DNA of 64,000 bases from NCBI GenBank assembly GCA_003130845.1, contig QEXW01000025.1, positions 1,962 through 65,961 of the forward strand. Direction: 5' to 3'. Positions 1-64,000 of the stretch are shown here, piece after piece. Source of the DNA: Anaerolineae bacterium. Its GTDB lineage: Bacteria; Chloroflexota; Anaerolineae; Anaerolineales; Villigracilaceae. The translations under genes and the position numbers were made by a program. Numbering within the stretch: the first letter of the stretch is position 1; the number at the start of each line of letters is the position of its first letter. The notes beneath the pieces were generated by a model, which had not been told where the DNA came from, searched no databases, and worked only from the letters and a program-made list of their open reading frames with translations.

Positions 1-231
1 GCCGGACGTAAGGAGGCGGCACGGGGTGAGGGGGTGATCCGTGATTCGGCCGTGCACAAGCGTATTTTGCGCGAGGTGTTAGAGTTTGCGGTTGAAATGG
101 GATTGGGGGTGAGAGGCTTGGTCAAATCCCCGCTTTTGGGGCCAAAAGGGAATGTAGAGTTTTTGGCCTGGCTCGATTTGCGCTCCGAGCCAAGTGAAAT
201 CGAAATGCTGGTTAAGCAGGCGGTAGGCTAG
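1..231 (+). CDS. tlyA: TlyA-family rRNA (cytidine-2'-O)-methyltransferase, C-terminal end only (5' part outside window)
   Basis: Frame is open from base 1. The stretch GVIRDSAVHKRIL...SPLLGPKGNVEFLAWL is the conserved C-terminal segment of TlyA/FtsJ-type methyltransferases. Confidence 0.7.
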   Translation, partial: AGRKEAARGEGVIRDSAVHKRILREVLEFAVEMGLGVRGLVKSPLLGPKGNVEFLAWLDLRSEPSEIEMLVKQAVG

Positions 232-1190
232 GAGGCAGGGGTTTCATCTGCTAATACTGGCTTGCGTGATTCTGCTAGGATGTCATCTATGCTCATGGGT
301 TCGCCGGCTCGTGTGGGATGGTAGTGGACATGTACCCGTCGAACGTTTGCTAACTCTTTGCAAACCAGCGCTTCGACCTGATGTGCAATGCGGTTGCCTT
401 CGTCTACGCTGATTTTTCCATCTACGCCAATGGTTAGGTTGATGACAATATGCGGACCAAAGCGATGGGCTTGCATTTCTTCCAATTGTTGCACGCCAGG
501 GACATCTTGAAGCAAACGACAGGTCTGTTCGGTTAGCTCGCGACTGGGAACAGCATCCATTAAATCAACGGACGATTCACGCAGAATGTAGATGCCTGTG
601 CGCAGGATGAGTAAGGCGACGAGCGCACCTGCCATTGGGTCAACCCAGGGCAGGCCACGCTGACCAAGGAAGATGCCCAACGAGGCAGCAGAGGCCGAAA
701 AGAAGTCGTTGCGATGGTCATAGGCTAAGGCTTCGACCACCGGGTTTTGGGTTTCGCGGCCTAGTTTGCGGATGTAAAAGGTTAGGAAGAGCTTGATACC
801 GACTGTGAGTAAGGCTATCCAGAGCGCGATGGTCAGCGCACCTTCGGAATCGCTATTCCCACTGAACAGGTCCCAGGCTTTATCAATTGAGCCCCAAAAT
901 ACGGCAACGGCTGTAGTGACAATGAAGGAGCCAACCACCAGCGCGGCTATGCTTTCTAATTGGCGATGTCCGTAGGGGTGTTCGTCGTCGGCGGGTTTGT
1001 TGGCTAAGCGAACAAAAATGCTGGCGACGACATAGTAGGCGACATCGGAGGTGGAGTTGATGCCTTCGGCCAGTAAGGCGGGGCTGTGACCAATCACCCC
1101 AAAGATGGTTTTTAGGGCGGCCAAACCGATGTTGACCGCTAGTCCTATATTGACTGCTAACAGACTTTTCTGGTCACGCTCATGAGCCAT
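228..1190 (-). CDS. cation diffusion facilitator (CDF) family metal efflux transporter
   Basis: 320-aa ORF with N-terminal hydrophobic helices, a DDEHPYGHRQLE motif and a C-terminal cytoplasmic domain (HRFGPHIVINLTIGVD), as in CzcD/FieF-type exporters. Confidence 0.85.
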   Translation of the reverse strand: MAHERDQKSLLAVNIGLAVNIGLAALKTIFGVIGHSPALLAEGINSTSDVAYYVVASIFVRLANKPADDEHPYGHRQLESIAALVVGSFIVTTAVAVFWGSIDKAWDLFSGNSDSEGALTIALWIALLTVGIKLFLTFYIRKLGRETQNPVVEALAYDHRNDFFSASAASLGIFLGQRGLPWVDPMAGALVALLILRTGIYILRESSVDLMDAVPSRELTEQTCRLLQDVPGVQQLEEMQAHRFGPHIVINLTIGVDGKISVDEGNRIAHQVEALVCKELANVRRVHVHYHPTRAGEPMSIDDILAESRKPVLADETPAS

Positions 1191-1196
1191 TTTGTG

Positions 1197-1202
1197 ATTT
1201 TA
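1197..1202 (-). promoter_or_regulatory. -10 box TAAAAT placed 6 nt upstream of the CDF start codon (leaderless-mRNA geometry)
   Basis: Minus strand reads TAAAAT-CACAAA-ATG. There is no Shine-Dalgarno. The same spacing recurs at five other starts in the window. Confidence 0.4.
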
Positions 1203-1227
1203 ATCGCTTTTTGCTATACCTTGGGGT

Positions 1228-1338
1228 GGACAAAACTCATGTTTCTGGTGTGTTTGTCTGCATGTCGTTATCCCCCAAATTCGCCAGTTTGCGATAGGCG
1301 GGACAAAACTCATGTTTCTGGTGTGTTTGTCTGCATGT
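1228..1338. repeat. perfect 38-bp direct repeat (1228-1265 and 1301-1338, period 73 bp) in a divergent intergenic region
   Basis: GGACAAAACTCATGTTTCTGGTGTGTTTGTCTGCATGT occurs twice without mismatch. Flanking sequence is unrelated. Confidence 0.9.
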
Positions 1339-1372
1339 TTTTTGCGTGAGGCCGCAATGGCAGGGGAATGTT

Positions 1373-1400
1373 TTGTAAAGAAAGGCAGCGAAAGTATAAT
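1373..1400 (+). promoter_or_regulatory. sigma70-like promoter TTGTAA-N16-TATAAT for the zinc-ribbon gene
   Basis: Hexamers at 1373-1378 and 1395-1400. GGAG lies 6 nt before ATG 1429. Confidence 0.45.
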
Positions 1401-1428
1401 TGTCTCGCTGCATTTCATGGAGTTAAGT

Positions 1429-1848
1429 ATGTATTGCCCTCGTTGCCAGTCTGTCTTGACTAAAAAATACTATAAAGGGATGATGGAAGTGGATTATTGC
1501 CCAAGATGCAGGGGCATGTGGCTTGATTTTAACGAGCTTGACCGTTTGGAAGATGTGGTTTTTGACCAGGACCACTTCAAAGGTTCGCTGATTCACCGCG
1601 AAGCGCCGGTAGAAAATCGTTGTCCGGTTTGTGAAACGCCGATGCTGGAGTTTCAATATCGTTTGTATCACCTTAAGTTGGATGCCTGTTCTCATAAGCA
1701 CGGTTTTTGGCTCGATGCAGGTGAAGATGAGCATGTGCTAGAGGTGATGCGTAAGCGTAAAGGTGAAATTCACCGCAAAAGAGAGGCGGAAGCAGAGTGG
1801 AAAAAGGTGCTCAAGGGCTTGCACGAATTTTTTCGGCAGGGTATGTAG
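1429..1848 (+). CDS. TFIIB-type zinc-ribbon domain protein (two zf-TFIIB-like modules)
   Basis: CPRC...CPRC followed by GMWLDFNELD, then CPVC...C.H followed by GFWLDAGE. Start chosen at ATG 1429 because of the GGAG upstream. The longer ORF from 1312 covers the promoter. Confidence 0.7.
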   Translation: MYCPRCQSVLTKKYYKGMMEVDYCPRCRGMWLDFNELDRLEDVVFDQDHFKGSLIHREAPVENRCPVCETPMLEFQYRLYHLKLDACSHKHGFWLDAGEDEHVLEVMRKRKGEIHRKREAEAEWKKVLKGLHEFFRQGM

Positions 1849-1909
1849 TGGCCGTGGTTGGTGTCGGGTATAATCTTGTTGTGGCATAACCAGTCTGATG
1901 GAGGCAACG

Positions 1910-2824
1910 ATGGAGCAACATGCGTTTTTTGAGGGCAAAATTGTCCCGTTGAGCGAAGCAAAAGTCAGTATTGCGACGCATGGGTTGAATTATGGAACGG
2001 CAGCGTTTGGCGGGTTGCGGGCTTATTGGAATGCAGAGGAGGAAAAGTTATTTCTTTTCCGCCCGCAAGATCACTACCGCCGATTTTTGAATTCGACCAA
2101 AATTTTGTGTATGGAATTTGCGCACACTCCCGAAAGCCTGACCCAGCTCACCATTGAATTGCTCAAAGCCGATGGTTGGCAGCAGGATGTGTATATTCGC
2201 CCGCTGGCGTATAAAGCGGATGCCGGTATTGGTGTGCGCTTGCACGATTTGCGCGATGAAATTTCCATTTTTGCTTTGCCGTTTGGGGCGTATGGCAAGA
2301 ATGAGGACAATGCGCATGTGACGATTTCTTCTTGGCGGCGGGTGGATGATAACATCATCCCGGCGCGCGGCAAAATCAGCGGTGCGTATGCTAATTCGGC
2401 GCTCATCAAAACGGATGCCATACGGGCCGGTTTCGACGAGGCGCTGGTTCTTGACCAGAATGGCCATATCTCCGAGGGTACGGCAATGAACGTCTTTTTG
2501 GTGCGTGATGGGGTGTTGATTACCCCGCCGGTGTGGGATAATATCTTGGAAGGGATTACCCGCCGTTCGGTGATTGAGCTGGCTCGCAATGAACTAGGTC
2601 TGGATGTGGTAGAACGTTCTGTGGACCGCACAGAGGCTTTTTTGTGTGATGAATTGTTCTTGACCGGCACTGCTGCGCAGATTACCGTAGTGACCAAGGT
2701 GGACTACCGACCGGTAGGAAGCGGCCAAATGGGGCCGATTACAGCCCAACTGCGCGCTTTGTTCAATGATGTGGTGCGCGGACGAAACCCCAAATACCGC
2801 CACTGGAATGTGGCTGTGGAATAA
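1910..2824 (+). CDS. ilvE: branched-chain amino acid aminotransferase (class IV PLP enzyme)
   Basis: FEGKIVPLSEAKVSIATHGLNYGTAAFGGLRAY, ...ARGKISGAYANS..., ...GITRRSVIEL... are typical of IlvE. GGAGG lies 5 nt before ATG 1910. An alternative ATG is at 1898. Confidence 0.85.
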   Translation: MEQHAFFEGKIVPLSEAKVSIATHGLNYGTAAFGGLRAYWNAEEEKLFLFRPQDHYRRFLNSTKILCMEFAHTPESLTQLTIELLKADGWQQDVYIRPLAYKADAGIGVRLHDLRDEISIFALPFGAYGKNEDNAHVTISSWRRVDDNIIPARGKISGAYANSALIKTDAIRAGFDEALVLDQNGHISEGTAMNVFLVRDGVLITPPVWDNILEGITRRSVIELARNELGLDVVERSVDRTEAFLCDELFLTGTAAQITVVTKVDYRPVGSGQMGPITAQLRALFNDVVRGRNPKYRHWNVAVE

Positions 2825-2871
2825 AAAACACGCCCCGCAAGAGCGTTTCTGCGGGGCGTGTGTGCTTTTTT
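2823..2871. terminator. bidirectional rho-independent terminator between convergent genes
   Basis: An A-run, then stem ACACGCCCCGC / GCGGGGCGTGT (2828-2838 / 2851-2861), then a T-run. Confidence 0.8.
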
Positions 2872-2873
2872 GT

Positions 2874-3650
2874 TTATTTTTGTGTAAAGCGTACGTAAAT
2901 CAGGTTGCGGTTGCAGTCGGCATAGGTGGTTAGGTAAATTTGCTCCGACATGGGGGCGCTGGCCTGGTCGAAGAGTTGTATCCACAACGTATTTTTGGAA
3001 GCCACCGGTGCCAGGCCCAAATCGAACTCGAACCCACTTTGTCCATAGGCCAGGTTTAAGCCGGTCATGGTCAGTTCGTTGAAGGATTTGCCGGGCAAAC
3101 TCCCACCGAGTTTGACGATTAGCCCCATGGCGGGATTATTTTTGTTATCCAGCGCCTGACCGGCAATGTAGAGTCGGTCACAGGTTGAGTCGGCGCGATA
3201 GACGGTGCTGGCGACAGCATTAACGGTCACGACATACGGGGCGCCGGTGGGTTTGGGGGTGCGGGTGGGTGAAACGACCGGGGTCGCGGTTGGCGGTTTG
3301 GTGGGGGTGACTAGTTTGAACGGGGTGAAGGTTGGTTCGAGGGTGATGGTAGGCCGGGGGGTATTGGTGGCTGTGGGCGGCAGGGTTGGTTCGGGCGTCC
3401 AGGTTGGGTCAAAACGGATGGGGGTGACGGTGGGTGTTAGGCTGGGCGGAATCGGTGTGGGAGGCTGCAACGGATTGATGGCCGAGTAGGGATTGGTGAA
3501 AATGTTAAAAAACACGATACAAAGGCACACGGTCATCAACAGCATCACGCCGGTCAGAACGTTCCAGAGTGCATCGCGGTTGTTCTTTTTCTTTTTGACC
3601 GGCTTGGCAGAGCGTGGCGTATCGTTGAGGAAATCGTCGTAGTTGGTCAT
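2874..3650 (-). CDS. membrane-anchored hypothetical protein with Pro/Thr-rich linker
   Basis: Basic N-terminus, one TM (LTGVMLLMTVCLCIVFFNIF), about 100 aa of P/T-rich linker, and a C-terminal globular domain of unknown family. Confidence 0.5.
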   Translation of the reverse strand: MTNYDDFLNDTPRSAKPVKKKKNNRDALWNVLTGVMLLMTVCLCIVFFNIFTNPYSAINPLQPPTPIPPSLTPTVTPIRFDPTWTPEPTLPPTATNTPRPTITLEPTFTPFKLVTPTKPPTATPVVSPTRTPKPTGAPYVVTVNAVASTVYRADSTCDRLYIAGQALDNKNNPAMGLIVKLGGSLPGKSFNELTMTGLNLAYGQSGFEFDLGLAPVASKNTLWIQLFDQASAPMSEQIYLTTYADCNRNLIYVRFTQK

Positions 3651-3674
3651 GTATCTATCTCCACAAGGCGTGTG

Positions 3675-4574
3675 TTATTGTACGAACACGTCAATCACGC
3701 TTTGCTGGCGGCGTTGGGCCAACCAGTCGAGTAAGGCGCGCTGTTGCAGGGCAAGCAGGGCATCGGGGCTGAGCGGGCGCTCTTCCTGCACTTCCAGCAG
3801 TTTGAGGATGTGGTAACCGGCTTCACTCTGAACAATTGCGCTTATGCCGCCTACTTCCAGGCTGAAAGCGGCTTCTTCCACTTCTTTGCTCGGTAGATAG
3901 TTGCGTGGAAACCAACCAATGTCACCGCCGGTAATGGGGTCTACTCGTGCGGCGAGTTCATCGAAATCGGCCCCGGCCTGCAATTGACGGTAGTAGTTTT
4001 GAGCGACGGTTTCATTATAGAGCAAAATTTGGCGGATGTGTACCTGCCGGGCAGTTTGGGGGATAGACGAAATGATTTTGTCACGCATCCAAGCGGCTGC
4101 GATAGCGCGTTTTAGGGCTGTGCGCAACGTATCGTCCGTGTATCCCTGGGCTTGCATCCAGGCACGCAAGAATTCGATGCCACCGAGATGATTGGCTAGG
4201 GCTGCTAGGCGTGCTTGTAAGGCAGCCTCGTCGAGTGTGAAGCCGGCTTCGGCAGCGCCCTGGGCCAATAGCACTTGAGAAACCAGGTCATCAAGCACGA
4301 TGCGGCGCGCTGCTTGTTCGTCTATTGGATTGCCGAGCGCGGCTTGTGCAGCCTGGTAGCGGTTAAGTTCTGCCAGAAACTCGTCGAGCAAAATCGGCTC
4401 TCCATTGACTCGAGCCGCCAATGGTAAGGGAGTTTGTGTAGGGGGTGGTACGGTTTCTGTTGGTAGTGCCAGGGTAGGGGAAATCTCTGGGGTGCTGCTT
4501 GGCGCAGAACAGGCAGAAAGTGCCAAAAATAAGAGGGCCAGTAGGCCGTGTTTGTGAACGTGTGAACCGAACAT
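3675..4574 (-). CDS. parvulin-type peptidyl-prolyl isomerase lipoprotein (SurA/PrsA-like)
   Basis: Lipobox LALSAC. The C-terminal rotamase segment GGDIGWFPRNYLPSKEVEEAAFSLEVGGISAIVQSEAGYHILKLLE is parvulin-like. Confidence 0.8.
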   Translation of the reverse strand: MFGSHVHKHGLLALLFLALSACSAPSSTPEISPTLALPTETVPPPTQTPLPLAARVNGEPILLDEFLAELNRYQAAQAALGNPIDEQAARRIVLDDLVSQVLLAQGAAEAGFTLDEAALQARLAALANHLGGIEFLRAWMQAQGYTDDTLRTALKRAIAAAWMRDKIISSIPQTARQVHIRQILLYNETVAQNYYRQLQAGADFDELAARVDPITGGDIGWFPRNYLPSKEVEEAAFSLEVGGISAIVQSEAGYHILKLLEVQEERPLSPDALLALQQRALLDWLAQRRQQSVIDVFVQ

Positions 4575-4619
4575 CGCGCCGATTATACCGGAAAAGTGGT
4601 GTCGCCCGGCCCCTGCTTC

Positions 4620-6293
4620 TCACTCGCCAGGGTCATTGGGCAAGGCAAACAAGGCACGCCAGTGACCAGGTTGTGTTTCCTGTAGCACAGAATGCAGGGT
4701 CATCAGGCTGAGCCAGGTTCGGCCGGGTTTGAGCGGAAAGGGTTGACGGTTCTGGCCGATGAAGTGTAGCGGGCGGAGCAAGCCGGTTTGTTGTTCCCAA
4801 GCACGGTTGGTGGTGCTCCAGCGGATTTTGTACATTTGTCCATCGCGAAATAAATACGCCCAGCCTTCCAGACCACAACATAAATCTATGTCATATTGCA
4901 GGTGACGATAGACTTGGTAATCGGCCAATACTACAATGATGTTTTCGAACGATAGTTGGCGTCCGGTCAAACGCTCGGTGTCAGGATGGAACACTCCTTT
5001 GCCGTCGGCATCATCGGTGAAGCGCAAGTAACTCCCTGAGAGCGGGTCAAAGACCCATTGTGATTGGGCGTATGCGTGGTAGTACACCCACAGGGTATTG
5101 GCCGGCTGTCCGTTTTCCGGTATAGCGAAATCGAAGCGGTTGCCTGAGTAATTGATTGGTTGACCAGGCTGTTTGCTGCGTTCGGCCAACGTGCGCATTC
5201 GGGATATATCTAGCAGTGCGGTGTTGGGGCTGATTTCGGGGTGTTCTCCGTAGATGATTTCGCAAATTTGTAACTGCGGCAGGATGTCGGTGCCGGCGCT
5301 AGCGAAGACCAAGCAGCTGAACGGGAACATCTGCCGAAAATCTTCGTAAGTTAACCGTCCGGAGCGGATGGGGCCAACGTAGGTGCGGTCAGGTGCAATG
5401 TCGTTGGGGTGCGGCGAAGGAAGCACGGTGAGGGGTTGTTTAAGCACCAAGCCGACATCCAGGTTAGGATTGGTTTGCGCGTGGTAGGTGAAACGGATGG
5501 TTGCCGTTTGAGGGTCGGCATCACTATCTGTTTCTTCTGCGCCCAGGTGAGCCGGGGCGAGGAGGTAGTGACTTGGGATGTCGAATTTCAATGTGTAATG
5601 GGTTGGGGAGGCAGCGTGTTGTAGATGTTGTGAAAACGAGAAGGCATAATAGCCATTCGAGTCGGTGCTGGTGCGTGCCAGTAGGTTCTCTTGAGAGTCG
5701 AGCAGCGCAATGCATATCCCACCAATCCCCACCTCCCAGGCGTTTTGTGTGCCATCGGCATTTTCATCAAGCCAGATTCGGTTTCCTATCCAAGGAGAGT
5801 CTGTTGATTGGAAGATTTGTTGGTTGATGGCGCAATGTCCGGTCAGGTTGGGGATGCGGCGAGGGTATTCTCCGTAGAAGACGCCCATGAAGCGGGTGGT
5901 GCCGGTGCCGATAAAGAGTTCAAATATCCAGGGGGCGAAGCCGGTGCCGGCTTGGGGACGGGCGGTGACCGGTAGGTTGCTGATGGAGACCAAGACGGCG
6001 GGCAGGTCGAGCAGGGATGGGTCGAGAACGGGTAAGCCGGTGAGCGGATTGGTGCCGGGGGCAAAATCCTGTGCTTCGGGGCCGGAGGCAAGCAAGGTTT
6101 GATGTGGTTGCAAGGTGGGGGTGGTCGTTGCCGTTGGGGAGGGGGTGAGCGTAGCCGGTGGTACGGTGAATGTAGATGTAACCAGAGCCGGTGGGTGTGG
6201 GCTTTTTTCTGTGGAAGGGGTAGCGAGAGCGGAGCACCCCATTAGCAGCGTGAACAGTAACGGAAAAAAGGCCGTTCTCAAGCACAAAGCCAT
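4620..6293 (-). CDS. DUF3048 (YerB-like) lipoprotein with inserted SdrD-B/Cna-B-like domain
   Basis: Lipobox LLMGCS. NPLTGLPV...NLPVTARPQAGTGFAPWIFEL...TTRFMGVFY resembles the DUF3048 N-domain. IWLDENADGTQNAWEVGIGGICIALLD...TDSNGYYAF is an SdrD B-repeat-like motif. Confidence 0.65.
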   Translation of the reverse strand: MALCLRTAFFPLLFTLLMGCSALATPSTEKSPHPPALVTSTFTVPPATLTPSPTATTTPTLQPHQTLLASGPEAQDFAPGTNPLTGLPVLDPSLLDLPAVLVSISNLPVTARPQAGTGFAPWIFELFIGTGTTRFMGVFYGEYPRRIPNLTGHCAINQQIFQSTDSPWIGNRIWLDENADGTQNAWEVGIGGICIALLDSQENLLARTSTDSNGYYAFSFSQHLQHAASPTHYTLKFDIPSHYLLAPAHLGAEETDSDADPQTATIRFTYHAQTNPNLDVGLVLKQPLTVLPSPHPNDIAPDRTYVGPIRSGRLTYEDFRQMFPFSCLVFASAGTDILPQLQICEIIYGEHPEISPNTALLDISRMRTLAERSKQPGQPINYSGNRFDFAIPENGQPANTLWVYYHAYAQSQWVFDPLSGSYLRFTDDADGKGVFHPDTERLTGRQLSFENIIVVLADYQVYRHLQYDIDLCCGLEGWAYLFRDGQMYKIRWSTTNRAWEQQTGLLRPLHFIGQNRQPFPLKPGRTWLSLMTLHSVLQETQPGHWRALFALPNDPGE

Positions 6294-6324
6294 GTTTCAA
6301 AAACAGATGGTGTGTAAAAAGCGG

Positions 6325-6813
6325 TTATTCACCTGTTGCGAGAGCGTGTTTTACCCGCCGGTAGGTTTCCTCCAGCGCTTCGGGTAAGACGCGCACTTCA
6401 CCGACGGTGGACATGAAATTGGTATCGCCGTTCCAACGCGGGACGATGTGGATGTGCACATGCCCTGGCACGCCGGCGCCGGCGGCTGTACCGATATTGA
6501 TGCCGACGTTAAAACCTTGTGGCCGATAGACTTGCTTGAGGGCCGTGATGCACTCCGAGACGAGCTCCATCATTTCGGCGCGCTCTGCCGGTTGTAGCAG
6601 CTCGAGCGAAGCCTGGTGCGCAAGCGGTGCTACCATGAGATGTCCGCTGGTGTAGGGGTATTTGTTGAGGATGATGAAAGCGCGTTCTCCCCGCCGGACG
6701 ACCAGGTTTTGGGCATCGTCGGGTTTGGCGAGGGCGTTGCAGAAGATGCAGCCGGTTTCTTTATCTGCATTTGTGATGTATTTCATGCGCCAGGCGGCCC
6801 ATAGACGTTTCAT
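6325..6813 (-). CDS. HIT family hydrolase/nucleotidyl phosphorylase (Ap4A phosphorylase-like)
   Basis: Histidine triad GHVHIHIVPRW, and an upstream CIFC...NKYPYTSGHLMV. Confidence 0.8.
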   Translation of the reverse strand: MKRLWAAWRMKYITNADKETGCIFCNALAKPDDAQNLVVRRGERAFIILNKYPYTSGHLMVAPLAHQASLELLQPAERAEMMELVSECITALKQVYRPQGFNVGINIGTAAGAGVPGHVHIHIVPRWNGDTNFMSTVGEVRVLPEALEETYRRVKHALATGE

Positions 6814-6864
6814 GAGAGTGCATCCTTTCTTCGCTTGGAATTTTACCCTGACTGTGAGAATCGG

Positions 6865-6893
6865 TTGACACCTGAATGTATTGCGGGTATTCT
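6865..6893 (+). promoter_or_regulatory. sigma70-like promoter TTGACA-N17-TATTCT upstream of xseA
   Basis: Hexamers at 6865-6870 and 6888-6893, about 20 nt before ATG 6913. Confidence 0.45.
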
Positions 6894-6912
6894 ATCCGCA
6901 GGAAGCGAGCCG

Positions 6913-8142
6913 ATGAATCAGATTCCGCTTTTTGATACTCCTCGTCTGACCGTGACCGAGTTCACGCGCCGTGTGCGCCGCTTGTTGGAAGGGGATAAGG
7001 CCTTACAAGATGTGTGGGTGCAGGGAGAAATTTCCAATCTGTCGCGGCCGTCTTCGGGGCATGTGTATTTTACGCTCAAAGATGCGGGCGCTGCGTTGCG
7101 CTGTGTGATGTGGAGGGGGGATGCACTGCGCTTAGGCAGTTTGTCACTTCGCGATGGGCTTTCGGTGGAAGCACACGGTAAAGTGACGGTCTATGAACCC
7201 AGCGGTCAATATCAACTGATTGTGGATGTTTTGCGCCTGGCGGGTGAGGGCGCATTGTATGCTGAATTTTTGCGCCTAAAGGCGGTGTTGGAGGCCGAAG
7301 GGCTGTTTGACCCAAGCCGTAAGCGACCTATTCCGCAGTTGCCGCATAAAATTGGAATTGTGACTTCGCCCAGCGGCGCGGCACTGCGCGATATGCTGAA
7401 CGTCTTGCGTCGGCGCTTGCCATTGGCCGAGGTGATGCTGGCGCCCTCGCTCGTCCAAGGAGAAGAAGCCCCTGTGGCGTTGGTGGCGGCTTTGCAGCGT
7501 CTGAACGCGGTCTTTGCGCCAGATGTGATTCTGCTGGCGCGCGGGGGTGGGTCTATTGAGGACTTGTGGGCCTTCAACGATGAACGGGTTGTTCGCGCGG
7601 TGGCTTGTTCGACAGCGCCGGTGATTAGCGGGGTTGGACACGAAACGGATTTTACGCTGGTGGATTTTGCCGCTGATTTGCGCGCCCCTACCCCAACGGC
7701 TGCCGCAGAGTTGGCAACCCCCATTACGGTGGAGGACCTATCGGCTGCGCTGGCTACAGCGCAGCGACGGTTAGATGAGTTGCTGAGCCGGCAAGTTGAG
7801 GAGCGAAGGCAAACCCTAAAAGCGGTACAAACTACGCTTCGATTTTATGCGCCGGCCCGCCGGATGATGACCGAACAACAACGCGTGGATGACCTGTTAC
7901 GCCGCATGGCACGCAGTTTGGAAGGGCGACTGGCGCTTGAGAGCGCTCAATTAACTGGTTGGCAGGAGCGGTTGCAGGCGCTCAACCCGCTGGCGGTTTT
8001 GAGGCGCGGTTATGCCGTCGTTAGCCGACTGCAAGATGGCAAGGTTATTTTGCGGGGGCAGGATGTTCTGCCGGGGGATAACTTATATGTGCGTTTGCAC
8101 CAGGGAGAGTTGCAGGTAGAGGTCATCCGCACAGCCGAATGA
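6913..8142 (+). CDS. xseA: exodeoxyribonuclease VII large subunit
   Basis: LTVTEFTRRVRRLLE...VWVQGEISN...SGHVYFTLKD (OB fold), then GIVTSPSGAALRD and ARGGGSIEDLWAFN. Followed by xseB. Confidence 0.9.
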   Translation: MNQIPLFDTPRLTVTEFTRRVRRLLEGDKALQDVWVQGEISNLSRPSSGHVYFTLKDAGAALRCVMWRGDALRLGSLSLRDGLSVEAHGKVTVYEPSGQYQLIVDVLRLAGEGALYAEFLRLKAVLEAEGLFDPSRKRPIPQLPHKIGIVTSPSGAALRDMLNVLRRRLPLAEVMLAPSLVQGEEAPVALVAALQRLNAVFAPDVILLARGGGSIEDLWAFNDERVVRAVACSTAPVISGVGHETDFTLVDFAADLRAPTPTAAAELATPITVEDLSAALATAQRRLDELLSRQVEERRQTLKAVQTTLRFYAPARRMMTEQQRVDDLLRRMARSLEGRLALESAQLTGWQERLQALNPLAVLRRGYAVVSRLQDGKVILRGQDVLPGDNLYVRLHQGELQVEVIRTAE

Positions 8143-8179
8143 ATTTTTTACGTGCTATTATTGACATGGGAGAGACGAC

Positions 8180-8389
8180 ATGAGCAACCTTAAGCCTGTA
8201 GAAGAAATGACTTACGAGGAAACCTTGGCTGAATTGCAAACAGTGGTAGCCGCTTTGGAGCAAGAAAGTCGCCCTTTGGATGAGACTATTGCTCTGTATG
8301 AGCGTGGTCAGGCTTTGGCACGCCATTGTGCCTTATTGTTGGAAAAAGCCGAGTTGCGTGTTCGGCAGTTGAACGGAGAGAATGTCTAG
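8180..8389 (+). CDS. xseB: exodeoxyribonuclease VII small subunit
   Basis: 69 aa. MTYEETLAELQTVVAALEQESRPLDETIALYERGQALARHC is typical XseB. Lies immediately downstream of xseA. Confidence 0.9.
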   Translation: MSNLKPVEEMTYEETLAELQTVVAALEQESRPLDETIALYERGQALARHCALLLEKAELRVRQLNGENV

Positions 8390-8401
8390 GGAGGCTGGCT
8401 G

Positions 8402-8851
8402 ATGTGGAATGAACTGATTACCAATCACGCGCTCTTGAGCGGGCTGGCGGCTTGGCTATTGGCGCAATTGCTTAAGCCACCGTTAGAATATCTGCGCAAA
8501 GGAATTTGGAATTGGGGGTATCTGCTCAGTGCAGGCGGTATGCCCAGTTCACATTCGGCTTTGATGGTTGGCACAACGGTAGGAATTGCGCTGCATGTCG
8601 GGTTTGATTCTCCGATATTTGCGATTGCGGTCGCTGCCACAATGATTGTGATTTATGATGCGGCTGGGGTACGGCGCGAGGCGGGCAGGCATGCGGAGAA
8701 AATCAATATTCTGATTGAGGAATTGCTTTCGGGACATCCTATTTCTGAAGAGGAATTGCGTGAAGTGCTTGGTCATACCCCCTTGGAAGTGACCGGCGGC
8801 GTTTTTTTGGGGATTGTGATTGGAATTTTATATTGGATGTATATTGGATAA
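8402..8851 (+). CDS. divergent PAP2 family membrane protein (DUF212)
   Basis: GGMPSSHSALMVG ... YDAAGVRREAGRHA ... GHTPLEV motifs of the acid phosphatase/vanadium haloperoxidase-related DUF212 family. Confidence 0.75.
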   Translation: MWNELITNHALLSGLAAWLLAQLLKPPLEYLRKGIWNWGYLLSAGGMPSSHSALMVGTTVGIALHVGFDSPIFAIAVAATMIVIYDAAGVRREAGRHAEKINILIEELLSGHPISEEELREVLGHTPLEVTGGVFLGIVIGILYWMYIG

Positions 8852-8928
8852 GGTGAATTGCGCCACACCGCTGCACCGGGCGTGGTGTGATTGAAACGAA
8901 CCCACTATTTTCTTTTCGGAGGTCAACA

Positions 8929-9174
8929 ATGGATGAACTGGTCAATCTGGTGGTTGAAAAAACCGGTTTGCCCAAAGAAACCGCCAAAACGGTGGTGACT
9001 TTGGTTCTTGATTTTCTCAAGAAGAAATTGCCTGCGCCTGTTGCCGCACAGGTAGAGACTGTCCTGAGTGGTAAAGGCATGACCGGAGCAGTGGCAAGTG
9101 CCCTCGATGACGGTAAATTGGATGCAAACGATGCCGCCAATTTACTCGGTGGTTTACTCGGTGGAAAGAAATAA
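8929..9174 (+). CDS. small hypothetical protein
   Basis: 82 aa. GGAGG lies upstream of ATG 8929. No family recognised. Confidence 0.45.
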   Translation: MDELVNLVVEKTGLPKETAKTVVTLVLDFLKKKLPAPVAAQVETVLSGKGMTGAVASALDDGKLDANDAANLLGGLLGGKK

Positions 9175-9186
9175 AGTCTATGCCAA

Positions 9187-9216
9187 AAAATGGTCCTCGT
9201 TAAAGAGGACCATTTT
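9187..9216. terminator. bidirectional rho-independent terminator
   Basis: AAAATGGTCCTC-gttaaa-GAGGACCATTTT, a perfect 12-bp stem flanked by A/T runs, between convergent genes. Confidence 0.8.
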
Positions 9217-12007
9217 ACCCTAGCCAGCGTTCAGCCAGTTTGGGCAAATCGGCGGCGTTGCCCTGGCGCAGGGTGCATTGGGGCAAACTCTCGATGAACA
9301 AACGCCCATACTGTTTGGTTAGCACGCGCCGGTCGAGGATGGCAACAACGCCTCGGTCGCTGGCTGTGCGAATCAGGCGGCCAAATCCTTGCCGGAACTT
9401 GAGAATGGCTTCGGGAATTTGATATTCGTTAAACGGGTCTTCAAAGGTTTCGGAACGCGCCGCAATGATTGGGTCGGAAGGCACCTCGAAAGGCAATTTG
9501 GTGATGATGACGACTGAAAGCGAATCGCCCGGCACGTCAACCCCTTCCCAAAACGAGCGCGTTCCTAGTAAAACGGCTTGGGGACTGGCTTTGAAGGCCT
9601 CCAGCAGAGCGGCCGGGCTGGCGCCTTCGCCTTGTTCATAGACCTGAATTTCACGCTGACTGAGAGGGCGCGCAATGGCTTGTGAAGCGCGCTTGAGTTG
9701 GGCATAACTGGTGAATAAAGCCAACATGCGCCCGCCGGTGGCGAGGGCGGTCTGGAGAATGGTGCGGTTAATGGCCTGCTCGTAGCCCGGCTGATTGGGT
9801 TCTGGGATGTCTTTGGCCAAAAAGAGCAAGGTGGAATTTTCGTAATCGTAGGGCGAGCCAAGGGTCAGTTCGTCGGCTTCGTCGGCATGTAGCACGTTGC
9901 GCAGGTAGGTGAAATCGCCGGCGGCGGTTAAGGTGGCTGATGTCAAAATGACCGATTCTTTTTCGTGCCATAGGTATTTTTCGATGAGCGGCCCCACGCG
10001 CAGCGGTGCGGTGTTGAGGGTCAGACGGTTACTTTGGGGCTGAACTTCTATCCAGTAAATCGTCTCGCGGTTGGGCTTGCTAATCATACCGGTGATGGCG
10101 GCTTCGGTTTCGCTTAAGCGTCGGTGGAGACTGCTCAGGGCGCCGGTGGCATCTTCCAGTTCTTCTAAGCCGCTGCTGTACAGTTCTGCGGCGGCTTTGT
10201 AGAGTTCGCCAATCAGATTCACCAGCAGCGCCATAGTTTCGGCAGCCGTCCCCCATGAAATTTCGATGTTGTCCCAACCGGGTTGTGTGCGGCTGGCGGG
10301 AAGAATGCGGGTGGAAAAAGCGTACAGGCTTTGCGGTCGGCCTTGCTGTTGGTAGGCCATGAACTCGCTGAGTGCGTAGAAGAAATCGCGGCTGTAACTG
10401 TCGAGCCGAAAGGCTGTGTCGCTGGCGCGGGAGGCGAGCTGCATCAACTTGGCATAATCGGTTGGGCGCACTTTGCCGTTGGCAATTGCCAGCAAATGCC
10501 CTAAAACACCACTCGATGTGCCGCCCACTTCTTTCAGCATCCGCTCGAAATCTTGCTGAGAGAGCCGAAAGGACATGGCGTTGGTGGTGGCACTTTCGAG
10601 ATGGTGCGCTTCGTCAATAATCAGATATTGATATTCTGGAATAACCCTGGAGCCAGAGGCTACATCGGAAAGCAATAAGGCATGGTTAACGACCAGGATG
10701 TGGGCACTGAGGGCAGCCTGGCGGGCGCGGTAAAAGGGGCATTCACCCCCCATGCGTCCGGCGCATGTCTCTGCGGTGCAACCATCATCTTCAGCCGAGA
10801 GCCGATTCCACACTTCGCGTTCGGAGGGTCGGTTAAGGTTGATGTCACTGCGGTCACCGCTGGCTTCACCCAAAGACCACACCAAAATTTTGGCCAGGAC
10901 GCGCATTTCATCGGGGGTTGCCGGCCCATTTTTGCGCATCAGTTGCAAGCGACGCGGGCAGAGATAATTAGAACGGCCTTTTAGCACGGCTGCACGTAAG
11001 TCAAGGCCAAGCGCATTGCGTACGGCTGGGATGTCTTTTTGAATCAGTTGGTCTTGCAGGTTAATGGTGTTGGTAGAGACAACCACACGGGTGCGGTTTT
11101 GAATGGCAAAAAGCGCTGCCGGAATGAGATAGGCAAATGATTTACCCACACCTGTCCCGGCCTCTACCATCAAGTGTCCGCTCCAGGAGAGGGCATTGCT
11201 CACGGCGCGCAGCATTTCCACCTGTTCTGGGCGATATTCATAATTTTCAAAGTAGCGTGAAAACGGGCCGTTGTACTCTAAGATCGAGGCGGTTTCATCC
11301 GGGTCGAGGGGGACGGCTTTTTCGACTAAACCAAGCGCTGGGCCGGGTTTGGTCGACGGACTAAATAATGGGCCGGTTTCTTCGTGTGTGCTAACCTTAC
11401 GGGCGCGAACCGATTCGCGTGAACGCCGGCGCAACGCTTGTTGGAAGGCATAATTGGCATCCCAATCGAGGGGTTCACCCAAGCGCACAATTTCGGCCAG
11501 CACTTCGAGCGGCAGTTCTGCCGCCAGGTCCATCAGGCGCAGATAAACGGCGTGCGTGACGCGCGCATCATCTAGCGCGCGATGGTTGGCCGGCAGCGGA
11601 ATCCCTAGCAGTTGTCCTAAAGCCGCCAGGTTATAGCGACTGGCCGTTGGCAACAGCACAGAAGCCAGTTCATACGTATCTATCACCGGGTTGAAGAGCA
11701 GAATGCGCTGTTTTTGCAAAAAACTCAGGTCGAAGCGCACGTTCTGCCCAAGCACAGGGCACTCGCCGACGAAGTCTTGCAAATCGGCGACTACTTCTGT
11801 CAGGCGCGGGGCATGACGTACCATCTCATCTTCTATGCCGGTCAGGGCGGTGATATTTTCGGGAATGTGACGGTTGGGGTTGATGAAGGTCGTCCATTCG
11901 TCTTCGATGCGGCGACCGTTAAACTTAATCGCCCCAATTTCGATGACCGCATCTTTATTGGGGTCCAAGCCGGTCGTTTCGATGTCTAGCGCTACAATAG
12001 AACTCAT
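9215..12007 (-). CDS. dinG: bifunctional DnaQ-like 3'-5' exonuclease / DinG-family Fe-S ATP-dependent DNA helicase
   Basis: N-terminal ExoI motif ALDIETTGL. Walker A EAGTGVGKS, DEAH box IIDEAHHL, and Cys cluster CTAETCAGRMGGECPFY. 930 aa. Confidence 0.85.
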   Translation of the reverse strand: MSSIVALDIETTGLDPNKDAVIEIGAIKFNGRRIEDEWTTFINPNRHIPENITALTGIEDEMVRHAPRLTEVVADLQDFVGECPVLGQNVRFDLSFLQKQRILLFNPVIDTYELASVLLPTASRYNLAALGQLLGIPLPANHRALDDARVTHAVYLRLMDLAAELPLEVLAEIVRLGEPLDWDANYAFQQALRRRSRESVRARKVSTHEETGPLFSPSTKPGPALGLVEKAVPLDPDETASILEYNGPFSRYFENYEYRPEQVEMLRAVSNALSWSGHLMVEAGTGVGKSFAYLIPAALFAIQNRTRVVVSTNTINLQDQLIQKDIPAVRNALGLDLRAAVLKGRSNYLCPRRLQLMRKNGPATPDEMRVLAKILVWSLGEASGDRSDINLNRPSEREVWNRLSAEDDGCTAETCAGRMGGECPFYRARQAALSAHILVVNHALLLSDVASGSRVIPEYQYLIIDEAHHLESATTNAMSFRLSQQDFERMLKEVGGTSSGVLGHLLAIANGKVRPTDYAKLMQLASRASDTAFRLDSYSRDFFYALSEFMAYQQQGRPQSLYAFSTRILPASRTQPGWDNIEISWGTAAETMALLVNLIGELYKAAAELYSSGLEELEDATGALSSLHRRLSETEAAITGMISKPNRETIYWIEVQPQSNRLTLNTAPLRVGPLIEKYLWHEKESVILTSATLTAAGDFTYLRNVLHADEADELTLGSPYDYENSTLLFLAKDIPEPNQPGYEQAINRTILQTALATGGRMLALFTSYAQLKRASQAIARPLSQREIQVYEQGEGASPAALLEAFKASPQAVLLGTRSFWEGVDVPGDSLSVVIITKLPFEVPSDPIIAARSETFEDPFNEYQIPEAILKFRQGFGRLIRTASDRGVVAILDRRVLTKQYGRLFIESLPQCTLRQGNAADLPKLAERWLG

Positions 12008-12013
12008 AGAGCA

Positions 12014-12022
12014 AGTTTACCA
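12014..12022 (-). promoter_or_regulatory. extended -10 (TGgTAAACT) 6 nt upstream of the dinG ATG (leaderless geometry)
   Basis: Minus strand reads TGGTAAACT-TGCTCT-ATG, with no Shine-Dalgarno. Confidence 0.35.
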
Positions 12023-12176
12023 TGAAACAGGTGTTCGAGATTGTGGATGATTTTGTTGTAGAATTGGTTTATCTGCGCCTTGTTGGGCAGCCAGCCACCT
12101 ATTGACTTCAAGCATACCGCGCTGAAACTACCGGTGGGCTTCTATTCAGAAAATTGACCGATTACAAAAAATCTCT

Positions 12177-13412
12177 ATGCTAAAAAACCTCGCCTTGCTG
12201 TTCATTTGTGCCGTGTTGGTGGCAGCGTGCTCTACGCCCTCCGCCACTGCGCCAACCCTGGTAGAAACGGCTGCTCCGGTGCTGCCGGTCGCTGCTTCTG
12301 CTACGCCCGAACGTCTGTGCGTAGATGCTCGTCAGCCCACGCCTGTTGTGCAGCAACCTTCGCTTTTTCCGCCGGTATCTTTGGAAGACCATGCGCGCGG
12401 CCAAGAAGGCGCTGCGGTGACGGTCATCATGTATAGTGATTTTCAATGTGGCGATTGTGCCAAAATTGCTGCCGCCTTGGATGCGATTCGTGTCCAATAT
12501 CCGGCTGAATTGCGCGTCATCTATCGCCACTATCCACTCGTCACGCGCTACGATAAAGCCCTGCTCACCTTACAAGCAAGCGAGGCGGCTCATATCCAGG
12601 GGAAGTTTTGGGAAATGCATGACCTGTTTTTTGCGCGCCAGGCCGAATGGCAGGCCATGTCGCCTGACGAGTTTAGGCGGTGGCTAATCGCACAAATTAC
12701 CGTTCTGGGCTTGGATGTGGAACGTTATCAACGCGACCTGAACGGCGACGCGGTGCGCGAGGCTGTGATGCGTGCTACGCAAACCAGCCAACAATTTGGG
12801 CAGTTGCCGTTGCCGCTCTTGCTGATTAATGGGGAAATCGTCAAAAATCCATACATCCTGGTTAATCTCGAGCAATTGATTCATCTTTACGCTCTGCCTG
12901 CCCGGCAGTTTAGCACTTGCCCACCTATGGTGATTGACCCAGCCAAAACCTACACGGCTACACTAGAAACCAGCCAGGGCAAAGTGACGTTGCGTTTGTT
13001 TGCCGAGAGAGCGCCCAATACTGTCAACAACTTCATCTTCTTAGCGCAAAATGGCTGGTACGATAACGTCCCTTTTCACCAAGTGGTGCCGGGTGTGTTG
13101 GCGCTGACGGGTGACCCGAGCGGAACCGGTTTGGGAAACCCCGGTTACTTTATCCCCGATGAGATTGTCTCGTCACTCCAATTTGACCGTGCTGGTTTGG
13201 TAGCCATGTTTAACGTTGGGCCAGGTAGTAACGGTAGCCAGTTCTTCATTACACTGGGGCCACAACCTGATTTTAATGGCCGTTATACCATCTTTGGTGA
13301 AGTGACCGACGGATTGGATGTGTTCAACCGTTTTGCCCCGCGCGCTGCCGGTTTGAATCTCACCAACCAGCAACCGGAGATGCTGCTGACGGTAAGAATT
13401 GAGGAACGTTGA
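12177..13412 (+). CDS. lipoprotein fusing a DsbA-like thioredoxin domain to a cyclophilin-type peptidyl-prolyl isomerase
   Basis: Lipobox LVAACS. VTVIMYSDFQCGDCAKI (CxxC) in the N-terminal half. The C-terminal half FAERAPNTVNNFIFLAQNGWYDNVPFHQV...GSNGSQFFITL is cyclophilin. Confidence 0.8.
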   Translation: MLKNLALLFICAVLVAACSTPSATAPTLVETAAPVLPVAASATPERLCVDARQPTPVVQQPSLFPPVSLEDHARGQEGAAVTVIMYSDFQCGDCAKIAAALDAIRVQYPAELRVIYRHYPLVTRYDKALLTLQASEAAHIQGKFWEMHDLFFARQAEWQAMSPDEFRRWLIAQITVLGLDVERYQRDLNGDAVREAVMRATQTSQQFGQLPLPLLLINGEIVKNPYILVNLEQLIHLYALPARQFSTCPPMVIDPAKTYTATLETSQGKVTLRLFAERAPNTVNNFIFLAQNGWYDNVPFHQVVPGVLALTGDPSGTGLGNPGYFIPDEIVSSLQFDRAGLVAMFNVGPGSNGSQFFITLGPQPDFNGRYTIFGEVTDGLDVFNRFAPRAAGLNLTNQQPEMLLTVRIEER

Positions 13413-14665
13413 ATCATACGGAAGAACGCCCCTCTGTGCTAGTCAATTGGCCGACACTGCTGATGGGTCTCTCGCTTGCAGTGAGTGCCTTCGGCTTGCT
13501 GGTCATTTCTGGGTGCTTGGCTTTGCTCAGCCTGAGCACCCTCTCTACGTTTGGGCCGCAAGATACGCTCACCATCTTGATGTTGGCAGCCGGCACGTTT
13601 GCGTTGGGTTTGTTGCTTGTGCCTGGCGCGTACCTGAATGCCCAGAAAGTTTTTAATTGGACAGAACCTGGTTGGGCTTGGCTACAAGTCAGACCTAGGT
13701 TACCTACGGCAATCCTGCTGATGATTTGGGTTGTTAGCTTGGCTTTGGGACAAGCCCTGGCGGCTCATCGGGTATTCTCTTTGGTCTTTCTGCCGGTCAT
13801 CAACACCTTTGCGCTCATCTTACCTGTTGCTATTGCGTTGCGTCTGGTTTTGAAGGACCTGCCTTGGCCCTCTGCGCGCCGTGCTTGGAGTATCTTTGGG
13901 GCCAGTGCCATGCTCGGCCCGGGTTTAGCAATTTTTTTGGAATTGTTTGCTTTGCTCGGTTTTGTTTTGCTTCTCATGCTGTATGCTGCCTCTACCCCCG
14001 GCTTGGATGATGTCTTCCGCACTTTGCTTGAAGAGTTGCGAAGTGAAACGACTGCGGGTGATTTTACTTCACAACAAATGACCACCCTATTGCTTTCTCC
14101 GGGGGCGGTTGTGCTAGTGTTGGGTCTGTTTGCCGTCGTTATTCCTATCGTAGAGGAGATTTGCAAGGTTTTTTTGTTATGGTTCTACGCTGGCAAAATG
14201 CGCTCTCCTGTAGAAGGTTTTGTGGCGGGGGTTTTGTGTGGAGCTGCTTTTGCTTTGGCCGAAAACGTTGGTTTTTCTAGCGCAGGCGCCGAAGACTGGC
14301 TGTTGAATGTTCTGACGCGCGTCACAGCGGTTCTGCCACACATATTTAATTCCGGCTTGGTTGGTTGGGGATTGGTGCTGGCCTGGCAACGGCGCGATTA
14401 CGTTCGGTTCGGGCTGGCATACCTGGCGGCGACTCTCGTGCATGGTGTTTGGAATGCGTTAAGCGTAGCCTTGGCGTTTCATTCGATTGGCGGGTTGACT
14501 GCAGGGGTTTCTCCGCTGATTGAAACGCCCTTGCCTGCACTCATCACTTGGTTTCTACTCGTCTTTGGCATTTTGGGGGGGCTGTTCTTGGCCAACCATC
14601 AGGTGCGCAAACAGGCTGTAAGCGAGGGGAATGCCGATGTGGGGTATAATCTCCCTTCGTCTTAA
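13409..14665 (+). CDS. PrsW-family intramembrane metalloprotease
   Basis: Polytopic protein. Motifs VEEICK, FALAEN and HGVWN match PrsW (PF13367-like). The TTG start overlaps the upstream stop (TTGA). An alternative ATG is at 13463. Confidence 0.65.
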   Translation: MNHTEERPSVLVNWPTLLMGLSLAVSAFGLLVISGCLALLSLSTLSTFGPQDTLTILMLAAGTFALGLLLVPGAYLNAQKVFNWTEPGWAWLQVRPRLPTAILLMIWVVSLALGQALAAHRVFSLVFLPVINTFALILPVAIALRLVLKDLPWPSARRAWSIFGASAMLGPGLAIFLELFALLGFVLLLMLYAASTPGLDDVFRTLLEELRSETTAGDFTSQQMTTLLLSPGAVVLVLGLFAVVIPIVEEICKVFLLWFYAGKMRSPVEGFVAGVLCGAAFALAENVGFSSAGAEDWLLNVLTRVTAVLPHIFNSGLVGWGLVLAWQRRDYVRFGLAYLAATLVHGVWNALSVALAFHSIGGLTAGVSPLIETPLPALITWFLLVFGILGGLFLANHQVRKQAVSEGNADVGYNLPSS

Positions 14666-15333
14666 TGACTCTGGAGATGATTATGGAACTGTTAAATCTT
14701 GGCGTGGACATGCTTTTGCACATGGACGAATATCTGGCGCAGATGATAGGCCAGTTTGGCGTGTTCACGTATGCCCTGTTATTTATTGTGATTTTTGTTG
14801 AAACGGGCTTGGTCATCACCCCCTTTCTCCCTGGCGATTCGCTCCTGTTTGCTGCGGGAACCTTTGCTGCGCTGGGTGACTTGAACCCGTTGTTGCTGTT
14901 TGGCATATTGGCCGTTGCGGCTGTGCTGGGCGATACAGTCAATTATTGGATTGGTCATCGGGTGGGTGAGCGCGCTTATCATACCCGTTGGATTAAGCGC
15001 GAATATCTTGACCGTACGCATGCGTTTTTTGAGAAGCATGGCGGCAAAACCATCTTTTTGGCGCGTTTTGTGCCAATTGTGCGCACTTTTGCTCCCTTTG
15101 TTGCCGGTATGGGTGAGATGTCTTATCGGTATTTCATCTCGTATAACATCGTGGGCGGCGTAGTGTGGGTGGCGTTGTTCGTTTCGCTTGGCTTTTTCTT
15201 TGGGAATATCCCTTTTGTCCGCCATAACTTTGAAGTGGTCATCCTTGGCATTGTGTTCGTTTCCGTTCTGCCAGCGGTTTTCGAGTGGTGGAAAGCGCGG
15301 CGGGAAACAAATTTTTCATCTCAAACCAAATAA
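14665..15333 (+). CDS. DedA family membrane protein
   Basis: FVETGLVITPFLPGDSLLFAAG and ...FLARFVPIVRTFAPFVAG are typical of the DedA/VTT domain. The start overlaps the PrsW stop (TAATG). Confidence 0.85.
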   Translation: MTLEMIMELLNLGVDMLLHMDEYLAQMIGQFGVFTYALLFIVIFVETGLVITPFLPGDSLLFAAGTFAALGDLNPLLLFGILAVAAVLGDTVNYWIGHRVGERAYHTRWIKREYLDRTHAFFEKHGGKTIFLARFVPIVRTFAPFVAGMGEMSYRYFISYNIVGGVVWVALFVSLGFFFGNIPFVRHNFEVVILGIVFVSVLPAVFEWWKARRETNFSSQTK

Positions 15334-15349
15334 GGAACAAAAAATTTCC

Positions 15350-16234
15350 ATGAAAACCCCTCCTACCCGTACCTTACGCGGCTATTTCGGCGTTTCGTTG
15401 CGCGGCTTTCTGATGGGCATTGCCGATATTATTCCTGGCGTCTCAGGCGGAACAATGGCCTTCATTTTGGGCATTTATGATGAACTGATTGATGCTATCC
15501 GCGCCGTCGTTCCATTCTTGCGCAACTTGCTCGCCCTGCGCTGGCGTGAAGCCTTAGATGAGTTTCCATGGCGATTTTTATTGGCGTTAGGCATAGGCAT
15601 TGCAAGCGCCATCCTAAGCCTGGCAAACTTTATGCACTGGGCGCTGGATGAACACCCGACTCTGGTGTATTCGGTTTTCTTTGGGCTGATTGTAGCCTCA
15701 GTGTATGTGGTACGCCGCCGTGTGCGTGCATGGACTTTGCCCAATCTCCTGATGGTAGCCGTCTTTGCTGTGGGCGCATATCTGCTGATGGGTTTGCGCC
15801 CGGCCGAGACGCCCAATGCGTTGTGGTTCATTTTCCTGAGCGGCATGATTGCCATTTGTGCCATGATTTTGCCCGGCATTTCAGGGGCGTTCATTTTGGT
15901 TTTGCTGGGCAAATATCAATACATTCTCGGTGCGCTGGTTGGCTTGGATATTGTCACGGTTTTGGTGTTTATGGCCGGTGCGGCGGTGGGTATTGTCTCT
16001 TTTGCAAATTTACTGCGCTGGTTGCTCGATCATTTCCATGACTTAACTGTAGCCGCCCTGGTTGGCTTTATGCTTGGCTCCTTGCGCGAATTGTGGCCCT
16101 GGAAAGTGGAGAAGGTCAACATCTTGCCCACAGCCTTCACCGGTGAGGTGGCCCTAGCGCTTGGGCTGATGCTGGCCGGTTTCCTGGCAGTCATCATCAT
16201 CGAAACGATTGCCGAACGCCGTCAGGCACATTGA
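15350..16234 (+). CDS. DUF368 family membrane protein
   Basis: GIADIIPGVSGGTMAFILGIY and a second PGISGAFILVLLGKY half-repeat. The track ORF from 15188 overlaps dedA and was trimmed to ATG 15350. Confidence 0.75.
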   Translation: MKTPPTRTLRGYFGVSLRGFLMGIADIIPGVSGGTMAFILGIYDELIDAIRAVVPFLRNLLALRWREALDEFPWRFLLALGIGIASAILSLANFMHWALDEHPTLVYSVFFGLIVASVYVVRRRVRAWTLPNLLMVAVFAVGAYLLMGLRPAETPNALWFIFLSGMIAICAMILPGISGAFILVLLGKYQYILGALVGLDIVTVLVFMAGAAVGIVSFANLLRWLLDHFHDLTVAALVGFMLGSLRELWPWKVEKVNILPTAFTGEVALALGLMLAGFLAVIIIETIAERRQAH

Positions 16235-16260
16235 TGCCAATTGCGCTTGTCTTAACAGAA

Positions 16261-16294
16261 AAACGTGCGGAATCGCCTGCCGCACGTTTTTTTT
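16261..16294 (+). terminator. rho-independent terminator after the DUF368 gene
   Basis: ACGTGCGG-aatcgcctg-CCGCACGT followed by T8. Confidence 0.8.
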
Positions 16295-16312
16295 ATGGTA
16301 TCATTGCCTTGC

Positions 16313-16342
16313 CCAACTAGACTGACTGGTCAGTCTAGTTGG
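16313..16342. promoter_or_regulatory. 30-bp perfect inverted repeat, probable TetR operator
   Basis: CCAACTAGACTGAC-tg-GTCAGTCTAGTTGG ends 12 nt before the TetR ATG (16354). Confidence 0.7.
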
Positions 16343-16353
16343 CCTCACCAAAT

Positions 16354-16935
16354 ATGTCCGATACCCGCACCCGTATTTTAGAAGCTGCTGCACGCGTTTT
16401 TGCCGAAAAAGGCTACCACGAAACGCGCATGGATGATATTGTGGTAGCCTCCTCGGCCTCCAAAGGCTCGCTGTACTTTCATTTTCCGAATAAAGAAGAA
16501 ATCTTCTTTGGGCTGATAGAAACTTTCATCAGCCTGCTTGAATCGCGCCTAAAAGAGACTCTCTCTAGCGAGCAGCGTGGCATGGAACAACTTGACCTAG
16601 CCTTGCGAGAGAGCCTGCGGCTGTTTGAACAATATCGTGCCTTGGCAAAAATCGTCTTGGTTCAAGCAGTTGGATTGGGAGCGGCTTTTGAACAACGCCG
16701 CCGTGCCATCAATGACCGCTTTGTCGCTCTGATTCGTGAGCGCATTGAAAAAGGCATTCGCGATGGCAGCTTGCCGCCCCAAGACGCAGAGTTGACGGCC
16801 CGTGCTTGGGTGGGTGCGCTAAACGAAATTCTCGTCCATTGGATTTATACTGGCACGCCTAACTTACAAACCGCCCTGCCTGAAATTAAGGCCTTGTTGG
16901 CTCGTTCGGTTGGGGCAAAACAGAATAGTGAATAG
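16354..16935 (+). CDS. TetR/AcrR family transcriptional regulator
   Basis: N-terminal HTH: TRTRILEAAARVFAEKGYHETRMDDIVVASSASKGSLYFHFPNKEEIF. Confidence 0.9.
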   Translation: MSDTRTRILEAAARVFAEKGYHETRMDDIVVASSASKGSLYFHFPNKEEIFFGLIETFISLLESRLKETLSSEQRGMEQLDLALRESLRLFEQYRALAKIVLVQAVGLGAAFEQRRRAINDRFVALIRERIEKGIRDGSLPPQDAELTARAWVGALNEILVHWIYTGTPNLQTALPEIKALLARSVGAKQNSE

Positions 16936-16982
16936 GGAACATTTTTTTGTTCCTCAAAAATTTCACCCCTAAGAGAGAAAGA

Positions 16983-17927
16983 ATGAAACGCTTCCTTGTC
17001 TTTTTCACCCTTCTGGCGCTCTTGCTGACCGCCTGCGCCACCCCTGCCCCTGCCGAGGATGTCACCGTGCGCATTGCCGTCATCCCGGTCATTGATACAC
17101 TGCCGATGTTCGTGGCTGAAGCCGAGGGATTGTATGCTAAGCACGGCGTGAAGGTTGAACTTGTGCCGGTGGCATCTGCCCCCGAACGCGACCAATTGCT
17201 ACAGGCCGGTCAGGCCGATGGTACTCTGAACGAACTACTCTCGGTGATGCTCTTCAATCGCGAGAAAATTCAAATGCAGGCTGTCCGCTATGGTCACATG
17301 GCTTCGGAAGGCGCAGGGCATTTCTTCATCCTGGCTTCCGGGCAAAGTGGCATCACCGATGTTGCCCAATTGCGGGGTGTCGAAATTGGCATATCGCAAG
17401 GGACAATTATCGAATATTTGACAGACCGCTTGTTGGAGGCTGAAGGCTTTGCTCCCTCCGACATCAAATACGTTGCCGTACCCAAAATTCCTGACCGCAT
17501 GGCCTTGCTCGCTTCTGGCGAACTAAAAGCAGCCGTCATGCCCGACCCATTAGGAGGATTGGCCGTGCAACAGGGTGCAGTTGTCTTGCTGGATGACACA
17601 TCGTATCCGTTGCTGGGCGCTAGTGTCATTTCATTCCGCAAAGAATTTATTGACCAGCATCCCTCAGCCGTCAAAGCCTTTTTGGCTGCGATTGAAGAGG
17701 CGGTCACACGCATCAACAGCGAACCGAGTCGCTTTAGTGCGCTGCTCGCTGAAAAGAAAATGGTGCCACAACCCCTCATTGGGTCGTACACTGTTCCGAA
17801 ATTCCCGCTCAAGGGTGTTTCTTCCCTAGATGAATGGAATGATGTGTTGGCCTGGGCCAAAGGCAAAGGTTTGCTCAGTACGGATGTTTCATATCAGGAC
17901 TCGGTGACACCGGCCTTTTTGCCCTAG
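16983..17927 (+). CDS. ABC transporter substrate-binding lipoprotein (NMT1/THI5-like, NitT/TauT family)
   Basis: Lipobox LLLTAC. IAVIPVIDTLPMFVAEAEGLYAKHGVKVELV is typical of nitrate/sulfonate/bicarbonate-type SBPs. Confidence 0.75.
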   Translation: MKRFLVFFTLLALLLTACATPAPAEDVTVRIAVIPVIDTLPMFVAEAEGLYAKHGVKVELVPVASAPERDQLLQAGQADGTLNELLSVMLFNREKIQMQAVRYGHMASEGAGHFFILASGQSGITDVAQLRGVEIGISQGTIIEYLTDRLLEAEGFAPSDIKYVAVPKIPDRMALLASGELKAAVMPDPLGGLAVQQGAVVLLDDTSYPLLGASVISFRKEFIDQHPSAVKAFLAAIEEAVTRINSEPSRFSALLAEKKMVPQPLIGSYTVPKFPLKGVSSLDEWNDVLAWAKGKGLLSTDVSYQDSVTPAFLP

Positions 17928-18074
17928 TGAAAAGCAAATCCGAATTCTAAAATGCTTCTAAGCCTCCGGCGCTTTGTTTTGTGGCACCGATTCACGTGGA
18001 AATTTTCTGGGCTTTCTTTGCGTTGGCCTGCGTCTAATCTTAAAACTGTGCGGCGGCTAGCAATGCTTCAAAAC

Positions 18075-18107
18075 CAAGAACTGGCGAGGTCAACTCGCCA
18101 GTTCTTG
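18075..18107 (+). terminator. perfect 14-bp stem-loop in the SBP-ATPase gap (terminator-like, weak U-tract)
   Basis: CAAGAACTGGCGAG-gtcaa-CTCGCCAGTTCTTG followed by TGTGTAC. Confidence 0.4.
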
Positions 18108-18350
18108 TGTACAAGGGTGGATGGCAGGGTATAGATTCCTTAATTCAAGAACAGATGGCTGACTTGTGTGCAATCCTTCCCTCTGCAAACCAGGCTGGGC
18201 GATTCTCATGTTATGGAGATAGACAGGGAAAGTGAAATGCTCAACGTGTAGGCCCAGAGCGCAAATATTCTCCTATCCTAAGAGTGTAAAATGCGTTACG
18301 ATAAGCATCAACAGAAAGCAGAGTGGCTGCTCCTGTTTTAATCAAGATCT

Positions 18351-19103
18351 ATGATTGTCGTATCGAATCTTTCGTTTCGTTATCAACAACCCATTTTCGA
18401 GCAGTTCAATTGGCAGGTTGAACCTGGTGAAACTTGGGCGGTCTTGGGCCCTTCGGGCTGTGGTAAAAGCACGCTCTTGGCCCTCTTGGCTGGGCTAAAA
18501 GTGCCGCAAAGCGGGGAAATCCGCATTCATGGCGAGCGGATTCTTCGTCCGCGCCCACAAACCGGGCTTATTTTGCAGGATTACGGTCTCTTACCCTGGG
18601 CGACGGTTCGTGAAAATATTGCGCTCGGTTTAAGGATTCGCTCTTTCTACGGGGCCGATGGTGTTCATGCCCCCAAAAAATCGCTCTCTCTTAAGCGAGT
18701 TGATTTTTGGCTGGAACGCCTGGGATTAGCATCTGTCGCAGCGCAGTATCCGGCACAACTCTCCGGGGGGCAGCGTCAACGTACAGCCATTGCACGCACG
18801 TTGGTGTTAGAGCCAGATGTGTTGCTGATGGATGAACCCTTTTCCTCGCTGGATGCTCCCACCCGTGAGGGATTGCAAGCCCTTACGCTCGAACTGACCG
18901 CCGAACATGGGTTGACGCTGATTATTGTCACACATGCCATTGAAGAAGCTGCTCTCTTGGGGCGCAAGATTCTGCTCTTACACCAGCCTCCCAATCGCCA
19001 AGCCCAAGTCATTCCCAACCCTTCAGCGGGCAGTGTCAGGTATCGTGAGCAGGCAGAATACGCTGCGCTGTGCCATGTTTTGCGCGAGAGCCTGCGAGGA
19101 TAA
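18351..19103 (+). CDS. ABC transporter ATP-binding protein (NitT/TauT family)
   Basis: Walker A GPSGCGKST, signature LSGGQRQR, Walker B LLMDEPFSSLD. Confidence 0.9.
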   Translation: MIVVSNLSFRYQQPIFEQFNWQVEPGETWAVLGPSGCGKSTLLALLAGLKVPQSGEIRIHGERILRPRPQTGLILQDYGLLPWATVRENIALGLRIRSFYGADGVHAPKKSLSLKRVDFWLERLGLASVAAQYPAQLSGGQRQRTAIARTLVLEPDVLLMDEPFSSLDAPTREGLQALTLELTAEHGLTLIIVTHAIEEAALLGRKILLLHQPPNRQAQVIPNPSAGSVRYREQAEYAALCHVLRESLRG

Positions 19104-19142
19104 CCATCTTCGGTTATACTTTGTCTGCATTACGGAGGCGCT

Positions 19143-19694
19143 ATGGCAAATCTTGAAGCACGCATCCGCATGGCGGCTGAAAGTATTTTGGATAATGAAG
19201 CCCTACGCAGTGGGCTGAACGATGAGGAAGCCGCCCGTGTTCTACTCAACTGGGGCGTTTCCTGGGCGAAAACGCTCGCCGGCCAAACGGCTGATATTGA
19301 AGACGACGAGCAGGCTGACGAGGCGGCTTATCCACGCCTACGGGCCCTGCGCGGACTGATGACAGCGCTCAAAGACCTTTCGCTCGCCGAAGATTGGCCG
19401 GTGGAGACCATGCAAGAAACGGTGCAATCTCTCACCGAACATGCTGGCACCCTCTATGGGCAAACCTGGCAGCCCCCGGCCGATTTGGAGCAGCAAGTGA
19501 GACACATCCTGCAAACGGCGGATGTGCGCACCCGCCTGAAGATGCTGCTCGATTTGTTAGGTGGCTTACCTGGCTCCGATATACCCCCACAGGCCAATCA
19601 GTCCCCTGCCCCAACCGCACCTGCAAAAGAAGAGATGACCCCTCAACCACAAGGCTTATTGGCAAGGCTGTTTAGAAGATGGAGAGGAGAGTGA
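19143..19694 (+). CDS. acidic hypothetical protein, translationally linked to the PLD gene
   Basis: 183 aa with no TM and no recognised family. The stop is 1 nt before the PLD ATG, whose GGAGAGGAGA RBS lies inside this ORF. Confidence 0.5.
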   Translation: MANLEARIRMAAESILDNEALRSGLNDEEAARVLLNWGVSWAKTLAGQTADIEDDEQADEAAYPRLRALRGLMTALKDLSLAEDWPVETMQETVQSLTEHAGTLYGQTWQPPADLEQQVRHILQTADVRTRLKMLLDLLGGLPGSDIPPQANQSPAPTAPAKEEMTPQPQGLLARLFRRWRGE

Positions 19695-19695
19695 A

Positions 19696-20955
19696 ATGAC
19701 ACGATCCAAAAAGAAATCCGGCTCGTCCAAAGGGACGCTGATTGTTCTGGCAATTGTCTTGGTGTTGGGATTAATTTTCATTGCCACCGGCGCCGACCCT
19801 TTGGGTTTGTTTACTGAAGGCGTCACACCAACTGCACTGCAGCCGATTCCTGCAAGCCAGACACCCTTGCGCCCCCCTACAGAAACTCTGAGCGGTGCAA
19901 CGACCATCGCCCCGAAATCGGGTGCAGATTGGTATGAAGTGGGGTTTGTCACGCCGCGCAACATGAGCGAATCTATCAAAAACGAATATAGCGCCAGCGG
20001 TCTGCCTGCCGAAATATTGGCCGGCTCGCTGGCCGAGCGGTTAATTTATTACATTGACTCGGCGCAAACCAGCATTCATGTAGCTGCCTTTGAAATTGAC
20101 CTGACCGACGTCTCTAACGCGCTCATCCGAGCCCATAAACGTGGTGTGCAAGTGCGCTTTATTACGGATGACGAATTTGGGCTGGGCGCGGACAAAAAGC
20201 CTGGTCATGGGCAGTTGGCTGCGATGAAGAAGGCCGGTATCGAAATCAAAGATGATGGCCGTAACGGCCTGATGCACAACAAGTTCTGGATTTTCGATGG
20301 CAAAATTGTATGGACCGGCTCGACCAACGCTACCATTAACGGCATGTTTGAGCAGAACAACAATGTAATTGTGCTGAAATCCCCCGATGTGGCAGCGATT
20401 TATGAACGGCAGTTTGCCGATATGTGGAATGGTGAATTTGGGGCACGCGCGCCCTCCACTGTGGATGACCAAAAAGTCACTGTGAACGGCACTCCTATTT
20501 TGGTGCTCTTTTCTCCCGAAGATAAACCCGTTCAATACATTGTCACCTACTTGCAAAACGCGCGTCGGAACATCCGCTTCATGGCGTTTTCCTATACTCA
20601 GCCCGATATGGGCAACGCCATGCTTGAACGTCTTAAGAACGGTGTCGTGGTAGAAGGTGTCTTTGAGACGGTGGGCAGCGACAGCGAGTTTAGTGAAATG
20701 CTCCCTCTGCATTGTGCGGGCGGAAAGATGCGGCGTGATGGCAACCCCGGCTTCCTGCATCATAAAGTTATCATTATTGACAATCGCATTGTCATTACCG
20801 GCTCGCTCAACTTTAGCGATGGCGCCAACAAAAACAATAACGAAAACGTCATCATTATTGACAATGCCGAAATTGCCAAACGCTACCTAGAAGAATTCCA
20901 ACGCGTTTGGCAAGAAGCAAGCGACCTGGACCCGGCGCGATTCAAATGCCCCTAA
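19696..20955 (+). CDS. membrane-anchored phospholipase D superfamily protein (two HKD motifs)
   Basis: N-terminal TM LIVLAIVLVLGLIFIA. HKD motifs LMHNKFWIFDGKIVWTGSTN and FLHHKVIIIDNRIVITGSLN. Confidence 0.8.
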   Translation: MTRSKKKSGSSKGTLIVLAIVLVLGLIFIATGADPLGLFTEGVTPTALQPIPASQTPLRPPTETLSGATTIAPKSGADWYEVGFVTPRNMSESIKNEYSASGLPAEILAGSLAERLIYYIDSAQTSIHVAAFEIDLTDVSNALIRAHKRGVQVRFITDDEFGLGADKKPGHGQLAAMKKAGIEIKDDGRNGLMHNKFWIFDGKIVWTGSTNATINGMFEQNNNVIVLKSPDVAAIYERQFADMWNGEFGARAPSTVDDQKVTVNGTPILVLFSPEDKPVQYIVTYLQNARRNIRFMAFSYTQPDMGNAMLERLKNGVVVEGVFETVGSDSEFSEMLPLHCAGGKMRRDGNPGFLHHKVIIIDNRIVITGSLNFSDGANKNNNENVIIIDNAEIAKRYLEEFQRVWQEASDLDPARFKCP

Positions 20956-21000
20956 AATAGATTGACCGCTTGCCTAGGCTACTCTTCAGGCAGGCAGGAG

Positions 21001-22083
21001 TCAGCGCCGCGCACTCTGATTGTATAAAATGCTTGCGATTTTTTCGGCGGCCCGGCCATCCCCGAACACCGGCTGCGGGGGGGTGGAAGGTGGCGTGACA
21101 CTGTGAACGTGGTGGTGAATTTTGGCAGGGTTTAGCCCCACGACCGTGTTCCAGCCATCAGTCAGTGTCTCCACCCATTCGGTTTCTGGGCGTAACGTCA
21201 AACAGGGAACGGCAAAAAAATAAGCTTCCTTTTGCACCCCGCCTGAATCGGTCAGAATCAGGCGGGCGTTTTTTTCCATCACCAGCATATCGAGATAACT
21301 GAGTGGCTCAATTAAGCGAAGATTGGAATGGGCCGAAGCACCGAGCAAGCCTAGGTCGGCAAGTTTTTGGCGTGTGCGTGGATGCAGCGGCACGACCACC
21401 GTCTCTTTGAGCGATTGCAATATATGGAACAGGGCAGAGAGTGTTTGGGGGTCATCGGTGTTGTAGGCGCGGTGGATCGTGGCGAGTAGATAGCCGCGCG
21501 GCTGGAGGCTGAGCGTCTCCAGAATGCGCGATTTCTGCTCTGCTGCCTGGCTGAAGAGCAGGACGGCATCGTACATCGGGTCGCCTACCAGGTGCACACC
21601 AGCCGTTAGTCCCTCCTTGGACAGGTTTTTGACGGCGGTTTCGGTTGGACAAAAGAGCAAATCGGCGCAGTGGTCGGTCAGCACACGATTGTGTTCTTCA
21701 GGCATTTGGCGATTGAAGGAGCGCAGCCCGGCTTCAATGTGCGCCACGGGAATGTGTAATTTGACTGCCGCCAGTGCGCCGGCCAGGGTGGAGTTGGTAT
21801 CACCAAAGACAATCACCGCGTCTGGCTTTTGTTGCAATAGCACTTTTTCGATTTCAATCAGCATCTGACCGGTTTGTTGACCATGATTGCCGGAGCGAAC
21901 GTTCAGGTTAATATCTGCTTCGGGCAGGCCGAGTTCGTCAAAAAACACCTGTGACATGCCGTAATCATAATGTTGGCCGGTGTGCAGCAAGAATTCTTGG
22001 ATTGCGGCTTGGCGCAAGGCCCGGCTGAGTGGCGCGGCTTTAATAAATTGTGGGCGCGCTCCAACAATGGTGACAACTTTCAT
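21001..22083 (-). CDS. wecB: UDP-N-acetylglucosamine 2-epimerase (non-hydrolysing; WecB/WbpI-like)
   Basis: MKVVTIVGARPQFIKAAPLSRAL..., HTGQHYD, GDTNSTLAGALAA, ILTDSGGVQKEA. Confidence 0.85.
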   Translation of the reverse strand: MKVVTIVGARPQFIKAAPLSRALRQAAIQEFLLHTGQHYDYGMSQVFFDELGLPEADINLNVRSGNHGQQTGQMLIEIEKVLLQQKPDAVIVFGDTNSTLAGALAAVKLHIPVAHIEAGLRSFNRQMPEEHNRVLTDHCADLLFCPTETAVKNLSKEGLTAGVHLVGDPMYDAVLLFSQAAEQKSRILETLSLQPRGYLLATIHRAYNTDDPQTLSALFHILQSLKETVVVPLHPRTRQKLADLGLLGASAHSNLRLIEPLSYLDMLVMEKNARLILTDSGGVQKEAYFFAVPCLTLRPETEWVETLTDGWNTVVGLNPAKIHHHVHSVTPPSTPPQPVFGDGRAAEKIASILYNQSARR

Positions 22084-23207
22084 AAGCGGTAGAACTCTTG
22101 AATGGATGTGACCACCCGTTCAATTTGCGCGGGGGTCAACTCTGGGTAAATGGGCAGCGCCAGGGTTTCGCGGCTGGCGCGTTCGGCCTGAGGGCACTCG
22201 GCTTCGAAGCCCATGCCCGCAAAGCATTCCTGGCGATGCAATGGCACAGGGTAATAGATTTCGCTGGCAATCCCGCGAGATTTTAAAAACGCCATTAACT
22301 CATCACGACGCACGGCACGAATCTGGTAGAGGTGATAGATATGTCGGCCCCAGCCGGCTTCGCGTGGGAGAGTGATTGGCCCATCCTCGCCGGCTAAGCC
22401 AGCCTGACGGAAGAGCTCAGCATATAAAGCCGCGTTCCGACCTCGGGCTGCCGTCCAGGTTTCTAGGTGAGGAAATTTGGCGCGCAGGATGGCAGCTTGT
22501 AGGGCATCCATTCGAAAATTGCCGCCGATGGCTTGGTTGTAATATTTGGGCCGATGGCCGTGATTCCGTAAGAGTACTGCGCGGTCGGCGAGGTGCGGGT
22601 CGTTGCACACAATCATGCCACTGTCCCCTGCGCCGCCCAAATTCTTGGATGGGAAGAACGAGAAACATCCCAGATGTCCCAAAGAGCCGGCGCGTTGTCC
22701 GTGAAAATCGGCGCCGATTGCTTGGCAGGCATCTTCAATGACGTACAGATTGTATCGCTGGGCAATGGCGAGAATGGTTTCCATATCGGCCATTTGACCG
22801 CATAGGTGCACCGGCAAGATGGCGCGCGTGCGGGGTGTGATGCGGGCCTCGATGGCTTGGGCGTGGATGTTGAGAGTATCTGGGTGAATATCCACAAACA
22901 CTGGGCGCGCTCCCAGCCGCACAATTGAACCTGCCGTAGCAAAGAACGAGTAGGCGGTGGTAATCACTTCATCGCCCGGGCGGATGCCAATCGTCATCAG
23001 CGCCAGCAACAGGGCATCGGTGCCAGAGGAGACGCCCACGCCAAACCGACAGTGTGAATAGGCCGCAATTTCACGTTCCAGGGCCTCTACTTCCGGGCCG
23101 AGGATAAAGTTTTGGCTTTCCATGACGCGCTCAATGGCGGCCTGAATGTCTGCGCGCAAAGTGGCATATTGGGCCTTCAAGTCGAGCATTGGAATAGGTT
23201 CGGTCAT
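22080..23207 (-). CDS. DegT/DnrJ/EryC1/StrS family sugar aminotransferase (WbpE/ArnB-like)
   Basis: IPMLDLKAQY...ILGPEV..., ...SFFPSKNLGGAGDSGM (PLP lysine region). GGAG lies before ATG 23207. The track ORF extends to 23237. Confidence 0.85.
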   Translation of the reverse strand: MTEPIPMLDLKAQYATLRADIQAAIERVMESQNFILGPEVEALEREIAAYSHCRFGVGVSSGTDALLLALMTIGIRPGDEVITTAYSFFATAGSIVRLGARPVFVDIHPDTLNIHAQAIEARITPRTRAILPVHLCGQMADMETILAIAQRYNLYVIEDACQAIGADFHGQRAGSLGHLGCFSFFPSKNLGGAGDSGMIVCNDPHLADRAVLLRNHGHRPKYYNQAIGGNFRMDALQAAILRAKFPHLETWTAARGRNAALYAELFRQAGLAGEDGPITLPREAGWGRHIYHLYQIRAVRRDELMAFLKSRGIASEIYYPVPLHRQECFAGMGFEAECPQAERASRETLALPIYPELTPAQIERVVTSIQEFYRL

Positions 23208-23209
23208 GC

Positions 23210-23824
23210 TCACTCCAGGGGTTTTTCTTCTGGCCAATCCAGACAGCGCATTTGACCGGTTTCATCCAGCCGGTAGCGCCATCCGCTTACGGGGCAAACG
23301 AATTCACCTTTCGCCGCTGGGTCAACTGGCACCAAGCGATACCCGTGTCGGCTCATCCAGCCCTGTTGACGGGCCGGCACGCCGAGCATCAGGGCATAAT
23401 CAGGTACATCGCCACGCACTACAGCCCCGGCCCCGATAAAGGCGTATTGCCCAATCGTGGCACCACACACAATGGTGGCATTGGCGCCAATCGTTGCGCC
23501 GCGTCGAATCAGCGTGCGCTGGTATTCGCTTTTGCGGTTAATTTGCGAACGGGGATTGACCACGTTGGTCAGAACGCACGAGGGACCAAGGAACACGTCA
23601 TCTTCCACAATGACGCCGGTGTAGAGCGAAACGTTGTTTTGAATTTTGACGTTATCGCCAATTTGCACACCACTGGCCACCATGACATTTTGTCCTAAGG
23701 AGCAATTGCGCCCAATTTTGGCACCCGTCATGATGTGGCAAAAGTGCCAAATGCGCGTCCCGGCGCCGATTTCACACGGCTCATCCACATAACTGGAATG
23801 GTGAATAAAGACGTCTGTGTTCAT
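23210..23824 (-). CDS. hexapeptide-repeat sugar N-acetyltransferase (WbpD/WlbB-like)
   Basis: Left-handed beta-helix repeats: [64 protein letters not shown]. Confidence 0.8.
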
Positions 23825-24780
23825 CGTTGTTCCTTCAAAAATGGATGCGCCAATCCACCCGGCGAGGAGAGTTCAGTGTGGCGAATGTCGTAGGTCAGCT
23901 GGATGGAAGGCCGCGCTTCGGGAATACCAAAGCCGTTTCCGGTCAGAGTCCGCTCGTAGACGCGGGTGTGCAGGTCGGTGAAACCTTCCGAAAATTCCAC
24001 TTCTTGCCCGTCTATGGTAATACTACGGAAGGTCGTTTTTCCAGCCTGGCGGGTTTCAGAGGGCAAATCATCGCGTTCGACCGAGAGGAACCAGCGCACG
24101 CGCGCCCGTTCCAGTTGCAGCCAGCCGCTCATGCGGCGCGAATCAGCCTGGAAAACCTTCACGGCCTGCGATGGGCCAAAGAGCCAAAGGAGCAAATCGA
24201 AAAAATGAATGCCGATGTTGGTAGCAATGCCGCCCGATTTTTCGGGCTGACCTTTCCACGAGACATGATACCAATTGCCCCGACTGGTGATATACGTCAA
24301 CAGCACATCGTGAACTGTGCCGGATGGTTCTTGCTCCAAACGCGCCTTCAGTGCCAATAAAGCCGGGTGAACACGCAATTGTAGGATGGTGTAAATCCGC
24401 CGTCCGGTTTCGGCTTCAATTTCGCTCAGCGCATCCAAGTTCCAGGGGTTGATGACCAGTGGTTTTTCACAAATTGCATCGGCGCCAACCCGCAAGGCCA
24501 AGCGACAGTGGGCATCGTGCAGATAGTTCGGCGAACAAATTGAGACGTAATGCACACGTTCCGCTTCTCCTAGGCGGCGCAGTTTTTCGAGATGACGGTC
24601 GAAGCGCTCTACTTCCGTGAAGAAGCGTACATCGAACGAGTAGCGGTCGAGGATGCCGACCGAATCTTTGGGGTCTACCGCTGCCACCAAGCGGTGACCG
24701 GTATCTCGAATGGCTTGCAGATGACGGGGGGCAATGTAGCCACCCACGCCAATCACTGCGAAATTTTTCGGTTCTGTCAT
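23821..24780 (-). CDS. Gfo/Idh/MocA family sugar-nucleotide oxidoreductase (WbpB/WlbA-like)
   Basis: N-terminal Rossmann [18 protein letters not shown] and EKPL motif CEKPLVINP. 4-bp ATGA overlaps at both ends. Confidence 0.8.
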
Positions 24781-25559
24781 CGTCCCTCCTGTGCTTGCCT
24801 TTTCCAGGCACGTTTATGAAACCATAACGTCAGATAACCACGAATGGTGCGGGCAATTTTCATGCGGCTTTTCCCCACCCGCGCTTTGGTATCTAACACC
24901 ATCGGTACTTCGGAAATCGAGAGACCGCAAAAGACCATCTTCATTGCCATTTCTACCATGCATTCGAAGCCGGCACGCTCGATAATGCCTGGCCCGTAGT
25001 GACGTTGCAACGTTTTTAGTGCCTTCGCCCGATACAGTCGAAAGAAAGAACTCACCGTCAGCAGCCCGTGTAAGCCGAGCATTTCCTTAACGAATAGATT
25101 GGCAACTGCGCTCAGGAACACCCGAAAGGTCGAGGTGTTCACAATTTGCCCGCCATACATGTAGGGGCTGGCAAAAATCACATCATAGCCTTCCGCCATG
25201 CGAGTCAACATCTGCTTGACCAATTCCAAGCGTGACGTGTTGTCGCCTTCGATGGTCAGCACCAGGTCATTGTCTTGTAAAAGAGAAAAGAGATGGGAAA
25301 AACCCGTCTGAAAGGCCTTGCCGGGCCCTAGATTTCTCTCGTGCTGCAACACGTAGAGTGGAAAGCCAGCCTGTTCGGCAGCCTGCTTTGCTAAGCCGGA
25401 TGTGTTGTCCACGCTCCCATCATCTACGAAAATCACCTGAAGGTCAAACCGATCTATAAATTCACGGTGCAACGCTGCCAGAGATTGACTCAGACGTGGC
25501 AAATTGCCCGCTTCGTTGAGAACCGGCACCAGGATGAAAAATCTGGGAGGTTGACTCAT
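24777..25559 (-). CDS. family 2 glycosyltransferase, polyprenyl-phosphate sugar synthase-like (DPM1/ArnC/GtrB-like)
   Basis: FILVPVLNEAGNLPRL...IFVDDGSVDNT... Confidence 0.75.
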   Translation of the reverse strand: MSQPPRFFILVPVLNEAGNLPRLSQSLAALHREFIDRFDLQVIFVDDGSVDNTSGLAKQAAEQAGFPLYVLQHERNLGPGKAFQTGFSHLFSLLQDNDLVLTIEGDNTSRLELVKQMLTRMAEGYDVIFASPYMYGGQIVNTSTFRVFLSAVANLFVKEMLGLHGLLTVSSFFRLYRAKALKTLQRHYGPGIIERAGFECMVEMAMKMVFCGLSISEVPMVLDTKARVGKSRMKIARTIRGYLTLWFHKRAWKRQAQEGR

Positions 25560-26572
25560 GCTGTCGGGTCCTCAAAGCGTAATTTGATTTCAGGGGTTGG
25601 CATGCCGAGAGCGCGCCGCCGTTCAATTTGCCAACGAATAGTCGTTTTTAAGCCTTGCTCTAGTTCGACTTTGGGGTCAAAATCGAGCAAACGGCGTGCT
25701 TTAGAAATATCCGGTACGCGCCGCATGACATCCTCGTATTTGCCAAAGGTTTCGTAGGGGGTCAGTTTGAGTTTGGGTTCATCGCCGCGCACCAAACCCC
25801 AAATGAGCAGGGCTAAATCTCGAATGGTGATTTCGCGCGTATTGCCAATGTTGAACACTTGATTGTTGGCTTGGCTCTTTTCAATGCTGGCGATAATCCC
25901 GTCCACATGGTCGCTGATGTAGGTAAACGAACGGGTTTGCAGGCCGTTGCCATGCAGGGGAATTTCTTGGTCATCAATGGCTGCGTTGATAAAAACCGAT
26001 TGTGGCCCGCCCCACCAAGTGAGATGCTGATTGGGCCCGTATCCGCCAAAGAAGCGCAGAGCGACCACATCCAGGCCGTGCCGCTCGTGATAGGCGAAGA
26101 GCAATTGCTCCTCAAACATCTTGGAAATGGCATAAGACCAGCGTTTCACTTCTGGGCGGCCAATGACCAGGTCGGATTCTTCCGAAAATGGCACGTTAGG
26201 GTTCTTTCCATACACATCAGAAGTGGAAGCCGCCACCACTTTGGCGCCGTATTGCGCTGCTGCTTGCAGAACCGACAACGTGCCGTGTGAGTTAATCAAC
26301 AACGTATCCATCGCGTCACTGTAACGCGGAATTTTGAAGGCCGCCAAGTGAACCACCACATCACAGCCGCGCGTCAGGCGGCGGACGAGCTTTTCATCCC
26401 GAATATCGCCTTGCACAAAGCGGAATTTGCGATGATTCTGGACGTTCTTCAGGTTAAGCAGAAAGCCCTGGGAGAGATTATCCAACCCAATCACAGTATG
26501 CCCACGTTCAAGCAGGGCTTCGGTTAGGTTCGAGCCGATGAAACCGGCAGCGCCGGTGATGAGAATTTTCAT
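25556..26572 (-). CDS. NAD-dependent sugar-nucleotide epimerase/dehydratase (extended SDR; UXS/ArnA-C-terminal-like)
   Basis: MKILITGAAGFIGSNL, and YAISKMFEE (YxxxK). Confidence 0.85.
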   Translation of the reverse strand: MKILITGAAGFIGSNLTEALLERGHTVIGLDNLSQGFLLNLKNVQNHRKFRFVQGDIRDEKLVRRLTRGCDVVVHLAAFKIPRYSDAMDTLLINSHGTLSVLQAAAQYGAKVVAASTSDVYGKNPNVPFSEESDLVIGRPEVKRWSYAISKMFEEQLLFAYHERHGLDVVALRFFGGYGPNQHLTWWGGPQSVFINAAIDDQEIPLHGNGLQTRSFTYISDHVDGIIASIEKSQANNQVFNIGNTREITIRDLALLIWGLVRGDEPKLKLTPYETFGKYEDVMRRVPDISKARRLLDFDPKVELEQGLKTTIRWQIERRRALGMPTPEIKLRFEDPTA

Positions 26573-26581
26573 GCAGTCACC

Positions 26582-28573
26582 TTATGGGGAGCAATTTGCA
26601 TCGAGATTACGGTAAAGCGTGCTTTCCGGTAGTGTTAGCAAGGGTTCGAGACGCAGGTTAATTTCCTGCGAGAGCTCGCGCATGTCTTTTTCCACCAGCC
26701 AAAGGTATTTGGAGCGTATTCGCGTATCGGGCAGTGGATACGAAAGAACATACGAGACGCCGATGCCCGGGGGCAGGGCTGTTAGGCGGCTATCATACGA
26801 GCGCAATGTCACCAGCACAGTGTTACACCAGGGGTTTGTGGTCTGTGCATCGTACATAACGTGGTCCGACAGCGCCGCTTGCCAGACAGCCAGTTCGGGT
26901 GGGTGGTTGGTGAAATTTGTTTTTGCACTTTGCCAATCTCCTTGGCCGGTCAGGATGACCGGCGCCAGCAGCAGGCTGAAGAACACCATGCTCCAGATGG
27001 CATCATATTTTTTTTGGGCAACCCGCATCAGCAGACTGGTGAGTAACGGCGCAAAAAAGACGCGATAGAAGCCGTTCACCAGGTACAAAGTTAGCCCGGC
27101 CATGAATAAAGTCAATACATTGTAATTATCAAAAGCAGCTTGTGATTTTGCCAATTCATCAAGCGACTTACGCTGCCGAAGCAACCAGACGGTTTCTTTT
27201 AGGCTGTGCGCAAGCAGCAGGGCCATCAAAAATAGGATGGCTATGCCGGGAATCATTGTCTGTTTAAAGACCATTTTTTTGATTTGCGCCAGGATTTGCA
27301 TCTTCAACCCGGCCAGCACTCCGTCTTCACTGCTCAGGGCAGCGAAAATGGAATTGTTGACAGGCGGTACGAGAAGACTGGTTAGATAGAGAATAATAGC
27401 CGCCAGGAGCGCGCTTATCAGTATGCTGCCCGCTTTGCGCCACCATACATTCCCGTGCAACAGGTAGAAGAAAAGCGGCAGGAAGAGAATAACCCATGAA
27501 AGGCGCAACATCCCCGCCCCAAAGGCAAACAGTGCGATGGCAACCGCACTGGCCAGTGGAACTCGTTCGGCTTGCCGTAAATACAGAAAAATACCCGCAA
27601 ACACCATGCCAATCGCCTGGTTAAGCGATTCGTGCGAGGTGGTAGCGGAAAAAATCATAACCGGCCAGGCAACCGCCATCAAGAGCGCTAATGCTAGGTT
27701 TTGGGGGGTATCCAACTGTGCCCAGCGCGAGAAGCCATACACAGAGACAAAAATCAGCCCGAAGTTAACCAGCAACGGTAAATGCGGCGCCCACCCCAGC
27801 AGTTTGCCAAACCAGCCATACACGTAAATATAGAGTGGCGAACCTTCGCCAAAGTGATTGAACCCAGCCGGTGGCATCAACTCATTCGGGAAGTTGTAGC
27901 CTCCACCCAAACCGTAGAAACTGAATTGCCGAATCCACAACCAGTAACCGGTGGCATCGTTCCAGTTGATGGGCAGGTAATCTGAGAGACGGGCGCCCCA
28001 CACCCCATAAATGACGAACAATACCAACCCGATGGGTAACAGGGCAGGCAGCAGCGCTGACCATTTCCCATCAATTCTCTCGGCCTGAGCAAGAAAGGCC
28101 TGCCATTTCTGCTGAAACCAGCGCGTAGGAAACGGGTTTTGCATAGGCTGCGCTAACCATAGAACAATAAAGAATGGTATCGCCAGCAAGAGCGGGCCCC
28201 CGCCACGAAGCGAAAATAAGGCCGTCAGATTCAATCTCAGGTTTTGGTTTTCAAGATACAGCACCGGTAGGCGCAGGTAATATTCCAATAGGCCATAGAT
28301 TCCCAGCCACATTAGGAACCAACGGCTTTTTACGGCCAGGTAATAGATTGCACGCACTGCAAAATGCTCTGGAAAGAAAAAAAACGCAACGCTTAAGCCA
28401 GCGCTGAATAGCATAGACGCCAGAAGTAGGGCGGTGACACTCTCTGGGGTCAATCCAAAATAGGTGCGCGCTGGCCGAAGAATAATCACTATCCAGGCGA
28501 CCGTACTCACCCCAAATAACCAGATTGGAAACAACCGAAAACCCCAAGAGATTTCCGAACGTTGGGTAAACAC
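26582..28573 (-). CDS. large polytopic membrane protein, possible GT-C type glycosyltransferase
   Basis: 663 aa with more than 12 hydrophobic helices. GTG start with AGGGA upstream. First gene of the glycosylation operon. Family not recognised from sequence alone. Confidence 0.45.
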   Translation of the reverse strand: MFTQRSEISWGFRLFPIWLFGVSTVAWIVIILRPARTYFGLTPESVTALLLASMLFSAGLSVAFFFFPEHFAVRAIYYLAVKSRWFLMWLGIYGLLEYYLRLPVLYLENQNLRLNLTALFSLRGGGPLLLAIPFFIVLWLAQPMQNPFPTRWFQQKWQAFLAQAERIDGKWSALLPALLPIGLVLFVIYGVWGARLSDYLPINWNDATGYWLWIRQFSFYGLGGGYNFPNELMPPAGFNHFGEGSPLYIYVYGWFGKLLGWAPHLPLLVNFGLIFVSVYGFSRWAQLDTPQNLALALLMAVAWPVMIFSATTSHESLNQAIGMVFAGIFLYLRQAERVPLASAVAIALFAFGAGMLRLSWVILFLPLFFYLLHGNVWWRKAGSILISALLAAIILYLTSLLVPPVNNSIFAALSSEDGVLAGLKMQILAQIKKMVFKQTMIPGIAILFLMALLLAHSLKETVWLLRQRKSLDELAKSQAAFDNYNVLTLFMAGLTLYLVNGFYRVFFAPLLTSLLMRVAQKKYDAIWSMVFFSLLLAPVILTGQGDWQSAKTNFTNHPPELAVWQAALSDHVMYDAQTTNPWCNTVLVTLRSYDSRLTALPPGIGVSYVLSYPLPDTRIRSKYLWLVEKDMRELSQEINLRLEPLLTLPESTLYRNLDANCSP

Positions 28574-28705
28574 AATCGAATCCCTGATGAGAAAATTGAA
28601 CCTGTTTTGGGGTGGCGCACGACGTTGCGCGTGTTTTTACCAAAAACCGGCTGTATATTTTACTTTACTTCTGCAAGACAGCAGCAATTTTCCATCCCAT
28701 GATTC

Positions 28706-29359
28706 TTAGCCGGCGGTTGGCGTCCTGGCGCTCAATAAGCGGGTGCGCACCCTCACCAGGCCACGTTTTACTATCCCCAGGCGCAGCAGCAGCAACAAGA
28801 CAACCAAACTTGAAAAAATCAACGGCTGCACAATATCCCCCGAAAGAGTGAGCAAGTTGCCCTTGCGCGCTAAAAAGAAATGAAGAATAACAAGCGGCAC
28901 AATCAGATAAACCAGCCGGTGCAAACGCTTCCAGTTCCGCCCAAGCCGTTTCATCCAATAATTGAACGAAGTAACCGCTAGTGGAACGAGCAAGAGAAAG
29001 GCTGCCGTGCCCAGCAGAATATATTGCTTTGTTCCCACATCGCGCAAGATGGCGTTCAGGTTCAGGCCATAATCTACCGCCACAAAAACGACTACGTGGA
29101 GCGCAGCATATAGAAAACCGTAAACTCCCAGCGCTTTGCGGCGTTGGGCCATCTCTTTCCAACCCAAAAAGGCCAGGGGTGTGCAAGCCAGCGAGAGCGT
29201 GAGAAATACCAAGGCAGTGTAGCCGGTGCGTTGCTCGATGGCCTGGATGGGGTTGGCAGTCAAGTTGTCGGTCAGAAAATCATAGAACAACGCAGCCAGC
29301 GGAAACCATCCGCCCAGATGAACCGCTACTTGTAGCCAGGTAAAGTTTGGTTTTTTCAT
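28706..29359 (-). CDS. msrQ: protein-methionine-sulfoxide reductase heme-binding subunit MsrQ (YedZ)
   Basis: Ferric-reductase-like TM protein directly downstream of msrP. Trimmed to ATG 29359 (MKKPNFTWLQVAVHLGG) to remove the overlap with msrP. Confidence 0.8.
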   Translation of the reverse strand: MKKPNFTWLQVAVHLGGWFPLAALFYDFLTDNLTANPIQAIEQRTGYTALVFLTLSLACTPLAFLGWKEMAQRRKALGVYGFLYAALHVVVFVAVDYGLNLNAILRDVGTKQYILLGTAAFLLLVPLAVTSFNYWMKRLGRNWKRLHRLVYLIVPLVILHFFLARKGNLLTLSGDIVQPLIFSSLVVLLLLLRLGIVKRGLVRVRTRLLSARTPTAG

Positions 29360-29375
29360 GCTGGAGCGTGTATTT

Positions 29376-30341
29376 TCAGTAGTAAATGCGTAAATCCATG
29401 CCTTCGTACAGTGCTGCCACTTGCTCCGCATACCCATTAAACATCAGCGTTGGGCGGCGGCTGATTTCGCCGATGCGCCGTTCGGTGGCCTGGCTCCAGC
29501 GCGGATGGTCCACGTTCGGATTGACGTTAGCGTAGAAACCGTATTCGTTCGGCTGAATCGTGTTCCACAGGGTAGGCGGCTGTTCGGCGGTCAGTTCGAT
29601 TTTGACAACGGCTTTGATGGATTTGAAGCCGTATTTCCACGGCACCACCAGCCGAATGCCGCCACCGTTCTGCGGGGGCAGTTCGCCGCCGTACAAGCCG
29701 GTTGCTAGGATGGTCAGGTCGTGCATGGCTTCATCCAGTCGCAAGCCTTCTCGATAGGGCCAAGGATACCAGGGTTCGCGTTGACCGGGCATTTCCTCAG
29801 GCTTATAAATCGAAGTAAAACTCACATACTTGGCATCGGATGTCGGTTCGGCATCCTTGAGCAATTTCCACAACGGAAATCCCACCCAGGGGATAACCAT
29901 ACTCCATGCTTCAACGCATCGCAAACGGTAAATGCGCTCTTCTGGCGGGTATTTTTTAATGAGGTCCTCCACGCCAATTTTGCCGGGATTACGCACCAAC
30001 CCGCCGATTTCTACCTCCCACGGTGAAGTGGGGAAGTTTTGCGCAAGCTTTGCTACACCTTGCTTATCGGTGGTAAATTCATAGTAGTTGTTATAGTTGG
30101 TAATGTCGCGGAACGAGTTGACCGGGTCACCCAATTCATCCGTTTTGGTTGAAATGGAAGGGTCAGCTGCCTCAGATTCAGAAGCAGAACGGTCTTGAAG
30201 TGCATCTGGGGCACAAGCGGCCAAGGCCAGGCTGCCGGCAAAGACGCCGGCTGCTTTAATGAAATCACGCCGTGAAAGATACAGGTGTTTTGGGGTAATT
30301 TCTGAGGGGTGTACCGGTACAGACTTAAGTTTGGGTGGCAT
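29376..30341 (-). CDS. msrP: protein-methionine-sulfoxide reductase catalytic subunit MsrP (YedY), molybdopterin enzyme
   Basis: Tat signal [39 protein letters not shown] and [18 protein letters not shown] are typical of YedY. Confidence 0.85.
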
Positions 30342-30536
30342 AGGCTTTCTCCTGAACTTGCCTAAAAGAATACCAAATCAGTCTAAAATTGGCATTAGAG
30401 TTCAAGCGAAAGTTCAACGTTCAGGCAAATAAATTCCTGTAAGATTGTACAATCTGGCAGGATGGAGTGGTTTGCGTATTTTTACAAGGGCTGATATGAT
30501 ACAAGGTGATTCGAAGCACGAGGGAGACCCGCAATT

Positions 30537-30941
30537 GTGACCTTACGCACTGGCATTGACATTTGCGAAATCGCGCGCCTGCGCCAGGCCATTGAAAGGC
30601 AGGGAGAACGTCTGTTGGCGCGTGTTTTCACCCCTACCGAACGCCAGCAGTGTGGAAACAATTATGCTTCTTTAGCGGCGCGCTTTGCGGCCAAAGAAGC
30701 CGTCGGTAAAGCGCTGGGGACTGGCTTAGGGCCGGTGGCCTTTACAGAGATAGAAATCTTGCGTGGGGAAAATCATGAGCCTTTGTTGCGTCTGCATGGC
30801 AAGGCTCTGCAACGCGCTCATGCGCTGAATTTAGACGAATGGGCGATTAGCCTGAGTCACACGCAGGAATACGCCTTGGCTTCGGTGGTAGGGTTGGGGC
30901 GAGAAAAAACAACCAAAAAGAGGAAAAGGAAAGACGAATGA
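30537..30941 (+). CDS. acpS: holo-[acyl-carrier-protein] synthase
   Basis: GIDICEIARL...FTPTERQ...ASLAARFAAKEAVGKALGTG...EI. GTG start with GGGAGA upstream. Confidence 0.85.
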   Translation: MTLRTGIDICEIARLRQAIERQGERLLARVFTPTERQQCGNNYASLAARFAAKEAVGKALGTGLGPVAFTEIEILRGENHEPLLRLHGKALQRAHALNLDEWAISLSHTQEYALASVVGLGREKTTKKRKRKDE

Positions 30942-32197
30942 CCAACGATTCGGCCCAGGTGGCCGTTTTTATTGATTACGACAACATCGAAATCAGCGTG
31001 GCAGATACCCTCGGCAAAGATGCCGAAGTCGAGTGGGATAAGGTGCTGGAAACCGCTAGCCGAATTGGGCGAACGGTCTTGCGGCGGGCGTATGCCGATT
31101 GGTCGGAACAGCGCAGCGTTCAGCGCGATTTACTGGGGCTAGGGATTGAATTGGTGCATGTCTCCAGCAAACGAGGCAAGAATGCTGCCGATATTCGCAT
31201 TGTGATTGACGCGTTGGAGATGGTCTATAACCCCAATAGCCGCATCACGCACGTTTTGCTGGTTTCTGGTGATGGCGATTTTACCGAGTTGGTTCATCGC
31301 TTGCGCGAACAAGGCAAGATTGTGATTGGCATTGGCATGAGCGGCACCAGTGCAGAGTATCTGGTCAATGCCTGTGATGAATTTATCTTTTACGATAAAT
31401 TGATTGCTGCTCCGGCGGCTCCGCCTAAACCCAAAAAAAACTCACCGCACGAGACGCCCGCGCCTTCCTTTGACATCACCGAAGCCCGGTTGTTGCTGCG
31501 CCGTGTGCTGGAAGGCTGGGAAGGTGAGTGGATGCCCGCTTCCGAGTTAAAAAAAGCCATGCTCCGGCTCAATCCTTCGTTTCATGAGCGTAATTACGAT
31601 TTTTCTAGTTTCAAAGAATTTCTCCAGGCCCAACAGGAGATGATTAACCTGCGCACCAGTGGCGACCAGTTGGAGGCGCAACTGATTCCCGAAGCACCCC
31701 CCTCGCCTGAAACGATTCTGGAGAACTACTTGCACATCTTGGCCGCGCAGAAGATTCGCATGACCCCCAACGAATACCGTCCGGCCATCATCTTCAAATT
31801 TTATGAATTTGGTAAATCTGGCGCATTGACCTTAACGCAATTGAAAGACCGCGTTCATGCTCATTTCGAGGAAAACGCCCCACACGTCACCGGTCAATAC
31901 ATCACCGAAACTACGCATCAATTGTTTCACACCTATTGTTTCACCTTTGAAAAAGAACCGAATGGTTTCCCATTGGATGTCAAGCTGTGGGACCGGCGCG
32001 TCTCTTTTGTTCCTGAAATCAATCGCGCCACCGAATTGCTCGACCGTTGTGACCGAGGCATTTTACAAAAAATCGGCAAGGCGCTTGGCTCGCTCGATAA
32101 AATTGACAAAGTCGTAGCCGCACGTTTGCTGTATGGCAGTTTTCGGGGCGAACGAATGTTGGACCACGTTAATCAATTGCTTTCTTCCCTTAAGTAG
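30938..32197 (+). CDS. NYN (LabA-like) nuclease domain protein with OST-HTH/LOTUS domain
   Basis: VAVFIDYDNIEISV...RAYADW...KNAADIRIVIDA...LVSGDGDFTELV (NYN), followed by a LOTUS-like helical region. The start overlaps the acpS stop (ATGA). Confidence 0.75.
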   Translation: MTNDSAQVAVFIDYDNIEISVADTLGKDAEVEWDKVLETASRIGRTVLRRAYADWSEQRSVQRDLLGLGIELVHVSSKRGKNAADIRIVIDALEMVYNPNSRITHVLLVSGDGDFTELVHRLREQGKIVIGIGMSGTSAEYLVNACDEFIFYDKLIAAPAAPPKPKKNSPHETPAPSFDITEARLLLRRVLEGWEGEWMPASELKKAMLRLNPSFHERNYDFSSFKEFLQAQQEMINLRTSGDQLEAQLIPEAPPSPETILENYLHILAAQKIRMTPNEYRPAIIFKFYEFGKSGALTLTQLKDRVHAHFEENAPHVTGQYITETTHQLFHTYCFTFEKEPNGFPLDVKLWDRRVSFVPEINRATELLDRCDRGILQKIGKALGSLDKIDKVVAARLLYGSFRGERMLDHVNQLLSSLK

Positions 32198-32245
32198 CCT
32201 GCTTTTCGATATAATCTTTTATATCAACTCAGGAAGGAGAATGCT

Positions 32246-32644
32246 ATGCCTGGCTATGTTCGTGACTGGATGCAAAGCCCTGTGGTAGTGATAGACCCCG
32301 ATTCAAGCGTTTCCTATGCCATGACTCTGATGCGTCGGCGGCGTATTCATAGCCTGGTGGTAGATTTGAGCAGCGAAAGAGGCGGCTATGGCATTGTCAC
32401 CACCACCGACATCAGCAGCAAAATTGTCGCCGCCGACGCCAACCCCACCGAACTGAAAGTGCGTGATATTATGAGCGCCCCGGTCATTACCGGCAAACCC
32501 GACTGGACCTTGCGCGAAGCCTCGCAACTCATGCAAAAGCATCGCTTCCATCACTTACCCATCGAAGAGGATGGTATCCTGGTGGGAATTATCTCCGATA
32601 CCGATATTTTCATGGCCGTAGAAGAAATTGGCTGGAAACGCTAA
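32246..32644 (+). CDS. CBS domain pair protein
   Basis: 132 aa. VRDWMQSPVVVIDPDSSVSYAMTLMRRRRIHSLVV and VRDIMSAPVITGKPDWTLREASQLMQKHRFHHLPI. Confidence 0.85.
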   Translation: MPGYVRDWMQSPVVVIDPDSSVSYAMTLMRRRRIHSLVVDLSSERGGYGIVTTTDISSKIVAADANPTELKVRDIMSAPVITGKPDWTLREASQLMQKHRFHHLPIEEDGILVGIISDTDIFMAVEEIGWKR

Positions 32645-32666
32645 CTTTTCGTTAGGAGAGAATGTT

Positions 32667-35225
32667 ATGAAACAACGTCTGTTCCACTTTGCTTCGGTAT
32701 GTCTTGTGCTGGGTTTGCTTTTAGGGGCATGCGCTCCGCTCACACCGGTCGCGCCGCGCATGCCATCACCAACCCCCACTGCTGTCCCACTACATACTCC
32801 CACCCCTGTCACCACCCCTACGCCGGCGGCAAATGTGGAACAGCGCGAAGGACTGTACAAAATCACTGGCTCGTTCCAGGTGAGTAACGATTTTGTGATT
32901 GCGGTGTATGCAGTTGAACATGCCGTTATGCTGTACGATATGCATGGCTTCATCACACGGGATGAAAAGTGGGAATTGCCGGTGCAATCGCAGGTTTTGG
33001 GCTTTGTGCAAATTGATTTGGACCTGCCGGGTGGGTCGTATGCGTTGTATTTGCCTGCCAAGCCGCAAGGAACGCAGAATGATGTAGATAATGACAGTCA
33101 ACAAGAGCCTGGTTTGCAAGTCTTTGCCACTGTGTATTCACCCAATATCTATGGTGGGCCATTTGCTGAAGGCGATGACCGCTCACGAGGCTGGCCAGCC
33201 TACCTGGCTTCTGTGCGCACCGACCCGGAAAATAACGATGAGGTGATTGGTGGAAAACTGATTGTCTGGGCGCCCGATGCTGCACAATCCTTTCCAACCG
33301 ATTTTGGTCCTGATGGCCTCTTGTTTACTGCCGATGACCCGGTTGGGCCGGTGCCGGCAGGGTATTCCGTTGTAGATTTGGATACCCGTCCCTTCACCGT
33401 TTCGCAACCTGCCGAAGCCGACCTGACGCTCTACGAGCCACCTGATAGCGCTGTTAAAGACTTTTCTGCGCTTTCATACACTGAATCTTTCGATAAATTG
33501 TTCGAGTTTGCACGCACCAACTACGCCTTTAATGGCATTGAAGGCAAACAACCCAATTGGGATGCGCTTTACGCGGAACTCAAACCGCGTGTCGAAGAGG
33601 CCCAAAAATCGAAAGATGCGACAGCCTTTTACTTTGCCATTCGCGATTTTACCTGGGCGTTCAAAGATGGACATGTCGGCATGGGGGGCGGCCCTGGCGA
33701 CCAGGCCTATAGCCAAGCCTTTCAGCAAGCCACTGCCGGTGGCTATGGCTTTGCCATTCGCGAATTGGATGATGGGCGTGTGTTGGTTATCTACCTGACC
33801 GAAGACGGCCCAGCGCAAAAAGCAGGTATTCAACGGGGCGCAGAAATCCTTGAGTTCAATGGAAAACCCATCCGCCAAGCCATTGGCGAAGTGGTTCCCT
33901 GGACCTTGCCTCACTCGATGGATTCCGACTTGCGCTATCAACAACAGCGTTACCTGTTGCGTGCCCCCCTTGATACGGAAGCCACTGTGACCTTTGTCAA
34001 TCCCGGCGGCAAACCCAAAACCGTCACGCTCAAGGCGGTCAATGAACGCGCCTCCTTCAGCCGCACCTCGCGCTTTTTTAACGTCGAATCTGACTATCTC
34101 CTACCGGTTGACTTTTCACTGATTGAACGCGATGGTGCTGAAATTGGTTATATCCGCATCAATGCGAACTATGACGACCTAAACTTGCTCATTCGTCTTT
34201 TTGAGCGTGCCCTCAAACAATTCCAAGAGCGCGAAGTGGCCGGTGTTATTTTTGATATGCGTTATAACGCCGGTGGTGCGCCGCTTGGGCTGGCCGGGTT
34301 TTTGACCGATAAAGTCATCCCAACCGGACAAGATGAGTACTTTAGCGAAAAAACGGGTCAATTTGAACCCGAAGGCTTGCCTGGCGAAATTCTACCCAAC
34401 CAGAATCAATACCGCTTTGACAAAATGGTGCTGCTCGTGGCCCCAACCTGCACCAGCGCCTGTGAATACGAATCCTACGGGTTTAGCCAAGTTCCGGGCA
34501 TGATTGTGGTTGGCTTTGAACCAACCGGTGGTGTGTTCGCTGAAGTTTCGCGCGGGCAGGTGAAACTTCCTGAAGGAATCTCGCTGCAACTGCCAACCGG
34601 GCGCACCCGCCTGGCGGATGGGTCGGTCTTTTTGGAGGGTAAAGGTGTTCCGCCTACGCTGCGCGTTCCCGTAGATGAAAGCACCGTTTATCGCGAAGAT
34701 GACGTTGTTTTGGACTATGGCATCCGCGCCATTTTACAGCCGTTGGGTGCGGGCATCACACCCTCTGCCCCGCCCAAAGTGGGTGATGCGGCACGAGTCG
34801 AACAGGCTCTCAGCCGTAACCCCAAACAGTTAGAAGAACTGGCGCGCGAGTCGTACAATGAAAAAGATTTGGCACAAGTTAACCGCACCTTCCCCTATAC
34901 GATTGTTTTGAATAAATCACAAGATTTGTTTTGGGCCTGGGGGTGGTGTGCAAAAGATGCCGCTACGCTCACCCAGAACCTTAATAAAATCAAGCTTACT
35001 TTCTTGCTTGAAGGCAAAGAAATCCCGCTTGAGCAGTTCCAGCGTTTGAATTATGAATCAGGTGGCCAGCAGTGTGCAGTCTATCTCACCGTTTTATATG
35101 ATTGGCCTGGCGGTGAGCATCATCTTACGACCAAGGTAACCTTCACAGCGCCCGTGAACGATGGGGTGTTGAATTACCCGCGTGGTGAGCAAATTTTTGA
35201 GTACACCGTTTACGTAAAGCCCTAG
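32667..35225 (+). CDS. S41 family (tail-specific/C-terminal processing type) peptidase lipoprotein with PDZ domain
   Basis: Lipobox LLLGAC, a P/T linker, PDZ-like DGPAQKAGIQRGAEILEFNGKPI, and S41 core GYIRINA...VIFDMRYNAGGAPLGLAGF. Confidence 0.75.
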   Translation: MKQRLFHFASVCLVLGLLLGACAPLTPVAPRMPSPTPTAVPLHTPTPVTTPTPAANVEQREGLYKITGSFQVSNDFVIAVYAVEHAVMLYDMHGFITRDEKWELPVQSQVLGFVQIDLDLPGGSYALYLPAKPQGTQNDVDNDSQQEPGLQVFATVYSPNIYGGPFAEGDDRSRGWPAYLASVRTDPENNDEVIGGKLIVWAPDAAQSFPTDFGPDGLLFTADDPVGPVPAGYSVVDLDTRPFTVSQPAEADLTLYEPPDSAVKDFSALSYTESFDKLFEFARTNYAFNGIEGKQPNWDALYAELKPRVEEAQKSKDATAFYFAIRDFTWAFKDGHVGMGGGPGDQAYSQAFQQATAGGYGFAIRELDDGRVLVIYLTEDGPAQKAGIQRGAEILEFNGKPIRQAIGEVVPWTLPHSMDSDLRYQQQRYLLRAPLDTEATVTFVNPGGKPKTVTLKAVNERASFSRTSRFFNVESDYLLPVDFSLIERDGAEIGYIRINANYDDLNLLIRLFERALKQFQEREVAGVIFDMRYNAGGAPLGLAGFLTDKVIPTGQDEYFSEKTGQFEPEGLPGEILPNQNQYRFDKMVLLVAPTCTSACEYESYGFSQVPGMIVVGFEPTGGVFAEVSRGQVKLPEGISLQLPTGRTRLADGSVFLEGKGVPPTLRVPVDESTVYREDDVVLDYGIRAILQPLGAGITPSAPPKVGDAARVEQALSRNPKQLEELARESYNEKDLAQVNRTFPYTIVLNKSQDLFWAWGWCAKDAATLTQNLNKIKLTFLLEGKEIPLEQFQRLNYESGGQQCAVYLTVLYDWPGGEHHLTTKVTFTAPVNDGVLNYPRGEQIFEYTVYVKP

Positions 35226-35249
35226 TGAGTTTTTGGCAAAAGCGAATTC

Positions 35250-35294
35250 GTCCCGCAAGGTTTTGCTGTTTTGGTAAACCTGCGGGACGTTTTT
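35250..35294 (+). terminator. rho-independent terminator after the S41 peptidase gene
   Basis: GTCCCGCAAGG-loop-CCTGCGGGAC followed by GTTTTT. Confidence 0.7.
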
Positions 35295-35309
35295 CTCAAG
35301 AGAGCAGCC

Positions 35310-36446
35310 ATGAAAAAACTATCTATCTTGTGGTTGGTTATCTTCCTGATGATGCCGGCCTGCAACTTGTTGGCAAACACCCCGGCACCCATCCCTACCC
35401 TCCCCTTTCCGACCCTGGCCCCTACGGTGACACCCTTGCCGATAGTGCTGCCAGACACTCCAACTCCGCAAATTCTTACTGCCACGCCGATTACACCCTC
35501 CCCAACCCCGGCTCATGTTTCTTTGAAGAAGCGCGCCCGTTGGACTCATCCAATGGCTTATGAAGCGCTGTGGAATCTCAAGTTTGGACGTTTTGTGATT
35601 GTTGGACAACAACAATTGACCTCGTACTTGGTAGCCGAGGTCAAAAAAGACTGGTCCGTGACGCCCGAAACCAGCCAAGGGGTCTTTCAGGCCGCCAGCC
35701 TAAGCAGCAATGGCAATTTTATCGTCACCTTTGACCTTGGCCCAGCAGTGCATCTCTACGATACCAAAACGGGTGAACTGTTAGAGAAGAAGCGTGTCCT
35801 GTCGGAATGTGGCAATACGTCCCTACGCCAAAGTGTGTACTTGAGCAACGGCATGAAGGAGTTATTCACCGCCGCGCAAGACCATCCCCTAACAGCCCCA
35901 ATAGAAATCCGCAAATGGGGGATTGCCCCCTATCGTTGTGATTGGATTGCCTCGATACAATCAGGTGCCTTCAACACCTTGCTACTCAGTCCGGATGAAC
36001 GCTTTTTGGTGCTGGTTTCTGCGGTAGGGAAGACAGGACAGGTTATGGTCTGGAACACCAGTGATGGCAGGTCGCTCTGTACCATACCTGGGACAGCAGC
36101 CGCCTTTCATCGTGATGGCCGGCTGGCAGTTGCCGATATGCAGCGAGGTTCGTTAGTCTATTGGAAGATGGAGGGTTGCCGGATTTTGTCAGAATTGCCC
36201 TGGGCAAGTTATGATGGCCCCCAAACGATGACTTTTACGCCCAACGGAAAGTACCTGCTGACTTTTCGCCAGGGAATTCAGATTTGGGACCCCACGACAG
36301 CCGGCCTTCTGTGGGAGCGTAGTATCCCCGAGGCTGATTCTGGGGGCTTGCTGCGCGTCAGTCCCGATGGGAAATATCTGCTTTCTATCACCAATCCCGG
36401 CACATGGAATGCGCAAATTGATTTTTGGTCTATTGAAACAAAATAA
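35310..36446 (+). CDS. lipoprotein with WD40-like beta-propeller repeats
   Basis: Lipobox LMMPAC, a P/T linker, and repeated SPD(E/G)(R/K)(F/Y)L...W segments. The track start at 35271 lies inside the upstream terminator. Confidence 0.6.
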   Translation: MKKLSILWLVIFLMMPACNLLANTPAPIPTLPFPTLAPTVTPLPIVLPDTPTPQILTATPITPSPTPAHVSLKKRARWTHPMAYEALWNLKFGRFVIVGQQQLTSYLVAEVKKDWSVTPETSQGVFQAASLSSNGNFIVTFDLGPAVHLYDTKTGELLEKKRVLSECGNTSLRQSVYLSNGMKELFTAAQDHPLTAPIEIRKWGIAPYRCDWIASIQSGAFNTLLLSPDERFLVLVSAVGKTGQVMVWNTSDGRSLCTIPGTAAAFHRDGRLAVADMQRGSLVYWKMEGCRILSELPWASYDGPQTMTFTPNGKYLLTFRQGIQIWDPTTAGLLWERSIPEADSGGLLRVSPDGKYLLSITNPGTWNAQIDFWSIETK

Positions 36447-36457
36447 ATCAGGTTGAA

Positions 36458-37390
36458 ATGAAACTCATCCAACCCTCTACCTTGCGTTTTATCACCGAAG
36501 CGCGTCAGACGCCCGGATATTCGCTGTTTGATTTTTTGCATGGGTACATCTATGGGCGCTGGACTCATTTGTATATTGCCATTGGCACAGGCCGCCATCC
36601 ACTATCCAAGTGGCTTGCCCCAATTGCAGCGTGGGTTGAAAAACAACTTGCTCGAAGGCAGGGCCATGCTGCGCCCGGCGAGGCGCTCTCCTTGGCCGAT
36701 ACGTATCACGGCAAAACGTTATCTCTCGAGGCCGCGCGTCAATTGGTGCTGGTCAACGAGGACATCCACCTGCCTGACTTGGAACAGGTGATTCCCTACA
36801 AAAAGGCGCGCGCTATCATTCTCAAAAATCCAGACCATATTGTCGCACTGGAATGTCCCTGTCGCGCTGCCCGACCCAACCCATGCCATCCGATGGACGT
36901 TTGCCTGGTGATTGGTGAGCCCTTTGCTAGTTTTGTCATCGAACATTGCCCGGAAAAGGCACGTTGGATTAGTCGGCAAGAAGCCATTGAGATTTTAGAA
37001 GCCGAGAACCGGCGCGGACATGTCCAACATGCCTTTTTCAAGGACGCTATGTTAGGCCGCTTTTACGCCATTTGCAATTGTTGCGCGTGTTGTTGTGGCG
37101 CACTACAAGCCCATCGGCAGGGTACGCCTATGCTGGCCTCGTCAGGGTACGTAGCGCAGATAGAAGAATCTCTGTGCGCAGGGTGTGGCGCTTGCCTCGC
37201 AGTATGTCAATTTTCGGCTCTGCGCATGGACGGAGCATACAGTCAGGTAGATTTGGCGCAATGTATGGGCTGTGGCGTGTGTGTGCAGCATTGTCCAACC
37301 GGCGCCATTTCGTTGCAGCGCGAACCCAGGCGGGGTGTGCCATTAGAAATCCATACACTGATGAAAAAAGCCGCAAAGCAAAACGGCTAA
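36458..37390 (+). CDS. 4Fe-4S dicluster domain protein of unknown function
   Basis: C-terminal CAGCGACLAVC and CMGCGVCVQHCP ferredoxin motifs, plus Cys-rich ICNCCACCCG. Confidence 0.65.
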   Translation: MKLIQPSTLRFITEARQTPGYSLFDFLHGYIYGRWTHLYIAIGTGRHPLSKWLAPIAAWVEKQLARRQGHAAPGEALSLADTYHGKTLSLEAARQLVLVNEDIHLPDLEQVIPYKKARAIILKNPDHIVALECPCRAARPNPCHPMDVCLVIGEPFASFVIEHCPEKARWISRQEAIEILEAENRRGHVQHAFFKDAMLGRFYAICNCCACCCGALQAHRQGTPMLASSGYVAQIEESLCAGCGACLAVCQFSALRMDGAYSQVDLAQCMGCGVCVQHCPTGAISLQREPRRGVPLEIHTLMKKAAKQNG

Positions 37391-37968
37391 CTAAACGAGA
37401 AGTTTTGCAGCAATGCGTAAAATAACGCAGGCAAAAGCACGCATACACAACAGAGTAAGATGAAAGCCGCCACGCAGCCCCATACCCAGGCTGGTATCTT
37501 GCCTTTAGGAGCCGGTTCGCTTGCCATCAAAGCCACGTTCGACCTCGATGCTGCCGGAGCGGCCGGTTCAGCCGATGTGGGTTTTTCGACATCCGGCTGA
37601 ACCGCCACAGTCTCAAATTTCAAGTTGTACTCGATTTGTTCTATCGCTGTCTGGGCATCGCCCAACTCGGTCTTGAAATAGTCACGGTACATTTCAAGCG
37701 CTTCGGGTTTATTTCCGGCGCGCAGTGCCGCTTTGATGGCATCCATTGCCTCGGCGCTGCTCTGGAATCTTTGCCCCGGCTCACTGTTGGCGCTGGTTGT
37801 ATTGGCTGAAGACCGCGCATTGTTTAGCGCTGCATCCAATTCTTTGCGGCTAGCGCGCCTGGTTGCAGCCGAGGTGGAAGTCGTTGGTAGGGGTGCGCCA
37901 CAATACGGGCAGGCACCTTGGGCGCTTTCGATGGAAGCGCCACATTGGGGGCAGTTATTTTGGCTCAT
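37387..37968 (-). CDS. zinc-ribbon protein with L7/L12-C-terminal-like helix pair and C-terminal TM anchor
   Basis: CPQCGASIESAQGACPYCG. AIKAALRAGNKPEALEMYRDYFKTELGDAQTAIEQIE resembles the ribosomal L7/L12 CTD-like motif. C-terminal WVWGCVAAFILLCCVCVLLPALFYALL. Confidence 0.55.
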   Translation of the reverse strand: MSQNNCPQCGASIESAQGACPYCGAPLPTTSTSAATRRASRKELDAALNNARSSANTTSANSEPGQRFQSSAEAMDAIKAALRAGNKPEALEMYRDYFKTELGDAQTAIEQIEYNLKFETVAVQPDVEKPTSAEPAAPAASRSNVALMASEPAPKGKIPAWVWGCVAAFILLCCVCVLLPALFYALLQNFSFS

Positions 37969-38251
37969 GTTTTTTCCCTTTGTGTTTGGTTTTTCTCACC
38001 TGTGATTTTGGTTTGCAGTTCGTGCTGTTTGTAGAAGGCTAGTTAGATGAACATCCCTCATGCTTTTTGCTTACCCTGTTTAAAACCGCTCCCTCGACTG
38101 CACATCGCGCCACCATGCAGTTCGGTCACGAGGATAGGCGCAAACCAGATGTTTTTATAAAGATTATTTTAGGCTGTTTTTGCTGCAATCCCAAACAAAA
38201 AGAATGGTACCTTGGTACTGATGCTTGGCCTGTTGGCCCGGGCACGTTGAC

Positions 38252-38830
38252 TCAATGACCGACCTGTACCGTTTCTTGGCATTGCGGAAAATTTAGGCAG
38301 CCGTAATATTGCTGACCTTTGCGCGGGCCTTCTTTGTAAAACCGTAAGACCATGGTAATGCCACAGCGCGGGCAGATGGGCGAATAATCGTTTGCGGCAC
38401 GCATCGGCTGGTTTTCGACTTTCGTCTGTTTCATGGCCCGCGCGAACAAGCGTGCTAGCTCTTGCATATCGTAACTGGGTTGTGCTAGCACATGCACTAA
38501 CGGAAGGCGTGCCTGTATAAATAGACTCTCTAGAAAGTTATCTCTTGGGCGGTGTTCGGCTTGTTTGGGATAATCGAGTTCAATCGCCAGCACTGGTTTG
38601 AGCGTATCGCGCCGCAGCAGCAGAAAATCCACGCTCTTCCGATAGATCTTGTTGAAGTAGTGCACATTTTCGTTGGGGCGGGTGACGAAAAATAGTTCTT
38701 GTAGTGGCACTTTTGGACAAATGTACAGGTGCTCTTTCACCATCTCGTGTAAAACGCGGAAAAAAGCAGCCTCGGCAGGCGAGAGAAATTCTTGGCGCAG
38801 TCGGTACGGGAAGGTGGAAGGCTCGTCCAT
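38252..38830 (-). CDS. DUF2726 (restriction-endonuclease-like fold) protein with C-terminal topoisomerase-type C4 zinc finger
   Basis: FLSPAEAAFFRVL...VDFLLL...VLAIELD resembles the DUF2726 core. CPRCGITMVLRF...YYGCLNFPQC is a zf-C4_Topoisom motif. Confidence 0.65.
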   Translation of the reverse strand: MDEPSTFPYRLRQEFLSPAEAAFFRVLHEMVKEHLYICPKVPLQELFFVTRPNENVHYFNKIYRKSVDFLLLRRDTLKPVLAIELDYPKQAEHRPRDNFLESLFIQARLPLVHVLAQPSYDMQELARLFARAMKQTKVENQPMRAANDYSPICPRCGITMVLRFYKEGPRKGQQYYGCLNFPQCQETVQVGH

Positions 38831-38844
38831 ACATCTTCTCCAGT

Positions 38845-41436
38845 CTATCCATATCCCTGTTCTAACAGATTACGCAGCAAGTGTGTTTCTTGGGCTTCAT
38901 TGGTTATTTTTCCATCGAGCCAGGCAGCGCGTAGTTCCCACAAAATGCGCTGATAGGCCGGTCCAGGCGGCAGCCCAAGCGCTTTGAGAGTCTGTCCATT
39001 GGTGCGTGGGCGAATGGTTTGCCAGTGCAAGACATACTCTGTCAGGGCAGGCTCTTGGTTCACTTGAAAAACGGCGTAAATGGCCGGTAGGGGAATGTCT
39101 TCGAGCTGTTGTACCCATCCAGAGGGGGATTTTTCGCGCAAGGCCGGTAATCTCGCCTGGAGCGAAGATGCCGCCCGCAAGGCTTTGTACAGTTCTAAAG
39201 GAAAACGCAGGCGTTCCTGTAAACGTTCAAGGTTTGGCTGGGGCAAATCGAGCAACCAAAGCAGGTAGGTCAATGCCCCTTGTAAGGACAATCCGGCCAG
39301 GGTGGCAGGCAATCTCCATTCTGGTGGCGGTGGTGTGGTTCGCGCAGCTTCTAGCCGTTGGCGCAATGTTTGATTCCAGATTAAGACATCTGTGATGGAG
39401 GTCATTAAGTTCAGTTCGGCCAGGCGCGCCAACATGGCCGGGGCGTTTGCTTCTTCCACAATCAAATCAATCTCATGGCGCACCCGCTCGTGCGAAAGGC
39501 GAGCAATCAGTGGTTTGGCTTCATCCATGAGTTGCAGCGTGCGTGGTTCGATGCGGAATCCATAGCGTTGTTCATAGCGCACGGCGCGTAACATGCGTGT
39601 TGGGTCATCTATAAATGAGAGCGAATGCAAAACGCGAACACAGCCCTTTTGTAAATCGGTCAGGCCGCCATAGTAATCGTGCAGTTCACCGAAGTGACGG
39701 CCATCTAACCGCAAGGCGAGCGTATTGATGGTGAAATCACGCCGATGCAGGTCTAGTTTGATGCTGCCCCGCTCTACGGTTGGTAAGGCAGTTGGATGTT
39801 CGTAAAATTCTTGGCGAGAGGAAATCAGGTCTAATGAAGAGTGCAAGGTGTGGAAAGAGGAGTGTTCCAAGTTCCATTTGGCTGTGCCAAAGCGGCTATG
39901 GCTGGTGACGCGTCCGCCATATTTGCGTGCTAGGGCCTTGGCGAGTAGAATGGCGTCTCCTTCGACCACAATATCAAAATCTAAGCTTGGCCGATTGAGT
40001 AACAAATCGCGCACAAAGCCACCTACGATATAGGCGGGCAGATGTTGTCGGTCGGCTTCTTCGGCAATGGCGCGTAGAACTGCCAAACGGTCTGGCGGCA
40101 GGGAGCGTTCGAGTTGCCGGGCGTAGGTATGTTGGGGGAGACGAGGGCGGCGTACCAGCGTTTTGAGCAAATCGGTGCGGGTGACAATGCCAATGATTTT
40201 TCCACTCTCCGGTTCCACGACCGGTATTTGCCCCCAACCGCTTTCAATCATCAGGCTTTGCACGCGCTGTAGAGAGTCGCTCGGCGAAACGGTTACTTCT
40301 CCCGCCTCCATCAGGCTGGCAGCAGGCAGGTTCAGGCGGTGGTTAAGGGCGCGGTCCACTGCACGGCGGGTGAGCAGGCCAATGATTTTGCCATCCTTGG
40401 CAACCGGAAAGCCCTCGTAGCCGTAGCGGGTCATTAATTGTGCGGCTTCTTGTGCGGGTGTTTCGGGCGCTAGCAAGCGCGGACGCCGCGACATGACCTG
40501 TGCAACGCTAATCGGTGGGCGAACATAGCGGGGAAGCAATTCAAGCAGCTGGGCGCGCAATGCGCTGATGGAGAGAGAAGCATGGGCGGTGTCTTTCTTT
40601 ATCAGGGCCGCTGCTGCGCGGTCGTGTCCTCCGCCACCGAATTGTGCGGCAATTGCTGCAACATCAATATCGTCTGTGGTAGAACGCGCCACCAGGCGAA
40701 TGCCTTCGAGGGTCTCGACCAATACAAGGAGCGCGTCTGGTTCAAACAAATCGCGTAACTTGTGCGCCAGACTGGAAATTTCCTCGGTCAAATTGTGCGC
40801 TTCACCGCAGGTTACAATGAGACGATGCCCGTTGATTTCGTAGATTTCGGCAGCACTGACTAGGCGCTCATACACTTCACGTTGTTCGGGTGTGAGGGGT
40901 GGGTTGAGAAATCGGCTGGCAATCCCCAAATCGGCACCTTGCTCCAATAGCCAGGCGGCAGCGTGTGCATCGCGGGCGGTTGTGCGTGAATAGGTGAGTG
41001 AGCCTGTATCTTCATAAATGCCTAATAAGAGCAAAGTTGCCTGAATCTGGGTTAGCTTAAGGCCTTGCTCGTGCAAGGCCTCTGTTAGAAAGGTGGTGGT
41101 GGCGCCTAAGTCAAACGTGGTGATTTCCCACTCGGGTGGATTGTTCTTGCGCAAAGGATGATGGTCGAAGACGCGAACGCGAGTGCGTTCTCCCATGCCT
41201 TTGAGTGTGATGAGCGATTGCGTATCCACCAGGGTCACAATTTCTACGGCTCCAGGCGGCAAATCGCGTGACTCTAAGAAAGGAAATTCCGTGCCATAGA
41301 GGGTTAGAAATGAACGTACATTGCGATTCAGGCGGCGTGGCAGGACTGCATAAGCGCCTTCATCCAACAAATAGGCTGCATATAGGGCAGCAACGGCATC
41401 GAAATCGGCTTGTTCGTGCGTGAGAATCAGGCGCAT
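38845..41436 (-). CDS. DHH/DHHA1 phosphoesterase - CBS pair - poly(A) polymerase/CCA-adding nucleotidyltransferase fusion protein
   Basis: N-terminal HEQADFDAV...DHH (FDHHP) and GGGH (GGGGHDRAAAA). Two CBS motifs. C-terminal YIVGGFVRDLLL...DFDIVVEG and RRDFTINT (class II nucleotidyltransferase). Confidence 0.8.
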   Translation of the reverse strand: MRLILTHEQADFDAVAALYAAYLLDEGAYAVLPRRLNRNVRSFLTLYGTEFPFLESRDLPPGAVEIVTLVDTQSLITLKGMGERTRVRVFDHHPLRKNNPPEWEITTFDLGATTTFLTEALHEQGLKLTQIQATLLLLGIYEDTGSLTYSRTTARDAHAAAWLLEQGADLGIASRFLNPPLTPEQREVYERLVSAAEIYEINGHRLIVTCGEAHNLTEEISSLAHKLRDLFEPDALLVLVETLEGIRLVARSTTDDIDVAAIAAQFGGGGHDRAAAALIKKDTAHASLSISALRAQLLELLPRYVRPPISVAQVMSRRPRLLAPETPAQEAAQLMTRYGYEGFPVAKDGKIIGLLTRRAVDRALNHRLNLPAASLMEAGEVTVSPSDSLQRVQSLMIESGWGQIPVVEPESGKIIGIVTRTDLLKTLVRRPRLPQHTYARQLERSLPPDRLAVLRAIAEEADRQHLPAYIVGGFVRDLLLNRPSLDFDIVVEGDAILLAKALARKYGGRVTSHSRFGTAKWNLEHSSFHTLHSSLDLISSRQEFYEHPTALPTVERGSIKLDLHRRDFTINTLALRLDGRHFGELHDYYGGLTDLQKGCVRVLHSLSFIDDPTRMLRAVRYEQRYGFRIEPRTLQLMDEAKPLIARLSHERVRHEIDLIVEEANAPAMLARLAELNLMTSITDVLIWNQTLRQRLEAARTTPPPPEWRLPATLAGLSLQGALTYLLWLLDLPQPNLERLQERLRFPLELYKALRAASSLQARLPALREKSPSGWVQQLEDIPLPAIYAVFQVNQEPALTEYVLHWQTIRPRTNGQTLKALGLPPGPAYQRILWELRAAWLDGKITNEAQETHLLRNLLEQGYG

Positions 41437-41442
41437 ATTTCT

Positions 41443-41448
41443 ATTTTA
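41443..41448 (-). promoter_or_regulatory. -10 box TAAAAT 6 nt upstream of the DHH-CBS-CCA ATG (leaderless geometry)
   Basis: Minus strand reads TAAAAT-AGAAAT-ATG. It overlaps the -35 of the divergent plus-strand promoter. Confidence 0.4.
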
Positions 41449-41587
41449 CACACAATCCAAATTCCTGTATAATTAGACTATGTTTTTAAGCCCGTCCCCG
41501 TTCCCATTCTGCCTAACCTCCAGGTCTGGATAGGTTCGTTTTTGCATGCCAAAGGCGGCTCCCAGACCTGGCGAGCCGTTTTTGTTT
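41445..41587 (+). promoter_or_regulatory. promoter + 17-codon leader ORF (MFLSPSPFPFCLTSRSG) + antiterminator/terminator upstream of the LOG-proS genes
   Basis: TTTACA-N17-TATAAT (41445-41473), with ATG at 41480 (6 nt after the -10) and stop at 41531. CCAGGTCTGG (41520-29) is complementary to CCAGACCTGG (41562-71), which forms the loop of the terminator CGGCTC/GAGCCG + T5 (41556-41583). Confidence 0.45.
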
Positions 41588-41657
41588 GGTAAGTGGTCCG
41601 TAGGTTGACCAACTCTTGTTTTCGAACCCTGGCACGATACCTGTTTGTGGACTGTTT

Positions 41658-42191
41658 ATGAACATCACGATTTTTGGCGGTGCGCAACCCCAACCCAACA
41701 CGCCGGCTTATGAAGAAGCGTATCTGCTTGGCAAGCGCTTGGCGGAAGCAGGTCACACGGTGCTAACCGGCGGATATATCGGCACGATGGAGGCCGTCAG
41801 CAAGGGTGCAGCAGAGGCCGGTGGGCATGTCATCGGTGTTACCTGTGACGAGATTGAGCGCTGGCGGCCCGTCGGGGTCAACCCTTGGGTAAAGGAAGAG
41901 AGAAGAAGAAAGACCCTCATCGAACGCTTGGAGGCGCTTATCACTGCCTGTGATGCCGCGATTGCCCTGCCAGGCGGCCCCGGCACATTGACCGAGATTG
42001 CTCTGACCTGGAACTTGATGATTGTCGAATCTCTGCCCCGTAGGCCGTTGGTGCTGGTTGGAGAGGGCTGGCAGGCCGTCTTTGACCAGTTTTTTCGCTC
42101 TTTGTCCCACTACATTCCCGAGCGGCAAAGAGAGTTTCTTCGTTTTGCTCAGGATGTAGAGACTGCCGCCAAGATGGTGATGGAGAGTTAA
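41658..42191 (+). CDS. LOG family / TIGR00725-type Rossmann protein (lysine-decarboxylase-like misnomer family)
   Basis: ITIFGGA...AYLLGKRLAEAGHTVLTGGYIGTMEAVSKGA...GGHVIGV...ALPGGPGTLTE. Confidence 0.75.
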   Translation: MNITIFGGAQPQPNTPAYEEAYLLGKRLAEAGHTVLTGGYIGTMEAVSKGAAEAGGHVIGVTCDEIERWRPVGVNPWVKEERRRKTLIERLEALITACDAAIALPGGPGTLTEIALTWNLMIVESLPRRPLVLVGEGWQAVFDQFFRSLSHYIPERQREFLRFAQDVETAAKMVMES

Positions 42192-42228
42192 CGCTTGGCT
42201 AAACTCGGTTTGTTTGCCGCTTTTGTAA

Positions 42229-43704
<1,476 letters not shown>

Positions 43705-43754
43705 TGGATTTGGGGCGAGGTTGGTTGTTCTGATGTTTTTTGCTGGTTTCTGGT

Positions 43755-44573
43755 ATGCCGGCGATTGATATTGCTCGTCTTAAAACCCAGGCTGCTGTGT
43801 TGGTTGAAAAGTTCGACCAGCCAGAACGGTTCGTTAAGGAACTGCACGAAATCCTGGACCTGTATGCCGACCGCACGCTGCGCGTTGGGATTGCTGCACC
43901 GGCTTCTGTGTTACCTGCATACCGTGTGCCACAGGCTGTGTTGCGTCAAATCGAAATGGAGCTGAATCCATTGGCAACCACGTTCCCAGAGCAAGCCTTG
44001 GCATTGACCAATGCGTTGTGGAAAGCAGGTTATTTAGAAACTCGTTTGTTAGCCGCTGTTTTGTTGGGAAAAATTCACCCGGATACGCCACATTTATTGG
44101 AGCGGGTGCAGGCTTGGGTAGCGCGCGCGCGCGATAAGCAACTTCGCAAGGCCTTGCTCAATGCTGGCTTGGTGCGTTTGCGACGCGAAGCACCACAACG
44201 TTTTTTGGCCCTGATTCAGACTTGGTTTGACCCGTCCACGCCGCGCCTGTGGGAATATGCTATCTATGCCCTCATCCCTCTTCTGGAAGACCCTGCCTAC
44301 GAAAATCTTCCACCCATCTATACCATGCTGACGCCGGTTATTCAGAACATACCACCCATGTTGCAAAATGAATTGGCCGATTTGCTCACCGCTTTATATC
44401 GCGCTTCGCCCGTAGAGACAACCTATTTCTTGCGTCAGGCGATGGCCGGGGCTGCTTCTCCCCAGTGTGCGGTGATTTTGCGACGCGTTGCTCCCAGCTT
44501 GCCCGAAGGATTGCGAGCAGTTGTGCAATCTTCTCGTTCGCCACGCTATTCAAAACTTTCGGGTGCTTCCTGA
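43755..44573 (+). CDS. hypothetical helical-repeat protein (possibly DNA alkylation repair/HEAT-like)
   Basis: All-helical 272 aa with a repetitive L/A-rich pattern. The family assignment is tentative. Confidence 0.35.
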   Translation: MPAIDIARLKTQAAVLVEKFDQPERFVKELHEILDLYADRTLRVGIAAPASVLPAYRVPQAVLRQIEMELNPLATTFPEQALALTNALWKAGYLETRLLAAVLLGKIHPDTPHLLERVQAWVARARDKQLRKALLNAGLVRLRREAPQRFLALIQTWFDPSTPRLWEYAIYALIPLLEDPAYENLPPIYTMLTPVIQNIPPMLQNELADLLTALYRASPVETTYFLRQAMAGAASPQCAVILRRVAPSLPEGLRAVVQSSRSPRYSKLSGAS

Positions 44574-44688
44574 GTTCTTGTTACGGATTGATGTCTCATC
44601 TGTGCAGCATGTTGTGATAAAGTTGCAGCAACCAGATTGAACACGAGCGCCAAGTCATTTTTTCTTTCTTGAATGCACCAGAAGTGAG

Positions 44689-44694
44689 TATAAT
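44689..44694 (+). promoter_or_regulatory. perfect TATAAT 6 nt upstream of ATG 44701 (leaderless geometry)
   Basis: TATAAT-CCCCCA-ATG, with no Shine-Dalgarno. Confidence 0.4.
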
Positions 44695-44700
44695 CCCCCA

Positions 44701-45432
44701 ATGCAAACTGTTTCTCCCCCTTCTCCCTCACAAACTCGTTTGGCGCGCACGCGCGAAGCGCAGCGTCGTAGCCGCGAGGCGGTCTTATTCTCGCTTTTGC
44801 CGGTTGTTTTTCTGCTCGGTTTAGGCTTGGGCTGGATTCTGTGGGGCGACAATCAGCCTTCGAACACGCAACAAGCCGCGCAATCAGTACCCACTATGCC
44901 AGTGCGCCGCGTTGCGGTTGAGGCGGGTGATAGCCCGGCTTTAGGTCCAACAGATGCCCCCATCACGATTATTGAATTTAGCGATTATGAATGTCCCTTT
45001 TGTGCGCGTTGGCATCAGCAGGTGTATCAACGCTTGTTGAAGGAATACGAAGGCAAAATCCGTTTTGTCTACCGGGATTTTCCGCTCGAGAGTATTCACC
45101 CTAATGCCAAATCGGCTGCCATAGCTGCCCATTGTGCTGGCGAACAGGGCGCGTATTTTCCCTTTCACGATGCTTTATTTAGTTACAAGTACGACCTGAA
45201 TCGCGAATCGTATCTCATCTATGCTACCGAACTGGGTTTAGATATTCAGGCGTTTCAGACTTGCGTGGATGAGGAGCGCTATGCTGATAAAGTGCAGTCC
45301 GATTTGCGTTACGGGCTTTCGATTGGCGTCAATTCCACCCCGACTTTTTTTGTGAATGGGATTATCATCATTGGAGCGCAGCCGTTCGATGTCTTCCAGC
45401 AGGTGATAGAAAAGGAATTGGCTGGGCAGTGA
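44701..45432 (+). CDS. membrane-anchored DsbA-family thiol:disulfide oxidoreductase
   Basis: TM LFSLLPVVFLLGLGLGWIL, and ITIIEFSDYECPFCARW (CPFC active site). Confidence 0.85.
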   Translation: MQTVSPPSPSQTRLARTREAQRRSREAVLFSLLPVVFLLGLGLGWILWGDNQPSNTQQAAQSVPTMPVRRVAVEAGDSPALGPTDAPITIIEFSDYECPFCARWHQQVYQRLLKEYEGKIRFVYRDFPLESIHPNAKSAAIAAHCAGEQGAYFPFHDALFSYKYDLNRESYLIYATELGLDIQAFQTCVDEERYADKVQSDLRYGLSIGVNSTPTFFVNGIIIIGAQPFDVFQQVIEKELAGQ

Positions 45433-45448
45433 CGCCAGGAGATGTGTG

Positions 45449-46120
45449 ATGAAAAAGTTCGTGGCAGTTGCTGGCAATATTGGAGTGGGTAAATCTACTC
45501 TGGTTAACTTGTTGTGCCAAAAGCTAGGGCCCAATTGGCAGCCGTTTTATGAGCCGGTGACTGAAAATCCCTATTTGGCTGATTTTTATAGCGATATGTC
45601 GGCCTGGGCGTTTCACTCACAAATCTTTTTTCTCACTCATCGGCTGCGGATTCACTATAAAATCGCACAGCATCCTACCTCGGTCTTTCAAGATAGAAGT
45701 GTGTACGAGGATGCAGAGATTTTTGCCCACAATTTGTTTCTACAGGGCTATATTCATCCCCGTGACTACGAAACGTATCGTAATTTGTACGAGACGTTGG
45801 TGCAATTTTTGCCTCCGCCCGACCTTGTTATTTATCTACGCGCTTCTGTGCCGAGCCTGTTAACGCGTATTGCGCAACGTGGACGTGACTATGAACGTTC
45901 TATCTCGGCTGAATATCTGGCTGGGTTAAACCGGCTGTATGAAAAATGGATTGCCGGCTTTACGCTTTGTCCGGTGTTGACCATTCCAACCGATGATTTG
46001 AACTATGTTGCTCACCCTGGTCATTTGAATTTGGTGGTGCGTAAAATTGAAGAAAAACTGACCGGCAAAGAGGAAGTCGTCTTCGAACCAGAAGAAATGG
46101 CGCGAGCCGCAGAGGATTAA
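45449..46120 (+). CDS. deoxynucleoside kinase
   Basis: P-loop VAVAGNIGVGKSTL. ...NPYLADFY..., FQDRSVYED, DLVIYLRASV are typical of the dNK family. Confidence 0.85.
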   Translation: MKKFVAVAGNIGVGKSTLVNLLCQKLGPNWQPFYEPVTENPYLADFYSDMSAWAFHSQIFFLTHRLRIHYKIAQHPTSVFQDRSVYEDAEIFAHNLFLQGYIHPRDYETYRNLYETLVQFLPPPDLVIYLRASVPSLLTRIAQRGRDYERSISAEYLAGLNRLYEKWIAGFTLCPVLTIPTDDLNYVAHPGHLNLVVRKIEEKLTGKEEVVFEPEEMARAAED

Positions 46121-46122
46121 CC

Positions 46123-46434
46123 ATGAACGAGGTGCGAGTTATCGCTTGGTCTGCTCCTGAATCTCCGACCAAAAATGCCATCCGCGAGTTGCTGGATGGC
46201 GAGGGGTTGGTGTACTATGCTTGGGCCAATGACCCGTTTGATACTTATACGGCTCACACGCACCCTTATCACAAGGTGATTTACGTTACGCAGGGCAGCA
46301 TCACTTTTCACCTACCACAGAGGGAACAATCTATCACGCTGCATGCGGGTGACCGGTTGGAGTTGCCGGCGGGTACCTTGCACAGCGCAACGGTGGGGAT
46401 AGAGGGTGTGGAGTGCCTGGAAGCACATTGCTGA
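46123..46434 (+). CDS. cupin domain protein
   Basis: 103 aa. HTHPYHKVIYVTQGSITF...GDRLELPAGTLHSA are cupin motifs 1 and 2. Confidence 0.7.
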   Translation: MNEVRVIAWSAPESPTKNAIRELLDGEGLVYYAWANDPFDTYTAHTHPYHKVIYVTQGSITFHLPQREQSITLHAGDRLELPAGTLHSATVGIEGVECLEAHC

Positions 46435-46456
46435 TTGGGCTGTTTCGTTTGCCCGG

Positions 46457-47008
46457 TTAGTCGGTAAAGAGAGGCAGATGTCCGAGGGCGATGATATGCA
46501 GCCATTTGGACTTTTCGCCTTCGGTGAAGATAGCTGCTTCGGCGACTACGGTTGCGCCGGCTTTGCTCAAAATCATGCGCATGCCTTGTAAGGTTGAACC
46601 GGTGCTGATGACATCATCTACAATCACAACGCGCTTCCCCTGCACCAGGTCGCGGTCTTTCTCGTCAAGAATCAAGACTTGTGGCTGACCGGTCGTAATG
46701 GACAACGTTTCGGCTTGCAAAGCATCGCCCATGTAGGGTTTGTAGGCTTTGCGTAGAACAACGTATGGTTTGTGTGTTTCAACCGAGAGCGCATGGGCCA
46801 GTGGGATGGACTTGGCCTCGGCAGTGACCAGGACATCATATTCCACCGATTCTAGCTTCTTCGCCAATTCGCGGGCGCAAGCCTGAACCAGTTCGGTGTC
46901 GCCTAGGATGTTTAGAATCGCAATCCGCAGTTTGGGCGCAACCTCGAATAAACGCAGGTCACGCTTGAGACCGGCAATTTCAACGGTGTAGAATTCATGT
47001 TCGGGCAT
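46457..47008 (-). CDS. phosphoribosyltransferase family protein (purine/adenine PRTase-like)
   Basis: PRPP-binding motif VVIVDDVISTGSTL. GGAGGA lies upstream of ATG 47008. Confidence 0.8.
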   Translation of the reverse strand: MPEHEFYTVEIAGLKRDLRLFEVAPKLRIAILNILGDTELVQACARELAKKLESVEYDVLVTAEAKSIPLAHALSVETHKPYVVLRKAYKPYMGDALQAETLSITTGQPQVLILDEKDRDLVQGKRVVIVDDVISTGSTLQGMRMILSKAGATVVAEAAIFTEGEKSKWLHIIALGHLPLFTD

Positions 47009-47075
47009 GTTCGTCCTCCACAAGGATTTTTGAATCTGGTCGGTAGTGTATCACATTCTGTGAACTGTTCAAACC

Positions 47076-48701
47076 ATGAGAGCCTCTGAAATTACGCGTC
47101 AAACGCGCGCGAACGAGCGTCGCTTTCGTCTGATGGCCTCTGTGTTGGTTGCGCTGATGTTGGCCTGTGCTGCGGCAACGGTTGTCACTTTTTTGACGCG
47201 CCTTGTCCCTGCCTGGCAGCCCTGGTATCTGGTGGGGGTGTGTTTGCTGGTTTCGCTCGATACCTTCTACAATCATAGTCGCTTCAAAGAAATAGATTTG
47301 TTCTCGCGGGAGTGGTTGATAGCGGTTGGCGCGCAGTTGATTCTGCTCTTCATTGGCTTGCGGGTGGTGATTGGGGGTTCGCACGGTCTCTCGACATTTT
47401 GGGGTGAAGTATCGGCTGGTTGGCGTGAGTTCCTTAATTCGTTTCTGAGCGTTGAATATTTTATTGGACTAGGGATGTGTATTCTGACCTGGTTGATTAG
47501 TTTGGGTTTTGCCGGTTTGTTCGAGGAAATGGGAATAGATGCTGAGTTGATTCGCCAAGAAGGGTATGCGGTTACTCCCGGCGAAAACCGCTCGCCGCGT
47601 GAACGCTTGCTTCATCTCGTTTTCAGCGTAGGCGCCATTTTGGTTCTTTTGACTGGGCTTTTGCGGCTCGATTTTCGCGCTGTGCAGGGTGGAATTTGGA
47701 AGGACGCTGTGTTGGATGTTCCCTCTTTTTCGAATGGCGGTCTCAGTACGCTCCTCTATTTCCTGCTGGGATTGGCGCTTTTTAGTCTGACGCACTGGAG
47801 TGACTTGAATAATCGTTGGAGCATCAATCGTATCCCCTCTCCGCCAGGCATGCTAGCCAGCTGGGCATTTTACAGTTTGCTCTTTTTGACGCTCCTGACT
47901 GCGTTGGTCAGTCTGCTTCCCACCACATATAGTTTGGGTTTCTTGGCTTCACTTGGCTATTTGCTGAACCTGGTCATTTATTTTTTGTTTCTTGTGGTCC
48001 AGTTCCTGGTTGCTTTGTTTTTACTGCTGATGGGGTTACTCTCGTTGTTGTTTGGCCAAGAACCACCGGTTGAGCAAGCGGAGTGGCCTGCGTTCCAGCC
48101 GGATAGGTTGCTGCCGGAAGTTGCTCCCTCGGTCGCAACTCCTGTGCCATGGGTAGAAGTGGCAAAGTCGTTTGTGTTTTGGGGCTTGTTTTTGTTTGTG
48201 TTGGTCTTTGCGCTGGTGCAGTACCTGAGGCTGCACGAGCAGGTGCTGCAGGTGATGCGCCAGCGACCTTCCTTGACCTGGTTGTTTGCTCTATGGGAGC
48301 GTTTGCGCTTTTTGTGGAAACGTGCGCAGAAAGAAGTTGGCCAAGCGGTGAAGGCTGGGTTGGAGCGCATTCGTCCGCGCCGTGAGCCAGGCTGGAGCAT
48401 GGGGGCGTGGTTGAGCCTGCGGAAATTGACGCCACGGCAAACGGTTTTTTTCTATTATCATGCGCTTTTGCGTCGCAGCAGTGAAAGCGGGTTAGCACGC
48501 CATCCATCGCAAACGCCAGCTGAGTTTGCTGTCCGCTTGGATTCGGCTTTACCCGAGGCTGAGCCTGATGTTGAAGCGCTCACCGGTGCCTTCATCGAAG
48601 CCCGCTATGCCCCGCAGCCAGTTCAACCCGAACAAGCCAGCCGTGCCAGGGAGATATGGGAGCATCTGCGCAAGTTGTTGCGTAAGAAGAAGACAGATTG
48701 A
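47076..48701 (+). CDS. polytopic membrane protein with C-terminal DUF4129 domain
   Basis: About 10 TM helices. The C-terminal TPAEFAVRLDSALPEAEPDVEALTGAFIEARYAPQP is typical of DUF4129. Confidence 0.65.
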   Translation: MRASEITRQTRANERRFRLMASVLVALMLACAAATVVTFLTRLVPAWQPWYLVGVCLLVSLDTFYNHSRFKEIDLFSREWLIAVGAQLILLFIGLRVVIGGSHGLSTFWGEVSAGWREFLNSFLSVEYFIGLGMCILTWLISLGFAGLFEEMGIDAELIRQEGYAVTPGENRSPRERLLHLVFSVGAILVLLTGLLRLDFRAVQGGIWKDAVLDVPSFSNGGLSTLLYFLLGLALFSLTHWSDLNNRWSINRIPSPPGMLASWAFYSLLFLTLLTALVSLLPTTYSLGFLASLGYLLNLVIYFLFLVVQFLVALFLLLMGLLSLLFGQEPPVEQAEWPAFQPDRLLPEVAPSVATPVPWVEVAKSFVFWGLFLFVLVFALVQYLRLHEQVLQVMRQRPSLTWLFALWERLRFLWKRAQKEVGQAVKAGLERIRPRREPGWSMGAWLSLRKLTPRQTVFFYYHALLRRSSESGLARHPSQTPAEFAVRLDSALPEAEPDVEALTGAFIEARYAPQPVQPEQASRAREIWEHLRKLLRKKKTD

Positions 48702-48704
48702 GTT

Positions 48705-49763
48705 TTATCGGCTTGCCATCTTTAGCAGGAAGTTTCGGATTTCACCGGCGGTTTGCTCCCATTTGGGTTGGCGGTGGTAGCGTTCTCGGGCATGGAGCGA
48801 CATGCGGGTCAGTAGGGTACGGTCTGTGGCTAGGGCATGTAGATGCGCTGCCAACGTCTGGGCATCTCCTGGCCGAATGAGAAAGCCGGTTTGCCCTGCT
48901 GTGATGATTTCGTGCGCTGCGCCGGCGGTTGTGCCGATGGCAGGCAGGCCAAACGCCATTCCTTCGAGATAGACAATTCCAAACCCTTCGTAAGAGGATG
49001 GCACGACCAGCACGTGCGCTTGGCTTAGTTTTTCTACTAAGGGAGCGTTGTTGAGCGAGCCATGAAACGTGACTTGTGAGGTCAGGCCGAGTTGAGCGGC
49101 TTTTTTCTGCATGGCGTGGGCGTAGGCTGCATCTACGCTGAGAGAGCCGACAATATCTAGGGTGAAAGAAGACAAAGAGGGGAGATGGGCGAGAGCATCG
49201 AGCAGGGTATGCACTCCTTTGCGAGGAATGAGGTTGCCAAGAAAGAGAATGCGCAAGGGGTGCTTTTGGGCGCGTTCGATGATTGCTTGTTCTGGTAATC
49301 CGGCTCCAAACCGGTCGGTGGGTGGGTAGGCGATGATACTGGGTTTTGCGTCGTCAATCCAAGGGCTGACGACGTTGCGTGTGGTCTGTGAATTGAAGAT
49401 GAAGCCATCTACCGAGCGCAGGTAGCGTACTTCGACCAAGCGGTAGAAAAAATTTTGCCAAGCAGGCCGCTGCTCGGAGCAGCGTAGGTGATGCACCAGG
49501 CTAATAATGGGGTAGGGGTGTTTGCCCTGATTGGCTGCGAGTAGGGAAGGGTGGTTCAGCTCGTCTTGAATCAGAATATCCAGGCCGGTTGGCAAGCGGA
49601 AGGTTAGGTTGTCGGTGAGGTGAGCGGCATAATTTCGCCAGGGGAGTGAAATAACTTCAACGATATCGCCTTGGCCGCGAAGATATTCGACCAATTGGCG
49701 GTCATAGAGATAACCACCGCTCAAAGTATCCAGCGAGCCGTAGATAATGAGGCCAATTTTCAT
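48705..49763 (-). CDS. family 4 (GT-B, group 1) glycosyltransferase
   Basis: SGGYLYD... N-domain. C-terminal VVPSSYEGFGIVYLEGMAFGLPAIGTTAGAAHEII is the E-x7-E region. The ATG overlaps the upstream stop (ATGA). Confidence 0.85.
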   Translation of the reverse strand: MKIGLIIYGSLDTLSGGYLYDRQLVEYLRGQGDIVEVISLPWRNYAAHLTDNLTFRLPTGLDILIQDELNHPSLLAANQGKHPYPIISLVHHLRCSEQRPAWQNFFYRLVEVRYLRSVDGFIFNSQTTRNVVSPWIDDAKPSIIAYPPTDRFGAGLPEQAIIERAQKHPLRILFLGNLIPRKGVHTLLDALAHLPSLSSFTLDIVGSLSVDAAYAHAMQKKAAQLGLTSQVTFHGSLNNAPLVEKLSQAHVLVVPSSYEGFGIVYLEGMAFGLPAIGTTAGAAHEIITAGQTGFLIRPGDAQTLAAHLHALATDRTLLTRMSLHARERYHRQPKWEQTAGEIRNFLLKMASR

Positions 49764-50137
49764 CGGTGAATTTGGTACGCGACCCAAGCAATCTCGTTTT
49801 CCCAGATGCGCACTGTGAGCGATGCGATGTTTGGGGCATGGATACGAGCATGGAGTTGCTCGGCGACCAGGCGCGCGAAATTTTCAATGGATGGATTCAG
49901 CCCGGCAAACTCTGGCAGGTCGTTGAGCATTTGTTCGCGATAGCGCGCTACGGTTTCATCCAGAAGACGCTCGATTTCCAGGATATCCACCAGGTAGCCG
50001 TGCTGGTCTAGGGTTGAGCCGCTGAGTTGTAATTCCAGCACGTAATGATGCGAGTTGGGAGCGTTTTCTGCGCCCCAATCACCGCCTATCAGGTAATGGC
50101 GGGCGATGAAATCACGTTTGACGGATAGGGTATACAT
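49760..50137 (-). CDS. 6-pyruvoyl-tetrahydropterin synthase/QueD (COG0720) family protein lacking any cysteine
   Basis: FIARHYL...SHHYVLELQLSG...GYLVDILEIE fits the T-fold PTPS pattern with His ligands. The 125-aa sequence contains no Cys. Confidence 0.7.
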   Translation of the reverse strand: MYTLSVKRDFIARHYLIGGDWGAENAPNSHHYVLELQLSGSTLDQHGYLVDILEIERLLDETVARYREQMLNDLPEFAGLNPSIENFARLVAEQLHARIHAPNIASLTVRIWENEIAWVAYQIHR

Positions 50138-50142
50138 AGGAG

Positions 50143-51162
50143 TTAGATGAGATTGGGTTCGAGTAGAATTTGGAGTGTTTGTTGTGGTTGTTTATCTAGC
50201 AATTGGTAGGCTTTGGCGGCTTGGGTCATAGGAAAGCGGTGTGTAATCCAGCGTTCAGGCTGAATTTTGCTTAGGATGTCCCAAACAATTGCAAAGCGGC
50301 GAGTTTTGTCCCAGCGCGCGCTTAGTTCGGGGCGAATGGTGCTGACTTGGCTGGAGAGGAGTTGTAGGCGGTTGCGATGAAATTTGCCGCCTAGGTATAG
50401 CTCTGCTGTTTTTTCTCCATACCACGAGCCAATGATAATCCGCCCGGAGAAGGTGGTGTGTTCGATGGCTGTATTGAGCGCCAGGGGTGAGCCGCTTACC
50501 TCCAGGGTCAGGTCAGCTCCGGATGGCAGAGCCTGTCGCAGCAGATCATTTAGATTGGGGTCGCTTGCATCGAGTGCGAAGGAGACGCCCAGGGCGCGTG
50601 AGGCAGCCCGGCGCAGGGGGTATAAATCGGTGGTGACCAGGGTTTCAAGTGGAAATTGCTGCAAAAGCGCTGTTACGAGCAGACCGATGATGCCTTGTCC
50701 TAACACCAGGACACGCTCGCCCAGCAGTGGCGCGGCATCTTGTACCAGGTTAACAGCGGTTTCGGCCTGCGGCAGAAAGCAAGCAGTCTCCGGTGAGATG
50801 TTTTCGGGCAAGGGAATGAGGGTTTGATAGGGTGTAACAAAGAACGAACAATGGGGCTGAAAGGCAAATACGAGACGACCCTTCCAATCGGCAGGTACCT
50901 GTGGTCCAACGTGCAATACTTGACCTACACAGGCATAGCCATAAGCGATGGGATATTGGAATGTCTCGTTCATGCCTGGGAAGCAGGCATCAATTGGCAC
51001 ATCTTTGGGGAACTGACCGCGATAGACGAGCATTTCGGTGCCGGGGCTGATGGCTGAGAATAAGGTTTGGACAAGAACTTCGCCTTCGCCGGGAAACGGC
51101 AAGGTATGTTCGATAATTTGAACGCGTCTAGGGGCAGTGAAAGTGAGGAGGTGAGTTTTCAT
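50143..51162 (-). CDS. medium-chain (zinc-type) alcohol dehydrogenase family oxidoreductase
   Basis: GEVLVQTLFSAISPGTE and a Rossmann VLVLGQGIIGLL. Confidence 0.75.
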   Translation of the reverse strand: MKTHLLTFTAPRRVQIIEHTLPFPGEGEVLVQTLFSAISPGTEMLVYRGQFPKDVPIDACFPGMNETFQYPIAYGYACVGQVLHVGPQVPADWKGRLVFAFQPHCSFFVTPYQTLIPLPENISPETACFLPQAETAVNLVQDAAPLLGERVLVLGQGIIGLLVTALLQQFPLETLVTTDLYPLRRAASRALGVSFALDASDPNLNDLLRQALPSGADLTLEVSGSPLALNTAIEHTTFSGRIIIGSWYGEKTAELYLGGKFHRNRLQLLSSQVSTIRPELSARWDKTRRFAIVWDILSKIQPERWITHRFPMTQAAKAYQLLDKQPQQTLQILLEPNLI

Positions 51163-51171
51163 TGGTCTGAA

Positions 51172-52182
51172 TTATTTGTTGAACGCTGCAATCAATAGTC
51201 CTAAACCACCTAGCAGCAGGTCGCGGGCGCGCATAAGCAGGCTCAGACTAATGCCGAGCGCGGCAGGCAAGCCGAAAGCGCTGGCCGCAAGCACTTGGCT
51301 GGCTTCAAGTGCTCCTAAGCCGGCGGGCAGGGGAGCGAGAAAGGATAGGCGTACGATGGTGAGAGAGGCCAATGCTTGCTCAAAGGTCAATTGGGCTTGA
51401 AAACAGGTGAGCATGTATAGATATTCATATACCATGCCAACCCAAACCAGAAGAGAAGCGCTTAGCGAGAGCAAGAGATAGCCGAAATGGCGGCGGCAAA
51501 AGGTTCCGGCAAGGTGTTCACTCAAGGCGATGAGCCGCGCGATATTGAGCAGATTCATCCACCAAGTGTTGGGAGGCTGGGCGGTGTTTTTTATGGCTAT
51601 ATGTCGTATGCGTACGAGGGGGGCCAGTAAGGCGCTGAGAGGATGTTTGTTGAAGTACATCAACAGGATATGTGCTAATGGCCAGACTAGGAGTAGGATA
51701 AGCGGTAGGCTTATCCAAGGCGGAGGGGTATAGCGCGTAAGGATACCAGAGCGCGCAATTGCCAAAAAACCAATGCCGAGAAAGAGAAAGTTTGCCAAGA
51801 ATTCGAGCAGCTTGTCCATGATGACAGCGGATGTAGCGCGTGCAAATGACAAGCGATATTGCTTTTGCAGGTATACAATTTGCAAAGGTTCACCGCCCAC
51901 TTGGGGGCCGGGTGTGAAGTAGCTTAAACCAAATGCTGCGAGTCGGTAGCCAATCAATGGCCCAAACGGTATGTGCCGGCTTTCGGCGCGCAGGATAAGC
52001 CACCAGCGCGCGGTGATAAGCAGAAAGATGATGCCGTTGAGTGCCACCAGCCAAATGAGTTGTGTTGCATCGAGTTTGCCCAAGAGAGTTATGATGTCTG
52101 GAAGTGGTGCATTGCGCAAGGCCCAATAGAATAAGCCGCTGAGTAACGCAATAAATAAGCCGCGCCCGAGCCATTTTTTCAT
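51172..52182 (-). CDS. flippase-like membrane protein (LPG-synthase TM / UPF0104 family)
   Basis: Polytopic. ...RWWLILR...YRLAAFGLSYFTPGPQVGGEPLQIVYL is typical of PF03706. The ATG 52182 overlaps the upstream stop (ATGA). Confidence 0.65.
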   Translation of the reverse strand: MKKWLGRGLFIALLSGLFYWALRNAPLPDIITLLGKLDATQLIWLVALNGIIFLLITARWWLILRAESRHIPFGPLIGYRLAAFGLSYFTPGPQVGGEPLQIVYLQKQYRLSFARATSAVIMDKLLEFLANFLFLGIGFLAIARSGILTRYTPPPWISLPLILLLVWPLAHILLMYFNKHPLSALLAPLVRIRHIAIKNTAQPPNTWWMNLLNIARLIALSEHLAGTFCRRHFGYLLLSLSASLLVWVGMVYEYLYMLTCFQAQLTFEQALASLTIVRLSFLAPLPAGLGALEASQVLAASAFGLPAALGISLSLLMRARDLLLGGLGLLIAAFNK

Positions 52183-53096
52183 TCGATGGCTCCAATGGAT
52201 TGCGGCGCTGAAAGTCCATTCCACCCTTTCTGCCGATTTTGGCTTAGGTGTATGAGTTCTTTCATTGTTTGCAGCACGTGTAGATGCACAGCAGCGATGT
52301 CGGATGGGTTGTCTTTTTTCTGTTCTAAGGGTGCGCCGAAATGCACCGATACTTTTAATGGACGTTGATTAAACATGACGTGCATTAGCAGCTGAAAGGC
52401 GGCCCCTAGTCGTTCTCGTTCTTCTCGATTCTTCTTAATTCGCGTTAGGGGGTGTTTGACTGCTTTTTCCCACAAAACGCCTCGCACAAAGGTTGGGATA
52501 ACTTGGGTCGCCGGTGCGAAGCGCAGAAAAAGTCCCGCCGATTCGCTCCAGCCTTCTAGGGCTTCCAGTGCGCCGGGGTACACATCGGCATCTGGTTCAA
52601 TTTTGCCCGCTGGAAAGGTGAGCGCTGCGCCGCCCGCTTTTAGGTGGGCAGCGGCTTGCCGTACAGCGGACATGCGCCGTGCCGGGTCATCGCTGACAAA
52701 AATCAATTGTGGCGTGATGTTTTTGAGAGATTGCAGAAACGGCCGTTCGGTGGCGATGATTTTTAGGTCGGGGCGACGAATGGCAATGAACAGCGCCAGG
52801 GTATCTACCATGCCGGGATGGTTGGATAGGAACAGCGCTGGCCCTGTGGCAGGGATGTGTTCTGCACCATAGATGGTCAGCGATTGTGCATAACGATAGA
52901 ATAGTTCTTGGGCTGCCTGTGCTAACCCGCGTACAGCCACCATGTCATCGAAAGCGAGCATCTGGCGGGCAAATTTTTCTGCTGGGCCGCGAAAGACTGC
53001 CCGTAACACGGCAGCCCGTAGACGGGTGTTTTGCCAGCCAAAGGAAACGACCAAGTCATCTAAGTTGATGCGGGTTAGTGCAGAGAGCGAGTCCAT
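52179..53096 (-). CDS. PlsC-type lysophospholipid/glycerol-3-phosphate acyltransferase family protein
   Basis: NHPGMVD (HxxxxD variant) and FPAGKIEPD motifs. Confidence 0.7.
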   Translation of the reverse strand: MDSLSALTRINLDDLVVSFGWQNTRLRAAVLRAVFRGPAEKFARQMLAFDDMVAVRGLAQAAQELFYRYAQSLTIYGAEHIPATGPALFLSNHPGMVDTLALFIAIRRPDLKIIATERPFLQSLKNITPQLIFVSDDPARRMSAVRQAAAHLKAGGAALTFPAGKIEPDADVYPGALEALEGWSESAGLFLRFAPATQVIPTFVRGVLWEKAVKHPLTRIKKNREERERLGAAFQLLMHVMFNQRPLKVSVHFGAPLEQKKDNPSDIAAVHLHVLQTMKELIHLSQNRQKGWNGLSAPQSIGAIE

Positions 53097-53109
53097 AGAC
53101 CAAAGCAGG

Positions 53110-53988
53110 TCAGGGTTGTTGTAGCACTTGGGCTACGCTGCGGATATGCTCGGGGCTAGAGCCGCAACATCCCCCAAAGATTTTGACCCCTTGTTGGGCA
53201 AATTTTTGTGCGTATTCGGCCATCACTTCAGGGGTTACGTCGTACACCAGTTCCGCGCCGCTGGTGTGGGGTAGGCCTGCGTTCGGTTTTGCCATGAGTA
53301 GGGCCTCTGGCACGGCGGCGCGCATCTGTTCGATGGCGGTGAGCGTTTCGGAGAGCGTTCGACCGCAATTGGCGCCGATGGCTGTTACTCCCAAGGCCCA
53401 GATTTCTTTTGCTACCTTTTCCGGTTTGGTGCCCATCATTGTGCGACCGTGGGTGTCAAAACTGAAGGTGACTAGGATGGGGATTTCGGCATTGACCTGC
53501 CGCACTCCCTCGATGGCGGCTTTGGCCTCGTTGATGTCGCTCATGGTTTCAATCAGGATGGCATCTACTCCGCCCGAAATCAACCCGGCAGCCTGTTCGG
53601 CAAAGCCTGCTACGGCTTCTTCATACGTCAATTTTCCGAGCGGTTTGAGCAGTTCACCGCTGGGGCCAATATCGCCAAAGACCAGGGCTGCCTCACCGGT
53701 TACTTCGCGTGCTAGGCGAGCGGCGGCTTCATTAACTTGATGTACTTGCCCTTCAAGGCCATGCCGCGCTAGGCGAAAGCGATTGCCGCCAAAGGTGTTG
53801 GTTAGCACGATGTTCGCGCCGGCTTCGATGTAGTTGCGATGTAGCGCGCGAACGGCATCGGGATTCTCTAAATTCCAGCGTTCGGGGGAATCACCCGGTT
53901 TTAGACCCGCTTTTTGTAACTGCGTGCCGGTGGCGCCATCGGCGACTAGAGTGCCTGGCTTAGCCAGCCATTCGGTCAGTTTTGACAT
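53110..53988 (-). CDS. homocysteine S-methyltransferase domain protein
   Basis: VADGATGTQLQ..., NTFGGN, and C-terminal GGCCGSSPEHI (zinc-binding Cys pair). Confidence 0.85.
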   Translation of the reverse strand: MSKLTEWLAKPGTLVADGATGTQLQKAGLKPGDSPERWNLENPDAVRALHRNYIEAGANIVLTNTFGGNRFRLARHGLEGQVHQVNEAAARLAREVTGEAALVFGDIGPSGELLKPLGKLTYEEAVAGFAEQAAGLISGGVDAILIETMSDINEAKAAIEGVRQVNAEIPILVTFSFDTHGRTMMGTKPEKVAKEIWALGVTAIGANCGRTLSETLTAIEQMRAAVPEALLMAKPNAGLPHTSGAELVYDVTPEVMAEYAQKFAQQGVKIFGGCCGSSPEHIRSVAQVLQQP

Positions 53989-54063
53989 CGCTTCCTCCAG
54001 AATCTTGATGTGGGAGTGCCATATACGTTCAATTATACATCTTGGCTTCTTTCAAAAATGTTT

Positions 54064-54092
54064 TTGACCCAGCAGGTTGTCTCCAGTAAAAT
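54064..54092 (+). promoter_or_regulatory. TTGACC-N17-TAAAAT promoter ending 6 nt before ATG 54099 (leaderless geometry)
   Basis: Hexamers at 54064-54069 and 54087-54092, then TAAAGC-ATG. Confidence 0.5.
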
Positions 54093-54098
54093 TAAAGC

Positions 54099-55514
54099 AT
54101 GCCGTTTGCTCGCTCTGCTCAACCCGAAAGCCTGCGCGCTCTCTCCAATCTGTCGTTTACGCCTTTTTGGCTGGATGACCCCGCCCGGCCCGACCCCACC
54201 GATCCGCTCACCCGGCATGTCACGGCCGACCTGGCTGTTGTGGGGGCCGGCTTTACCGGTTTGTGGACGGCGTTGCTGGCCAAAGAGTCTCATCCCGATT
54301 GGGATGTGGTTTTGCTGGAACGGGAGACGACTGCCTGTGCGGCCAGTGGACGGAATGGCGGGTTTGTCTCTGCCTCGCTCACGCACGGCTTCGAGAACGG
54401 TCTGGCGCGTTGGCCGCAAGATATGCCTCGGCTGGTTGCTCTTGGTCACCGCAACTTGGATGAAATGGAGGCCGACCTGAAGCGCTGGGACATTGCTTGC
54501 GATTGGATTCGCTCTGGTGAATTGCATGTGGCGACCGAGCCGTATCAGGTGGAGGAACTTCGTCAGGCGGTGGAAGCAGGCCGCCGGGTGGGGGAAGATG
54601 TGGAATGGTTGGATGCGGAACAGGCGCGCAGGCGGGTCTGTTCTCCAACGTATTTGGGTGCGTATCTCGACCGCAATGTGGCGATGGTCAATCCGGCGCA
54701 GATGGCCTGGGGTTTGCGCGCGGCTTGTCTACGGATGGGTGTGAGACTCTACGAGCAGACGCCCGTGCTTTCGATGCGCGCCGAAAAAACGACTGTCCGC
54801 TTGCATACGCCGCATGGCGATGTGTTGGCCGCGCGGGTGGCGCTGGCAACCAATGCGTTTCCGCCACTGCTTAGGCGACTCTCGCTTTATATCGTGCCGG
54901 TCTATGATTATGTCTTGGTCAGCGAGCCGCTTTCGGCGGCGCAATGGCAGGAGGTTGGGTGGCAGGACCGCGAGGGGGTGGGCGATTCGGGCAATCAGTT
55001 TCACTATTATCGCCGCACTGCCGATGGGCGCATTTTGTGGGGTGGTTATGATGCTATTTATTACCCCAATAACGGCGTGGGAGCGCAGTTCGAGGTCAAT
55101 CACGAATCGTTTGGGCGGCTGGCCGAACATTTCTTTCAGACTTTTCCGCAATTGCGGGGGTTGCGCTTTACACATGCTTGGGGCGGTGTGATTGATACTT
55201 GTTCGCGCTTTAGCGCTTTTTGGGGCACGGCGCTTGGGGGGCGCGTTGCCTATTGCATGGGCTACACCGGTCTGGGGGTGGGTGCTGCACGCTTTGGCGC
55301 GCAGGTGTTGTTGGATTTGCTGGAACGCCATGAGACGGAACGTACCCGTTTGACGATGACGCGCCAGAAGCCGATTCCTTTCCCGCCAGAGCCGTTTCGC
55401 TCTTGGGTGATTCACCTAACCCGCGCTTCGCTCGACCAGGCCGACCGTAACGAGGGCCGCCGCAATGCCTGGCTGAAACTGCTCGATGCGCTGGGCCTGG
55501 GGTTTGATTCCTGA
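54099..55514 (+). CDS. FAD-dependent oxidoreductase (DAO family)
   Basis: Dinucleotide fold DLAVVGAGFTGLWTALLAKE and ASGRNGGF. Confidence 0.8.
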   Translation: MPFARSAQPESLRALSNLSFTPFWLDDPARPDPTDPLTRHVTADLAVVGAGFTGLWTALLAKESHPDWDVVLLERETTACAASGRNGGFVSASLTHGFENGLARWPQDMPRLVALGHRNLDEMEADLKRWDIACDWIRSGELHVATEPYQVEELRQAVEAGRRVGEDVEWLDAEQARRRVCSPTYLGAYLDRNVAMVNPAQMAWGLRAACLRMGVRLYEQTPVLSMRAEKTTVRLHTPHGDVLAARVALATNAFPPLLRRLSLYIVPVYDYVLVSEPLSAAQWQEVGWQDREGVGDSGNQFHYYRRTADGRILWGGYDAIYYPNNGVGAQFEVNHESFGRLAEHFFQTFPQLRGLRFTHAWGGVIDTCSRFSAFWGTALGGRVAYCMGYTGLGVGAARFGAQVLLDLLERHETERTRLTMTRQKPIPFPPEPFRSWVIHLTRASLDQADRNEGRRNAWLKLLDALGLGFDS

Positions 55515-55572
55515 CCATTGACGGCTATGTTACAATTATGATGTGTTTGGTCTGCTTTCAGGAGAGAATGCG

Positions 55573-55875
55573 ATGAATGTTAATTTTTATGCTACTCTGC
55601 GGCTGATTACCGGCAAGAAGACCGTTTCGCTTGACCATTTGCCCGACGGGGTGACCGTGCGCGAGGTGTTGGAGGAGTGTTTTAAACTGTATCCGGCGTT
55701 GCGGGCCGAGTTGATGAAAAATGACCAGGAAATGCTGGGGCATGTACATTTTTTCGTCAATGGGCGCGATGTGCCGTATTTGCCGGATGTGCTCGAGACG
55801 CGTATTTCACGCAGCGATAAGCTGGATGTCTTCCCGGCTGTGGGAGGGGGCAGCGGATGGGGCAACGGATGGTGA
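55573..55875 (+). CDS. MoaD/ThiS-family ubiquitin-like sulfur-carrier protein with a 7-aa extension after the Gly-Gly
   Basis: DKLDVFPAVGGG aligns with the MoaD C-terminus (..FPPVTGG). It continues SGWGNGW-stop, encoded by the first units of the tandem repeat. AGGAGA lies before ATG 55573. Confidence 0.7.
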   Translation: MNVNFYATLRLITGKKTVSLDHLPDGVTVREVLEECFKLYPALRAELMKNDQEMLGHVHFFVNGRDVPYLPDVLETRISRSDKLDVFPAVGGGSGWGNGW

Positions 55876-56188
55876 AGCGGATAAGCGGATGTGGGCAGCG
55901 GATGGTGAAGCGGATAAACGGATGTGGGTAGCGGATGGGGAAGCGGATGGTGAAGCGGACAAGCGGATGTGGGCAGCGGATGGGGCAACGGATGGTGAAG
56001 CGGACAAGCGGATGTGGGCAGCGGATGGGGCAACGGATGGTGAAGCGGATAAACGGATGTGGGCAGCGGATGGTGAAGCGGATAAACGGATGTGGGCAGC
56101 GGATGAGGAAACGGATAAGCGGATGGTGAAGCGGATAAGCGGCTAACTGGCTAACCGGCTAACCGGACAACTGGATAACTGGATAACT
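55854..56188. repeat. hierarchical tandem repeat: about 26 subunits (CGGATGTGGGCAG / CGGATGGGGCAA / CGGATGGTGAAG / CGGAYAAR) forming 45- and 33-bp units, then 6 x 8-bp GGMTAACY
   Basis: Read directly. 18 copies of CGGATG lie in 55854-56130. The 8-mers span 56141-56188 and end 6 nt before ATG 56195. Confidence 0.9.
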
Positions 56189-56194
56189 GGGTAG

Positions 56195-56452
56195 ATGAAA
56201 ACAATTGTCCACGAAATGCGCGGAATTCCGTTTTTCTTGCTTAAAGAATATTTGCAGGAGATGGGGGGCGAGTTGGTGAGCGTGGATGTGGTGCGCGGCG
56301 AGGGTTGGTCGGTGCGTCTGGAGCGGATGGAGCCATTCCGGCTCGGTTCGCTGGAAGTTGGTCAGACCCGCCTAACGATGGAATTGCGCGAAGATGTGGT
56401 GGATGATTTTCTGGAACGATTTCGATTAAAAACATTGCGCGCAGGGGGCTGA
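56195..56452 (+). CDS. small hypothetical protein ending in Gly-Gly
   Basis: 85 aa ending ...FRLKTLRAGG-stop. Family not securely recognised. No obvious RBS. Confidence 0.45.
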   Translation: MKTIVHEMRGIPFFLLKEYLQEMGGELVSVDVVRGEGWSVRLERMEPFRLGSLEVGQTRLTMELREDVVDDFLERFRLKTLRAGG

Positions 56453-56464
56453 GTGTCTTTCGGG

Positions 56465-57046
56465 TTATGCTGCGGTGGGGAAGTTTAGGTTTTTGGCAAT
56501 TAAGCCCAGCACGTTTTCGGCAAAGGCAGGGGCGGGCAGGCGGTTTTTTTGGCGGCTCCAGTCGAGCGCTAGGCCATAAATGGCCCAGGTCGCTGCTATG
56601 GCAGGGTAGCGGTCTGTTTGGGGGTTGATTTTTTCCAGCCAGAGTTCTAGCAGGGTCTGAATTTGTAGCCGTACTTGGGCTTCTATCAGCGAATCGAAGT
56701 GTGATTCGTTTGTTTTGCAATGTTCGTGAAAGCGGGCCACAAATTCACAAACGGTTTCGATAAGCGCGCGTAGGTTTTCCGGGCTGTAGTGGCAGGCGCT
56801 TAGGGTGCGTTTTTCTAGGTCGGCGCGAAAGGCTTGGGCGATGTTTTCTTCTAGGAGGGCGTATTTATCCGGATAGTGGGCGTAGAAGGTGGCACGGTTT
56901 ACTTCAGCACGTTCGGTGATGTCTTGTACGGTGATGTTGGTAAAGCCTTTTTCGGTCAGGAGTTCGCTAAAGGCTTGTTGGATGAGCTTGCGGGTACGCT
57001 TGACGCGCGGGTCCAGCCGGTCTGTGGCGGGGGGATTTGCCAACAT
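56465..57046 (-). CDS. TetR/AcrR family transcriptional regulator
   Basis: RTRKLIQQAFSELLTEKGFTNITVQDITERAEVNRATFYAHYPDKYALL. AAGGAG lies upstream. Confidence 0.9.
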   Translation of the reverse strand: MLANPPATDRLDPRVKRTRKLIQQAFSELLTEKGFTNITVQDITERAEVNRATFYAHYPDKYALLEENIAQAFRADLEKRTLSACHYSPENLRALIETVCEFVARFHEHCKTNESHFDSLIEAQVRLQIQTLLELWLEKINPQTDRYPAIAATWAIYGLALDWSRQKNRLPAPAFAENVLGLIAKNLNFPTAA

Positions 57047-57113
57047 TTTTTCTCCTTTGTTGTCTATTCAACATGTGCTCGCTTTTGATGGTTGACGGGA
57101 CGCTTACAGATGT

Positions 57114-57156
57114 TTATTATACAACGTGTGTTGATTAGACGACACATGTATTATAA
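57114..57156. promoter_or_regulatory. imperfect inverted repeat TTATTATACA / TGTATTATAA whose arms contain the two divergent -10 boxes (possible TetR operator)
   Basis: 9/10 complementary arms at 57114-57123 and 57147-57156. TATAAT lies on the minus strand in the left arm and TATTAT on the plus strand in the right arm. Confidence 0.35.
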
Positions 57157-57178
57157 CACATCAACCTAGGAGAGAGTT

Positions 57179-57829
57179 ATGAGTGTTCCTGAATTGACGC
57201 AAACGCAGTCTAAACTTGTTCCTAACCCGGTGTTTGCCCGGTTGGCTTCTGATGCGCAAATTGAGCGGGCGGCCCAGGCGTTGAAGGCGAATGGTATCGA
57301 GGTGTTTGTCGCTGCGAATGGACAAGAAGCCAGGAATCTGTTGTTCCAACTCATCCCCGCTGGGGCGGAGGTGTTTACCAGCGCTTCGGCGACGCTTGAT
57401 GCGCTTGGCATTCCTGAAGAAGTCAATCGGCGTTACCATTCGGTGCGCGCTCGTTTGGCTGATATGGACCCGCAAACCCAGCGGCGCGAGATGGTCAAGC
57501 TGGGTGCGACGCCGGAATGGATGGTGGGCAGTGTCCATGCGGTGACCGAGGACGGCACGGTGGTGATTGCTTCGCGGACCGGCAGCCAGTTGGCCGGGTA
57601 TGCGGCTGGGGCGGAGCATGTCGTTTGGGTGGTGGGCGCGCAGAAGATTGTGCCCAATCTGGACGAAGCCTTTCGGCGCGTGCGCGAGTATTCGCTGGCT
57701 CTGGAAGATGAACGCGCGCTAAAGGCTTATGGCGTGAACAGCCAGATTAGCAAGTGGCTCATCGTTCATCAAGAGTTTTTACCCGGACGCACGACGATGA
57801 TTATTGTGAAAGAGAATTTAGGGTTTTAG
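57179..57829 (+). CDS. LUD domain protein (LutC/YkgG-like)
   Basis: ...SVHAVTEDGTVVIASRTGSQL...VVWVVGAQKIVPNLDEA... is typical of PF02589. AGGAGA RBS. Confidence 0.7.
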   Translation: MSVPELTQTQSKLVPNPVFARLASDAQIERAAQALKANGIEVFVAANGQEARNLLFQLIPAGAEVFTSASATLDALGIPEEVNRRYHSVRARLADMDPQTQRREMVKLGATPEWMVGSVHAVTEDGTVVIASRTGSQLAGYAAGAEHVVWVVGAQKIVPNLDEAFRRVREYSLALEDERALKAYGVNSQISKWLIVHQEFLPGRTTMIIVKENLGF

Positions 57830-57831
57830 GG

Positions 57832-58773
57832 ATGTTTCAACCCGCTCAGGGCCAACCGCTGGCGATTTCTCCGCATCGTATTCATCCTGCTACCCGCCCC
57901 GCTTACGTTCATCTGAACGTGGCGGGGCTGGATAGTCAGGTGGTCTTTTATCAGACTGTGTTGCGTTTGGAGTTGAATTGGCGTACTGCAACGGGCGCTG
58001 GTCTGGGCGTGGCCGGGCGCGACCTGGTGCGCTTGACTCATCTGCCGGGCGGTAAGCGCTATTGGGGCGTAACGGGCATTTACCACTTCGCCATCTTGTT
58101 CCCCAATCGCCGTGAATTGGCGCGGGCGATGGCGAGGTTGTTTTCCGTCAAGTGGCCCAATGCCCCCACTGACCATGTGATGACGAAAACGACTTACCTG
58201 GCCGACCCGGAAGGCAACGAGATTGAGCTGTATTGTGAATCTCCAGAAGACGGGGTTTTCTTGTTCGACAAGGATGGTGGTTTCCGCGCCGAGTGGGCCG
58301 ATGGACGCCCTAGCAACGGGCGCGAACCGCTTGACCTGCAGGCACTTTTCTCTCACTTGGAGCCGGATGACCGTCTCGATACGCCTGTCCCGCCTGAAAC
58401 GCGCTTGGGGCATTTCCATCTGTACGTCTCCAGCTTGGCCGAAACGCGCCGGTTTTATCACGAATTGCTCGGTTTTGATGATATGGGCGTGGGTCGTGCT
58501 TTTCGGATGGGGATGGTTTCTGCCGGTGGGTATCATCATCACATTGGGTATAACACCTGGCAGGGTGAGGGCGCGCCGCCCCCGCCGCCCGATGCCCTTG
58601 GGCTGAAGCACATTGCCTTTACACTGCCTACGCCCGAGGCCTGGCAAGCCTTTTGGGGGCGTGTACAGGAACTGGGTTTGCCGTATCACGAAACAGAGGA
58701 AGGGCTTTTGCTCACCGACCCCGCACAGAATGGGGTGTGTTTTGCCGCTCCGCCGGCACCCAGCACGCGCTGA
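57832..58773 (+). CDS. two-domain VOC (glyoxalase/extradiol dioxygenase) family protein
   Basis: YVHLNVAGLDSQVVFYQTVL and LGHFHLYVSSLAETRRFYHELLGF modules. The track ORF from 57754 overlaps the LUD gene. Confidence 0.75.
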   Translation: MFQPAQGQPLAISPHRIHPATRPAYVHLNVAGLDSQVVFYQTVLRLELNWRTATGAGLGVAGRDLVRLTHLPGGKRYWGVTGIYHFAILFPNRRELARAMARLFSVKWPNAPTDHVMTKTTYLADPEGNEIELYCESPEDGVFLFDKDGGFRAEWADGRPSNGREPLDLQALFSHLEPDDRLDTPVPPETRLGHFHLYVSSLAETRRFYHELLGFDDMGVGRAFRMGMVSAGGYHHHIGYNTWQGEGAPPPPPDALGLKHIAFTLPTPEAWQAFWGRVQELGLPYHETEEGLLLTDPAQNGVCFAAPPAPSTR

Positions 58774-58908
58774 TGGTGGGTTGGTTAGAACGGCCACATG
58801 GCGCGTTCGCGCACAGATTGTAAGGTATTCTTTCTATGTCGCCAGGTTCTGCCCGATGCACCCAGTCAAGGTCGGCGGCACGGTGAGTGTCTCAAGGCTT
58901 TGCCAGCG

Positions 58909-61900
58909 CTACCTGTTTGCCTTTCGGCGCCAAGCCAGAACGGTGGCGATGCTCCAGCCCATCGCCAGGAGCCACACCGCCATCAATAGCCATGCCGCCC
59001 AAACCTGCGCAAAGGTTGACCATTCGATGGGCAAATTGCGGATTGTCCAGACTGGAATCAACCAATTCCATACCTTTAATAACCATTCTGTGCCAGGCAA
59101 GGCCATGCTTTCATTTGCTCCAGGCAAGAATACGAACACATATCCTGCCAGCGCGTACGTGCTTGCCCCCAGGACAAGCAAGGCAAGCACCCAATTTCTC
59201 CCCGCCGCCGAGCGGACCGACGGCCACACCAGCATGGCGCTTCCCGTCAATAAAAGGAGCAATCCAATTGCATCGAGGTAGATAGGGGTAGGCGCCTGCC
59301 AGGGATTCCAAAGGAACCAGGCGGAAAGCAGGGCGGCCGCGCCCGGCGTGAATGCCCCGACCCACCAGCGTGTCCTGCGATGCCCTTCCTGTTTCCAGCC
59401 TTTCCAAACCAGGCCGATGGCCAGGACGAACAAAGCGGCTGCCCCGGCGCCAAAGGCCGTTTTTTGCACGAGGATGGCGTGCTGCTTTTCGATTTCGTCC
59501 TCATCTGGAATGGGTTTATCAGGGCAGGTGGGACGATATGGCTCATCGCCAATATAGGTCTGCCACTCGGCAAGCGTCAAGTTGCGCGGCAGGCGGCGGC
59601 AGGCTTCGGCCATCAGGTCTGCGATGCGCCAGTACCACACGCTTATTCCGTCATCAAGACCGCTGGAAATCACATAGCGCCCATCTGGGCTGAAGGCGAC
59701 GAAGAGCACAAGGTTGTCATGCGTCATGCGCGCCACCTCCGCGCCCGTCTGTGCCTCCCACACCCGCGCCGTGCCGTCCTCACTCCCGGAGAGCACATAG
59801 CGCCCATCCGGACTAAAGGCGACTGATTGCACTGCTCCTTCGTGTGTGATGCGTGCCACTTCGGTGCCCGTCTGCGCCTCCCACACCTGCGCCGTGCCAT
59901 CGCCGCTCCCAGAGACCACATAGCGCCCGTCCGGGCTGAAAGTGCTAGATAACACGCCGCCTTTGTGTCTCATGTGCGCTACTTCTGCACCTGTTTGCGC
60001 CTCCCAGACTCGTGCTAGGCCATCCAAACTCCCGGAGAGCACATAGCGCCCATCTGGGCTGAAGGCGACGGAAAGCACGAAATTGTCATGCTTCATGCGT
60101 GCTACTTCTACGCCTGTCTGTGCCTCCCACACCCGCACTGTGCCGTCATAACTCCCGGAGAGTACATAGCGCCCATCTGGACTGAAGTCAGCTGAGCGCA
60201 CCTGACCCTTATGCGCCATGCGGGCTACTTCTACGCCCGTTTGCGCCTCCCACACCCGCGCCGTGCCGTCCTCACTTCCGGAGACCACATGGCGTCCATC
60301 TGGGCTGAAATCAACGATGACCACCGGCTCTTCATGCGTCATGCGTGCCACTTTCGCGCCTGTCTGTGTCTCCCATACATCTATCGTGTTGTCTGTATTC
60401 CCGAAGACTACATACTGCCCATCTGGGCTGAAAGCAATGGAGTTCACGCCGCTCTCATGTGCCATGCGTACTACTTCAACACCCGTCTGTAGATCCCATA
60501 CCCGCACAGGCTCATCCCAACTTCCGGCTGCCAAGTATCGCCCATTCGGGCTGATGGCAAAGTAGAGCTCGCTGCCCTCCGATGGAATGATTTGCAGTAC
60601 TTCTGCACCCGGCTGAAAATTCCACACTCGAGCCGTGGTAGTAGCTCCACCGGATAGTACATAGCGCCCATCCGGGCTGAAGGCAACGGAAGTCAAGCCG
60701 CTCTCATGCGTCATGCGCGCCACTTCCGCACCTGTCTGTGCCCACCATACTCGTGCCGTGCCATCCCCACTCCCGGAGACCACATAGCGCCCATCTGGGC
60801 TGAAGGCAACGGAGACCACTGGCCCTTCATGCGTCATGCGTGTCACTTCCGCGCCTGTCTGTGCCTCCCATACCCGTGATGTGTAATCATCACACCCAGA
60901 GACCACATAGCGCCCATCTGGGCTGAAGGCGACAGCCCACACATCACCGTCATGTGTTATGCGAGCCATTTCTGCGCCGGTCTGCGCCTGCCACACCCGC
61001 ACCGTGCCATCCCAGCTCCCGGAGACCACATAGCGCCCATCCGGGCTGAAGGCGACGGATGTCACATCACTCTCGTGCGTCATACGCGCCACTTCCGCAC
61101 CTGTCTGTGCTTCCCACACCCGCGCTGTGCCATCACTACTCCCGGAGACCACGTAGCGCCCATCTGGGCTGAAGGCGACGGAGTTCACCAAGCTTTCATG
61201 CGTGATGCGCGCTACTTCCACGCCGGTTTGTGCCTCCCAGACCTGCGCCGTACCGTCATCACCCCCTGAGAGCACATAGCGCCCATCTGGGCTGAAGGCC
61301 ACAGAAGTCACGCCGCTCTCGTGCGTCGTACGCGCCACTTCTGCCCCTGTCTGCGCCTCCCACATTCGTGCTGTGCCATCACTACTTCCAGAGACCACAT
61401 AGCGCCCATCTGGGCTGAAGGCCACGGAAGTCACACCGCCCTCGTGCATCATGCGCGTCACTTCTGCGCCGGTCTGCGCCTGCCACACCCGCGCTGTACC
61501 GTCCCCACTCCCGGAGACCACATAGCGCCCATCTGGGCTGAAGTCAACGGAGTTTACATTATCTTCATGCGTCAGGCTGGCAACAGGCAAGGCTGCCAGC
61601 GCGAGATAGCGGCGCAAAGCCTGGTCGGCGCCCCAGCCGGCGCCGCGCTGCCCGGCTTCCACAGCCAATAAACCACTCTGGGTCGTGAGATTTGCAACAT
61701 CAGCATAACCACCCTCAAACTCGATGGCAGTTTGCGCTTGGGCAGCTAGTTGGCGTGCTATGGCCAGATTGGCCTGTTGTTCGGCGCGACGCCACTGGAA
61801 AAGCGCCAAGGTAGTAATCACTAGTAGGATGGCTGAACCAACCACTAGACCGGCTGTAATGCGTTGGCGGGTGCGTTCCCGCTGGCGGCGGGCTTGTTCG

Positions 61901-63381
61901 GCAGCCAGCGCGCCGGCTTTGAGAAAAGCCAAGGCTTGCGCGCTCAGCGTATCGTCCGATAACTTCTCGCGGGCGGCTGCCAGCCGCGTCCCGGTGTAGA
62001 GGTAACTGGGGTCGCGGTCATGCTCGAGCCATTCGGCGGCGTCGCGGGCAACCTGGTTTTGCAGGGCAATCCGGGCGCGGTCTTCCTCGATCAGCGTCTT
62101 CAGCCACGGCCAGGCCTGGATGAGTTTCTCGTGCGCCAGGGTGACGGTGCGTGCGCCGTGTTCGTCCTCGGCGGTGATGAGCAGGCGGGCGTCGGCCAGT
62201 TTGCGCACCAATCCCTCCATGAACGCCGCATCTGTCTGCGCCGGGATGAGTTCCTCTAAGCGCGCCGTCCGGCGGGTATCCTGCGCGCCTTCCCCTCGGA
62301 CTTCGACCAGGCTGCGGAATAGCGTTTTGGCCAGCTCCTGCTCTGCAGCGCTCAACGCTGCAAAGGCCGTCTGGGCATGACGCTCCAGCGATTTGTGCAA
62401 GCCGCCGCGCACCAGATAATCGCGCTGGGTTAGGGCAGTCAGTGTTCCTCGTTCCCGGCTCCATTCGAACAGGTCGGTCAGGGCAAACTGCATCAGCGGC
62501 AGGGCGCCTGGCTCGCCTCCCATGTCGGCAATCACCTGCGCCACCAGTTGAGGTTCGATGGGCAATCCCACCTGCTCCACCGGCAGGGCCACCGCGCGCA
62601 CCAGTTCATCCGGCTGCATCGCCCCCACCTGGAAGAATTGCTGGTTGAGCAGTTTGTTCAGCGCCCGATAAGTGGCGCAGTTGGCAACGAAATCCGAGCG
62701 CATGGTGAACAAGACCAGCGTCCGTCCGTTCTGGTGCATGGCGGCGCGGGTCAACAGCGTGAGAAAGGCCTGTCGTTCCTCTTCTTTGACGCCGGGCGCA
62801 AAGATTTCTTCGAACTGGTCAACCAACAGCACAAGGCGCTGGTCAGGTTCATCGCCAAGCAGCGACTCGCTCACTTTGTGCAGCGCCTCACTGTCACGAG
62901 CGGCGCGCTGACGCAGGTAATCACCGGTTTCGGGGGATTTCAGCCGCGAGACTGCTGTAGCCAGCGCTTCGAGCGGGTCGCGGCCGGGCGTTAGGGCTGT
63001 GTATAGCCAGCGCTCGCTGCCCCGCACCTGGCCGGCTTTCAGGGCGGGAATTAACCCTGCCCGCGCCAACGATGATTTCCCCGACCCGGACGGGCCGGTG
63101 ATGAAAATGGCGCGGCTGTCCTTCACTCGTTCGAGCAGTTCTTCCACCAGGCGCTCGCGCCCGAAGAAGCGTTCGGCATCCTGTTCGCCGAAGGCGCGCA
63201 GGCCAACGTAGGGGCAAGTGCCATCGAAAGGTTTGGGCTGAAATTCGGTGCGAATCTGGGTCAGCAGGGCCTGTACCTGTTCGACGCTGTACCCAAACGT
63301 GACCTGGTCGCCCAGAATCACATCCCGACCGGCATGGATATTCCCTATGTCACGAGCAGGCGGTGTTTCCGACATTAACAT
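58909..63381 (-). CDS. STAND (nSTAND/NACHT-like) P-loop NTPase - TM helix - 16 x WD40 - C-terminal polytopic membrane domain
   Basis: CPYVGLRAFGEQDAERFFGRE...ITGPSGSGKSSL (Walker A), LVLLVDQFEE (Walker B), TM ITAGLVVGSAILLVITTLALF (aa 508-529), 16 blades with FSPDGRYV.SGS.DGTARVWE, and about 5 TM helices in the last 180 aa. Confidence 0.85.
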   Translation of the reverse strand: MLMSETPPARDIGNIHAGRDVILGDQVTFGYSVEQVQALLTQIRTEFQPKPFDGTCPYVGLRAFGEQDAERFFGRERLVEELLERVKDSRAIFITGPSGSGKSSLARAGLIPALKAGQVRGSERWLYTALTPGRDPLEALATAVSRLKSPETGDYLRQRAARDSEALHKVSESLLGDEPDQRLVLLVDQFEEIFAPGVKEEERQAFLTLLTRAAMHQNGRTLVLFTMRSDFVANCATYRALNKLLNQQFFQVGAMQPDELVRAVALPVEQVGLPIEPQLVAQVIADMGGEPGALPLMQFALTDLFEWSRERGTLTALTQRDYLVRGGLHKSLERHAQTAFAALSAAEQELAKTLFRSLVEVRGEGAQDTRRTARLEELIPAQTDAAFMEGLVRKLADARLLITAEDEHGARTVTLAHEKLIQAWPWLKTLIEEDRARIALQNQVARDAAEWLEHDRDPSYLYTGTRLAAAREKLSDDTLSAQALAFLKAGALAAEQARRQRERTRQRITAGLVVGSAILLVITTLALFQWRRAEQQANLAIARQLAAQAQTAIEFEGGYADVANLTTQSGLLAVEAGQRGAGWGADQALRRYLALAALPVASLTHEDNVNSVDFSPDGRYVVSGSGDGTARVWQAQTGAEVTRMMHEGGVTSVAFSPDGRYVVSGSSDGTARMWEAQTGAEVARTTHESGVTSVAFSPDGRYVLSGGDDGTAQVWEAQTGVEVARITHESLVNSVAFSPDGRYVVSGSSDGTARVWEAQTGAEVARMTHESDVTSVAFSPDGRYVVSGSWDGTVRVWQAQTGAEMARITHDGDVWAVAFSPDGRYVVSGCDDYTSRVWEAQTGAEVTRMTHEGPVVSVAFSPDGRYVVSGSGDGTARVWWAQTGAEVARMTHESGLTSVAFSPDGRYVLSGGATTTARVWNFQPGAEVLQIIPSEGSELYFAISPNGRYLAAGSWDEPVRVWDLQTGVEVVRMAHESGVNSIAFSPDGQYVVFGNTDNTIDVWETQTGAKVARMTHEEPVVIVDFSPDGRHVVSGSEDGTARVWEAQTGVEVARMAHKGQVRSADFSPDGRYVLSGSYDGTVRVWEAQTGVEVARMKHDNFVLSVAFSPDGRYVLSGSLDGLARVWEAQTGAEVAHMRHKGGVLSSTFSPDGRYVVSGSGDGTAQVWEAQTGTEVARITHEGAVQSVAFSPDGRYVLSGSEDGTARVWEAQTGAEVARMTHDNLVLFVAFSPDGRYVISSGLDDGISVWYWRIADLMAEACRRLPRNLTLAEWQTYIGDEPYRPTCPDKPIPDEDEIEKQHAILVQKTAFGAGAAALFVLAIGLVWKGWKQEGHRRTRWWVGAFTPGAAALLSAWFLWNPWQAPTPIYLDAIGLLLLLTGSAMLVWPSVRSAAGRNWVLALLVLGASTYALAGYVFVFLPGANESMALPGTEWLLKVWNWLIPVWTIRNLPIEWSTFAQVWAAWLLMAVWLLAMGWSIATVLAWRRKANR
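59629..61575 (-). repeat. 16 tandem 123-bp (41-codon) WD40-blade repeats with very high internal DNA identity
   Basis: CATAGCGCCCATC(T/C)GG recurs at 59673, 59796, 59919, 60042 and onward, with exact 123-nt spacing. Confidence 0.9.
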
Positions 63382-63402
63382 TCCGTTCCGCTTTTTCAGA
63401 AC

Positions 63403-63822
63403 TCAATGCCCAAATAATTTCAAAGCAAGTTGCCCCAATTGTGCTAGGACTGTGCCCAGACCGATGGCCGCTTCGATGCTTCCGCTTAGTTTTTCTATGC
63501 TCTGTTTGGCGCTGTCCAAGGTCTTGTGGATGTGTTCGCCTGGTGGAGCGGGCTTTTTTGTCTCCAGGATGGCTTCATTCACTTTTGCCTGCGCGGCTTT
63601 CACTGCTTTTGCTTGGGCAGGTTTCAATCCTGGGTGCGCCTTTAATTTCTCGATTTCCGCTTCCAGCCGTTGCAGCGCTTCCACGAATTGGGGTTGGTTC
63701 TGGATGTTCGAAATGTTCTGGGTATTAATGATTTGGTCCCCCATAATTACATCCCGGCCAGCCTGGATGCCGCCCTGGATGTTGTAGATGGGTCCACCTT
63801 GCGCTTGATGCTTCCGGGTCAT
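63403..63822 (-). CDS. small Q/N/G-rich protein sharing the AGRDVI-GDQ motif with the downstream STAND protein; helical middle, hydrophobic C-terminal helix
   Basis: 139 aa. Residues 9-43 are GGPIYNIQGGIQAGRDVIMGDQIINTQNISNIQNQ. C-terminal AAIGLGTVLAQLGQLALKLF. Ends 21 nt before the STAND ATG. Confidence 0.6.
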   Translation of the reverse strand: MTRKHQAQGGPIYNIQGGIQAGRDVIMGDQIINTQNISNIQNQPQFVEALQRLEAEIEKLKAHPGLKPAQAKAVKAAQAKVNEAILETKKPAPPGEHIHKTLDSAKQSIEKLSGSIEAAIGLGTVLAQLGQLALKLFGH

Positions 63823-64000
63823 ATTGCCTCTAGCGATTGCGGTTGCAACGAACTGACTTCATTTTTCATGGCCAAATCTACTGTATTGCTTTCAGCCATA
63901 TTCAACCGATGTGCTTCTTGCAGCTCAAAGGATTTGTAAAAAGATGCGAATAGATTTTCTACAATAAAAAATCGGTCATCTCTCCTCCGGCGGTGTTTCA
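63819..64000 (-). CDS. 3' end of an upstream ORF (open to the window edge), stop overlapping the 139-aa ORF start (ATGA)
   Basis: Minus-strand frame reads ...FIVENLFASFYKSFELQEAHRLNMAESNTVDLAMKNEVSSLQPQSLEAI-stop. It may instead be a 26-codon ORF from ATG 63899. Confidence 0.3.
   Translation of the reverse strand, partial: KHRRRRDDRFFIVENLFASFYKSFELQEAHRLNMAESNTVDLAMKNEVSSLQPQSLEAI

Follow-up and report, generated by a model that had tools for sequence, protein, structure and literature searches.

The region upstream of the LOG-proS genes of this Anaerolineae bacterium is probably a ribosome-mediated leader-peptide transcription attenuator, in which Pro codons tune the expression of the two genes to the supply of charged tRNA-Pro. 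The element runs from promoter through terminator at positions 41445-41587 on the plus strand of the window (the whole 64,000-nucleotide stretch of DNA that was analysed), and it combines a conserved short ORF containing Pro codons with RNA segments that can pair in alternative ways. In the folding models its overall architecture is the trp-like design of 1:2, 2:3 and 3:4 pairings. From these features we infer where the transcript starts and stops, that the ORF is translated, and that the switch responds to how far tRNA-Pro is charged.

Results

A sigma-70-type promoter, TTTACA-N17-TATAAT, is present on the plus strand at 41445-41473, where the first-pass annotation of this DNA had placed it. 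It is an 11/12 match, and the only one of that quality in a scan of the 8 kb between 38000 and 46000. As that annotation had also claimed, an ATG 6 nt downstream of the TATAAT opens a small ORF with three Pro codons (41480-41533, plus strand); it has 17 codons followed by TAG, it reads MFLSPSPFPFCLTSRSG-stop, and both its frame and its motif are conserved. The start of leader transcription is predicted to be at or adjoining A41480. In 82 of the 88 leaders that were detected among 110 related loci, the ATG likewise follows a TATAAT or TACAAT box at a distance of 6-7 nt. Since the ORF starts 6-7 nt after the TATAAT, the leader mRNA is, on this geometry, leaderless, which refines the model first proposed. 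Leaderless starts appear to be normal and common in the window genome, since it has 49 copies of TATAAT-N6-ATG and 45 of TATAAT-N7-ATG, compared with some 3-21 occurrences at other spacings, and most of these sites (39 with N6 and 30 with N7) begin an ORF of 100 codons or more. Three members of the genus (G001, G016 and G021) have an insertion of about 60-200 nt separating promoter and ORF, and in these the leader ORF is not leaderless.

An overlapping divergent promoter, TATACA-N17-TAAAAT (9/12 match), is found on the minus strand at 41443-41471. Its -10 element, TAAAAT, overlaps the -35 element of the plus-strand promoter and is separated by 6 nt from the ATG (41436) of a minus-strand gene of the DHH-CBS-CCA/poly(A) polymerase type, which is therefore leaderless in geometry too. 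Both promoters are contained in a single 37-nt block that is 92-100% identical among relatives.

The first structural gene after the leader (41658-42191, plus strand) encodes a LOG/SLOG-family Rossmann protein (PF03641, 65.8 bits; PF18306, 72.2 bits), the TIGR00730 score of which is below the cutoff. It is followed by proS (42262-43704, plus strand), encoding a prolyl-tRNA synthetase of the archaeal/eukaryote-like type (type I; TIGR00408, 591 bits, cutoff 437). Both genes had been put forward as the targets of the element. For proS this held throughout, since it is the constant downstream gene and was found in 27 of 27 loci tested, whereas LOG is missing at some leader-proS loci. In one genus of the family (L027) the leader stands directly before proS without a LOG gene, and in another family of the class a Pro-type leader is also found directly before proS. 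A MazG-like gene (PF12643) lies between the terminator and LOG in the relatives examined, and most related loci have a gap that matches the length of this gene; the window has no MazG-like gene at this place. Neither the LOG gene nor the MazG-like gene of the operon has an obvious link to proline.

The distribution of the element was determined with a covariance model (R1) built from the 73 distinct leaders of alignment A1 and used at a threshold of E<=1e-5. Of the 301 genomes that were searched from the window's family (order Anaerolineales), 265 carry the leader element. They cover 34 of the 36 genera of the family and include 184 of its 196 high-quality genomes, and the element is almost always present as a single copy per genome. 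BLAST against 60 relatives (metagenome-assembled genomes labelled Anaerolineales, Anaerolineae or Chloroflexota) also located the leader throughout the genus and family, with the best-conserved stretch at 41515-41587. Across the class, from which 401 genomes were sampled, strong matches to the model were confined to the window's family, and the whole element was absent from the approximately 388 other class genomes searched. Weak matches of the model were also obtained beyond the family; of these, L122 and L124 are plain terminators. Judged from these sequence comparisons, the conservation of the element is well beyond chance. The ORF and the pairing, on whose presence in relatives the original proposal had been made to depend, are both kept there, and the Pro codons are conserved.

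When the window genome was scanned for leaderless short ORFs followed by a terminator, 22 candidates were obtained, none of which apart from the proS leader has a run of a single amino acid. Two Pro-containing candidates that were inspected, C120 and C27, show no signs of an attenuator, and C27 looks intragenic. No curated Rfam family was found in 41300-41800 (cmscan, E<=10), the sole match being a chance-level one to the pntA sRNA on the minus strand, and no score came close to a gathering threshold.

Of the 110 related loci, 88 have an in-frame leader ORF by the definition that it begins 5-7 nt downstream of a TAnnnT box and stops 22-39 nt short of the terminator. The consensus of the encoded peptides is M-x-x-N-P-(S/L/V)-P-(S/A)-P-x(3-5)-(T/P)-(S/A)-(W/R)-S-G-stop, and the indels within the ORF among the 73 distinct leaders of alignment A1 are multiples of three. 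Each ORF of about 17 codons has two to four Pro codons at conserved positions; in the window the putative regulatory codons are at 41492-41494, 41498-41500 and 41504-41506 on the plus strand. All four synonyms are used across the leaders (CCG 130, CCT 63, CCA 41 and CCC 19). In alignment A1, Pro codon 2 has an invariant CC and Pro codon 3 one that is at least 90% conserved, and both codons lie outside the 1:2 helix that was tested by pair counts (see below). Since Pro codons 2 and 3 are conserved outside this helix while all four synonyms are used, the pattern points to selection of the Pro codons for their decoding. For the Ser of the (W/R)-S-G ending, 73 of 74 leaders have the codon TCT, an indication that GGUCUGG is conserved as RNA. 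The first-pass annotation had cautioned that Phe and Ser codons are as frequent as Pro codons in the window peptide; this is resolved by the alignment, where only the Pro codons and the RNA-constrained Asn and Ser codons are conserved and Phe is not. From its pattern of conservation the leader ORF is a real coding sequence, the translation of which is predicted. The three Pro codons of the window alternate as P-x-P-x-P, none of them being consecutive, and the stalling signal expected from three such codons is modest.

The RNA can be described by four segments, and what was initially called segment 1 is segment 2 in this scheme. Segment 1, AGCCCGUCC (41489-41497, plus strand; family consensus GAACCCnUCC), corresponds to the Asn-Pro-Ser codons and pairs with 41528-41536 as a putative anti-antiterminator. 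Segment 2, CCAGGUCUGGAUAGGUUCG (41520-41538, plus strand), comprises in alignment A1 the last codons of the ORF, the stop codon and 5 nt more, and has an invariant core, GGUCUGG, at 41523-41529. Segment 3, GGCGGCUCCCAGACCUGG (41554-41571, plus strand), provides the 5' strand and the loop of the terminator, and its CCAGACC core (41562-41568) pairs with segment 2. The complementarity noticed at the outset is exact, CCAGGTCTGG (41520-41529) being the perfect reverse complement of CCAGACCTGG (41562-41571). Such a full 10-bp pairing is unusual in the family, where 49 of the 73 leaders have a mismatch at the third position of the helix and keep a core of 7 bp and a further 2 bp.

The fold and the alignment define a predicted intrinsic terminator at 41556-41587 on the plus strand, CGGCUC-CCA / GACC / UGG-(C)-GAGCCG, followed by U5-G-U3. 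The arms that had been annotated, CGGCTC (41556-41561) and GAGCCG (41573-41578), followed by TTTTTGTTT (41579-41587), are indeed there, but the second 10-mer is not simply the loop of the hairpin as had been thought. In the fold, its ends CCA and UGG form three extra stem pairs around a GACC tetraloop, with C41572 bulged. The resulting 9-bp GC-rich hairpin and the U5 after it (41556-41583) are present in the MFE fold of the window. The terminator is conserved in 73 of 73 leaders, and the 6 bp of its lower stem are invariant.

In the family alignment the pairing partner of the Asn-Pro-Ser codons is GGAUAGGUUC, a stretch made up of the last codon, the stop codon and the bases that follow. This pairing of segment 1 probably accounts for the conservation of Asn and Ser in the peptide. 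Since RNAalifold on alignment A1 returned the terminator alone and not the 1:2 helix, this helix was tested by explicit pair counts. Its columns (16-22/70-76) are 78% paired, compared with 43-49% for slid controls; five of the seven pairs have changed on both sides, and the number of such double-change pairs is greater than in all of 500 shuffles. For the 2:3 pairing, 89% of the cells are paired and the 7-bp core is nearly invariant in the 73 leaders, while a flanking position of the helix is A-U in 15, U-A in 9 and mismatched in 49 of them. Since the 2:3 core and the terminator stem are both invariant within the family, they provide no evidence from covariation. A local hairpin within segment 2, AACCU..AGGUU, was also considered and was dropped, being 70% paired and poorly supported. 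Taken with the folding described next, the additional fourth segment (the Asn-Pro-Ser codons, which overlap the Pro codons) may act as an anti-antiterminator.

For the window, the calculated energies are -31.1 kcal/mol for the antiterminator state (2:3 plus an inner helix) and -31.9 kcal/mol for that of the terminator. The 1:2 pairing, at -31.0 compared with the MFE of -31.9 kcal/mol, is weak or marginal. The nascent RNA adopts the antiterminator fold for all transcript ends tested from 41571 to 41583; with a ribosome mask that has a Pro codon in the A site the antiterminator is retained, and with the mask at the stop codon only the terminator is formed. The 73 leaders were folded in the same manner. 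With the mask at Pro codon 1 or 2 and the nascent RNA extending through segment 3, the 2:3 pairing was found in 65 of 73, compared with 43 of 73 for the same RNA without a ribosome. Full-length RNA gave the terminator in 70 of 73 leaders with the mask at the stop codon; when no ribosome was present it gave the terminator in 67 of 73 and the 1:2 pairing in 42 of 73. In these models, the choice between antiterminator and terminator by ribosome position that had been claimed for the window is reproduced both there and in the 73 leaders. Since the 1:2 pairing of the window is marginal and its ribosome-free nascent fold is the antiterminator, the default state in the window genome may be read-through.

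Beyond the family, the switch was sought by an exact, strict pattern in small samples (GGTCTGGNTAR, gap, CCRGACC, gap, TTTTT), which replaced an earlier, looser pattern for which control matches were as many as real ones. The strict pattern was found in 26 of 401 genomes of the class, compared with 1 control match, and in 11 of 401 genomes of the phylum, compared with 6 control matches; four of the phylum matches are outside the class. All the pattern matches examined have ...P-(D/G)-x-x-S-G-stop as the end of their short ORF. Usually CC(A/G)G(A/G)CC is also present 3 nt upstream of GGUCUGG, forming a 7-bp 1:2 hairpin with it (the copy in L184 is imperfect), and in the versions from other families the top strand of the terminator is CC(A/G)GACC again. 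The sequences of the terminator stem differ among families yet stay complementary. The constant 3' switch can thus be written as the codons for ...Pro-(Asp/Gly)-x-x-Ser-Gly-stop, which are at the same time CC(A/G)GACC-N3-GGUCUGG-nUAG, followed by a terminator with CC(A/G)GACC as its top strand.

The peptides encoded upstream of this switch are of three kinds. Lys-rich peptides (KKQGKKQMPDRRSG, NKSKSKKPGLGSG, TSKSKRGGKKPDTRSG and KQLKRVKKPAFRSG) are found before lysine genes of the AAA pathway, those for homocitrate synthase (TIGR02146, 486 bits) and LysX (TIGR02144, 349 bits), and before the gene for a polar amino-acid-binding protein of a transporter. Among the Pro-rich peptides, MWFKQINPPCPVEPSDKPDLRSG is located directly before a proS gene whose product is 64% identical to the ProS of the window, ..NPSSDPLPPGFRSG precedes metallophosphoesterase-LOG-proS, and LPSPPCPCPA..RSG precedes a metallophosphoesterase-like ORF, so named by similarity and having no family match. 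The Gln/Asn-rich peptides SNQRQQTNQPPGSG and SSQQQPDQRSG stand before exporters of the LysE/RhtB type, where the relation between codons and gene is unexplained. A Lys leader of the homocitrate-synthase type was also looked for in the window genome, where the best homologue of that enzyme is 36% identical and has a different leader. We regard the match between codons and downstream gene on a shared switch as the strongest indirect evidence that the ORFs sense the charging of a specific tRNA. On balance we lean slightly towards the view that these leaders are versions of a phylum-wide modular attenuator chassis, in which the 3' switch has stayed constant and the upstream specifier codons (Lys, Pro or Gln/Asn) have been exchanged.

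Discussion

We propose that transcription starts at about 41480, so that the mRNA would begin with the AUG of the 17-codon ORF. When Pro-tRNA-Pro is plentiful, the ribosome would reach the UAG at 41531 and cover segment 2 (GGUCUGGAUAGGUUCG). Segments 3 and 4 would then pair to form the terminator hairpin, and with the U-tract that follows the transcript would end near 41583. When Pro-tRNA-Pro is scarce, due to low proline or low ProRS activity, the ribosome would stall at the Pro codons (41492-41506), which are in or next to segment 1. Segment 2 would then be left free to pair with the CCAGACC atop the nascent terminator, the terminator would be unable to close, and RNA polymerase would read into LOG and proS. 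Without a ribosome, segment 1 would sequester segment 2 and termination would be favoured in most members of the family, an effect predicted to be weak in the window genome. By such a mechanism the cell very probably makes more ProRS when charged tRNA-Pro is short.

The region could instead be a structured leader or a small RNA with a constitutive terminator, the ORF being a by-product of the RNA structure and the product of ~104 nt possibly acting in trans. GGUCUGGAUAGGUUC and the Asn and Ser codons are constrained at the RNA level, and the sequence of the terminator is unusually invariant, as this reading would have it. The conservation of the CC of Pro codons 2 (invariant) and 3 (at least 90%) outside the 1:2 helix, with the third positions free, argues otherwise, as do the indels in multiples of three and the leaderless geometry retained by the start codon. 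Furthermore, the composition of the peptide tracks the downstream gene across the phylum, Lys-rich peptides going with lysine genes and Pro-rich ones with proS. We therefore consider this reading unlikely, although it is the strongest of the alternatives; a role in trans for the terminated RNA could be additional to attenuation.

Somewhat less likely still is that the Pro codons sense general translation capacity, such as EF-P activity or ribosome speed, rather than the charging of tRNA-Pro. The formation of peptide bonds with proline is intrinsically slow, but strong EF-P-dependent pauses require Pro-Pro, and in the P-x-P-x-P motif the prolines are not consecutive. Pro codons in the leader ORF of Salmonella mgtCBR have been reported to control a similar attenuator (PMC3641672); here, however, the constant downstream gene is proS itself, and the Lys-rich versions before lysine-biosynthesis genes argue for sensing that is specific to the amino acid.

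The ending S-G-stop, kept across the phylum-wide family, might suggest a TnaC-like sensor of nascent-peptide arrest, in which (W/R)-S-G-stop stalls the terminating ribosome on a small molecule. It is the nucleotides that are conserved, however: TCT serves for this Ser in 73 of 74 leaders and no other Ser codon is ever used, and the residues before it vary (PDRR, PGLG, PDPG, PAFR) while the RNA complement CC(A/G)GACC is kept. A stall at the stop codon would moreover cover segment 2 and lead to termination, the same outcome as normal termination, and we give this explanation very little weight. The least credible alternative is a T-box-like or protein-binding operator in which uncharged tRNA-Pro or ProRS binds the conserved hairpin, since, although aminoacyl-tRNA synthetase genes elsewhere are often under T-boxes or autoregulatory operators and the terminator hairpin is invariant in sequence within the family, 41300-41800 has no Rfam match at E<=10 except the chance-level sRNA on the opposite strand, the leader of ~100 nt is without specifier-loop architecture, and the conserved translated frame would be left unexplained.

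We thus favour attenuation by a translating ribosome, which is a known kind of regulation. In the T-box riboswitches of Firmicutes proS genes, uncharged tRNA-Pro leads to more ProRS through a choice between terminator and antiterminator. The purpose would be the same as that of the proS leader, but T-boxes recognise the tRNA themselves, with no ribosome involved, and are marked by a specifier loop and T-box sequences. The T-box riboswitch model RF00230 had no match in 41300-41800 (cmscan, E<=10), and on this comparison the proS leader is not a T-box. In E. coli pheM-pheST and in the trp, his, thr and leu attenuators, a short leader ORF enriched in cognate codons is followed by an intrinsic terminator and by 1:2, 2:3 and 3:4 pairings that exclude one another. 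The likeness is greatest with pheST, in which, as for proS, the regulated gene is that of an aminoacyl-tRNA synthetase itself; to our knowledge, pheST is the sole known example of a synthetase attenuated by a leader peptide. Unlike all of these, the proS leader is predicted to sense Pro, is leaderless in geometry and without a Shine-Dalgarno sequence, and has codons that alternate as P-x-P-x-P. The terminator contributes its top strand and loop to the putative antiterminator, and the proS leader is found in Chloroflexota without sequence homology to the E. coli systems. The lysine (AAA pathway) cluster of Thermus thermophilus reportedly has a leader-peptide attenuator with Lys codons before homocitrate synthase (Tsubouchi et al. 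2005, J Biol Chem). Its logic and its target are those of the Lys-type relatives in Chloroflexota, a similarity in design, while the element of the window is of the Pro/proS type.

Attenuation of pheST is mentioned in published work (PMC4082710). A polycysteine leaderless short ORF in mycobacteria forms the first cistron of its transcript, and its Cys codons set the expression of the downstream operon (10.1101/834739). The proS leader ORF is similar to it in being leaderless, a first cistron and rich in the codons of a specific amino acid; it differs in having Pro instead of Cys and in belonging to another phylum. In Salmonella, the Pro codons of the mgtL and mgtP leader ORFs couple the progress of the ribosome to RNA structures and to downstream transcription (PMC3641672). 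Those ORFs control genes for Mg2+ transport and virulence, combine other sensors, are not leaderless and are not homologous to the proS leader.

In a literature search, neither a leader-peptide attenuator for prolyl-tRNA synthetase nor anything relevant on attenuators in Chloroflexi came up. As far as that search showed, the element described here is the first putative leader-peptide attenuator for proS. It would also be a well-conserved case of attenuation on a leaderless mRNA in the Chloroflexota, a mostly uncultured phylum in which little is known of gene regulation. The covariance model together with the pattern could be used to annotate the element in hundreds of metagenome-assembled genomes, and the switch offers a compact, portable and ribosome-dependent design for a sensor. 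The wider family suggests that the specificity of an attenuator can evolve by the exchange of codons on a fixed RNA chassis, and it offers a way to study how attenuators evolve. If this is true, leader-peptide attenuators would diversify as T-boxes do, by swapping the specifier, rather than arising independently for each operon.

Promoter architecture of the leader

The proposed attenuator upstream of LOG-proS (41445-41587, plus strand) is served by one of two overlapping back-to-back promoters on the plus and minus strands (41436-41473), each with its -10 box located 6 nt before an ATG. The plus-strand promoter leads into the leader ORF, while the minus-strand promoter leads into an 863-aa DHH-CBS-CCA/poly(A)-polymerase-type gene, and the 37-nt double-promoter block is 92-100% identical among relatives. 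Across the whole genome of the window's organism (G000), a TATAAT box precedes an ATG by 6 nt in 49 cases and by 7 nt in 45, versus approximately 3-21 at other spacings, and ORFs of at least 100 codons are opened by three quarters of the ATGs at the former spacing and two thirds of those at the latter. Judging from the sequence, this organism appears to make leaderless mRNAs commonly.

In three genomes of the window's genus (G021, G016 and G001; loci L005, L006 and L009), an insertion of some 60-200 nt separates the leader ORF from the conserved promoter, so that the ORF does not have a leaderless start. Within the insert, a stretch with GAACCCG resembles an incomplete second copy of segment 1, the Asn-Pro-Ser codons of the leader ORF (41489-41497; consensus GAACCCnUCC).

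Distribution of the switch

Pro-rich leaders of the type with adjacent segment 1 were also found outside the window's family, at L163, L164, L169 and L174 (families f33, f65 and f29). The L174 leader is immediately followed by proS and the L169 leader by metallophosphoesterase-LOG-proS, while a metallophosphoesterase-like ORF lies downstream of the L163 and L164 leaders, where both loci end.

The same 3' switch also carries other peptides. Lys-rich leader peptides occur at L143, L145-L152, L159-L161, L165, L166, L170, L171, L175 and L184, which belong to further families of the Anaerolineae and to one other class of the Chloroflexota. Here the switch reads CC(A/G)GACC-N3-GGUCUGG-nUAG, followed by a terminator whose top carries CC(A/G)GACC, and the downstream genes encode homocitrate synthase, LysX or a polar amino-acid ABC-transporter binding protein. 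By sequence, these leaders look like a Lys attenuator of AAA-pathway lysine biosynthesis. Gln/Asn/Ser-rich peptides (e.g. MSYTRSNQRQQTNQPPGSG) are found at L167, L168 and L185-L187, with LysE/RhtB-family exporters downstream.

Elsewhere in G000, on contig C153, the leader of an isopropylmalate/citramalate-synthase-like gene (~24920-25250, minus strand) contains a promoter-like site together with a strong terminator (GCGCGCTCTCCG..CGGAGGGCGCG-T6) and may be another attenuator or a riboswitch.

The downstream operon

The leader-LOG locus is present in two inverted copies (L037/L038) near both ends of a ~157 kb contig (JANJTV010000076.1). The pair could stem from the inverted duplication of a large segment or from faulty assembly, and contig C62 of genome G494 is possibly the same case.

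In the window's genome only 74 nt separate the leader terminator from the LOG gene (41658..42191). A MazG-like gene of ~100 aa (PF12643), absent from this genome, occupies the terminator-LOG gap in all eight relatives examined (L034, L041, L050, L062, L070, L089, L095 and L103), and at most related loci the gap is long enough to match. In the genomes with this gene, the operon therefore couples the MazG-like, LOG and ProRS genes.

Follow-up and report, generated by a model that had tools for sequence, protein, structure and literature searches.

A dispersed CGGA minisatellite family in an Anaerolineales genome includes the array between a ThiS-like gene and a DUF1952 gene

The CGGATG-rich array that separates a ThiS/MoaD-like gene from a DUF1952 gene is one member of a minisatellite family dispersed through the genome of an Anaerolineales bacterium. 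We consider it probable (roughly 0.7) that this family is a lineage-specific minisatellite that evolves by slippage and recombination and is tolerated where it is harmless, and that the array has no function specific to ThiS, DUF1952 or TetR. An earlier reading made from the sequence alone had treated the array as a feature of this locus. A search for further arrays found 51 CGGA chains genome-wide; near-identical arrays of such wide scatter are what that reading had itself named as a refutation, and the locus-specificity was abandoned.

Genome and array definition

The window is a 64-kb stretch of DNA, positions 1962-65961 of contig C151 of the source genome (G000). G000 is a 3.77-Mb MAG of 159 contigs with 53.9% GC, and among named genomes MAGs of Anaerolineales are the closest to it. 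As a short-read assembly, it may understate array lengths. Arrays were defined genome-wide as chains of at least 6 CGGA units. Genes were called with a home-made ORF and hexamer scorer, which is crude and doubtful near N-termini; the arrays in C17, C76 (5710), C74 and C36, which were scored as genic near N-termini, probably lie in 5′ leaders. The relative G016 is the same record as L001, isolate H39_479.

Structure of the array and its surroundings

The features of the locus are as follows.

55573..55875, + strand: ThiS/MoaD-like ORF, 100 aa (Pfam ThiS PF02597, E 4.9e-11)
55835..55853, + strand: junction at which the native P-A-V-G-G-G codons run into a partial unit, GGGGCAG
55854..56139, + strand: CGGATG minisatellite array of 12-mers (CGGATGGTGAAG and CGGATGGGGCAA), a 13-mer (CGGATGTGGGCAG) and an 8-mer (CGGAYAAR), in 33- and 45-bp higher-order units
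56141..56188, + strand: octamer array, 6 x GGMYAACY (Tandem Repeats Finder and direct parsing)
56195..56452, + strand: DUF1952 ORF, 85 aa, with a Gly-Gly end (Pfam DUF1952 PF09189, E 2.9e-6)

Direct parsing resolved the 286 bp from 55854 to 56139 into 26 abutting head-to-tail units of 12, 13 or 8 nt, all CGGA-initial and with nothing left over, which bears out the array described from the sequence alone. The unit lengths are 12,12,8,13,12,8,13,12,12,8,13,12,12 for units 1–13 and 8,13,12,12,8,13,12,8,13,12,8,12,8 for units 14–26. CGGATG occurred 18 times in these 286 bp against approximately 0.12 expected, and 27 times on the + strand in the remaining 63.6 kb of the window. Tandem Repeats Finder (TRF) reported an array at 55843-56136 with periods of 12, 33, 45 and 78 and an 8-bp array at 56133-56190; the window arrays at the ThiS-DUF1952 junction scored 142-321.

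The + strand of the array is 74% purine and 47% G. Two of its frames had been said to stay open; only one (DGATDGEADKRMW) is fully open, whereas the GQRMVKR frame contains 3 stops and the third frame 12. On the minus (C-rich) strand, none of the three frames contains a stop, a point that had been missed. The earlier suggestion that the 33- and 45-bp periods point to coding compatibility held, and these periods are explained at the level of the family, because the 13-mer plus the 8-mer (21 nt) is a coding-compatible form that is common throughout G000. The array RNA folded less well than all 100 shuffles (z +3.57), and no Rfam family, promoter or terminator match was found in the spacer. By direct reading, the G3+ runs in the window array were 33-45 nt apart, and no four G3+ tracts lay within quadruplex distance. 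The units abut without spacers and the array is non-palindromic with the above fold score, in agreement with its earlier description as neither CRISPR nor REP-like. True CRISPR arrays of G000 are located in C152 and at the end of C55.

The six octamers already seen in the sequence were recovered here with the consensus GGMYAACY, ending 6 nt short of the ATG. In order, they are GGCTAACT, GGCTAACC, GGCTAACC, GGACAACT, GGATAACT and GGATAACT, followed by GGGTAG and the ATG at 56195. A genome-wide scan found 16 octamer arrays, which form a second, companion family; 12 of the 16 lie in sense orientation in the short gaps that separate co-directional genes, frequently 3-14 nt 5′ of a start codon. The best reverse-strand octamer 9-mer, TTATCCAGT, had 2 mismatches to TTATCCACA by direct reading. 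A cluster of DnaA boxes or iterons (17-22 bp) was rejected; dnaA is on a different contig, C12, and the octamer family is dispersed.

Other tandem repeats were also observed. In the window, TRF found a 123/369-bp repeat of 15.5 copies at 59671-61574, inside a large minus-strand ORF. Elsewhere, G000 carries 42-44-bp units with an internal palindrome (CCCCTCGCCCTGCGGGAGAGGGG...), CGGAATG-based heptamers and CACGAAT-based arrays; example sites of these families are C38:8758-8974, C87:80053-80300, C49:1005-1168, C153:435-554 and C119:14517-14897.

History of the ThiS-DUF1952 junction

The ThiS-like ORF ends in ...PAVGGG-SGWGNGW*, with its stop at 55875. The segment 55835-55853 encodes PAVGGG, as previously noted, and the last 7 codons (SGWGNGW) and the TGA stop derive from the repeat array. 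The ThiS orthologues in all relatives examined stop directly after GGG with TAA, TAG or TGA. Compared with G002, G016, G001, G007 and SKYG2, the ancestral stop codon after GGG is missing in G000, and in G000 only it is replaced by the first unit (GGGGG-CAGC-GGATGG vs GGGGG-TTAG-GAATGG in SKYG2).

The junction differs widely among the relatives. The array is absent in G007, where the ThiS stop overlaps the DUF1952 start as ATGA (GGTGGATGAAAACC), and in G001 and G003, where stop and start overlap as TAATG. The G002 junction holds approximately 220 bp of CGGATGCAAAG and CGGAGAAG units. The G016 array exceeds 500 bp, is made of CGGATGAAG-CGGAGAAA-CGGACG-CGGAAA units and is divided between two contigs, and SKYG2 has a spacer of 112 bp that is irregular in make-up. 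In these three genomes, DUF1952 has its start codon within a terminal ...AAGCGGATGAAAAC CGGATG unit. The proposed length-variable spacer is thus real between species, with lengths of 0, 112, ~220, ~320 and >500 bp. This comparison shows overlap of the ThiS-like stop with the DUF1952 start as the ancestral state, and growth of the array at that junction. Because these codons overlap in array-free relatives, the ancestral pair would have been translationally coupled. The comparison also shows that the array in G000 has overwritten the ThiS stop and added a predicted 7 aa after the C-terminal Gly-Gly-Gly. The SGWGNGW tail should block C-terminal activation of the ThiS-like protein unless it is cleaved.

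Both flanks of the array are single copy and collinear with those of the relatives. Among the intergenic arrays of G000 with a sense upstream gene (n=11), the array started between -30 and +20 nt from the stop codon of that gene. An exact-protein lookup of DUF1952 for other assemblies of the same species gave no match. Metagenomes were scanned with two queries: the 3′ flank of ThiS, which gave no match either, and an array word, which gave only one unrelated contig with a short CGGAT patch. This patch, on Ga0265327_10013109 (L062) at 4700-4900, is intergenic and reads CGGATGGTGAAG CGGATAAG CGGATGGGAA CGGATGG.... It indicates that the CGGA unit grammar also occurs beyond this genus.

Genome-wide distribution of the CGGA family

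The 51 chains of the CGGA family in G000 represent approximately 44 loci on many contigs and amount to at least 9.7 kb. Twenty-two chains touch contig ends, and 7 pairs match as two halves of a single array. BLAST with the window array returned approximately 40 other places at 75-90% identity over up to 284 bp, of which the array in purF was the best (86% over 284 bp). Each array has 10-46 units. The unit census comprised 423 12-mers (CGGATGGGGCAG, CGGATGGTGAAG and others), 193 8-mers (mostly CGGATAAG) and 104 13-mers. The 12-mers (CGGATGNNNNNN), the 13-mers and the 8-mer CGGATAAG share a CGGA core, and the octamer GGATAACY is related. On our own gene calls, intergenic DNA makes up approximately 11% of G000, yet it contains 23 of the 47 larger arrays (p 1e-10). 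No similar DNA was found in plasmids.

Large surveys have found bacteria to be generally poor in tandem repeats (PMC12699852), so a free-living Chloroflexota genome with approximately 44 arrays of one satellite is unusual. G000 is generally repeat-prone. Loss of mismatch repair was rejected as the cause of expansion, with MutS and MutL intact, and templating by a reverse transcriptase was not supported, as an RVT_1 gene was not found in G000 or G016. Two adjacent ORFs with MutS domain V (536 and 505 codons; C16:60313-62327) were observed in G000 only among five genomes.

Arrays inside genes

According to the home-made scorer, approximately half of the arrays lie in frame within long ORFs with conserved sequence on both sides. 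The array-bearing ORFs include PurF, acetyl-CoA synthetase (Acs), an FGGY sugar kinase, HisH, photolyase, a P450, a GlnE-like protein, a GT2 glycosyltransferase, several membrane proteins and a PurD-PurM ORF. These arrays would be read as inserts of 20-150 residues, e.g. in PurF and HisH. PurF aligns to its B. subtilis counterpart in two blocks, residues 12-282 with 1-269 and residues 407-580 with 272-450, and the 124-residue segment that separates the blocks has only 2 residues opposite it in the B. subtilis enzyme. With the C-rich strand as sense, the arrays encode the peptides PSASPSVAPSAA/DIRLSAS or HPLPHPLP; with the G-rich strand as sense, they encode ADGEADKRM. The predicted insert peptides include ADGEADKR and SASPSVAPSAAPSA (PurF, HisH and the kinase).

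The C-rich strand was sense in 24 genic arrays and the G-rich strand in 4 (p 0.14 against 0.75). This 24:4 split agrees with 3:1, the ratio predicted when only frames without stops are retained. Of 24 genic arrays, 23 had a best higher-order period divisible by 3, vs 11 of 23 intergenic arrays (Fisher p 2.6e-4). The sole genic exception (C17) is probably located upstream of the true start codon.

At C37:52043-55285, a single ORF of 1081 codons consists of PurD, a CGGAT array, a GxxExxY-like (PD-(D/E)XK-type) segment and PurM, and ORFs of more than 1000 codons with the same PurD-to-PurM order occur in G001, G002 and G016. The FGGY kinase (C104:25140-26993) has a 148-residue insert unique to G000, which replaces approximately 15 native codons; what is replaced is LRPEIAAKTGAGLIP in G016, just before the conserved VIAPACHDTGSAV motif. 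A kinase carrying this insert may be impaired.

Strand polarity

The G-rich strand of the arrays lay on the strand of positive GC skew in 42 of 44 arrays, as calculated from the flanking 15 kb on each side (p 1e-10). The bias persisted in flanks more than 500 bp away (56/67). Moreover, the third-codon-position (GC3) skew of neighbour genes of both orientations was shifted by approximately +0.2 toward the array strand. Neither dnaA nor highly expressed genes gave a clear signal of an origin by which the skew could be linked to the leading strand. A Chi- or KOPS-like polar word was rejected: AGCGG, GAAGCGG and CGGAT were no more strand-skewed outside the arrays than words of the same composition.

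The GC skew of G000 is itself a mosaic of domains of approximately 10-20 kb that reach +/-0.2 independently of gene orientation, and it is uniformly positive at 47-58 kb of the window. The mean sense-strand GC3 skew of G000 genes was -0.107. AGGATG, the second most polar hexamer outside the arrays, was on the G-rich strand in 80% of cases vs 66% for words of the same composition (z 10.6).

Turnover and homogenisation among relatives

A three-unit CGGAT pattern occurred 181 times in G000, and four congeners had 19, 5, 4 and 1 occurrences. G003 and G025 each had one, and the remaining 34 genomes of the search had none. Flank-only queries of six genomes located inserts at the same positions in G001, G002, G007 and G016 (80-94% amino-acid identity). 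The shared sites were PurF, the GlnE-like protein, two membrane proteins, photolyase, Acs and the PurD junction, with inserts of approximately 20-110 residues. The same queries found no inserts at these sites in the more distant G008 and G012.

The orthologous arrays in the relatives are built of CGGAGAAG, CGGAGGAAG, CGGAGTGGACAA and CGGATGAAA, and all G000 loci of CGGATG 12-mers and CGGATAAG. The sharing of 10-mers was 0.335 between different loci within G000 and 0.084 between G000 arrays and their orthologues, against a background of 0.092. It was 0.09-0.10 between different loci within each relative and 0.25 at the same locus across relatives. G016 is closest to G000 by protein identity, and its arrays are nearer to those of G001 and G007 than to those of G000. 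These values show that the G000 arrays resemble other loci of G000 more than their own orthologues, the mark of genome-specific homogenisation. Locus-private variants persist in the G000 arrays, which argues against assembly collapse.

Proposed mechanism and alternative explanations

We infer that replication slippage and unequal recombination lengthen and shorten the arrays. The homogenisation across loci in G000 would arise by gene conversion between arrays, RecA being present. Arrays would be kept only where they are harmless, at gene junctions or in permissive loops; in such loops, reading would follow either the C-rich strand, which has no stops, or the single G-rich frame that is open, with a period that is a multiple of 3. 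At the present locus, the likely side effects are lost translational coupling, a masked ThiS C-terminus and 320 nt of unstructured purine-rich intercistronic RNA. Slippage with RecA-mediated conversion alone leaves unexplained the strand polarity in 42 of 44 arrays, as well as the use of one CGGA grammar at approximately 44 sites and the homogenisation in G000 only. Furthermore, inserts that persist in essential enzymes across species of 80-94% identity could be not purely neutral. We also considered, as an unlikely variant, that the approximately 44 sites are fixed "slots" that are rewritten by a dedicated, genome-specific and replication-polar process rather than by passive slippage. Candidates for it are gene conversion with a strong bias, in which a master array serves as donor, and template-directed synthesis where breaks occur. 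If true, it would amount to a genome-wide rewrite to the CGGATG 12-mer grammar in the G000 lineage, and it would explain both the polarity and the greater likeness between loci than between orthologues.

The same polarity, with its persistence in the far flanks (56/67) and in the GC3 skew of neighbour genes, and the uniform unit vocabulary across G000 would also suit functional polar DNA elements that are kept for a genome-level role as replication, segregation, recombination or nucleoid-protein sites. We regard this as improbable: the orthologous arrays use different units, so that no fixed binding word is conserved; AGCGG, GAAGCGG and CGGAT are not extra strand-skewed outside the arrays; the length at one site ranges from 0 to more than 500 bp; and the surroundings of dnaA show no clear origin by which the skew could be tied to the leading strand. 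The binding array for TetR or another locus-specific protein that had been suggested from the sequence alone is not supported, because the CGGA family is genome-wide and also intragenic. Equally local would be an expression device, in which a length-variable, unstructured and purine-rich leader sets DUF1952 translation after uncoupling from ThiS. The array does fill the whole intercistronic gap and, with its octamers, ends 6 nt before the ATG; the DUF1952 start lies inside a terminal CGGATG unit in G002, G016 and SKYG2; the RNA is significantly unstructured (z +3.57); and octamer arrays elsewhere stand 3-14 nt before start codons. However, the same repeat DNA is also present within coding regions and at numerous junctions of unrelated genes, overlapping genes without a spacer suffice in relatives, and by direct reading the ATG at 56195 lacks a strong Shine-Dalgarno sequence, all of which makes such a device quite improbable. 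These results leave no case for a regulatory element linked to ThiS, DUF1952 or TetR.

A repeat-protein gene, cryptic or decayed and translated into ADGEADKRMW repeats (ORF 55721-56146), had also been proposed and is very unlikely. One + frame is open for 141 codons and the same peptide repeat is read in PurF, Acs and two other genes; however, this ORF begins within the ThiS gene, out of its frame, and was passed over by the coding-potential scorer, open frames are intrinsic to the units (all 3 minus-strand frames being open as well), and the whole spacer is missing in G001, G003 and G007, where the flanking genes overlap. A collapsed or chimeric repeat path in the short-read assembly has some basis in the 159 contigs and in the 22 contig ends within arrays. 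We nevertheless hold an artefact to be highly improbable, since the array is bordered by single-copy sequence that is collinear with relatives, MAGs produced independently in other studies have arrays at the same junction and at the intragenic sites, and locus-private variants are retained. GGATG is a FokI-type recognition word, and the array places many GGAUG motifs on an unstructured RNA. Both a CsrB/RsmZ-like RNA sponge (approximately 26 GGA motifs) and a set of GGATG restriction-modification targets are nonetheless very unlikely. The CsrA gene (PF02599) was not found in G000 and four relatives, with the controls detected, and the unstructured RNA does not present GGA in hairpins; the sponge was rejected on these grounds. 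No match to the FokI cleavage domain (PF09254) was found, in a search in which no control genome was positive either, and GGATG is not avoided (1.6 per kb per strand vs approximately 1.0 expected).

Significance and comparison with known repeat systems

The CGGA family offers a compact natural system in which to follow the birth of satellites at gene junctions, concerted evolution among the dispersed arrays of a bacterium and the protein loops that accommodate long disordered inserts. It also has practical consequences. The arrays break short-read assemblies, as at the 22 contig ends; they extend or fuse ORFs, as in the ThiS tail that masks the Gly-Gly end and in the single PurD-to-PurM ORF; and they inflate the protein lengths in databases. 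Potentially, they are good strain-typing markers for Anaerolineales.

Of the repeats described so far, the long simple sequence repeats (LSSR) of prokaryotes and certain G-rich heptamers come nearest to the CGGA family. LSSR are defined as repeats of 1-11-nt units with a sporadic phylogenetic distribution, in which units or periods that are multiples of three are those found in coding regions (Mrazek, Guo & Shah 2007, as summarised in PMC4679880). The CGGA arrays are alike in being tandem head-to-tail, far longer than chance, phylogenetically sporadic and of multiple-of-three period in genes. They differ in that the units are mostly 12-13 nt with 8-mers, only the 8-mers and octamers falling within the 1-11-nt range; in the 33- and 45-bp higher-order units and arrays of approximately 500 bp or more; and in one grammar shared by approximately 44 loci, with genome-wide homogenisation and strand polarity. 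Xanthomonas and Nostoc carry the G-rich heptamers GGGNATC and GGGGA(C/T)T, STRR-type repeats that prefer four copies, are 89-93% intergenic, show no leading/lagging preference and form G-quadruplexes (Rehm et al. 2015; PMC4692102). Like them, the CGGA family is dispersed and G-rich and lies between co-directional genes near the upstream stop at conserved positions. In contrast, its units are 8-13 nt long with 10-46 per array, approximately half of the arrays are intragenic, and the family is strongly polar; the window array has 26 units, without four G3+ tracts in quadruplex distance. The CGGA family is therefore distinct from both LSSR and the heptamers in unit size, hierarchy, array length, genic share, polarity and homogenisation.

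Mycobacterial interspersed repetitive units (MIRU) and Rickettsia palindromic elements (RPE) share single features only with the CGGA family. MIRU occupy approximately 40 loci as 40-100-bp tandem units in operon gaps, vary in copy number and have frame-compatible lengths, and they contain short ORFs that overlap the neighbouring genes at their stop and start codons. The present array is likewise intercistronic, between co-directional ThiS-like and DUF1952 genes that overlap in relatives. Its open frame (55721-56146) differs in ending 49 nt before the ATG at 56195, without overlap, and MIRU have no sequence similarity to the CGGA arrays. MIRU are not known to be built of 8-13-nt subunits or to occur as large in-frame inserts in enzymes. 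RPE and intragenic REP/MITE are selfish repeats that persist in frame in permissive loops of housekeeping genes. RPE are single palindromic elements that spread as copies, whereas the CGGA arrays are non-palindromic (z +3.57) and tandem, growing in place and varying in length between species. Eukaryotic minisatellites and higher-order repeats exhibit hierarchy, locus-private variants, homogenisation between loci and rapid divergence between species. The CGGA family resembles them in its hierarchical units, private variants, homogenisation within the genome and fast divergence, and differs in that its arrays are bacterial and short and that many are situated inside essential genes, where they are predicted to be read in frame.

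Follow-up and report, generated by a model that had tools for sequence, protein, structure and literature searches.

On which side of the membrane does a STAND NTPase sense its ligand when hydrophobic segments lie both before and after its WD40 array? This question is raised by a gene on the minus strand of a 64,000-nucleotide stretch of Anaerolineae (Chloroflexota) DNA, hereafter called the window, which encodes a protein of 1490 aa and is preceded by a small partner gene. The features discussed below are as follows.

58909..63381, minus strand: whole gene, nSTAND1-TM-WD40(x16)-cap-5TM, a single intact ORF of 1490 aa
63403..63822, minus strand: partner gene encoding a 139-aa protein, upstream, 22 nt before the STAND start
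63292..63354, minus strand: short N-terminal motif, aa 10–30, RDIGNIHAGRDVILGDQVTFG, in common with the upstream small protein
62008..63213, minus strand: nSTAND1 NTPase, aa 57–458 (PF20703, E 1.5e-111)
61861..61890, minus strand: Arg-rich stretch RRQRERTRQR, aa 498–507, predicted cytoplasmic flank of TM1
61795..61860, minus strand: TM1, predicted signal-anchor, aa 508–529 (hydropathy and homolog conservation)
61567..61794, minus strand: linker between TM1 and the propellers, aa 530–605, containing the conserved IARQLAAQAQ
59620..61566, minus strand: 16 WD40 repeats, aa 606–1254, predicted extracytoplasmic sensor
59521..59619, minus strand: cap with the Cys pair C1261 and C1286 and an RNLTxxEW motif, aa 1255–1287 (homolog conservation)
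59464..59520, minus strand: acidic/Pro linker after the cap, aa 1288–1306, DKPIPDEDEIEKQHAILVQ (sequence)
58930..59463, minus strand: C-terminal 5-TM module, aa 1307–1484 (hydropathy and homologs)
58912..58929, minus strand: basic C-terminal tail RRKANR, predicted cytoplasmic

Architecture of the gene and its NTPase

The reading frame contains zero internal stop codons, and frame 0 had the top codon-usage log-likelihood through to the end of the gene. The parts of the protein follow in the order N-terminal motif, nSTAND1 domain, Arg-rich stretch, hydrophobic helix, 16 WD40 repeats, two-Cys cap, and five hydrophobic helices. Each sequence feature listed in a previous sequence-only reading of this DNA was recovered in place, including RRQRERTRQR ahead of the helix at aa 508–529. 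While the exact 1490-aa protein has no entry in a 15-billion-protein collection, the product of its neighbor does have one, so the public annotation may handle the STAND gene differently.

The NTPase scores 374.2 bits on the nSTAND1 profile, for which the curated cut-off is 27.1, and the match is full length, covering profile positions 1–378 of 379. Reading the domain directly reveals both a Walker A motif (GPSGSGKS, aa 96) and a Walker B–like motif (LLVDQFEE, aa 185), and its catalysis is putative. No protease domain was found in the 1490-aa protein by Pfam. The N-terminal motif recurs in the upstream small protein (12/25 residues identical, E 4e-7, BLASTP of the pair), and at other loci, the STAND proteins downstream of this small-protein family begin with the same motif. 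In this region, Pfam gave a weak, subthreshold match to EAD10 (PF19954) at aa 14–43, scoring 13.2 bits where the cut-off is 24.1 (E 0.09).

In its NTPase and in its order of a short N-terminal adaptor or effector, an NTPase, and a sensor of repeat or lectin type at the C terminus, the protein is like the nSTAND1 family described by Kaur, Burroughs, Iyer & Aravind 2021 (PMC8195603), which is enriched in multicellular bacteria. The associated sensors were described there as intracellular, and a TM helix was not discussed. However, a TM helix stands between the NTPase and the sensor here and in most of the relatives that we sampled, and the 1490-aa protein adds a C-terminal 5-TM module for which Pfam has no family.

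TM1 and the WD40 array

Helices were called from hydropathy scales and charge counts throughout. TM1 (ITAGLVVGSAILLVITTLALFQ) has a hydrophobic length of 21–22 residues; in its best 19-mer, Kyte–Doolittle hydropathy averages 2.41 and the Hessa biological scale sums to -1.5 kcal/mol, and a G-x3-G motif (GLVVG) is located close to its predicted cytoplasmic end. Of 105 close homologs of at least 600 aa, 99 have a helix in the corresponding position, which argues that TM1 is more than a chance hydrophobic run. Likewise, about 75 of 83 nSTAND1 ORFs have a helix at this position; these were taken from genome loci of six phyla, in a sample spanning Chloroflexota, Actinomycetota, Acidobacteriota, Verrucomicrobiota, Cyanobacteria, and Myxococcales. 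It is the hydrophobicity of the helix that is conserved across homologs and not its sequence. In the family, the N-terminal flank holds a mean of 4.56 Lys and Arg residues (K+R) versus 2.08 for the C-terminal flank, and K+R is higher on the NTPase side in 85 homologs and lower in 7. Retention of the internal helix in relatives, a survey proposed in the sequence-only reading, was thus borne out together with a charge bias toward the NTPase.

The presence of TM1 follows the type of domain at the C terminus. The helix is present in every one of the 26 FGE-sulfatase members and of the 22 WD40 members caught by a repeat-motif filter, and nearly all nSTAND1 relatives with WD40, FGE-sulfatase, or BNR-like C-terminal domains retain it. 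The members that lack TM1 carry mostly cytoplasmic-type domains (GAF, histidine kinase); among them are the GAF/HisKA/HATPase members P0095, P0116, and one L014 ORF. Speaking against the membrane-spanning reading, NACHT-FGE proteins paired with the same small-protein family have no TM helix. The other domains found after the helix resemble extracellular types, in matches that are all subthreshold or nonsignificant; among BNR/Asp-box matches, one fell just below the Pfam cut-off and the rest were weak. In P0059 and P0076, a domain between two TMs is PAS/Cache-like by subthreshold Pfam matches. Against PDB sequences, this domain gave a nonsignificant LOV-domain match, and its low-confidence model (pLDDT 52.5) returned WalK, KinD, and Tlp sensors as the top Foldseek entries at E values of at least 0.045; its assignment as a Cache/PDC sensor is suggestive only.

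The WD40 array follows the linker, whose IARQLAAQAQ segment flanks the TM in homologs. Pfam WD40 (PF00400) matched 15 stretches of the array (E 1.7e-162), and the 16 blades previously described correspond to exactly 16 FSPDGRY motifs, placed at a 41-aa spacing with one of 42. The repeats are near-identical, and TRF reported a period of 123 nt with 15.5 copies over the region. Going by this count, the repeat number is sufficient to close predicted WD40 β-propellers, probably two with eight blades each. Variation from repeat to repeat clusters at WD40 positions 2, 3, 5, 21, 23, 29, and 40. These hypervariable positions are predicted to lie on the ligand face, a pattern typical of non-self receptors.

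The array is closed by the cap, of which LTLAEWQTYIGDEPYRPTCP forms aa 1268–1287. Both cap cysteines are present in 18 of the 18 caps retrieved from close homologs with a cysteine-free motif match, and a Cys-bracketed cap also occurs in 26 locus ORFs across phyla, here with a pattern that demanded both cysteines. The predicted ectodomain has three cysteines, an odd count that speaks against its external placement. Homologs that stop after the cap end in Pro/Thr-rich tails, which together with the conserved Cys pair would fit an exported domain.

The nSTAND1-WD40 proteins P0067 and Trichormus L072 have no TM helix. Their linker, including IARQLAAQAQ in P0067, is the same as in TM-bearing relatives, so the same kind of sensor can work in the cytoplasm. 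These proteins favor an alternative in which the window protein is tethered to the membrane by monotopic or re-entrant segments while its WD40 array faces the cytoplasm and senses intracellular ligands, as in Avs and NLR proteins; the literature also has STAND sensors, including FGE/FGS types, as intracellular (PMC8195603; bioRxiv 10.64898/2026.01.04.697583). However, the apolar helix is unbroken over 21–25 residues with Kyte–Doolittle values of 2.2–3.4, which is enough to span a bilayer and too short for a hairpin. Moreover, the relatives with a single TM would need either the NTPase or the sensor outside regardless of how this helix is drawn. We consider a cytoplasm-facing array unlikely, and the charges of the C-terminal module described below also speak against it.

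The C-terminal module and the predicted topology

The module comprises helices at approximately 1308–1327, 1341–1358, 1366–1387, 1397–1420, and 1455–1484, of which the second is weakly hydrophobic (Kyte–Doolittle below 1.5), and a conserved Trp-rich loop at 1421–1454 lies on the predicted outer face. The five helices, the loops KGWKQEGHRRTRW, NPWQAPTP, SVRSAAGRN, and GANESMALPGTEW, and the RRKANR tail were all found as the sequence-only reading had given them, and the loops alternate between basic and neutral. The cap and an extension beyond it are likewise present, although the extension measures about 203 aa rather than about 180.

An exhaustive HMMER scan of 1.84 billion proteins returned five relatives of the module (P0123–P0127, best E 3.8e-28). 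In each fused relative, the module comes after WD40 repeats and a cap and has the same loop-charge pattern; this order and the basic/neutral alternation are conserved in P0123, P0124, P0125, and the L086 pair, in which a stop codon splits the module after its first helix. P0123 is a full-length Trypsin_2-nSTAND1-TM-WD40-cap-5TM protein. Alignment A1 of the module reveals invariant W/N/W/Y residues, and every module homolog has a basic tail. The WD40-cap-5TM order does recur among relatives, but the module is rare, the majority of relatives ending 0–16 aa past the cap. A few (P0013 and P0043) have a single C-terminal TM and a basic tail after the cap, which implies that the same return from outside to inside is needed.

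Other searches with the module gave no further kin. Pfam found no family in the module and only spurious subthreshold matches in the TM linker, the cap alone matched when the last 242 aa were submitted to a word-indexed homology search, and a module scan of the genome contigs gave zero matches. The multi-TM tails of the other nSTAND1 proteins P0017, P0087, P0117, and P0118 were compared with the module by hhalign and are unrelated. AlphaFold2 modeled the last 222 aa as five long helices and one short helix in a low-confidence bundle (pLDDT 60.9); the structure check thus produced a helical bundle but no significant Foldseek match. Nothing in the PDB fell below E 0.4, and the rhodopsins, GPCRs, and BAR domains that were returned at TM-scores of at most 0.43 were treated as no match. 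The 5-TM module appears to be undescribed.

Could the last 200 aa be an artifact? Besides loss of a stop codon, the causes would be a frameshift or an assembly error that joined a separate membrane-protein gene, the two cases about which the sequence-only reading had cautioned. The early ends of most relatives, the stop codon in L086, and the absence of the exact protein from the public collection are compatible with this, and the coding score does drop in the last 190 aa. However, frame 0 is still the best-scoring frame over these 190 aa, and the other frames contain no plausible gene. In addition, other samples yielded three independent proteins in which WD40-cap-5TM is continuous in frame, at 27–43% identity and with E values down to 3.8e-28. 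We therefore regard an artifactual C terminus as highly improbable.

The 1490-aa protein thus has six hydrophobic TM-length segments, TM1 and the five of the module. Counting K+R over whole short loops and over the adjacent 15 residues of long loops gave 17 on the predicted cytoplasmic side versus 7 on the predicted external side. If the helix at 508–529 did not span the membrane, the module would have 11 such residues outside versus 4 inside, which breaks the positive-inside rule. The same rule is violated if the WD40 array is placed inside the cell, as three basic module loops and the tail would then be outside in 4/4 fused homologs. The loop charges, conserved across the module homologs, fit only a topology with the WD40 array outside and the C terminus inside. 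This agrees with the claim of the sequence-only reading that the topology is consistent only with an extracytoplasmic WD40 region, and those of its proposed checks that the analysis covered all favored its interpretation.

The conserved TM helices, the order of the domains, and the charge asymmetry are observed; together they predict membrane insertion, and from predicted insertion and the positive-inside rule follows a predicted external WD40 array. A membrane-spanning topology with WD40 outside is, on this sequence evidence, well supported. The cytoplasm would then hold the NTPase together with the pairing motif at the N terminus, and the helix at 508–529 would serve as a signal anchor. Everything from the linker through the 16 hypervariable blades of the array to the Cys-paired cap would be on the outer side of the cytoplasmic membrane, which the final 200 aa would cross five times to return the short basic tail to the cytoplasm. 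The best explanation of the locus, with a probability of about 0.72, is a polytopic membrane nSTAND1 (NLR-like) NTPase with this topology and the manner of working proposed below.

Partner gene, proposed signaling, and related systems

The 139-aa partner protein is 100% identical to "hypothetical protein DDG60_02870 [Anaerolineae bacterium]". Besides the shared N-terminal motif, it contains a coiled coil and, at the C terminus, an invariant helix rich in Gly and Ala (family alignment A2). It has no Pfam match, and the STAND gene has no Trypco neighbor. A direct homology search found the partner family adjoining STAND-FGE genes in five other loci, one of which also has diversity-generating retroelement (DGR) genes (reverse transcriptase and bAvd), while a motif scan of 80 genome loci found no similar small upstream gene. 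The pairing is like that of the amyloid BASS/Bell motifs of fungal and bacterial NLRs (Dyrka et al. 2020, bioRxiv 10.1101/2020.01.06.895854) and of EAD pairs (PMC7159879), where a short N-terminal NLR motif is repeated in the product of an adjacent small gene. However, the motif is at the N terminus of the small protein as well as of the STAND protein and not at the small protein's C terminus as in BASS/Bell, and no Bell domain was detected in either.

We propose that a ligand would bind the external propellers on their variable top faces, upon which receptors would form clusters or change orientation within the membrane plane, with TM1 (through GxxxG) and the 5-TM module relaying the change across the bilayer. 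The cytoplasmic nSTAND1 domains would then exchange nucleotide and oligomerize as other STAND proteins do, and the clustered N-terminal motifs would recruit the co-encoded 139-aa protein via the shared AGRDVI(L/M)GDQ. The invariant Gly/Ala-rich helix of this protein is the likely membrane-active output; in P0123, which has a Trypco1/Pepco gene beside it, the trypsin-like protease fused to the protein would be the output instead. Ligand binding, the signaling route, and the effector role of the 139-aa protein are inferred.

The same topology could also serve a role other than immunity or cell death, in which the protein is a scaffold or sensor of the envelope or filament in multicellular bacteria and the NTPase assembles an external WD40 platform from the inside out. 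The STAND gene is surrounded in the window by metabolic and regulatory genes, with no known defense genes found, and PADLOC gave no defense-family match, returning only a WD40-driven HEAT-ARM_XIII match and weak mad8/mad3 matches; its Avs/bNACHT models did not match the 1490-aa protein. These results, and the concentration of the family in filamentous and multicellular phyla, would suit such a role. On the other side, relatives have protease effectors and Trypco1/Pepco partners (P0123 has a Trypco1 neighbor, and P0127 lies beside Trypco1 and BREX genes), the partner family occurs in STAND-FGE loci including the one with the retroelement, and the repeats vary at the predicted ligand face. We judge this alternative role improbable.

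Prior work touches on this arrangement, and its novelty is only partial. A 2025 preprint (bioRxiv 10.1101/2025.11.14.688446) names "transmembrane STAND ATPases" fused to proteases, with Pepco/Trypco partners, as one sensor class; the phrase is used in passing, and topology and sensing side are not given. P0123, with its Trypco1 gene ahead, is exactly of that type, whereas the window protein has neither a protease domain nor a Trypco neighbor and is joined instead by a different small protein whose N-terminal motif pairs with its own. Doré et al. [quoted passage not shown] The present locus is linked to these through its partner family, but its sensor is a recombining WD40 array and not a DGR-mutated lectin fold. 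The different signaling logic claimed in the sequence-only reading is softened by these passing mentions.

Avs and bNACHT proteins similarly combine an effector or adaptor, an oligomerizing NTPase, and a C-terminal sensor, with cell death or growth arrest as the likely outcome. However, these proteins reside in the cytoplasm and detect phage proteins there, whereas the sensor here is predicted to be outside. Toll-like receptors and the Mycobacterium tuberculosis kinase PknD, which has an extracellular NHL β-propeller, combine an external sensor, one TM, and a cytoplasmic signaling domain. The window protein would be like them in that ligand binding outside leads to clustering of the signaling domain in the cytoplasm; it has no sequence kinship with them, its cytoplasmic domain is a STAND NTPase, and its chain re-enters the membrane five more times.

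Most nSTAND1 relatives share this layout, which suggests that this branch watches the cell exterior and not the cytoplasm. More tentatively, and with somewhat less than even confidence, most nSTAND1 proteins, many of them from Streptomyces and Chloroflexota, might be "Toll-like" NLRs: type-II receptors with hypervariable WD40 or lectin-fold ectodomains that would detect non-self at the surface (adsorbing phage, foreign cells, or danger signals from lysed filament neighbors) and then trigger cytoplasmic STAND oligomerization, with the 5-TM module as an undescribed transducer or pore-forming output. Bacterial STAND/NLR-like immunity is now framed as intracellular recognition of foreign molecules. 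If nSTAND1, a large branch that spans phyla, has its sensors (WD40, lectin-fold, or propeller) on the outside, bacteria would have a surface-surveillance arm in the style of Toll-like receptors and receptor kinases, built on an NLR engine. Its triggers would then be extracellular or envelope ligands, which coexpression of phage proteins in the cytoplasm would miss, and the mechanistic question would become how binding outside is coupled to NTPase oligomerization via one TM or a six-helix set. Tractable Streptomyces homologs, such as those at L029 and L070, make this idea directly testable.

Domain organization of the STAND gene and its WD40 array

The gene encodes an nSTAND1 NTPase followed by a hydrophobic helix (TM1), a WD40 array, a cap, and a C-terminal five-helix tail (the 5-TM module, helices C1 to C5). 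The ORF, Pfam, hydropathy, and sequence analyses placed every sequence feature listed by the sequence-only reading at its given position, whereas NCBIfam and PADLOC returned no specific addition for this protein.

58909..63381 (-): STAND gene, one unbroken ORF, 1490 aa
aa 57-458: nSTAND1 NTPase, full-length Pfam match, E = 1.5e-111
aa 96: Walker A, GPSGSGKS (from sequence)
aa 185: Walker B-like, LLVDQFEE (from sequence)
aa 498-507: Arg-rich RRQRERTRQR, between the NTPase and WD40 domains
aa 508-529 (nt 61795-61860): TM1, ITAGLVVGSAILLVITTLALFQ, directly after RRQRERTRQR
aa ~600-1255: WD40 repeats (Pfam)
After the final WD40 blade: cap, ...AEACRRLPRNLTLAEWQTYIGDEPYRPTCP, then 203 aa with five hydrophobic segments
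63403..63822 (-): small partner ORF, 139 aa, 22 nt upstream of the STAND gene

The five hydrophobic segments and the quoted loops of the tail were as described, but its length, put at about 180 aa, is really ~200 (203). In a 15-billion-protein collection, the exact 1490-aa protein was absent and its 139-aa neighbor, from the same MAG, was present; public annotation may treat the STAND gene as a pseudogene or give it different boundaries.

The WD40 region consists of exactly 16 repeats of 41 aa each (TRF: period 123 nt, 15.5 copies). Divergence is greatest in repeats 8 and 9, which suggests two 8-bladed propellers. The repeats (nt 59620-61566) are near-identical, with differences concentrated at unit positions 2, 3, 5, 21, 23, 29, and 40. 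Variation restricted in this way typically marks the top face, where ligands bind, in highly repetitive WD40 arrays, and in the window it matches concerted evolution in which the residues of the ligand face diversify. The homologue P0123 (L085 2136-5698) has 2-3 repeats between TM1 and the cap versus 16 in the window; either the arrays strongly expand and contract between relatives, or they collapse in assembly. The conserved cap motif RNLT (window 59521-59619) includes an N-x-T sequon between two conserved cysteines.

TM1 across the nSTAND1 family and the side of the WD40 array

TM1 holds the top-hydrophobicity 19-mer of the protein (Kyte-Doolittle mean 2.41, Hessa-scale sum -1.5). A search with aa 1-608 returned 2496 homologues, for the most part from Anaerolineales/Chloroflexota. 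The internal helix picked out by the sequence-only reading is widely kept among them: one strongly hydrophobic 19-mer (KD 1.7-3.4) lies just past the NTPase, at aa ~500-680, in 99 of the 105 proteins of at least 600 aa among the best 120 of the 2496. Likewise, a genome scan that yielded 80 loci from Chloroflexota, Actinomycetota (many Streptomyces), Acidobacteriota, Verrucomicrobiota, Cyanobacteria, and Myxococcales revealed exactly one such helix, 45-85 aa past the NTPase domain, in ~75 of 83 nSTAND1 ORFs, and the exceptions were mostly truncated or contig-end ORFs. The residues of TM1 vary freely among homologues and hydrophobicity alone is conserved, as is characteristic of an anchor that faces lipid and not of a helix buried in a protein core. 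In the clade of the window protein, TM1 carries a GxxxG motif.

The type of C-terminal domain tracks the presence of the helix. It was found in 26/26 FGE-sulfatase members and in 22/22 WD40 members caught by a repeat-motif filter, whereas members with GAF and histidine-kinase domains (P0095, P0116, and one L014 ORF) are without it, as is P0067, a WD40 member missed by the filter. P0067, in which the helix is cleanly missing between otherwise conserved flanks, and Trichormus L072 are the two TM-less nSTAND1-WD40 proteins; the family can thus place one and the same sensor type inside or outside the membrane.

A domain that uses ATP has to lie in the cytoplasm, and the K+R bias agrees with this orientation; the region after TM1 is therefore predicted to be outside. 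Across 102 homologues, the 15 residues before TM1 carry a mean of 4.56 K+R versus 2.08 after it, the N-terminal side being higher in 85 and lower in 7. The window protein itself has 17 K+R predicted inside versus 7 outside; if TM1 is taken as non-spanning, the 5-TM module alone gives 11 outside versus 4 inside. In some WD40 relatives (P0013, P0043, and P0090), the chain continues past the cap through a linker and a single TM helix to a basic tail, an arrangement that makes no sense unless the cap is outside.

The cap and the other sensor domains were also considered. Both cap cysteines occur in 18/18 close-homologue caps matched by a cysteine-free motif, and 26 further caps across phyla were found with a stricter pattern that itself requires both cysteines. 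Relatives that stop at the cap end in Pro/Thr-rich tails. The paired cysteines and these tails fit an exported domain, neither being proof. Other post-helix domains resemble exported types: BNR/Asp-box gave one match just below the Pfam cut-off, the rest being weak. The ~200-aa domain between two TM helices in P0059 and P0076 gave weak, at best suggestive PAS/Cache-like signals, which we counted as no evidence. Retention of TM1 (99/105), the K+R asymmetry (85 versus 7), and the loop charges lend good support to the earlier proposal that the WD40 region lies outside the membrane, and we consider an extracytoplasmic array probable (roughly 0.7-0.75).

The C-terminal 5-TM module

An indexed homology search with the C-terminal region gave cap matches and no module matches, and the genome scan with the module gave no match. 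Scanning all 1.84 billion representatives exhaustively with HMMER recovered five relatives.

P0123: 1074 aa, 43% identity, E = 3.8e-28; Trypsin_2-nSTAND1-TM-WD40-cap-5TM, preceded in its operon by a Trypco1 gene
P0124 and P0125: contig-truncated, WD40-cap-5TM
P0126: fragment
P0127: 158 aa, helices 2-5 alone

The WD40-cap-5TM order recurs in P0123-P0125; most relatives stop just past the cap, and a few have one C-terminal TM helix. At L086 (3-779), a locus that also has Trypco1 and BREX genes, an ORF ending in WD40-cap-TM-RHRKG and a stop codon abuts P0127 from upstream with zero gap, so the module is split after its first helix, leaving a separate 4-TM protein by either gene fission or pseudogene formation.

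The sequence-only reading had allowed that a frameshift or assembly fusion might have created the hydrophobic C terminus. The coding log-likelihood is lower over the module, as expected of a hydrophobic segment, but frame 0 remains best through to the stop codon; together with the recurrent WD40-cap-5TM order and the shared loop alternation of the fused relatives, this rules out an artefact. Every fused copy has a basic C1-C2 loop, a neutral C2-C3 loop with a conserved AAWxxWNxW motif, a basic C3-C4 loop, a ~30-aa Trp-rich C4-C5 loop, and a basic tail, and this alternation implies a topology with the cap outside and the C terminus inside. The invariant Trp and Asn residues would lie at the predicted outer interface, adjoining the presumed place of the cap.

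The module matched no Pfam family and showed no relationship to multi-TM tails of other nSTAND1 proteins. AlphaFold2 modeled five long helices and one short helix (pLDDT 61), for which Foldseek found no credible analogue. The module may serve as an anchor, pack against TM1 as a transducer, or act as an effector.

The small partner gene and the standing of the family

The 139-aa partner is identical to a hypothetical protein from an Anaerolineae MAG and has AGRDVI(L/M)GDQ in common with the STAND protein (aa 17-26). Three parts are invariant in its family (~140-160 aa): an AGRDVIMGDQ motif in the N-terminal part, a coiled coil, and a C-terminal helix rich in Gly and Ala. Members occur in five other loci (L082, L087, L089, L090, and L091), where they directly precede STAND-FGE genes, lie between them, or follow just behind, in one case beside DGR genes, and the STAND proteins immediately downstream open with the same AGRDVI motif in the window and in 4/5 of these loci. 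The family appears to be a so far undescribed adaptor or effector of the paired-motif kind, and the 139-aa protein would be the recruited output. The pair follows the same paired-motif logic as EAD (PMC7159879) and BASS systems (bioRxiv 10.1101/2020.01.06.895854) but falls outside the definition of either. A second, different N-terminal motif, GRDVHCADFVGRDQ..TYG...DVERLIDKVLAF, is common to other STAND-FGE paralogues (L087 2078-5047, L091 861-3746) and a 172-aa protein in a related locus (L082 1569-2087), which suggests that several orthogonal motif pairs exist.

An HTH-ATPase-TPR gene, a STAND-like regulator (L081 1-2424, past the window end), lies next upstream of the pair across a ~315-nt spacer; the remaining window neighbors are metabolic or regulatory genes. 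At 55587-56146, ORFs of both strands encode short tandem peptide repeats (PLHHPLPHPLPTSA versus ADGEADKRMW), which indicates an intergenic tandem DNA repeat.

The paper defining nSTAND1 treated the FGS (lectin-fold) sensors linked to it as intracellular, with no mention of a TM helix (PMC8195603), a systematic WD40 survey did not address the question, and a 2026 survey of STAND sensors presents them as recognizing molecules inside cells (bioRxiv 10.64898/2026.01.04.697583). Doré et al. (2024, PMC10907252) predicted their nSTAND1 targets to be cytoplasmic, whereas for one NACHT-CLec DGR target the NACHT and CLec domains were predicted to be periplasmic. A November 2025 preprint listed "transmembrane STAND ATPases," with no further analysis, among sensors fused to Pepco-associated proteases (bioRxiv 10.1101/2025.11.14.688446), so TM-bearing STANDs are already on record. 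Our literature search found no earlier account of the family-wide TM rule, the sidedness argument, or the 5-TM module. The window gene belongs to a known family but has a new architecture, with the 5-TM module as an addition and a small partner of its own; the ligand, signaling mechanism, and biological role of the protein are matters we infer. The membrane-receptor nature of the nSTAND1 family in general seems to be under-appreciated.

Follow-up and report, generated by a model that had tools for sequence, protein, structure and literature searches.

Repetitive WD40 arrays acting as sensors of STAND proteins, of the kind represented by WRAP, are a known design, with examples in cyanobacteria and fungi. 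The STAND ATPase Npun_R6612 of Nostoc punctiforme ends in WRAP (structure 2YMU; PMC9218822, PMC6805158), a recently amplified pair of consecutive propellers; their 14 blades (7 + 7) were amplified from a single blade and differ by almost no substitutions, synonymous ones included, and a distinct first beta-strand closes the propellers. In Podospora anserina, the HNWD/NWD NLRs (HET-E, HET-D, and HET-R; PMC1805685, PMC2873952) are cytosolic proteins in which a HET death domain and a NACHT NTPase are followed by WD40 blades with a conserved scaffold, and their repeats, subject to concerted evolution, are actively exchanged and show copy-number polymorphism. Among prokaryotic WD40 proteins, the study by Hu et al. 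(2017, PMC5587647) distinguishes, by a rule on eight contiguous repeats, “highly repetitive” arrays (internal identity of at least 0.7) from “moderately repetitive” ones (0.4–0.7), and describes a minority class of ancient repetitive WD40 with high dS and a median omega of 0.19. Finally, the nSTAND1 NTPases of conflict systems (Kaur et al. 2021, PMC8195603) and the nSTAND1-CLec sensors diversified by DGRs (PMC10907252) join this NTPase family to a variable C-terminal sensor and have a patchy distribution in multicellular (filamentous) bacteria.

The window analysed here, a stretch of 64,000 nucleotides from a 159-contig MAG, encodes a protein, P0001, with likenesses to each of these systems. 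We interpret its WD40 array, with a probability of about 0.7 for the explanation as a whole, as the ligand-binding sensor of a membrane-spanning nSTAND1 (NLR-like) NTPase of Anaerolineales. The gene and its parts, together with the gene upstream, are the following (positions in the window):

58909–63381, minus strand: whole P0001 gene, 1490 aa (open reading frame, translation, and Pfam)
63403–63822, minus strand: upstream gene of 139 aa, 21 bp from the STAND start, with an AGRDVI(M/L)GDQ tag at its N-terminus
63301–63339, minus strand: N-terminal tag IHAGRDVILGDQV, residues 15–27 (BLASTP)
62008–63213, minus strand: nSTAND1 STAND NTPase domain, residues 57–458 (PF20703)
63073–63096, minus strand: Walker A motif GPSGSGKS, residues 96–103 (motif position)
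62806–62829, minus strand: Walker-B-like motif LLVDQFEE (motif position)
61792–61860, minus strand: transmembrane helix 1, ITAGLVVGSAILLVITTLALFQW, residues 508–530 (hydropathy)
61570–61791, minus strand: three-helix linker (residues 531–597) and N-terminal “velcro” beta-strand (residues 598–604, 61570–61590), from DSSP of the AlphaFold model m3b62a0069229
60586–61569, minus strand: WD40 blades 1–8, residues 605–932, probable 8-bladed propeller 1
59599–60585, minus strand: WD40 blades 9–16, residues 933–1261, probable 8-bladed propeller 2
59521–59610, minus strand: C-terminal cap AEAC-RRLPRNLTLAEWQTYIGDEPYRPTCP, residues 1258–1287, with two conserved cysteines (1261 and 1286)
58927–59481, minus strand: C-terminal membrane module of about five transmembrane helices, residues 1301–1485 (hydropathy)

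From the N-terminus, P0001 thus consists of the tag, the nSTAND1 NTPase, a transmembrane helix, the helical linker, 16 WD40 blades, the Cys–Cys cap, and a module of five transmembrane helices. The NTPase belongs to nSTAND1 both by its profile match, far above the curated cut-off (PF20703, E 1.5e-111, 374 bits against 27.1, covering positions 1–378 of 379), and by its P-loop. The array is made of genuine beta-propeller repeats, as indicated by the match to PF00400 (E 1.7e-162, 15 stretches), the near invariance of H1, D23, and W29 of the blade, and the four strands modelled per unit. The cap motif is found again at the ends of many WD40 proteins and in homologues of P0001. Among solved structures, the array most resembles 2YMU, the WRAP double propeller of Nostoc, by sequence (E 1e-116) as well as by fold (E 2e-51), followed by Apaf-1. 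Like WRAP, P0001 bears its tandem propellers in the C-terminal part of a bacterial STAND ATPase, but it differs from it in the NTPase, which is of the nSTAND1 type, in the transmembrane helix that precedes the propellers, and in the five-helix module that follows them. The original prediction had drawn a parallel with the arrays of fungal NLRs (HET-E/NWD). The protein bearing the array is not a cytosolic NACHT NLR of that type; it belongs to the bacterial nSTAND1 proteins and has a membrane helix conserved among its homologues. P0001 shares with the HNWD proteins the succession of an NTPase and WD40 blades with a conserved scaffold. In contrast with them, it has neither a NACHT NTPase nor an N-terminal HET domain (its first 56 residues match neither HET nor any other Pfam family), contains no recognisable effector domain, and probably exposes its sensor outside the cytoplasm.

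The 123-bp tandem array is detected by TRF at 59671–61574 (15.5 copies, score 1394), and translation extends it to 16 units (residues 605–1261, 59599–61569) read in a single open frame on the minus strand. An end at 59629, as previously proposed, would leave blade 16 short of its final 10 codons. The 16 tandem WD40 units announced by the original prediction are real but their near-identity is not, since pairwise DNA identity averages 70%, reaching 75–85% among the core blades (1–7 and 11–15) and 46–74% for blades 8, 9, 10, and 16; internal repeat identity (see below) among the 12 core blades is 66–88%. Of the 16 spacings, 15 have the announced length of exactly 41 codons, and the one between blades 8 and 9 has an extra codon (42). 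The 28-mer put forward as an example of a long identical string occurs exactly only three times, plus five times with one mismatch, and the earlier consensus blade agrees with our own except at position 3. Other points were borne out: variation concentrates in a few codons, at unit positions 2–4, 6–7, and 22(–24), and blades 8–10 are more diverged, to which blade 16 can be added. A super-period of three units (TRF period 369) was also considered and discarded, as the identity matrix has no clear excess at three-blade spacing.

Assembly notoriously struggles with tandem repeats, and the array comes from a MAG in 159 contigs, so that a collapsed, expanded, or chimeric repeat has to be considered. 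Exact repeats within the array, however, reach 42 bp at most, with only two repeated 41-mers and none at k of at least 55, which makes mis-assembly unlikely and leaves little of the assembly hazard previously attributed to this region. In addition, the frame remains open through 16 of 16 units, the blade count is the same in four homologues, every blade has its own triplet of residues at the hotspot positions (see below), and the model of the region folds with a pLDDT of 92. An artefact of this kind is hardly credible.

The blades have a common ancestry at the DNA level, as supported by their codons: when two blades have the same residue, they use the identical codon in 62% of the cases versus 39% expected from the codon usage of the gene itself. 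Serine codon families are specific to columns (TCC, AGC, TCC, and AGT at columns 7, 11, 19, and 21, respectively), and these shared column-specific codons rule out a convergence on the consensus without common descent. Comparison with the arrays of two homologues, P0105 and P0091, showed that the blades of one array hardly vary in their synonymous codons, whereas the codons change from array to array (GGG/GGC/GGA at column 14, GCC/GCG/GCT at column 9, and GTG/GTC/GTT at column 28), with array-specific choices at columns 5, 9, 12, 14, 17, 18, and 28. Synonymous differences per site in the scaffold (pS) are 0.47 within the P0001 array and 0.37 and 0.26 within the other two, but 0.65–0.79 between arrays, and a tree of blade DNA sequences groups them by array (3 label changes versus 21.8 in shuffled data). 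With its own fixed synonymous codons, each array must have been amplified or homogenised separately. Array-specific nucleotides are the criterion applied to WRAP (PMC9218822), and P0001 resembles WRAP in this independent amplification from a single blade and the HNWD proteins in the concerted evolution of its repeats.

This amplification was not recent, as synonymous sites have covered roughly two-thirds of the distance to saturation. The array is old (its blades differ at 0.47 per synonymous site), and its blade number is fixed at 16; this sets it apart from WRAP, with its 7 + 7 blades practically devoid of substitutions, as P0001 has 16 (probably 8 + 8) with a DNA identity of 75–85% at best. 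Sixteen blades are also present in P0091, P0105, P0097, and P0036, although their NTPase domains share just ~54% identity with that of P0001. Against these 16-blade homologues, we found no positional orthology of blades, diagonal and off-diagonal identities being equal except for the terminal blade. A search of 18 congeneric genomes retrieved no orthologue (best match 55%), and the collections searched contain neither an allele nor a close orthologue, the best non-self NTPase identity being 61%.

The original prediction had described the array as fast-evolving. An array evolving rapidly today, kept near-identical by ongoing shuffling as in the Podospora HET-E/NWD proteins and unstable in copy number, would explain the array-specific synonymous codons and the grouping of blades by array, which testify to past homogenisation or amplification in this lineage, as well as the few in-register exact runs of 30–42 nt between blades. 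Nevertheless, the old synonymous divergence (dS ~0.8–0.9), an overall dN/dS between blades of 0.19, a DNA identity of 75–85% instead of >90%, and a blade number that has remained constant across distant relatives all speak against it, and the whole pattern fits the ancient class of highly repetitive WD40 arrays that purifying selection maintains (median omega 0.19), described in PMC5587647. Shuffling at present is, consequently, very unlikely, and the old synonymous divergence portrays the array as a differentiated, stable sensor, in contrast with the HNWD repeats, which are far more alike, actively exchanged, and polymorphic in number. P0001 also resembles the repetitive WD40 proteins of PMC5587647 in its high internal identity and its diversity at predicted hotspots. 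Its internal repeat identity over 16 blades (mean 0.64, median 0.68) lies below or at the 0.7 cut-off, so that under the eight-repeat rule it is probably “moderately repetitive”. The study deals with neither STAND context nor membrane topology.

The AlphaFold model of residues 531–1290 has a pLDDT of 92.1, and DSSP places strands a–d at unit positions 5–10, 16–21, 25–30, and 36–41, with only strands a–c modelled in blade 16. The sole dip in confidence, to a pLDDT of 64, occurs at the junction of blades 8 and 9, where a one-residue insertion precedes blade 9. On these predicted features, the 16 blades probably form two tandem 8-bladed propellers (8 + 8); both this split and the mapping of the top face described below rest on DSSP and pLDDT of a predicted model and on positions taken from the literature. 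The “velcro” strand at residues 598–604 would close propeller 1, recalling the distinct first beta-strand that closes the WRAP propellers.

Column entropy across the 16 blades peaks at positions 22 (3.08 bits), 4 (2.90), and 6 (2.58), whereas most scaffold positions have 0–0.3 bits and position 24 is only moderately variable. The triplets of residues at positions 4, 6, and 22 are distinct in all 16 blades. These positions correspond to the hotspots R1-2, R1, and D-1 of the WD40 top face, whose contacts have been validated experimentally in WD40 proteins (PMC3419727), and with position 24 they match, with the same spacing, the pairs (7,9) and (25,27) under positive selection in HET-E, located in the d–a loop and b–c turn of the top face (PMC1805685). 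In the AlphaFold model they lie in the D–A loop and the start of strand A and in the B–C turn, in agreement with the recognition face anticipated by the original prediction. The codon alignment proposed there gave a concordant result: the ratio of non-synonymous to synonymous rates at positions 4, 6, and 22 is 1.61 in P0001 (Fisher p 2e-4, sites treated as independent) and 2.1 and 2.4 in the independent arrays of P0105 and P0091, compared with 0.15 at the remaining columns of P0001 (0.15–0.30 across the three arrays). Given the modest ratio (~1.6), the near-saturated sites, the assumed independence of sites, and a possible selection on codon usage lowering the synonymous rate, diversifying selection and relaxed constraint are not cleanly separable in the P0001 array itself.

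The propellers could be a structural or scaffolding domain in which positions 4, 6, and 22 are merely unconstrained surface and no diversified ligand recognition takes place. The low ratio at near-saturated sites leaves room for this, glycine is more frequent than any other residue at positions 4 and 22 but atypical for WD40 hotspots, and no ligand or experiment is known for any nSTAND1-TM-WD40 protein. Yet exposure alone does not produce variability, since other exposed loops, SPDGR (positions 11–15) and QTG (32–34) on the bottom face, are almost invariant; variation peaks at positions 4, 6, and 22 in all three arrays, each homogenised on its own, and the ratios are higher in the younger arrays; and these positions coincide with validated contact residues. 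A purely structural role is therefore unlikely, and our data support residues 4, 6, and 22 as the predicted ligand-binding face of the sensor.

A further aspect of P0001 is its relationship with the membrane. Transmembrane helix 1 has 23 residues with a mean hydropathy of 2.41 over 19 residues and six K/R among the 15 residues that precede it, and, of 119 non-self homologues, 118 have a hydrophobic peak within residues 496–583. The C-terminal module has no match to any Pfam family; AlphaFold models it as five long helices (pLDDT 66), and a Foldseek search with this model gave nothing below E 0.2. It is also rare: among 1.84 billion representatives, only about eight relatives extend past the cap, four of them at E ≤ 1e-10. 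Over the six helices, the loops predicted inside are positively charged and those predicted outside are not. Relatives of P0001 have, downstream of the transmembrane helix, loops with Cys-x-Cys insertions or a PD40 propeller. Hydropathy and charge thus suggest that the propellers are probably located outside the cytoplasm.

WD40 domains are mostly cytoplasmic, and the sensor might be so in P0001 as well, with its hydrophobic segments peripheral or buried. All characterised STAND/NLR proteins sense in the cytoplasm, where Avs, bNACHT (both bacterial STAND sensors), and Apaf-1 act (PMC13581612, PMC7159879). A cytoplasmic sensor accords poorly with so hydrophobic a segment of 23 residues kept in position in nearly all homologues, with a positive-inside rule obeyed only if the propellers are outside, and with the conserved cysteine pair of the cap and the cysteine-containing insertions or C-terminal PD40 propeller of relatives; we consider this arrangement improbable and retain an extracytoplasmic sensor as the probable one.

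The first 54 residues of P0001 share the N-terminal tag with the 139-aa protein encoded upstream (BLASTP, E 4e-7), which has no match in Pfam. The homologue P0105 and the TCAD2 protein encoded upstream of it share another tag (10 of 12 residues identical). Both pairs are alike in principle, with a matching N-terminal tag on the STAND protein and on a protein encoded upstream. The 139-aa protein was examined as a possible TCAD2 homologue, like the neighbour of P0105, and rejected, there being no similarity by BLASTP or Pfam. The downstream flanking genes are housekeeping genes. PADLOC assigned no defence system, reporting only a match of the WD40 region to the candidate model HEAT-ARM_XIII and marginal matches to mad8 and mad3, and P0001 does not belong to the anti-phage STAND systems that PADLOC covers, such as Avs and bNACHT. 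As in the nSTAND1 conflict systems (PMC8195603), relatives of P0001 possess an N-terminal trypsin-like protease or a neighbouring TCAD2 protein, and P0001 has, like them, a patchy distribution in filamentous bacteria and the combination of an nSTAND1 NTPase with a variable C-terminal sensor. By analogy, a role in conflict/immunity or in cell-cell recognition appears likely. In contrast with the nSTAND1 conflict systems and the DGR-diversified nSTAND1-CLec sensors (PMC10907252), no effector domain is fused to P0001 and its variation resides in paralogous blades, not in a variable repeat copied from a template by a retroelement; none of the neighbouring genes scanned encodes a reverse transcriptase.

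In the sensor that we propose, all blades would derive from one ancestral blade amplified or homogenised within the P0001 gene lineage. Their scaffold (the H-S/T-D-W hydrogen-bond tetrad, FSPDGRY, SGS-D-T-RVW, and TG-EVARMT) would be under strong purifying selection, with positions 4, 6, and 22, and partly 24, free or driven to differ and projecting from the top face. Each propeller, apparently closed by the beta-strand preceding its first blade, would present ~24 variable contact residues, giving two such rings. The NTPase would be cytoplasmic, followed by the transmembrane helix, the propellers outside the membrane, and the five-helix module anchoring the far end. A ligand, probably a protein or peptide, may bind the propeller faces and send a signal through the membrane to the nSTAND1 switch, with the output passing via the short N-terminal tag common to the small upstream protein, via the membrane module, or both. 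A bolder version, possible but doubtful, would make P0001 and a large Anaerolineales family true transmembrane NLR-like receptors, tethered to the membrane at both ends, whose two hypervariable 8-bladed propellers outside the cell sense an external cue, for instance a phage particle or the surface of a filament neighbour, and, through a single helix, act on a cytoplasmic nSTAND1 switch that recruits its small partner by the matching N-terminal tag. If true, a STAND protein would perform immune or kin sensing from the outside in, a mode undescribed for characterised bacterial STANDs.

P0001 offers a codon-level example of a known principle, in which a rigid WD40 scaffold is copied and specificity is placed in three contact residues per blade. 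Its array displays a late stage of this process (old amplification, purifying selection, and a fixed set of 16 blades) that can be compared with younger sister arrays of the same family. If the proposed topology is true, such proteins might provide stable modular binding scaffolds for protein engineering, and diversified propellers would serve as extracellular STAND sensors in filamentous Chloroflexota, making the NLR paradigm wider than cytosolic sensing.

The array lies within a single minus-strand gene encoding a STAND protein with the following parts:

58909-63381, minus strand: host gene, a single open frame of 1490 codons that encloses the array
residues 57-458: nSTAND1 STAND NTPase (Pfam, E 1.5e-111)
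residues 508-530, after the NTPase: hydrophobic helix of 23 residues
residues 605-1261 (window 59599-61569): 16 WD40 units, anchored on the S-P-D/N-G motif
after the blades: cap AEAC...PTCP with two conserved cysteines, a motif that closes many WD40 proteins
after the cap, in the C-terminal part: module of about five transmembrane (TM) helices

Tandem Repeats Finder places a 123-bp array of 15.5 copies at 59671-61574 (71% matches, score 1394), and the motif-anchored units show that the count, period, strand-independent coordinates and consensus in the original prediction were essentially right. The proposed length of 41 codons applies to 15 unit spacings; the remaining one, from unit 8 to unit 9, is one residue longer (42). 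The blades, described as near-identical, average just 70% pairwise DNA identity, and a 28-mer thought to recur among them has three exact copies, another five carrying one mismatch. Identity reaches 75-85% within blades 1-7 and 11-15 and drops to 46-74% for blades 8, 9, 10 and 16, so that the greater divergence noticed for blades 8-10 is real and extends to blade 16. Across the array, exact repeats extend to 42 bp at most, and all k-mers of 55 or more occur just once, which makes the suspected assembly hazard unlikely.

Variation among the 16 blades is concentrated at unit positions 22, 4 and 6 (column entropies of 3.08, 2.90 and 2.58 bits), followed by positions 41 (2.09 bits) and 3 (1.92 bits), with scaffold columns mostly at 0-0.3 bits. 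In an AlphaFold2 model of residues 531-1290 (alignment of 36 sequences, mean pLDDT 92.1), strands a-d correspond to unit positions 5-10, 16-21, 25-30 and 36-41, so that positions 1-4 form the d-a loop and 22-24 the b-c turn. These two elements make up the top face of WD40 propellers. The V5-x6-S7-V8 and x22-D23 motifs identify positions 6, 4 and 22 as the R1, R1-2 and D-1 hotspots, respectively, which account for most top-face contacts of WD40 domains (Wu et al., PMC3419727). The residue triplet at these positions differs in every blade (16/16 distinct). The bottom-face loops SPDGR (11-15) and QTG (32-34) are also exposed yet nearly invariant, so exposure alone is insufficient to explain the pattern. 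The location of the variable positions on top-face loops and hotspots upholds the proposed reading of the array as a recognition surface. A similar arrangement occurs in Podospora HET-E, whose positively selected pairs (7,9) and (25,27) (PMC1805685) share spacing and location with positions 4, 6, 22 and 24 here.

When differences from the majority codon of each column are counted, synonymous changes come to 0.353 per synonymous site array-wide, and non-synonymous changes reach 0.569 per site at positions 4, 6 and 22 (ratio 1.61, Fisher p 2e-4), as against 0.054 (ratio 0.15) over all columns outside 2, 3, 4, 6, 7, 22 and 24; dN/dS over the whole unit is 0.19. The same columns vary most in the homologous arrays of proteins P0105 (locus L009) and P0091 (locus L011), with ratios of 2.1 and 2.4. 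This is good evidence that the three positions are at least unconstrained, and they are probably diversified. The rate test is rough (sites are taken as independent, hotspots are near saturation, and silent sites may be under codon-usage selection), and the hotspot excess falls short of a formal claim of positive selection.

The single low-confidence stretch of the model (pLDDT 64) is the junction between blades 8 and 9. An isolated strand (residues 598-604) lies ahead of blade 1, and blade 16 consists of strands a-c followed by a helix. The simplest reading of this model would be two 8-bladed propellers, each with a 'velcro' closure by the strand ahead of its first blade: the N-terminal strand in the first propeller and strand d from blade 8 in the second. 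The junction and terminal blades would thus have special structural roles and escape homogenization, as is also seen in WRAP, the Nostoc WD40 double propeller of a STAND ATPase (PMC9218822).

The blades share a common ancestry at the DNA level: where two blades have the same residue, 62% of pairs also share the codon, versus the 39% that the codon usage of the gene predicts, and serine codon families are column-specific (TCC, AGC, TCC and AGT at columns 7, 11, 19 and 21). The same scaffold occurs in an Anaerolineales subfamily (P0091, P0105, P0097, P0036 and, roughly, P0008 and P0052) whose NTPase domains are merely 53-56% identical to that of the host protein. These relatives also have 16 blades and the same C-terminal cap, and their consensus blade shares 73-83% identity with ours. 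Blades show no positional orthology across the subfamily (diagonal identity equals off-diagonal identity) except for the last one, which resembles the last blades of the other proteins. Synonymous codons are nearly fixed per array at column 14 (Gly GGG in this array, GGC in P0105, GGA in P0091), column 9 (GCC, GCG or GCT) and column 28 (GTG, GTC or GTT). Blades of the same array differ at synonymous scaffold sites by 0.47, 0.37 and 0.26 in the three cases, and blades of different arrays by 0.65-0.79, our array being the oldest of the three. A blade DNA tree made with the hotspot codons removed sorts strictly by array (3 label changes versus a shuffle mean of 21.8), with a pair of terminal blades as sole exception. 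Such an array-specific nucleotide signature is the Pereira and Lupas criterion for independent single-blade amplification (PMC9218822); the codons and the tree fit independent amplification from one blade and concerted evolution equally well. The array is not being shuffled at present, and the number of copies appears fixed. Its dS of about 0.8 and omega of 0.19 place it with a minority group of ancient repetitive WD40s that Hu et al. (PMC5587647) describe as held alike by purifying selection; these values and the recurrence of 16 blades in the subfamily contradict the idea that it is fast-evolving.

The NTPase belongs to the family defined by Kaur et al. 2021 (PMC8195603), and the hydrophobic helix recurs at the matching place in 118 of 119 non-self homologues. 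The only other nSTAND1 protein of the genome, a paralogue at locus L001 (G000:C71, ORF 1339-4227, plus strand) truncated by its contig end, has an N-terminal stretch, nSTAND1 and a TM helix, then TPR-like repeats in place of WD40. The positive-inside rule is obeyed across all six helices only with the NTPase inside and the propellers outside, which suggests a cytoplasmic NTPase and extracytoplasmic propellers. In relatives, b-c loops contain inserted Cys-x(6-8)-Cys segments, and in P0003, the closest NTPase relative (61% identical), the sensor (residues 600-1804) comprises an ordinary, diverged WD40 array, the Cys-Cys cap again and then a PD40 (TolB-like) propeller; both features fit an extracytoplasmic sensor. 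The top-face b-c insertions of P0105 blade 5, P0097 blade 10 and two blades of P0126 are 8-10 residues long and each holds two cysteines (e.g., GGCDIYNNYKCDKGT); such loops may be stapled by disulfides, as would be in keeping with that location. Neither a Pfam family nor a convincing fold match was obtained for the five-TM module; among 1.84 billion representatives, about eight relatives match beyond the cap, four at E <= 1e-10. In two of them, P0123 and P0126, an N-terminal trypsin-like serine protease is fused to this nSTAND1-TM-WD40 chassis, and one of the two has just 2-3 blades. P0015 and P0022 end in a different multi-TM module and, considering also the PD40 propeller of P0003, modules past the cap appear to be freely swapped across the family.

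The source is an Anaerolineales MAG (3.77 Mb, 159 contigs). Among 31 related genomes none has an orthologue of the array gene, and any nSTAND1 relative is found in 10, a patchy spread. The neighborhood comprises:

downstream of the array gene: convergent glyoxalase-family gene
63403-63822, minus strand: 139-aa gene, 21 bp upstream of the STAND gene and on the same strand
L013 (G000:C151:65300-73600) 800-3199, minus strand, beyond the window and further upstream: 799-aa HTH(XRE)-AAA_16/NACHT-like-TPR protein
L013 481-816 and 3205-3642, minus strand: 111-aa and 145-aa ORFs flanking the 799-aa gene, no family matches

The 139-aa protein and the STAND protein have in common a 10-13-residue N-terminal tag (in the STAND gene at 63301-63339, minus strand), AGRDVI(M/L)GDQ(I/V), in the versions AGRDVIMGDQ and AGRDVILGDQ (BLASTP E 4e-7). 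At the P0105 locus, a 139-aa TCAD2 neighbor lies upstream and shares another tag pair with its STAND protein (SGNVNVAGGNI versus SGEVNVAGGNI). This looks like matching-tag wiring between sensor and partner and, by analogy with matching-motif NLR/effector pairs, suggests that the shared tag is an output route. The L013 genes lie on the same strand as the array gene with overlapping or abutting ends and may form a multi-gene STAND module, although the 111-aa ORF is doubtful. Elsewhere in the window, at 55843-56190 between small ORFs, there is a hierarchical CGGATG-rich tandem repeat with periods of 12, 33, 45 and 78 bp, and after it about seven copies of an 8-bp microsatellite unit, GGATAACT.

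Among solved structures, the Nostoc WRAP double propeller (2YMU) is nearest in both sequence and fold, with Apaf-1 second, and the array functions in the manner of the WD40 sensors found in WRAP-type bacterial STANDs and in fungal HNWD NLRs. Membership of the HNWD family itself is ruled out, as the protein has neither NACHT nor HET domain, and the array does not qualify for the 'recently amplified' class of WRAP. Arrays of similar kind are documented in the literature (PMC9218822, PMC1805685 and PMC5587647), and this one therefore belongs to an already known type of WD40 sensor array. Of greater interest than the array is the whole protein, which may be a STAND receptor that spans the membrane and carries its sensor on the outside.
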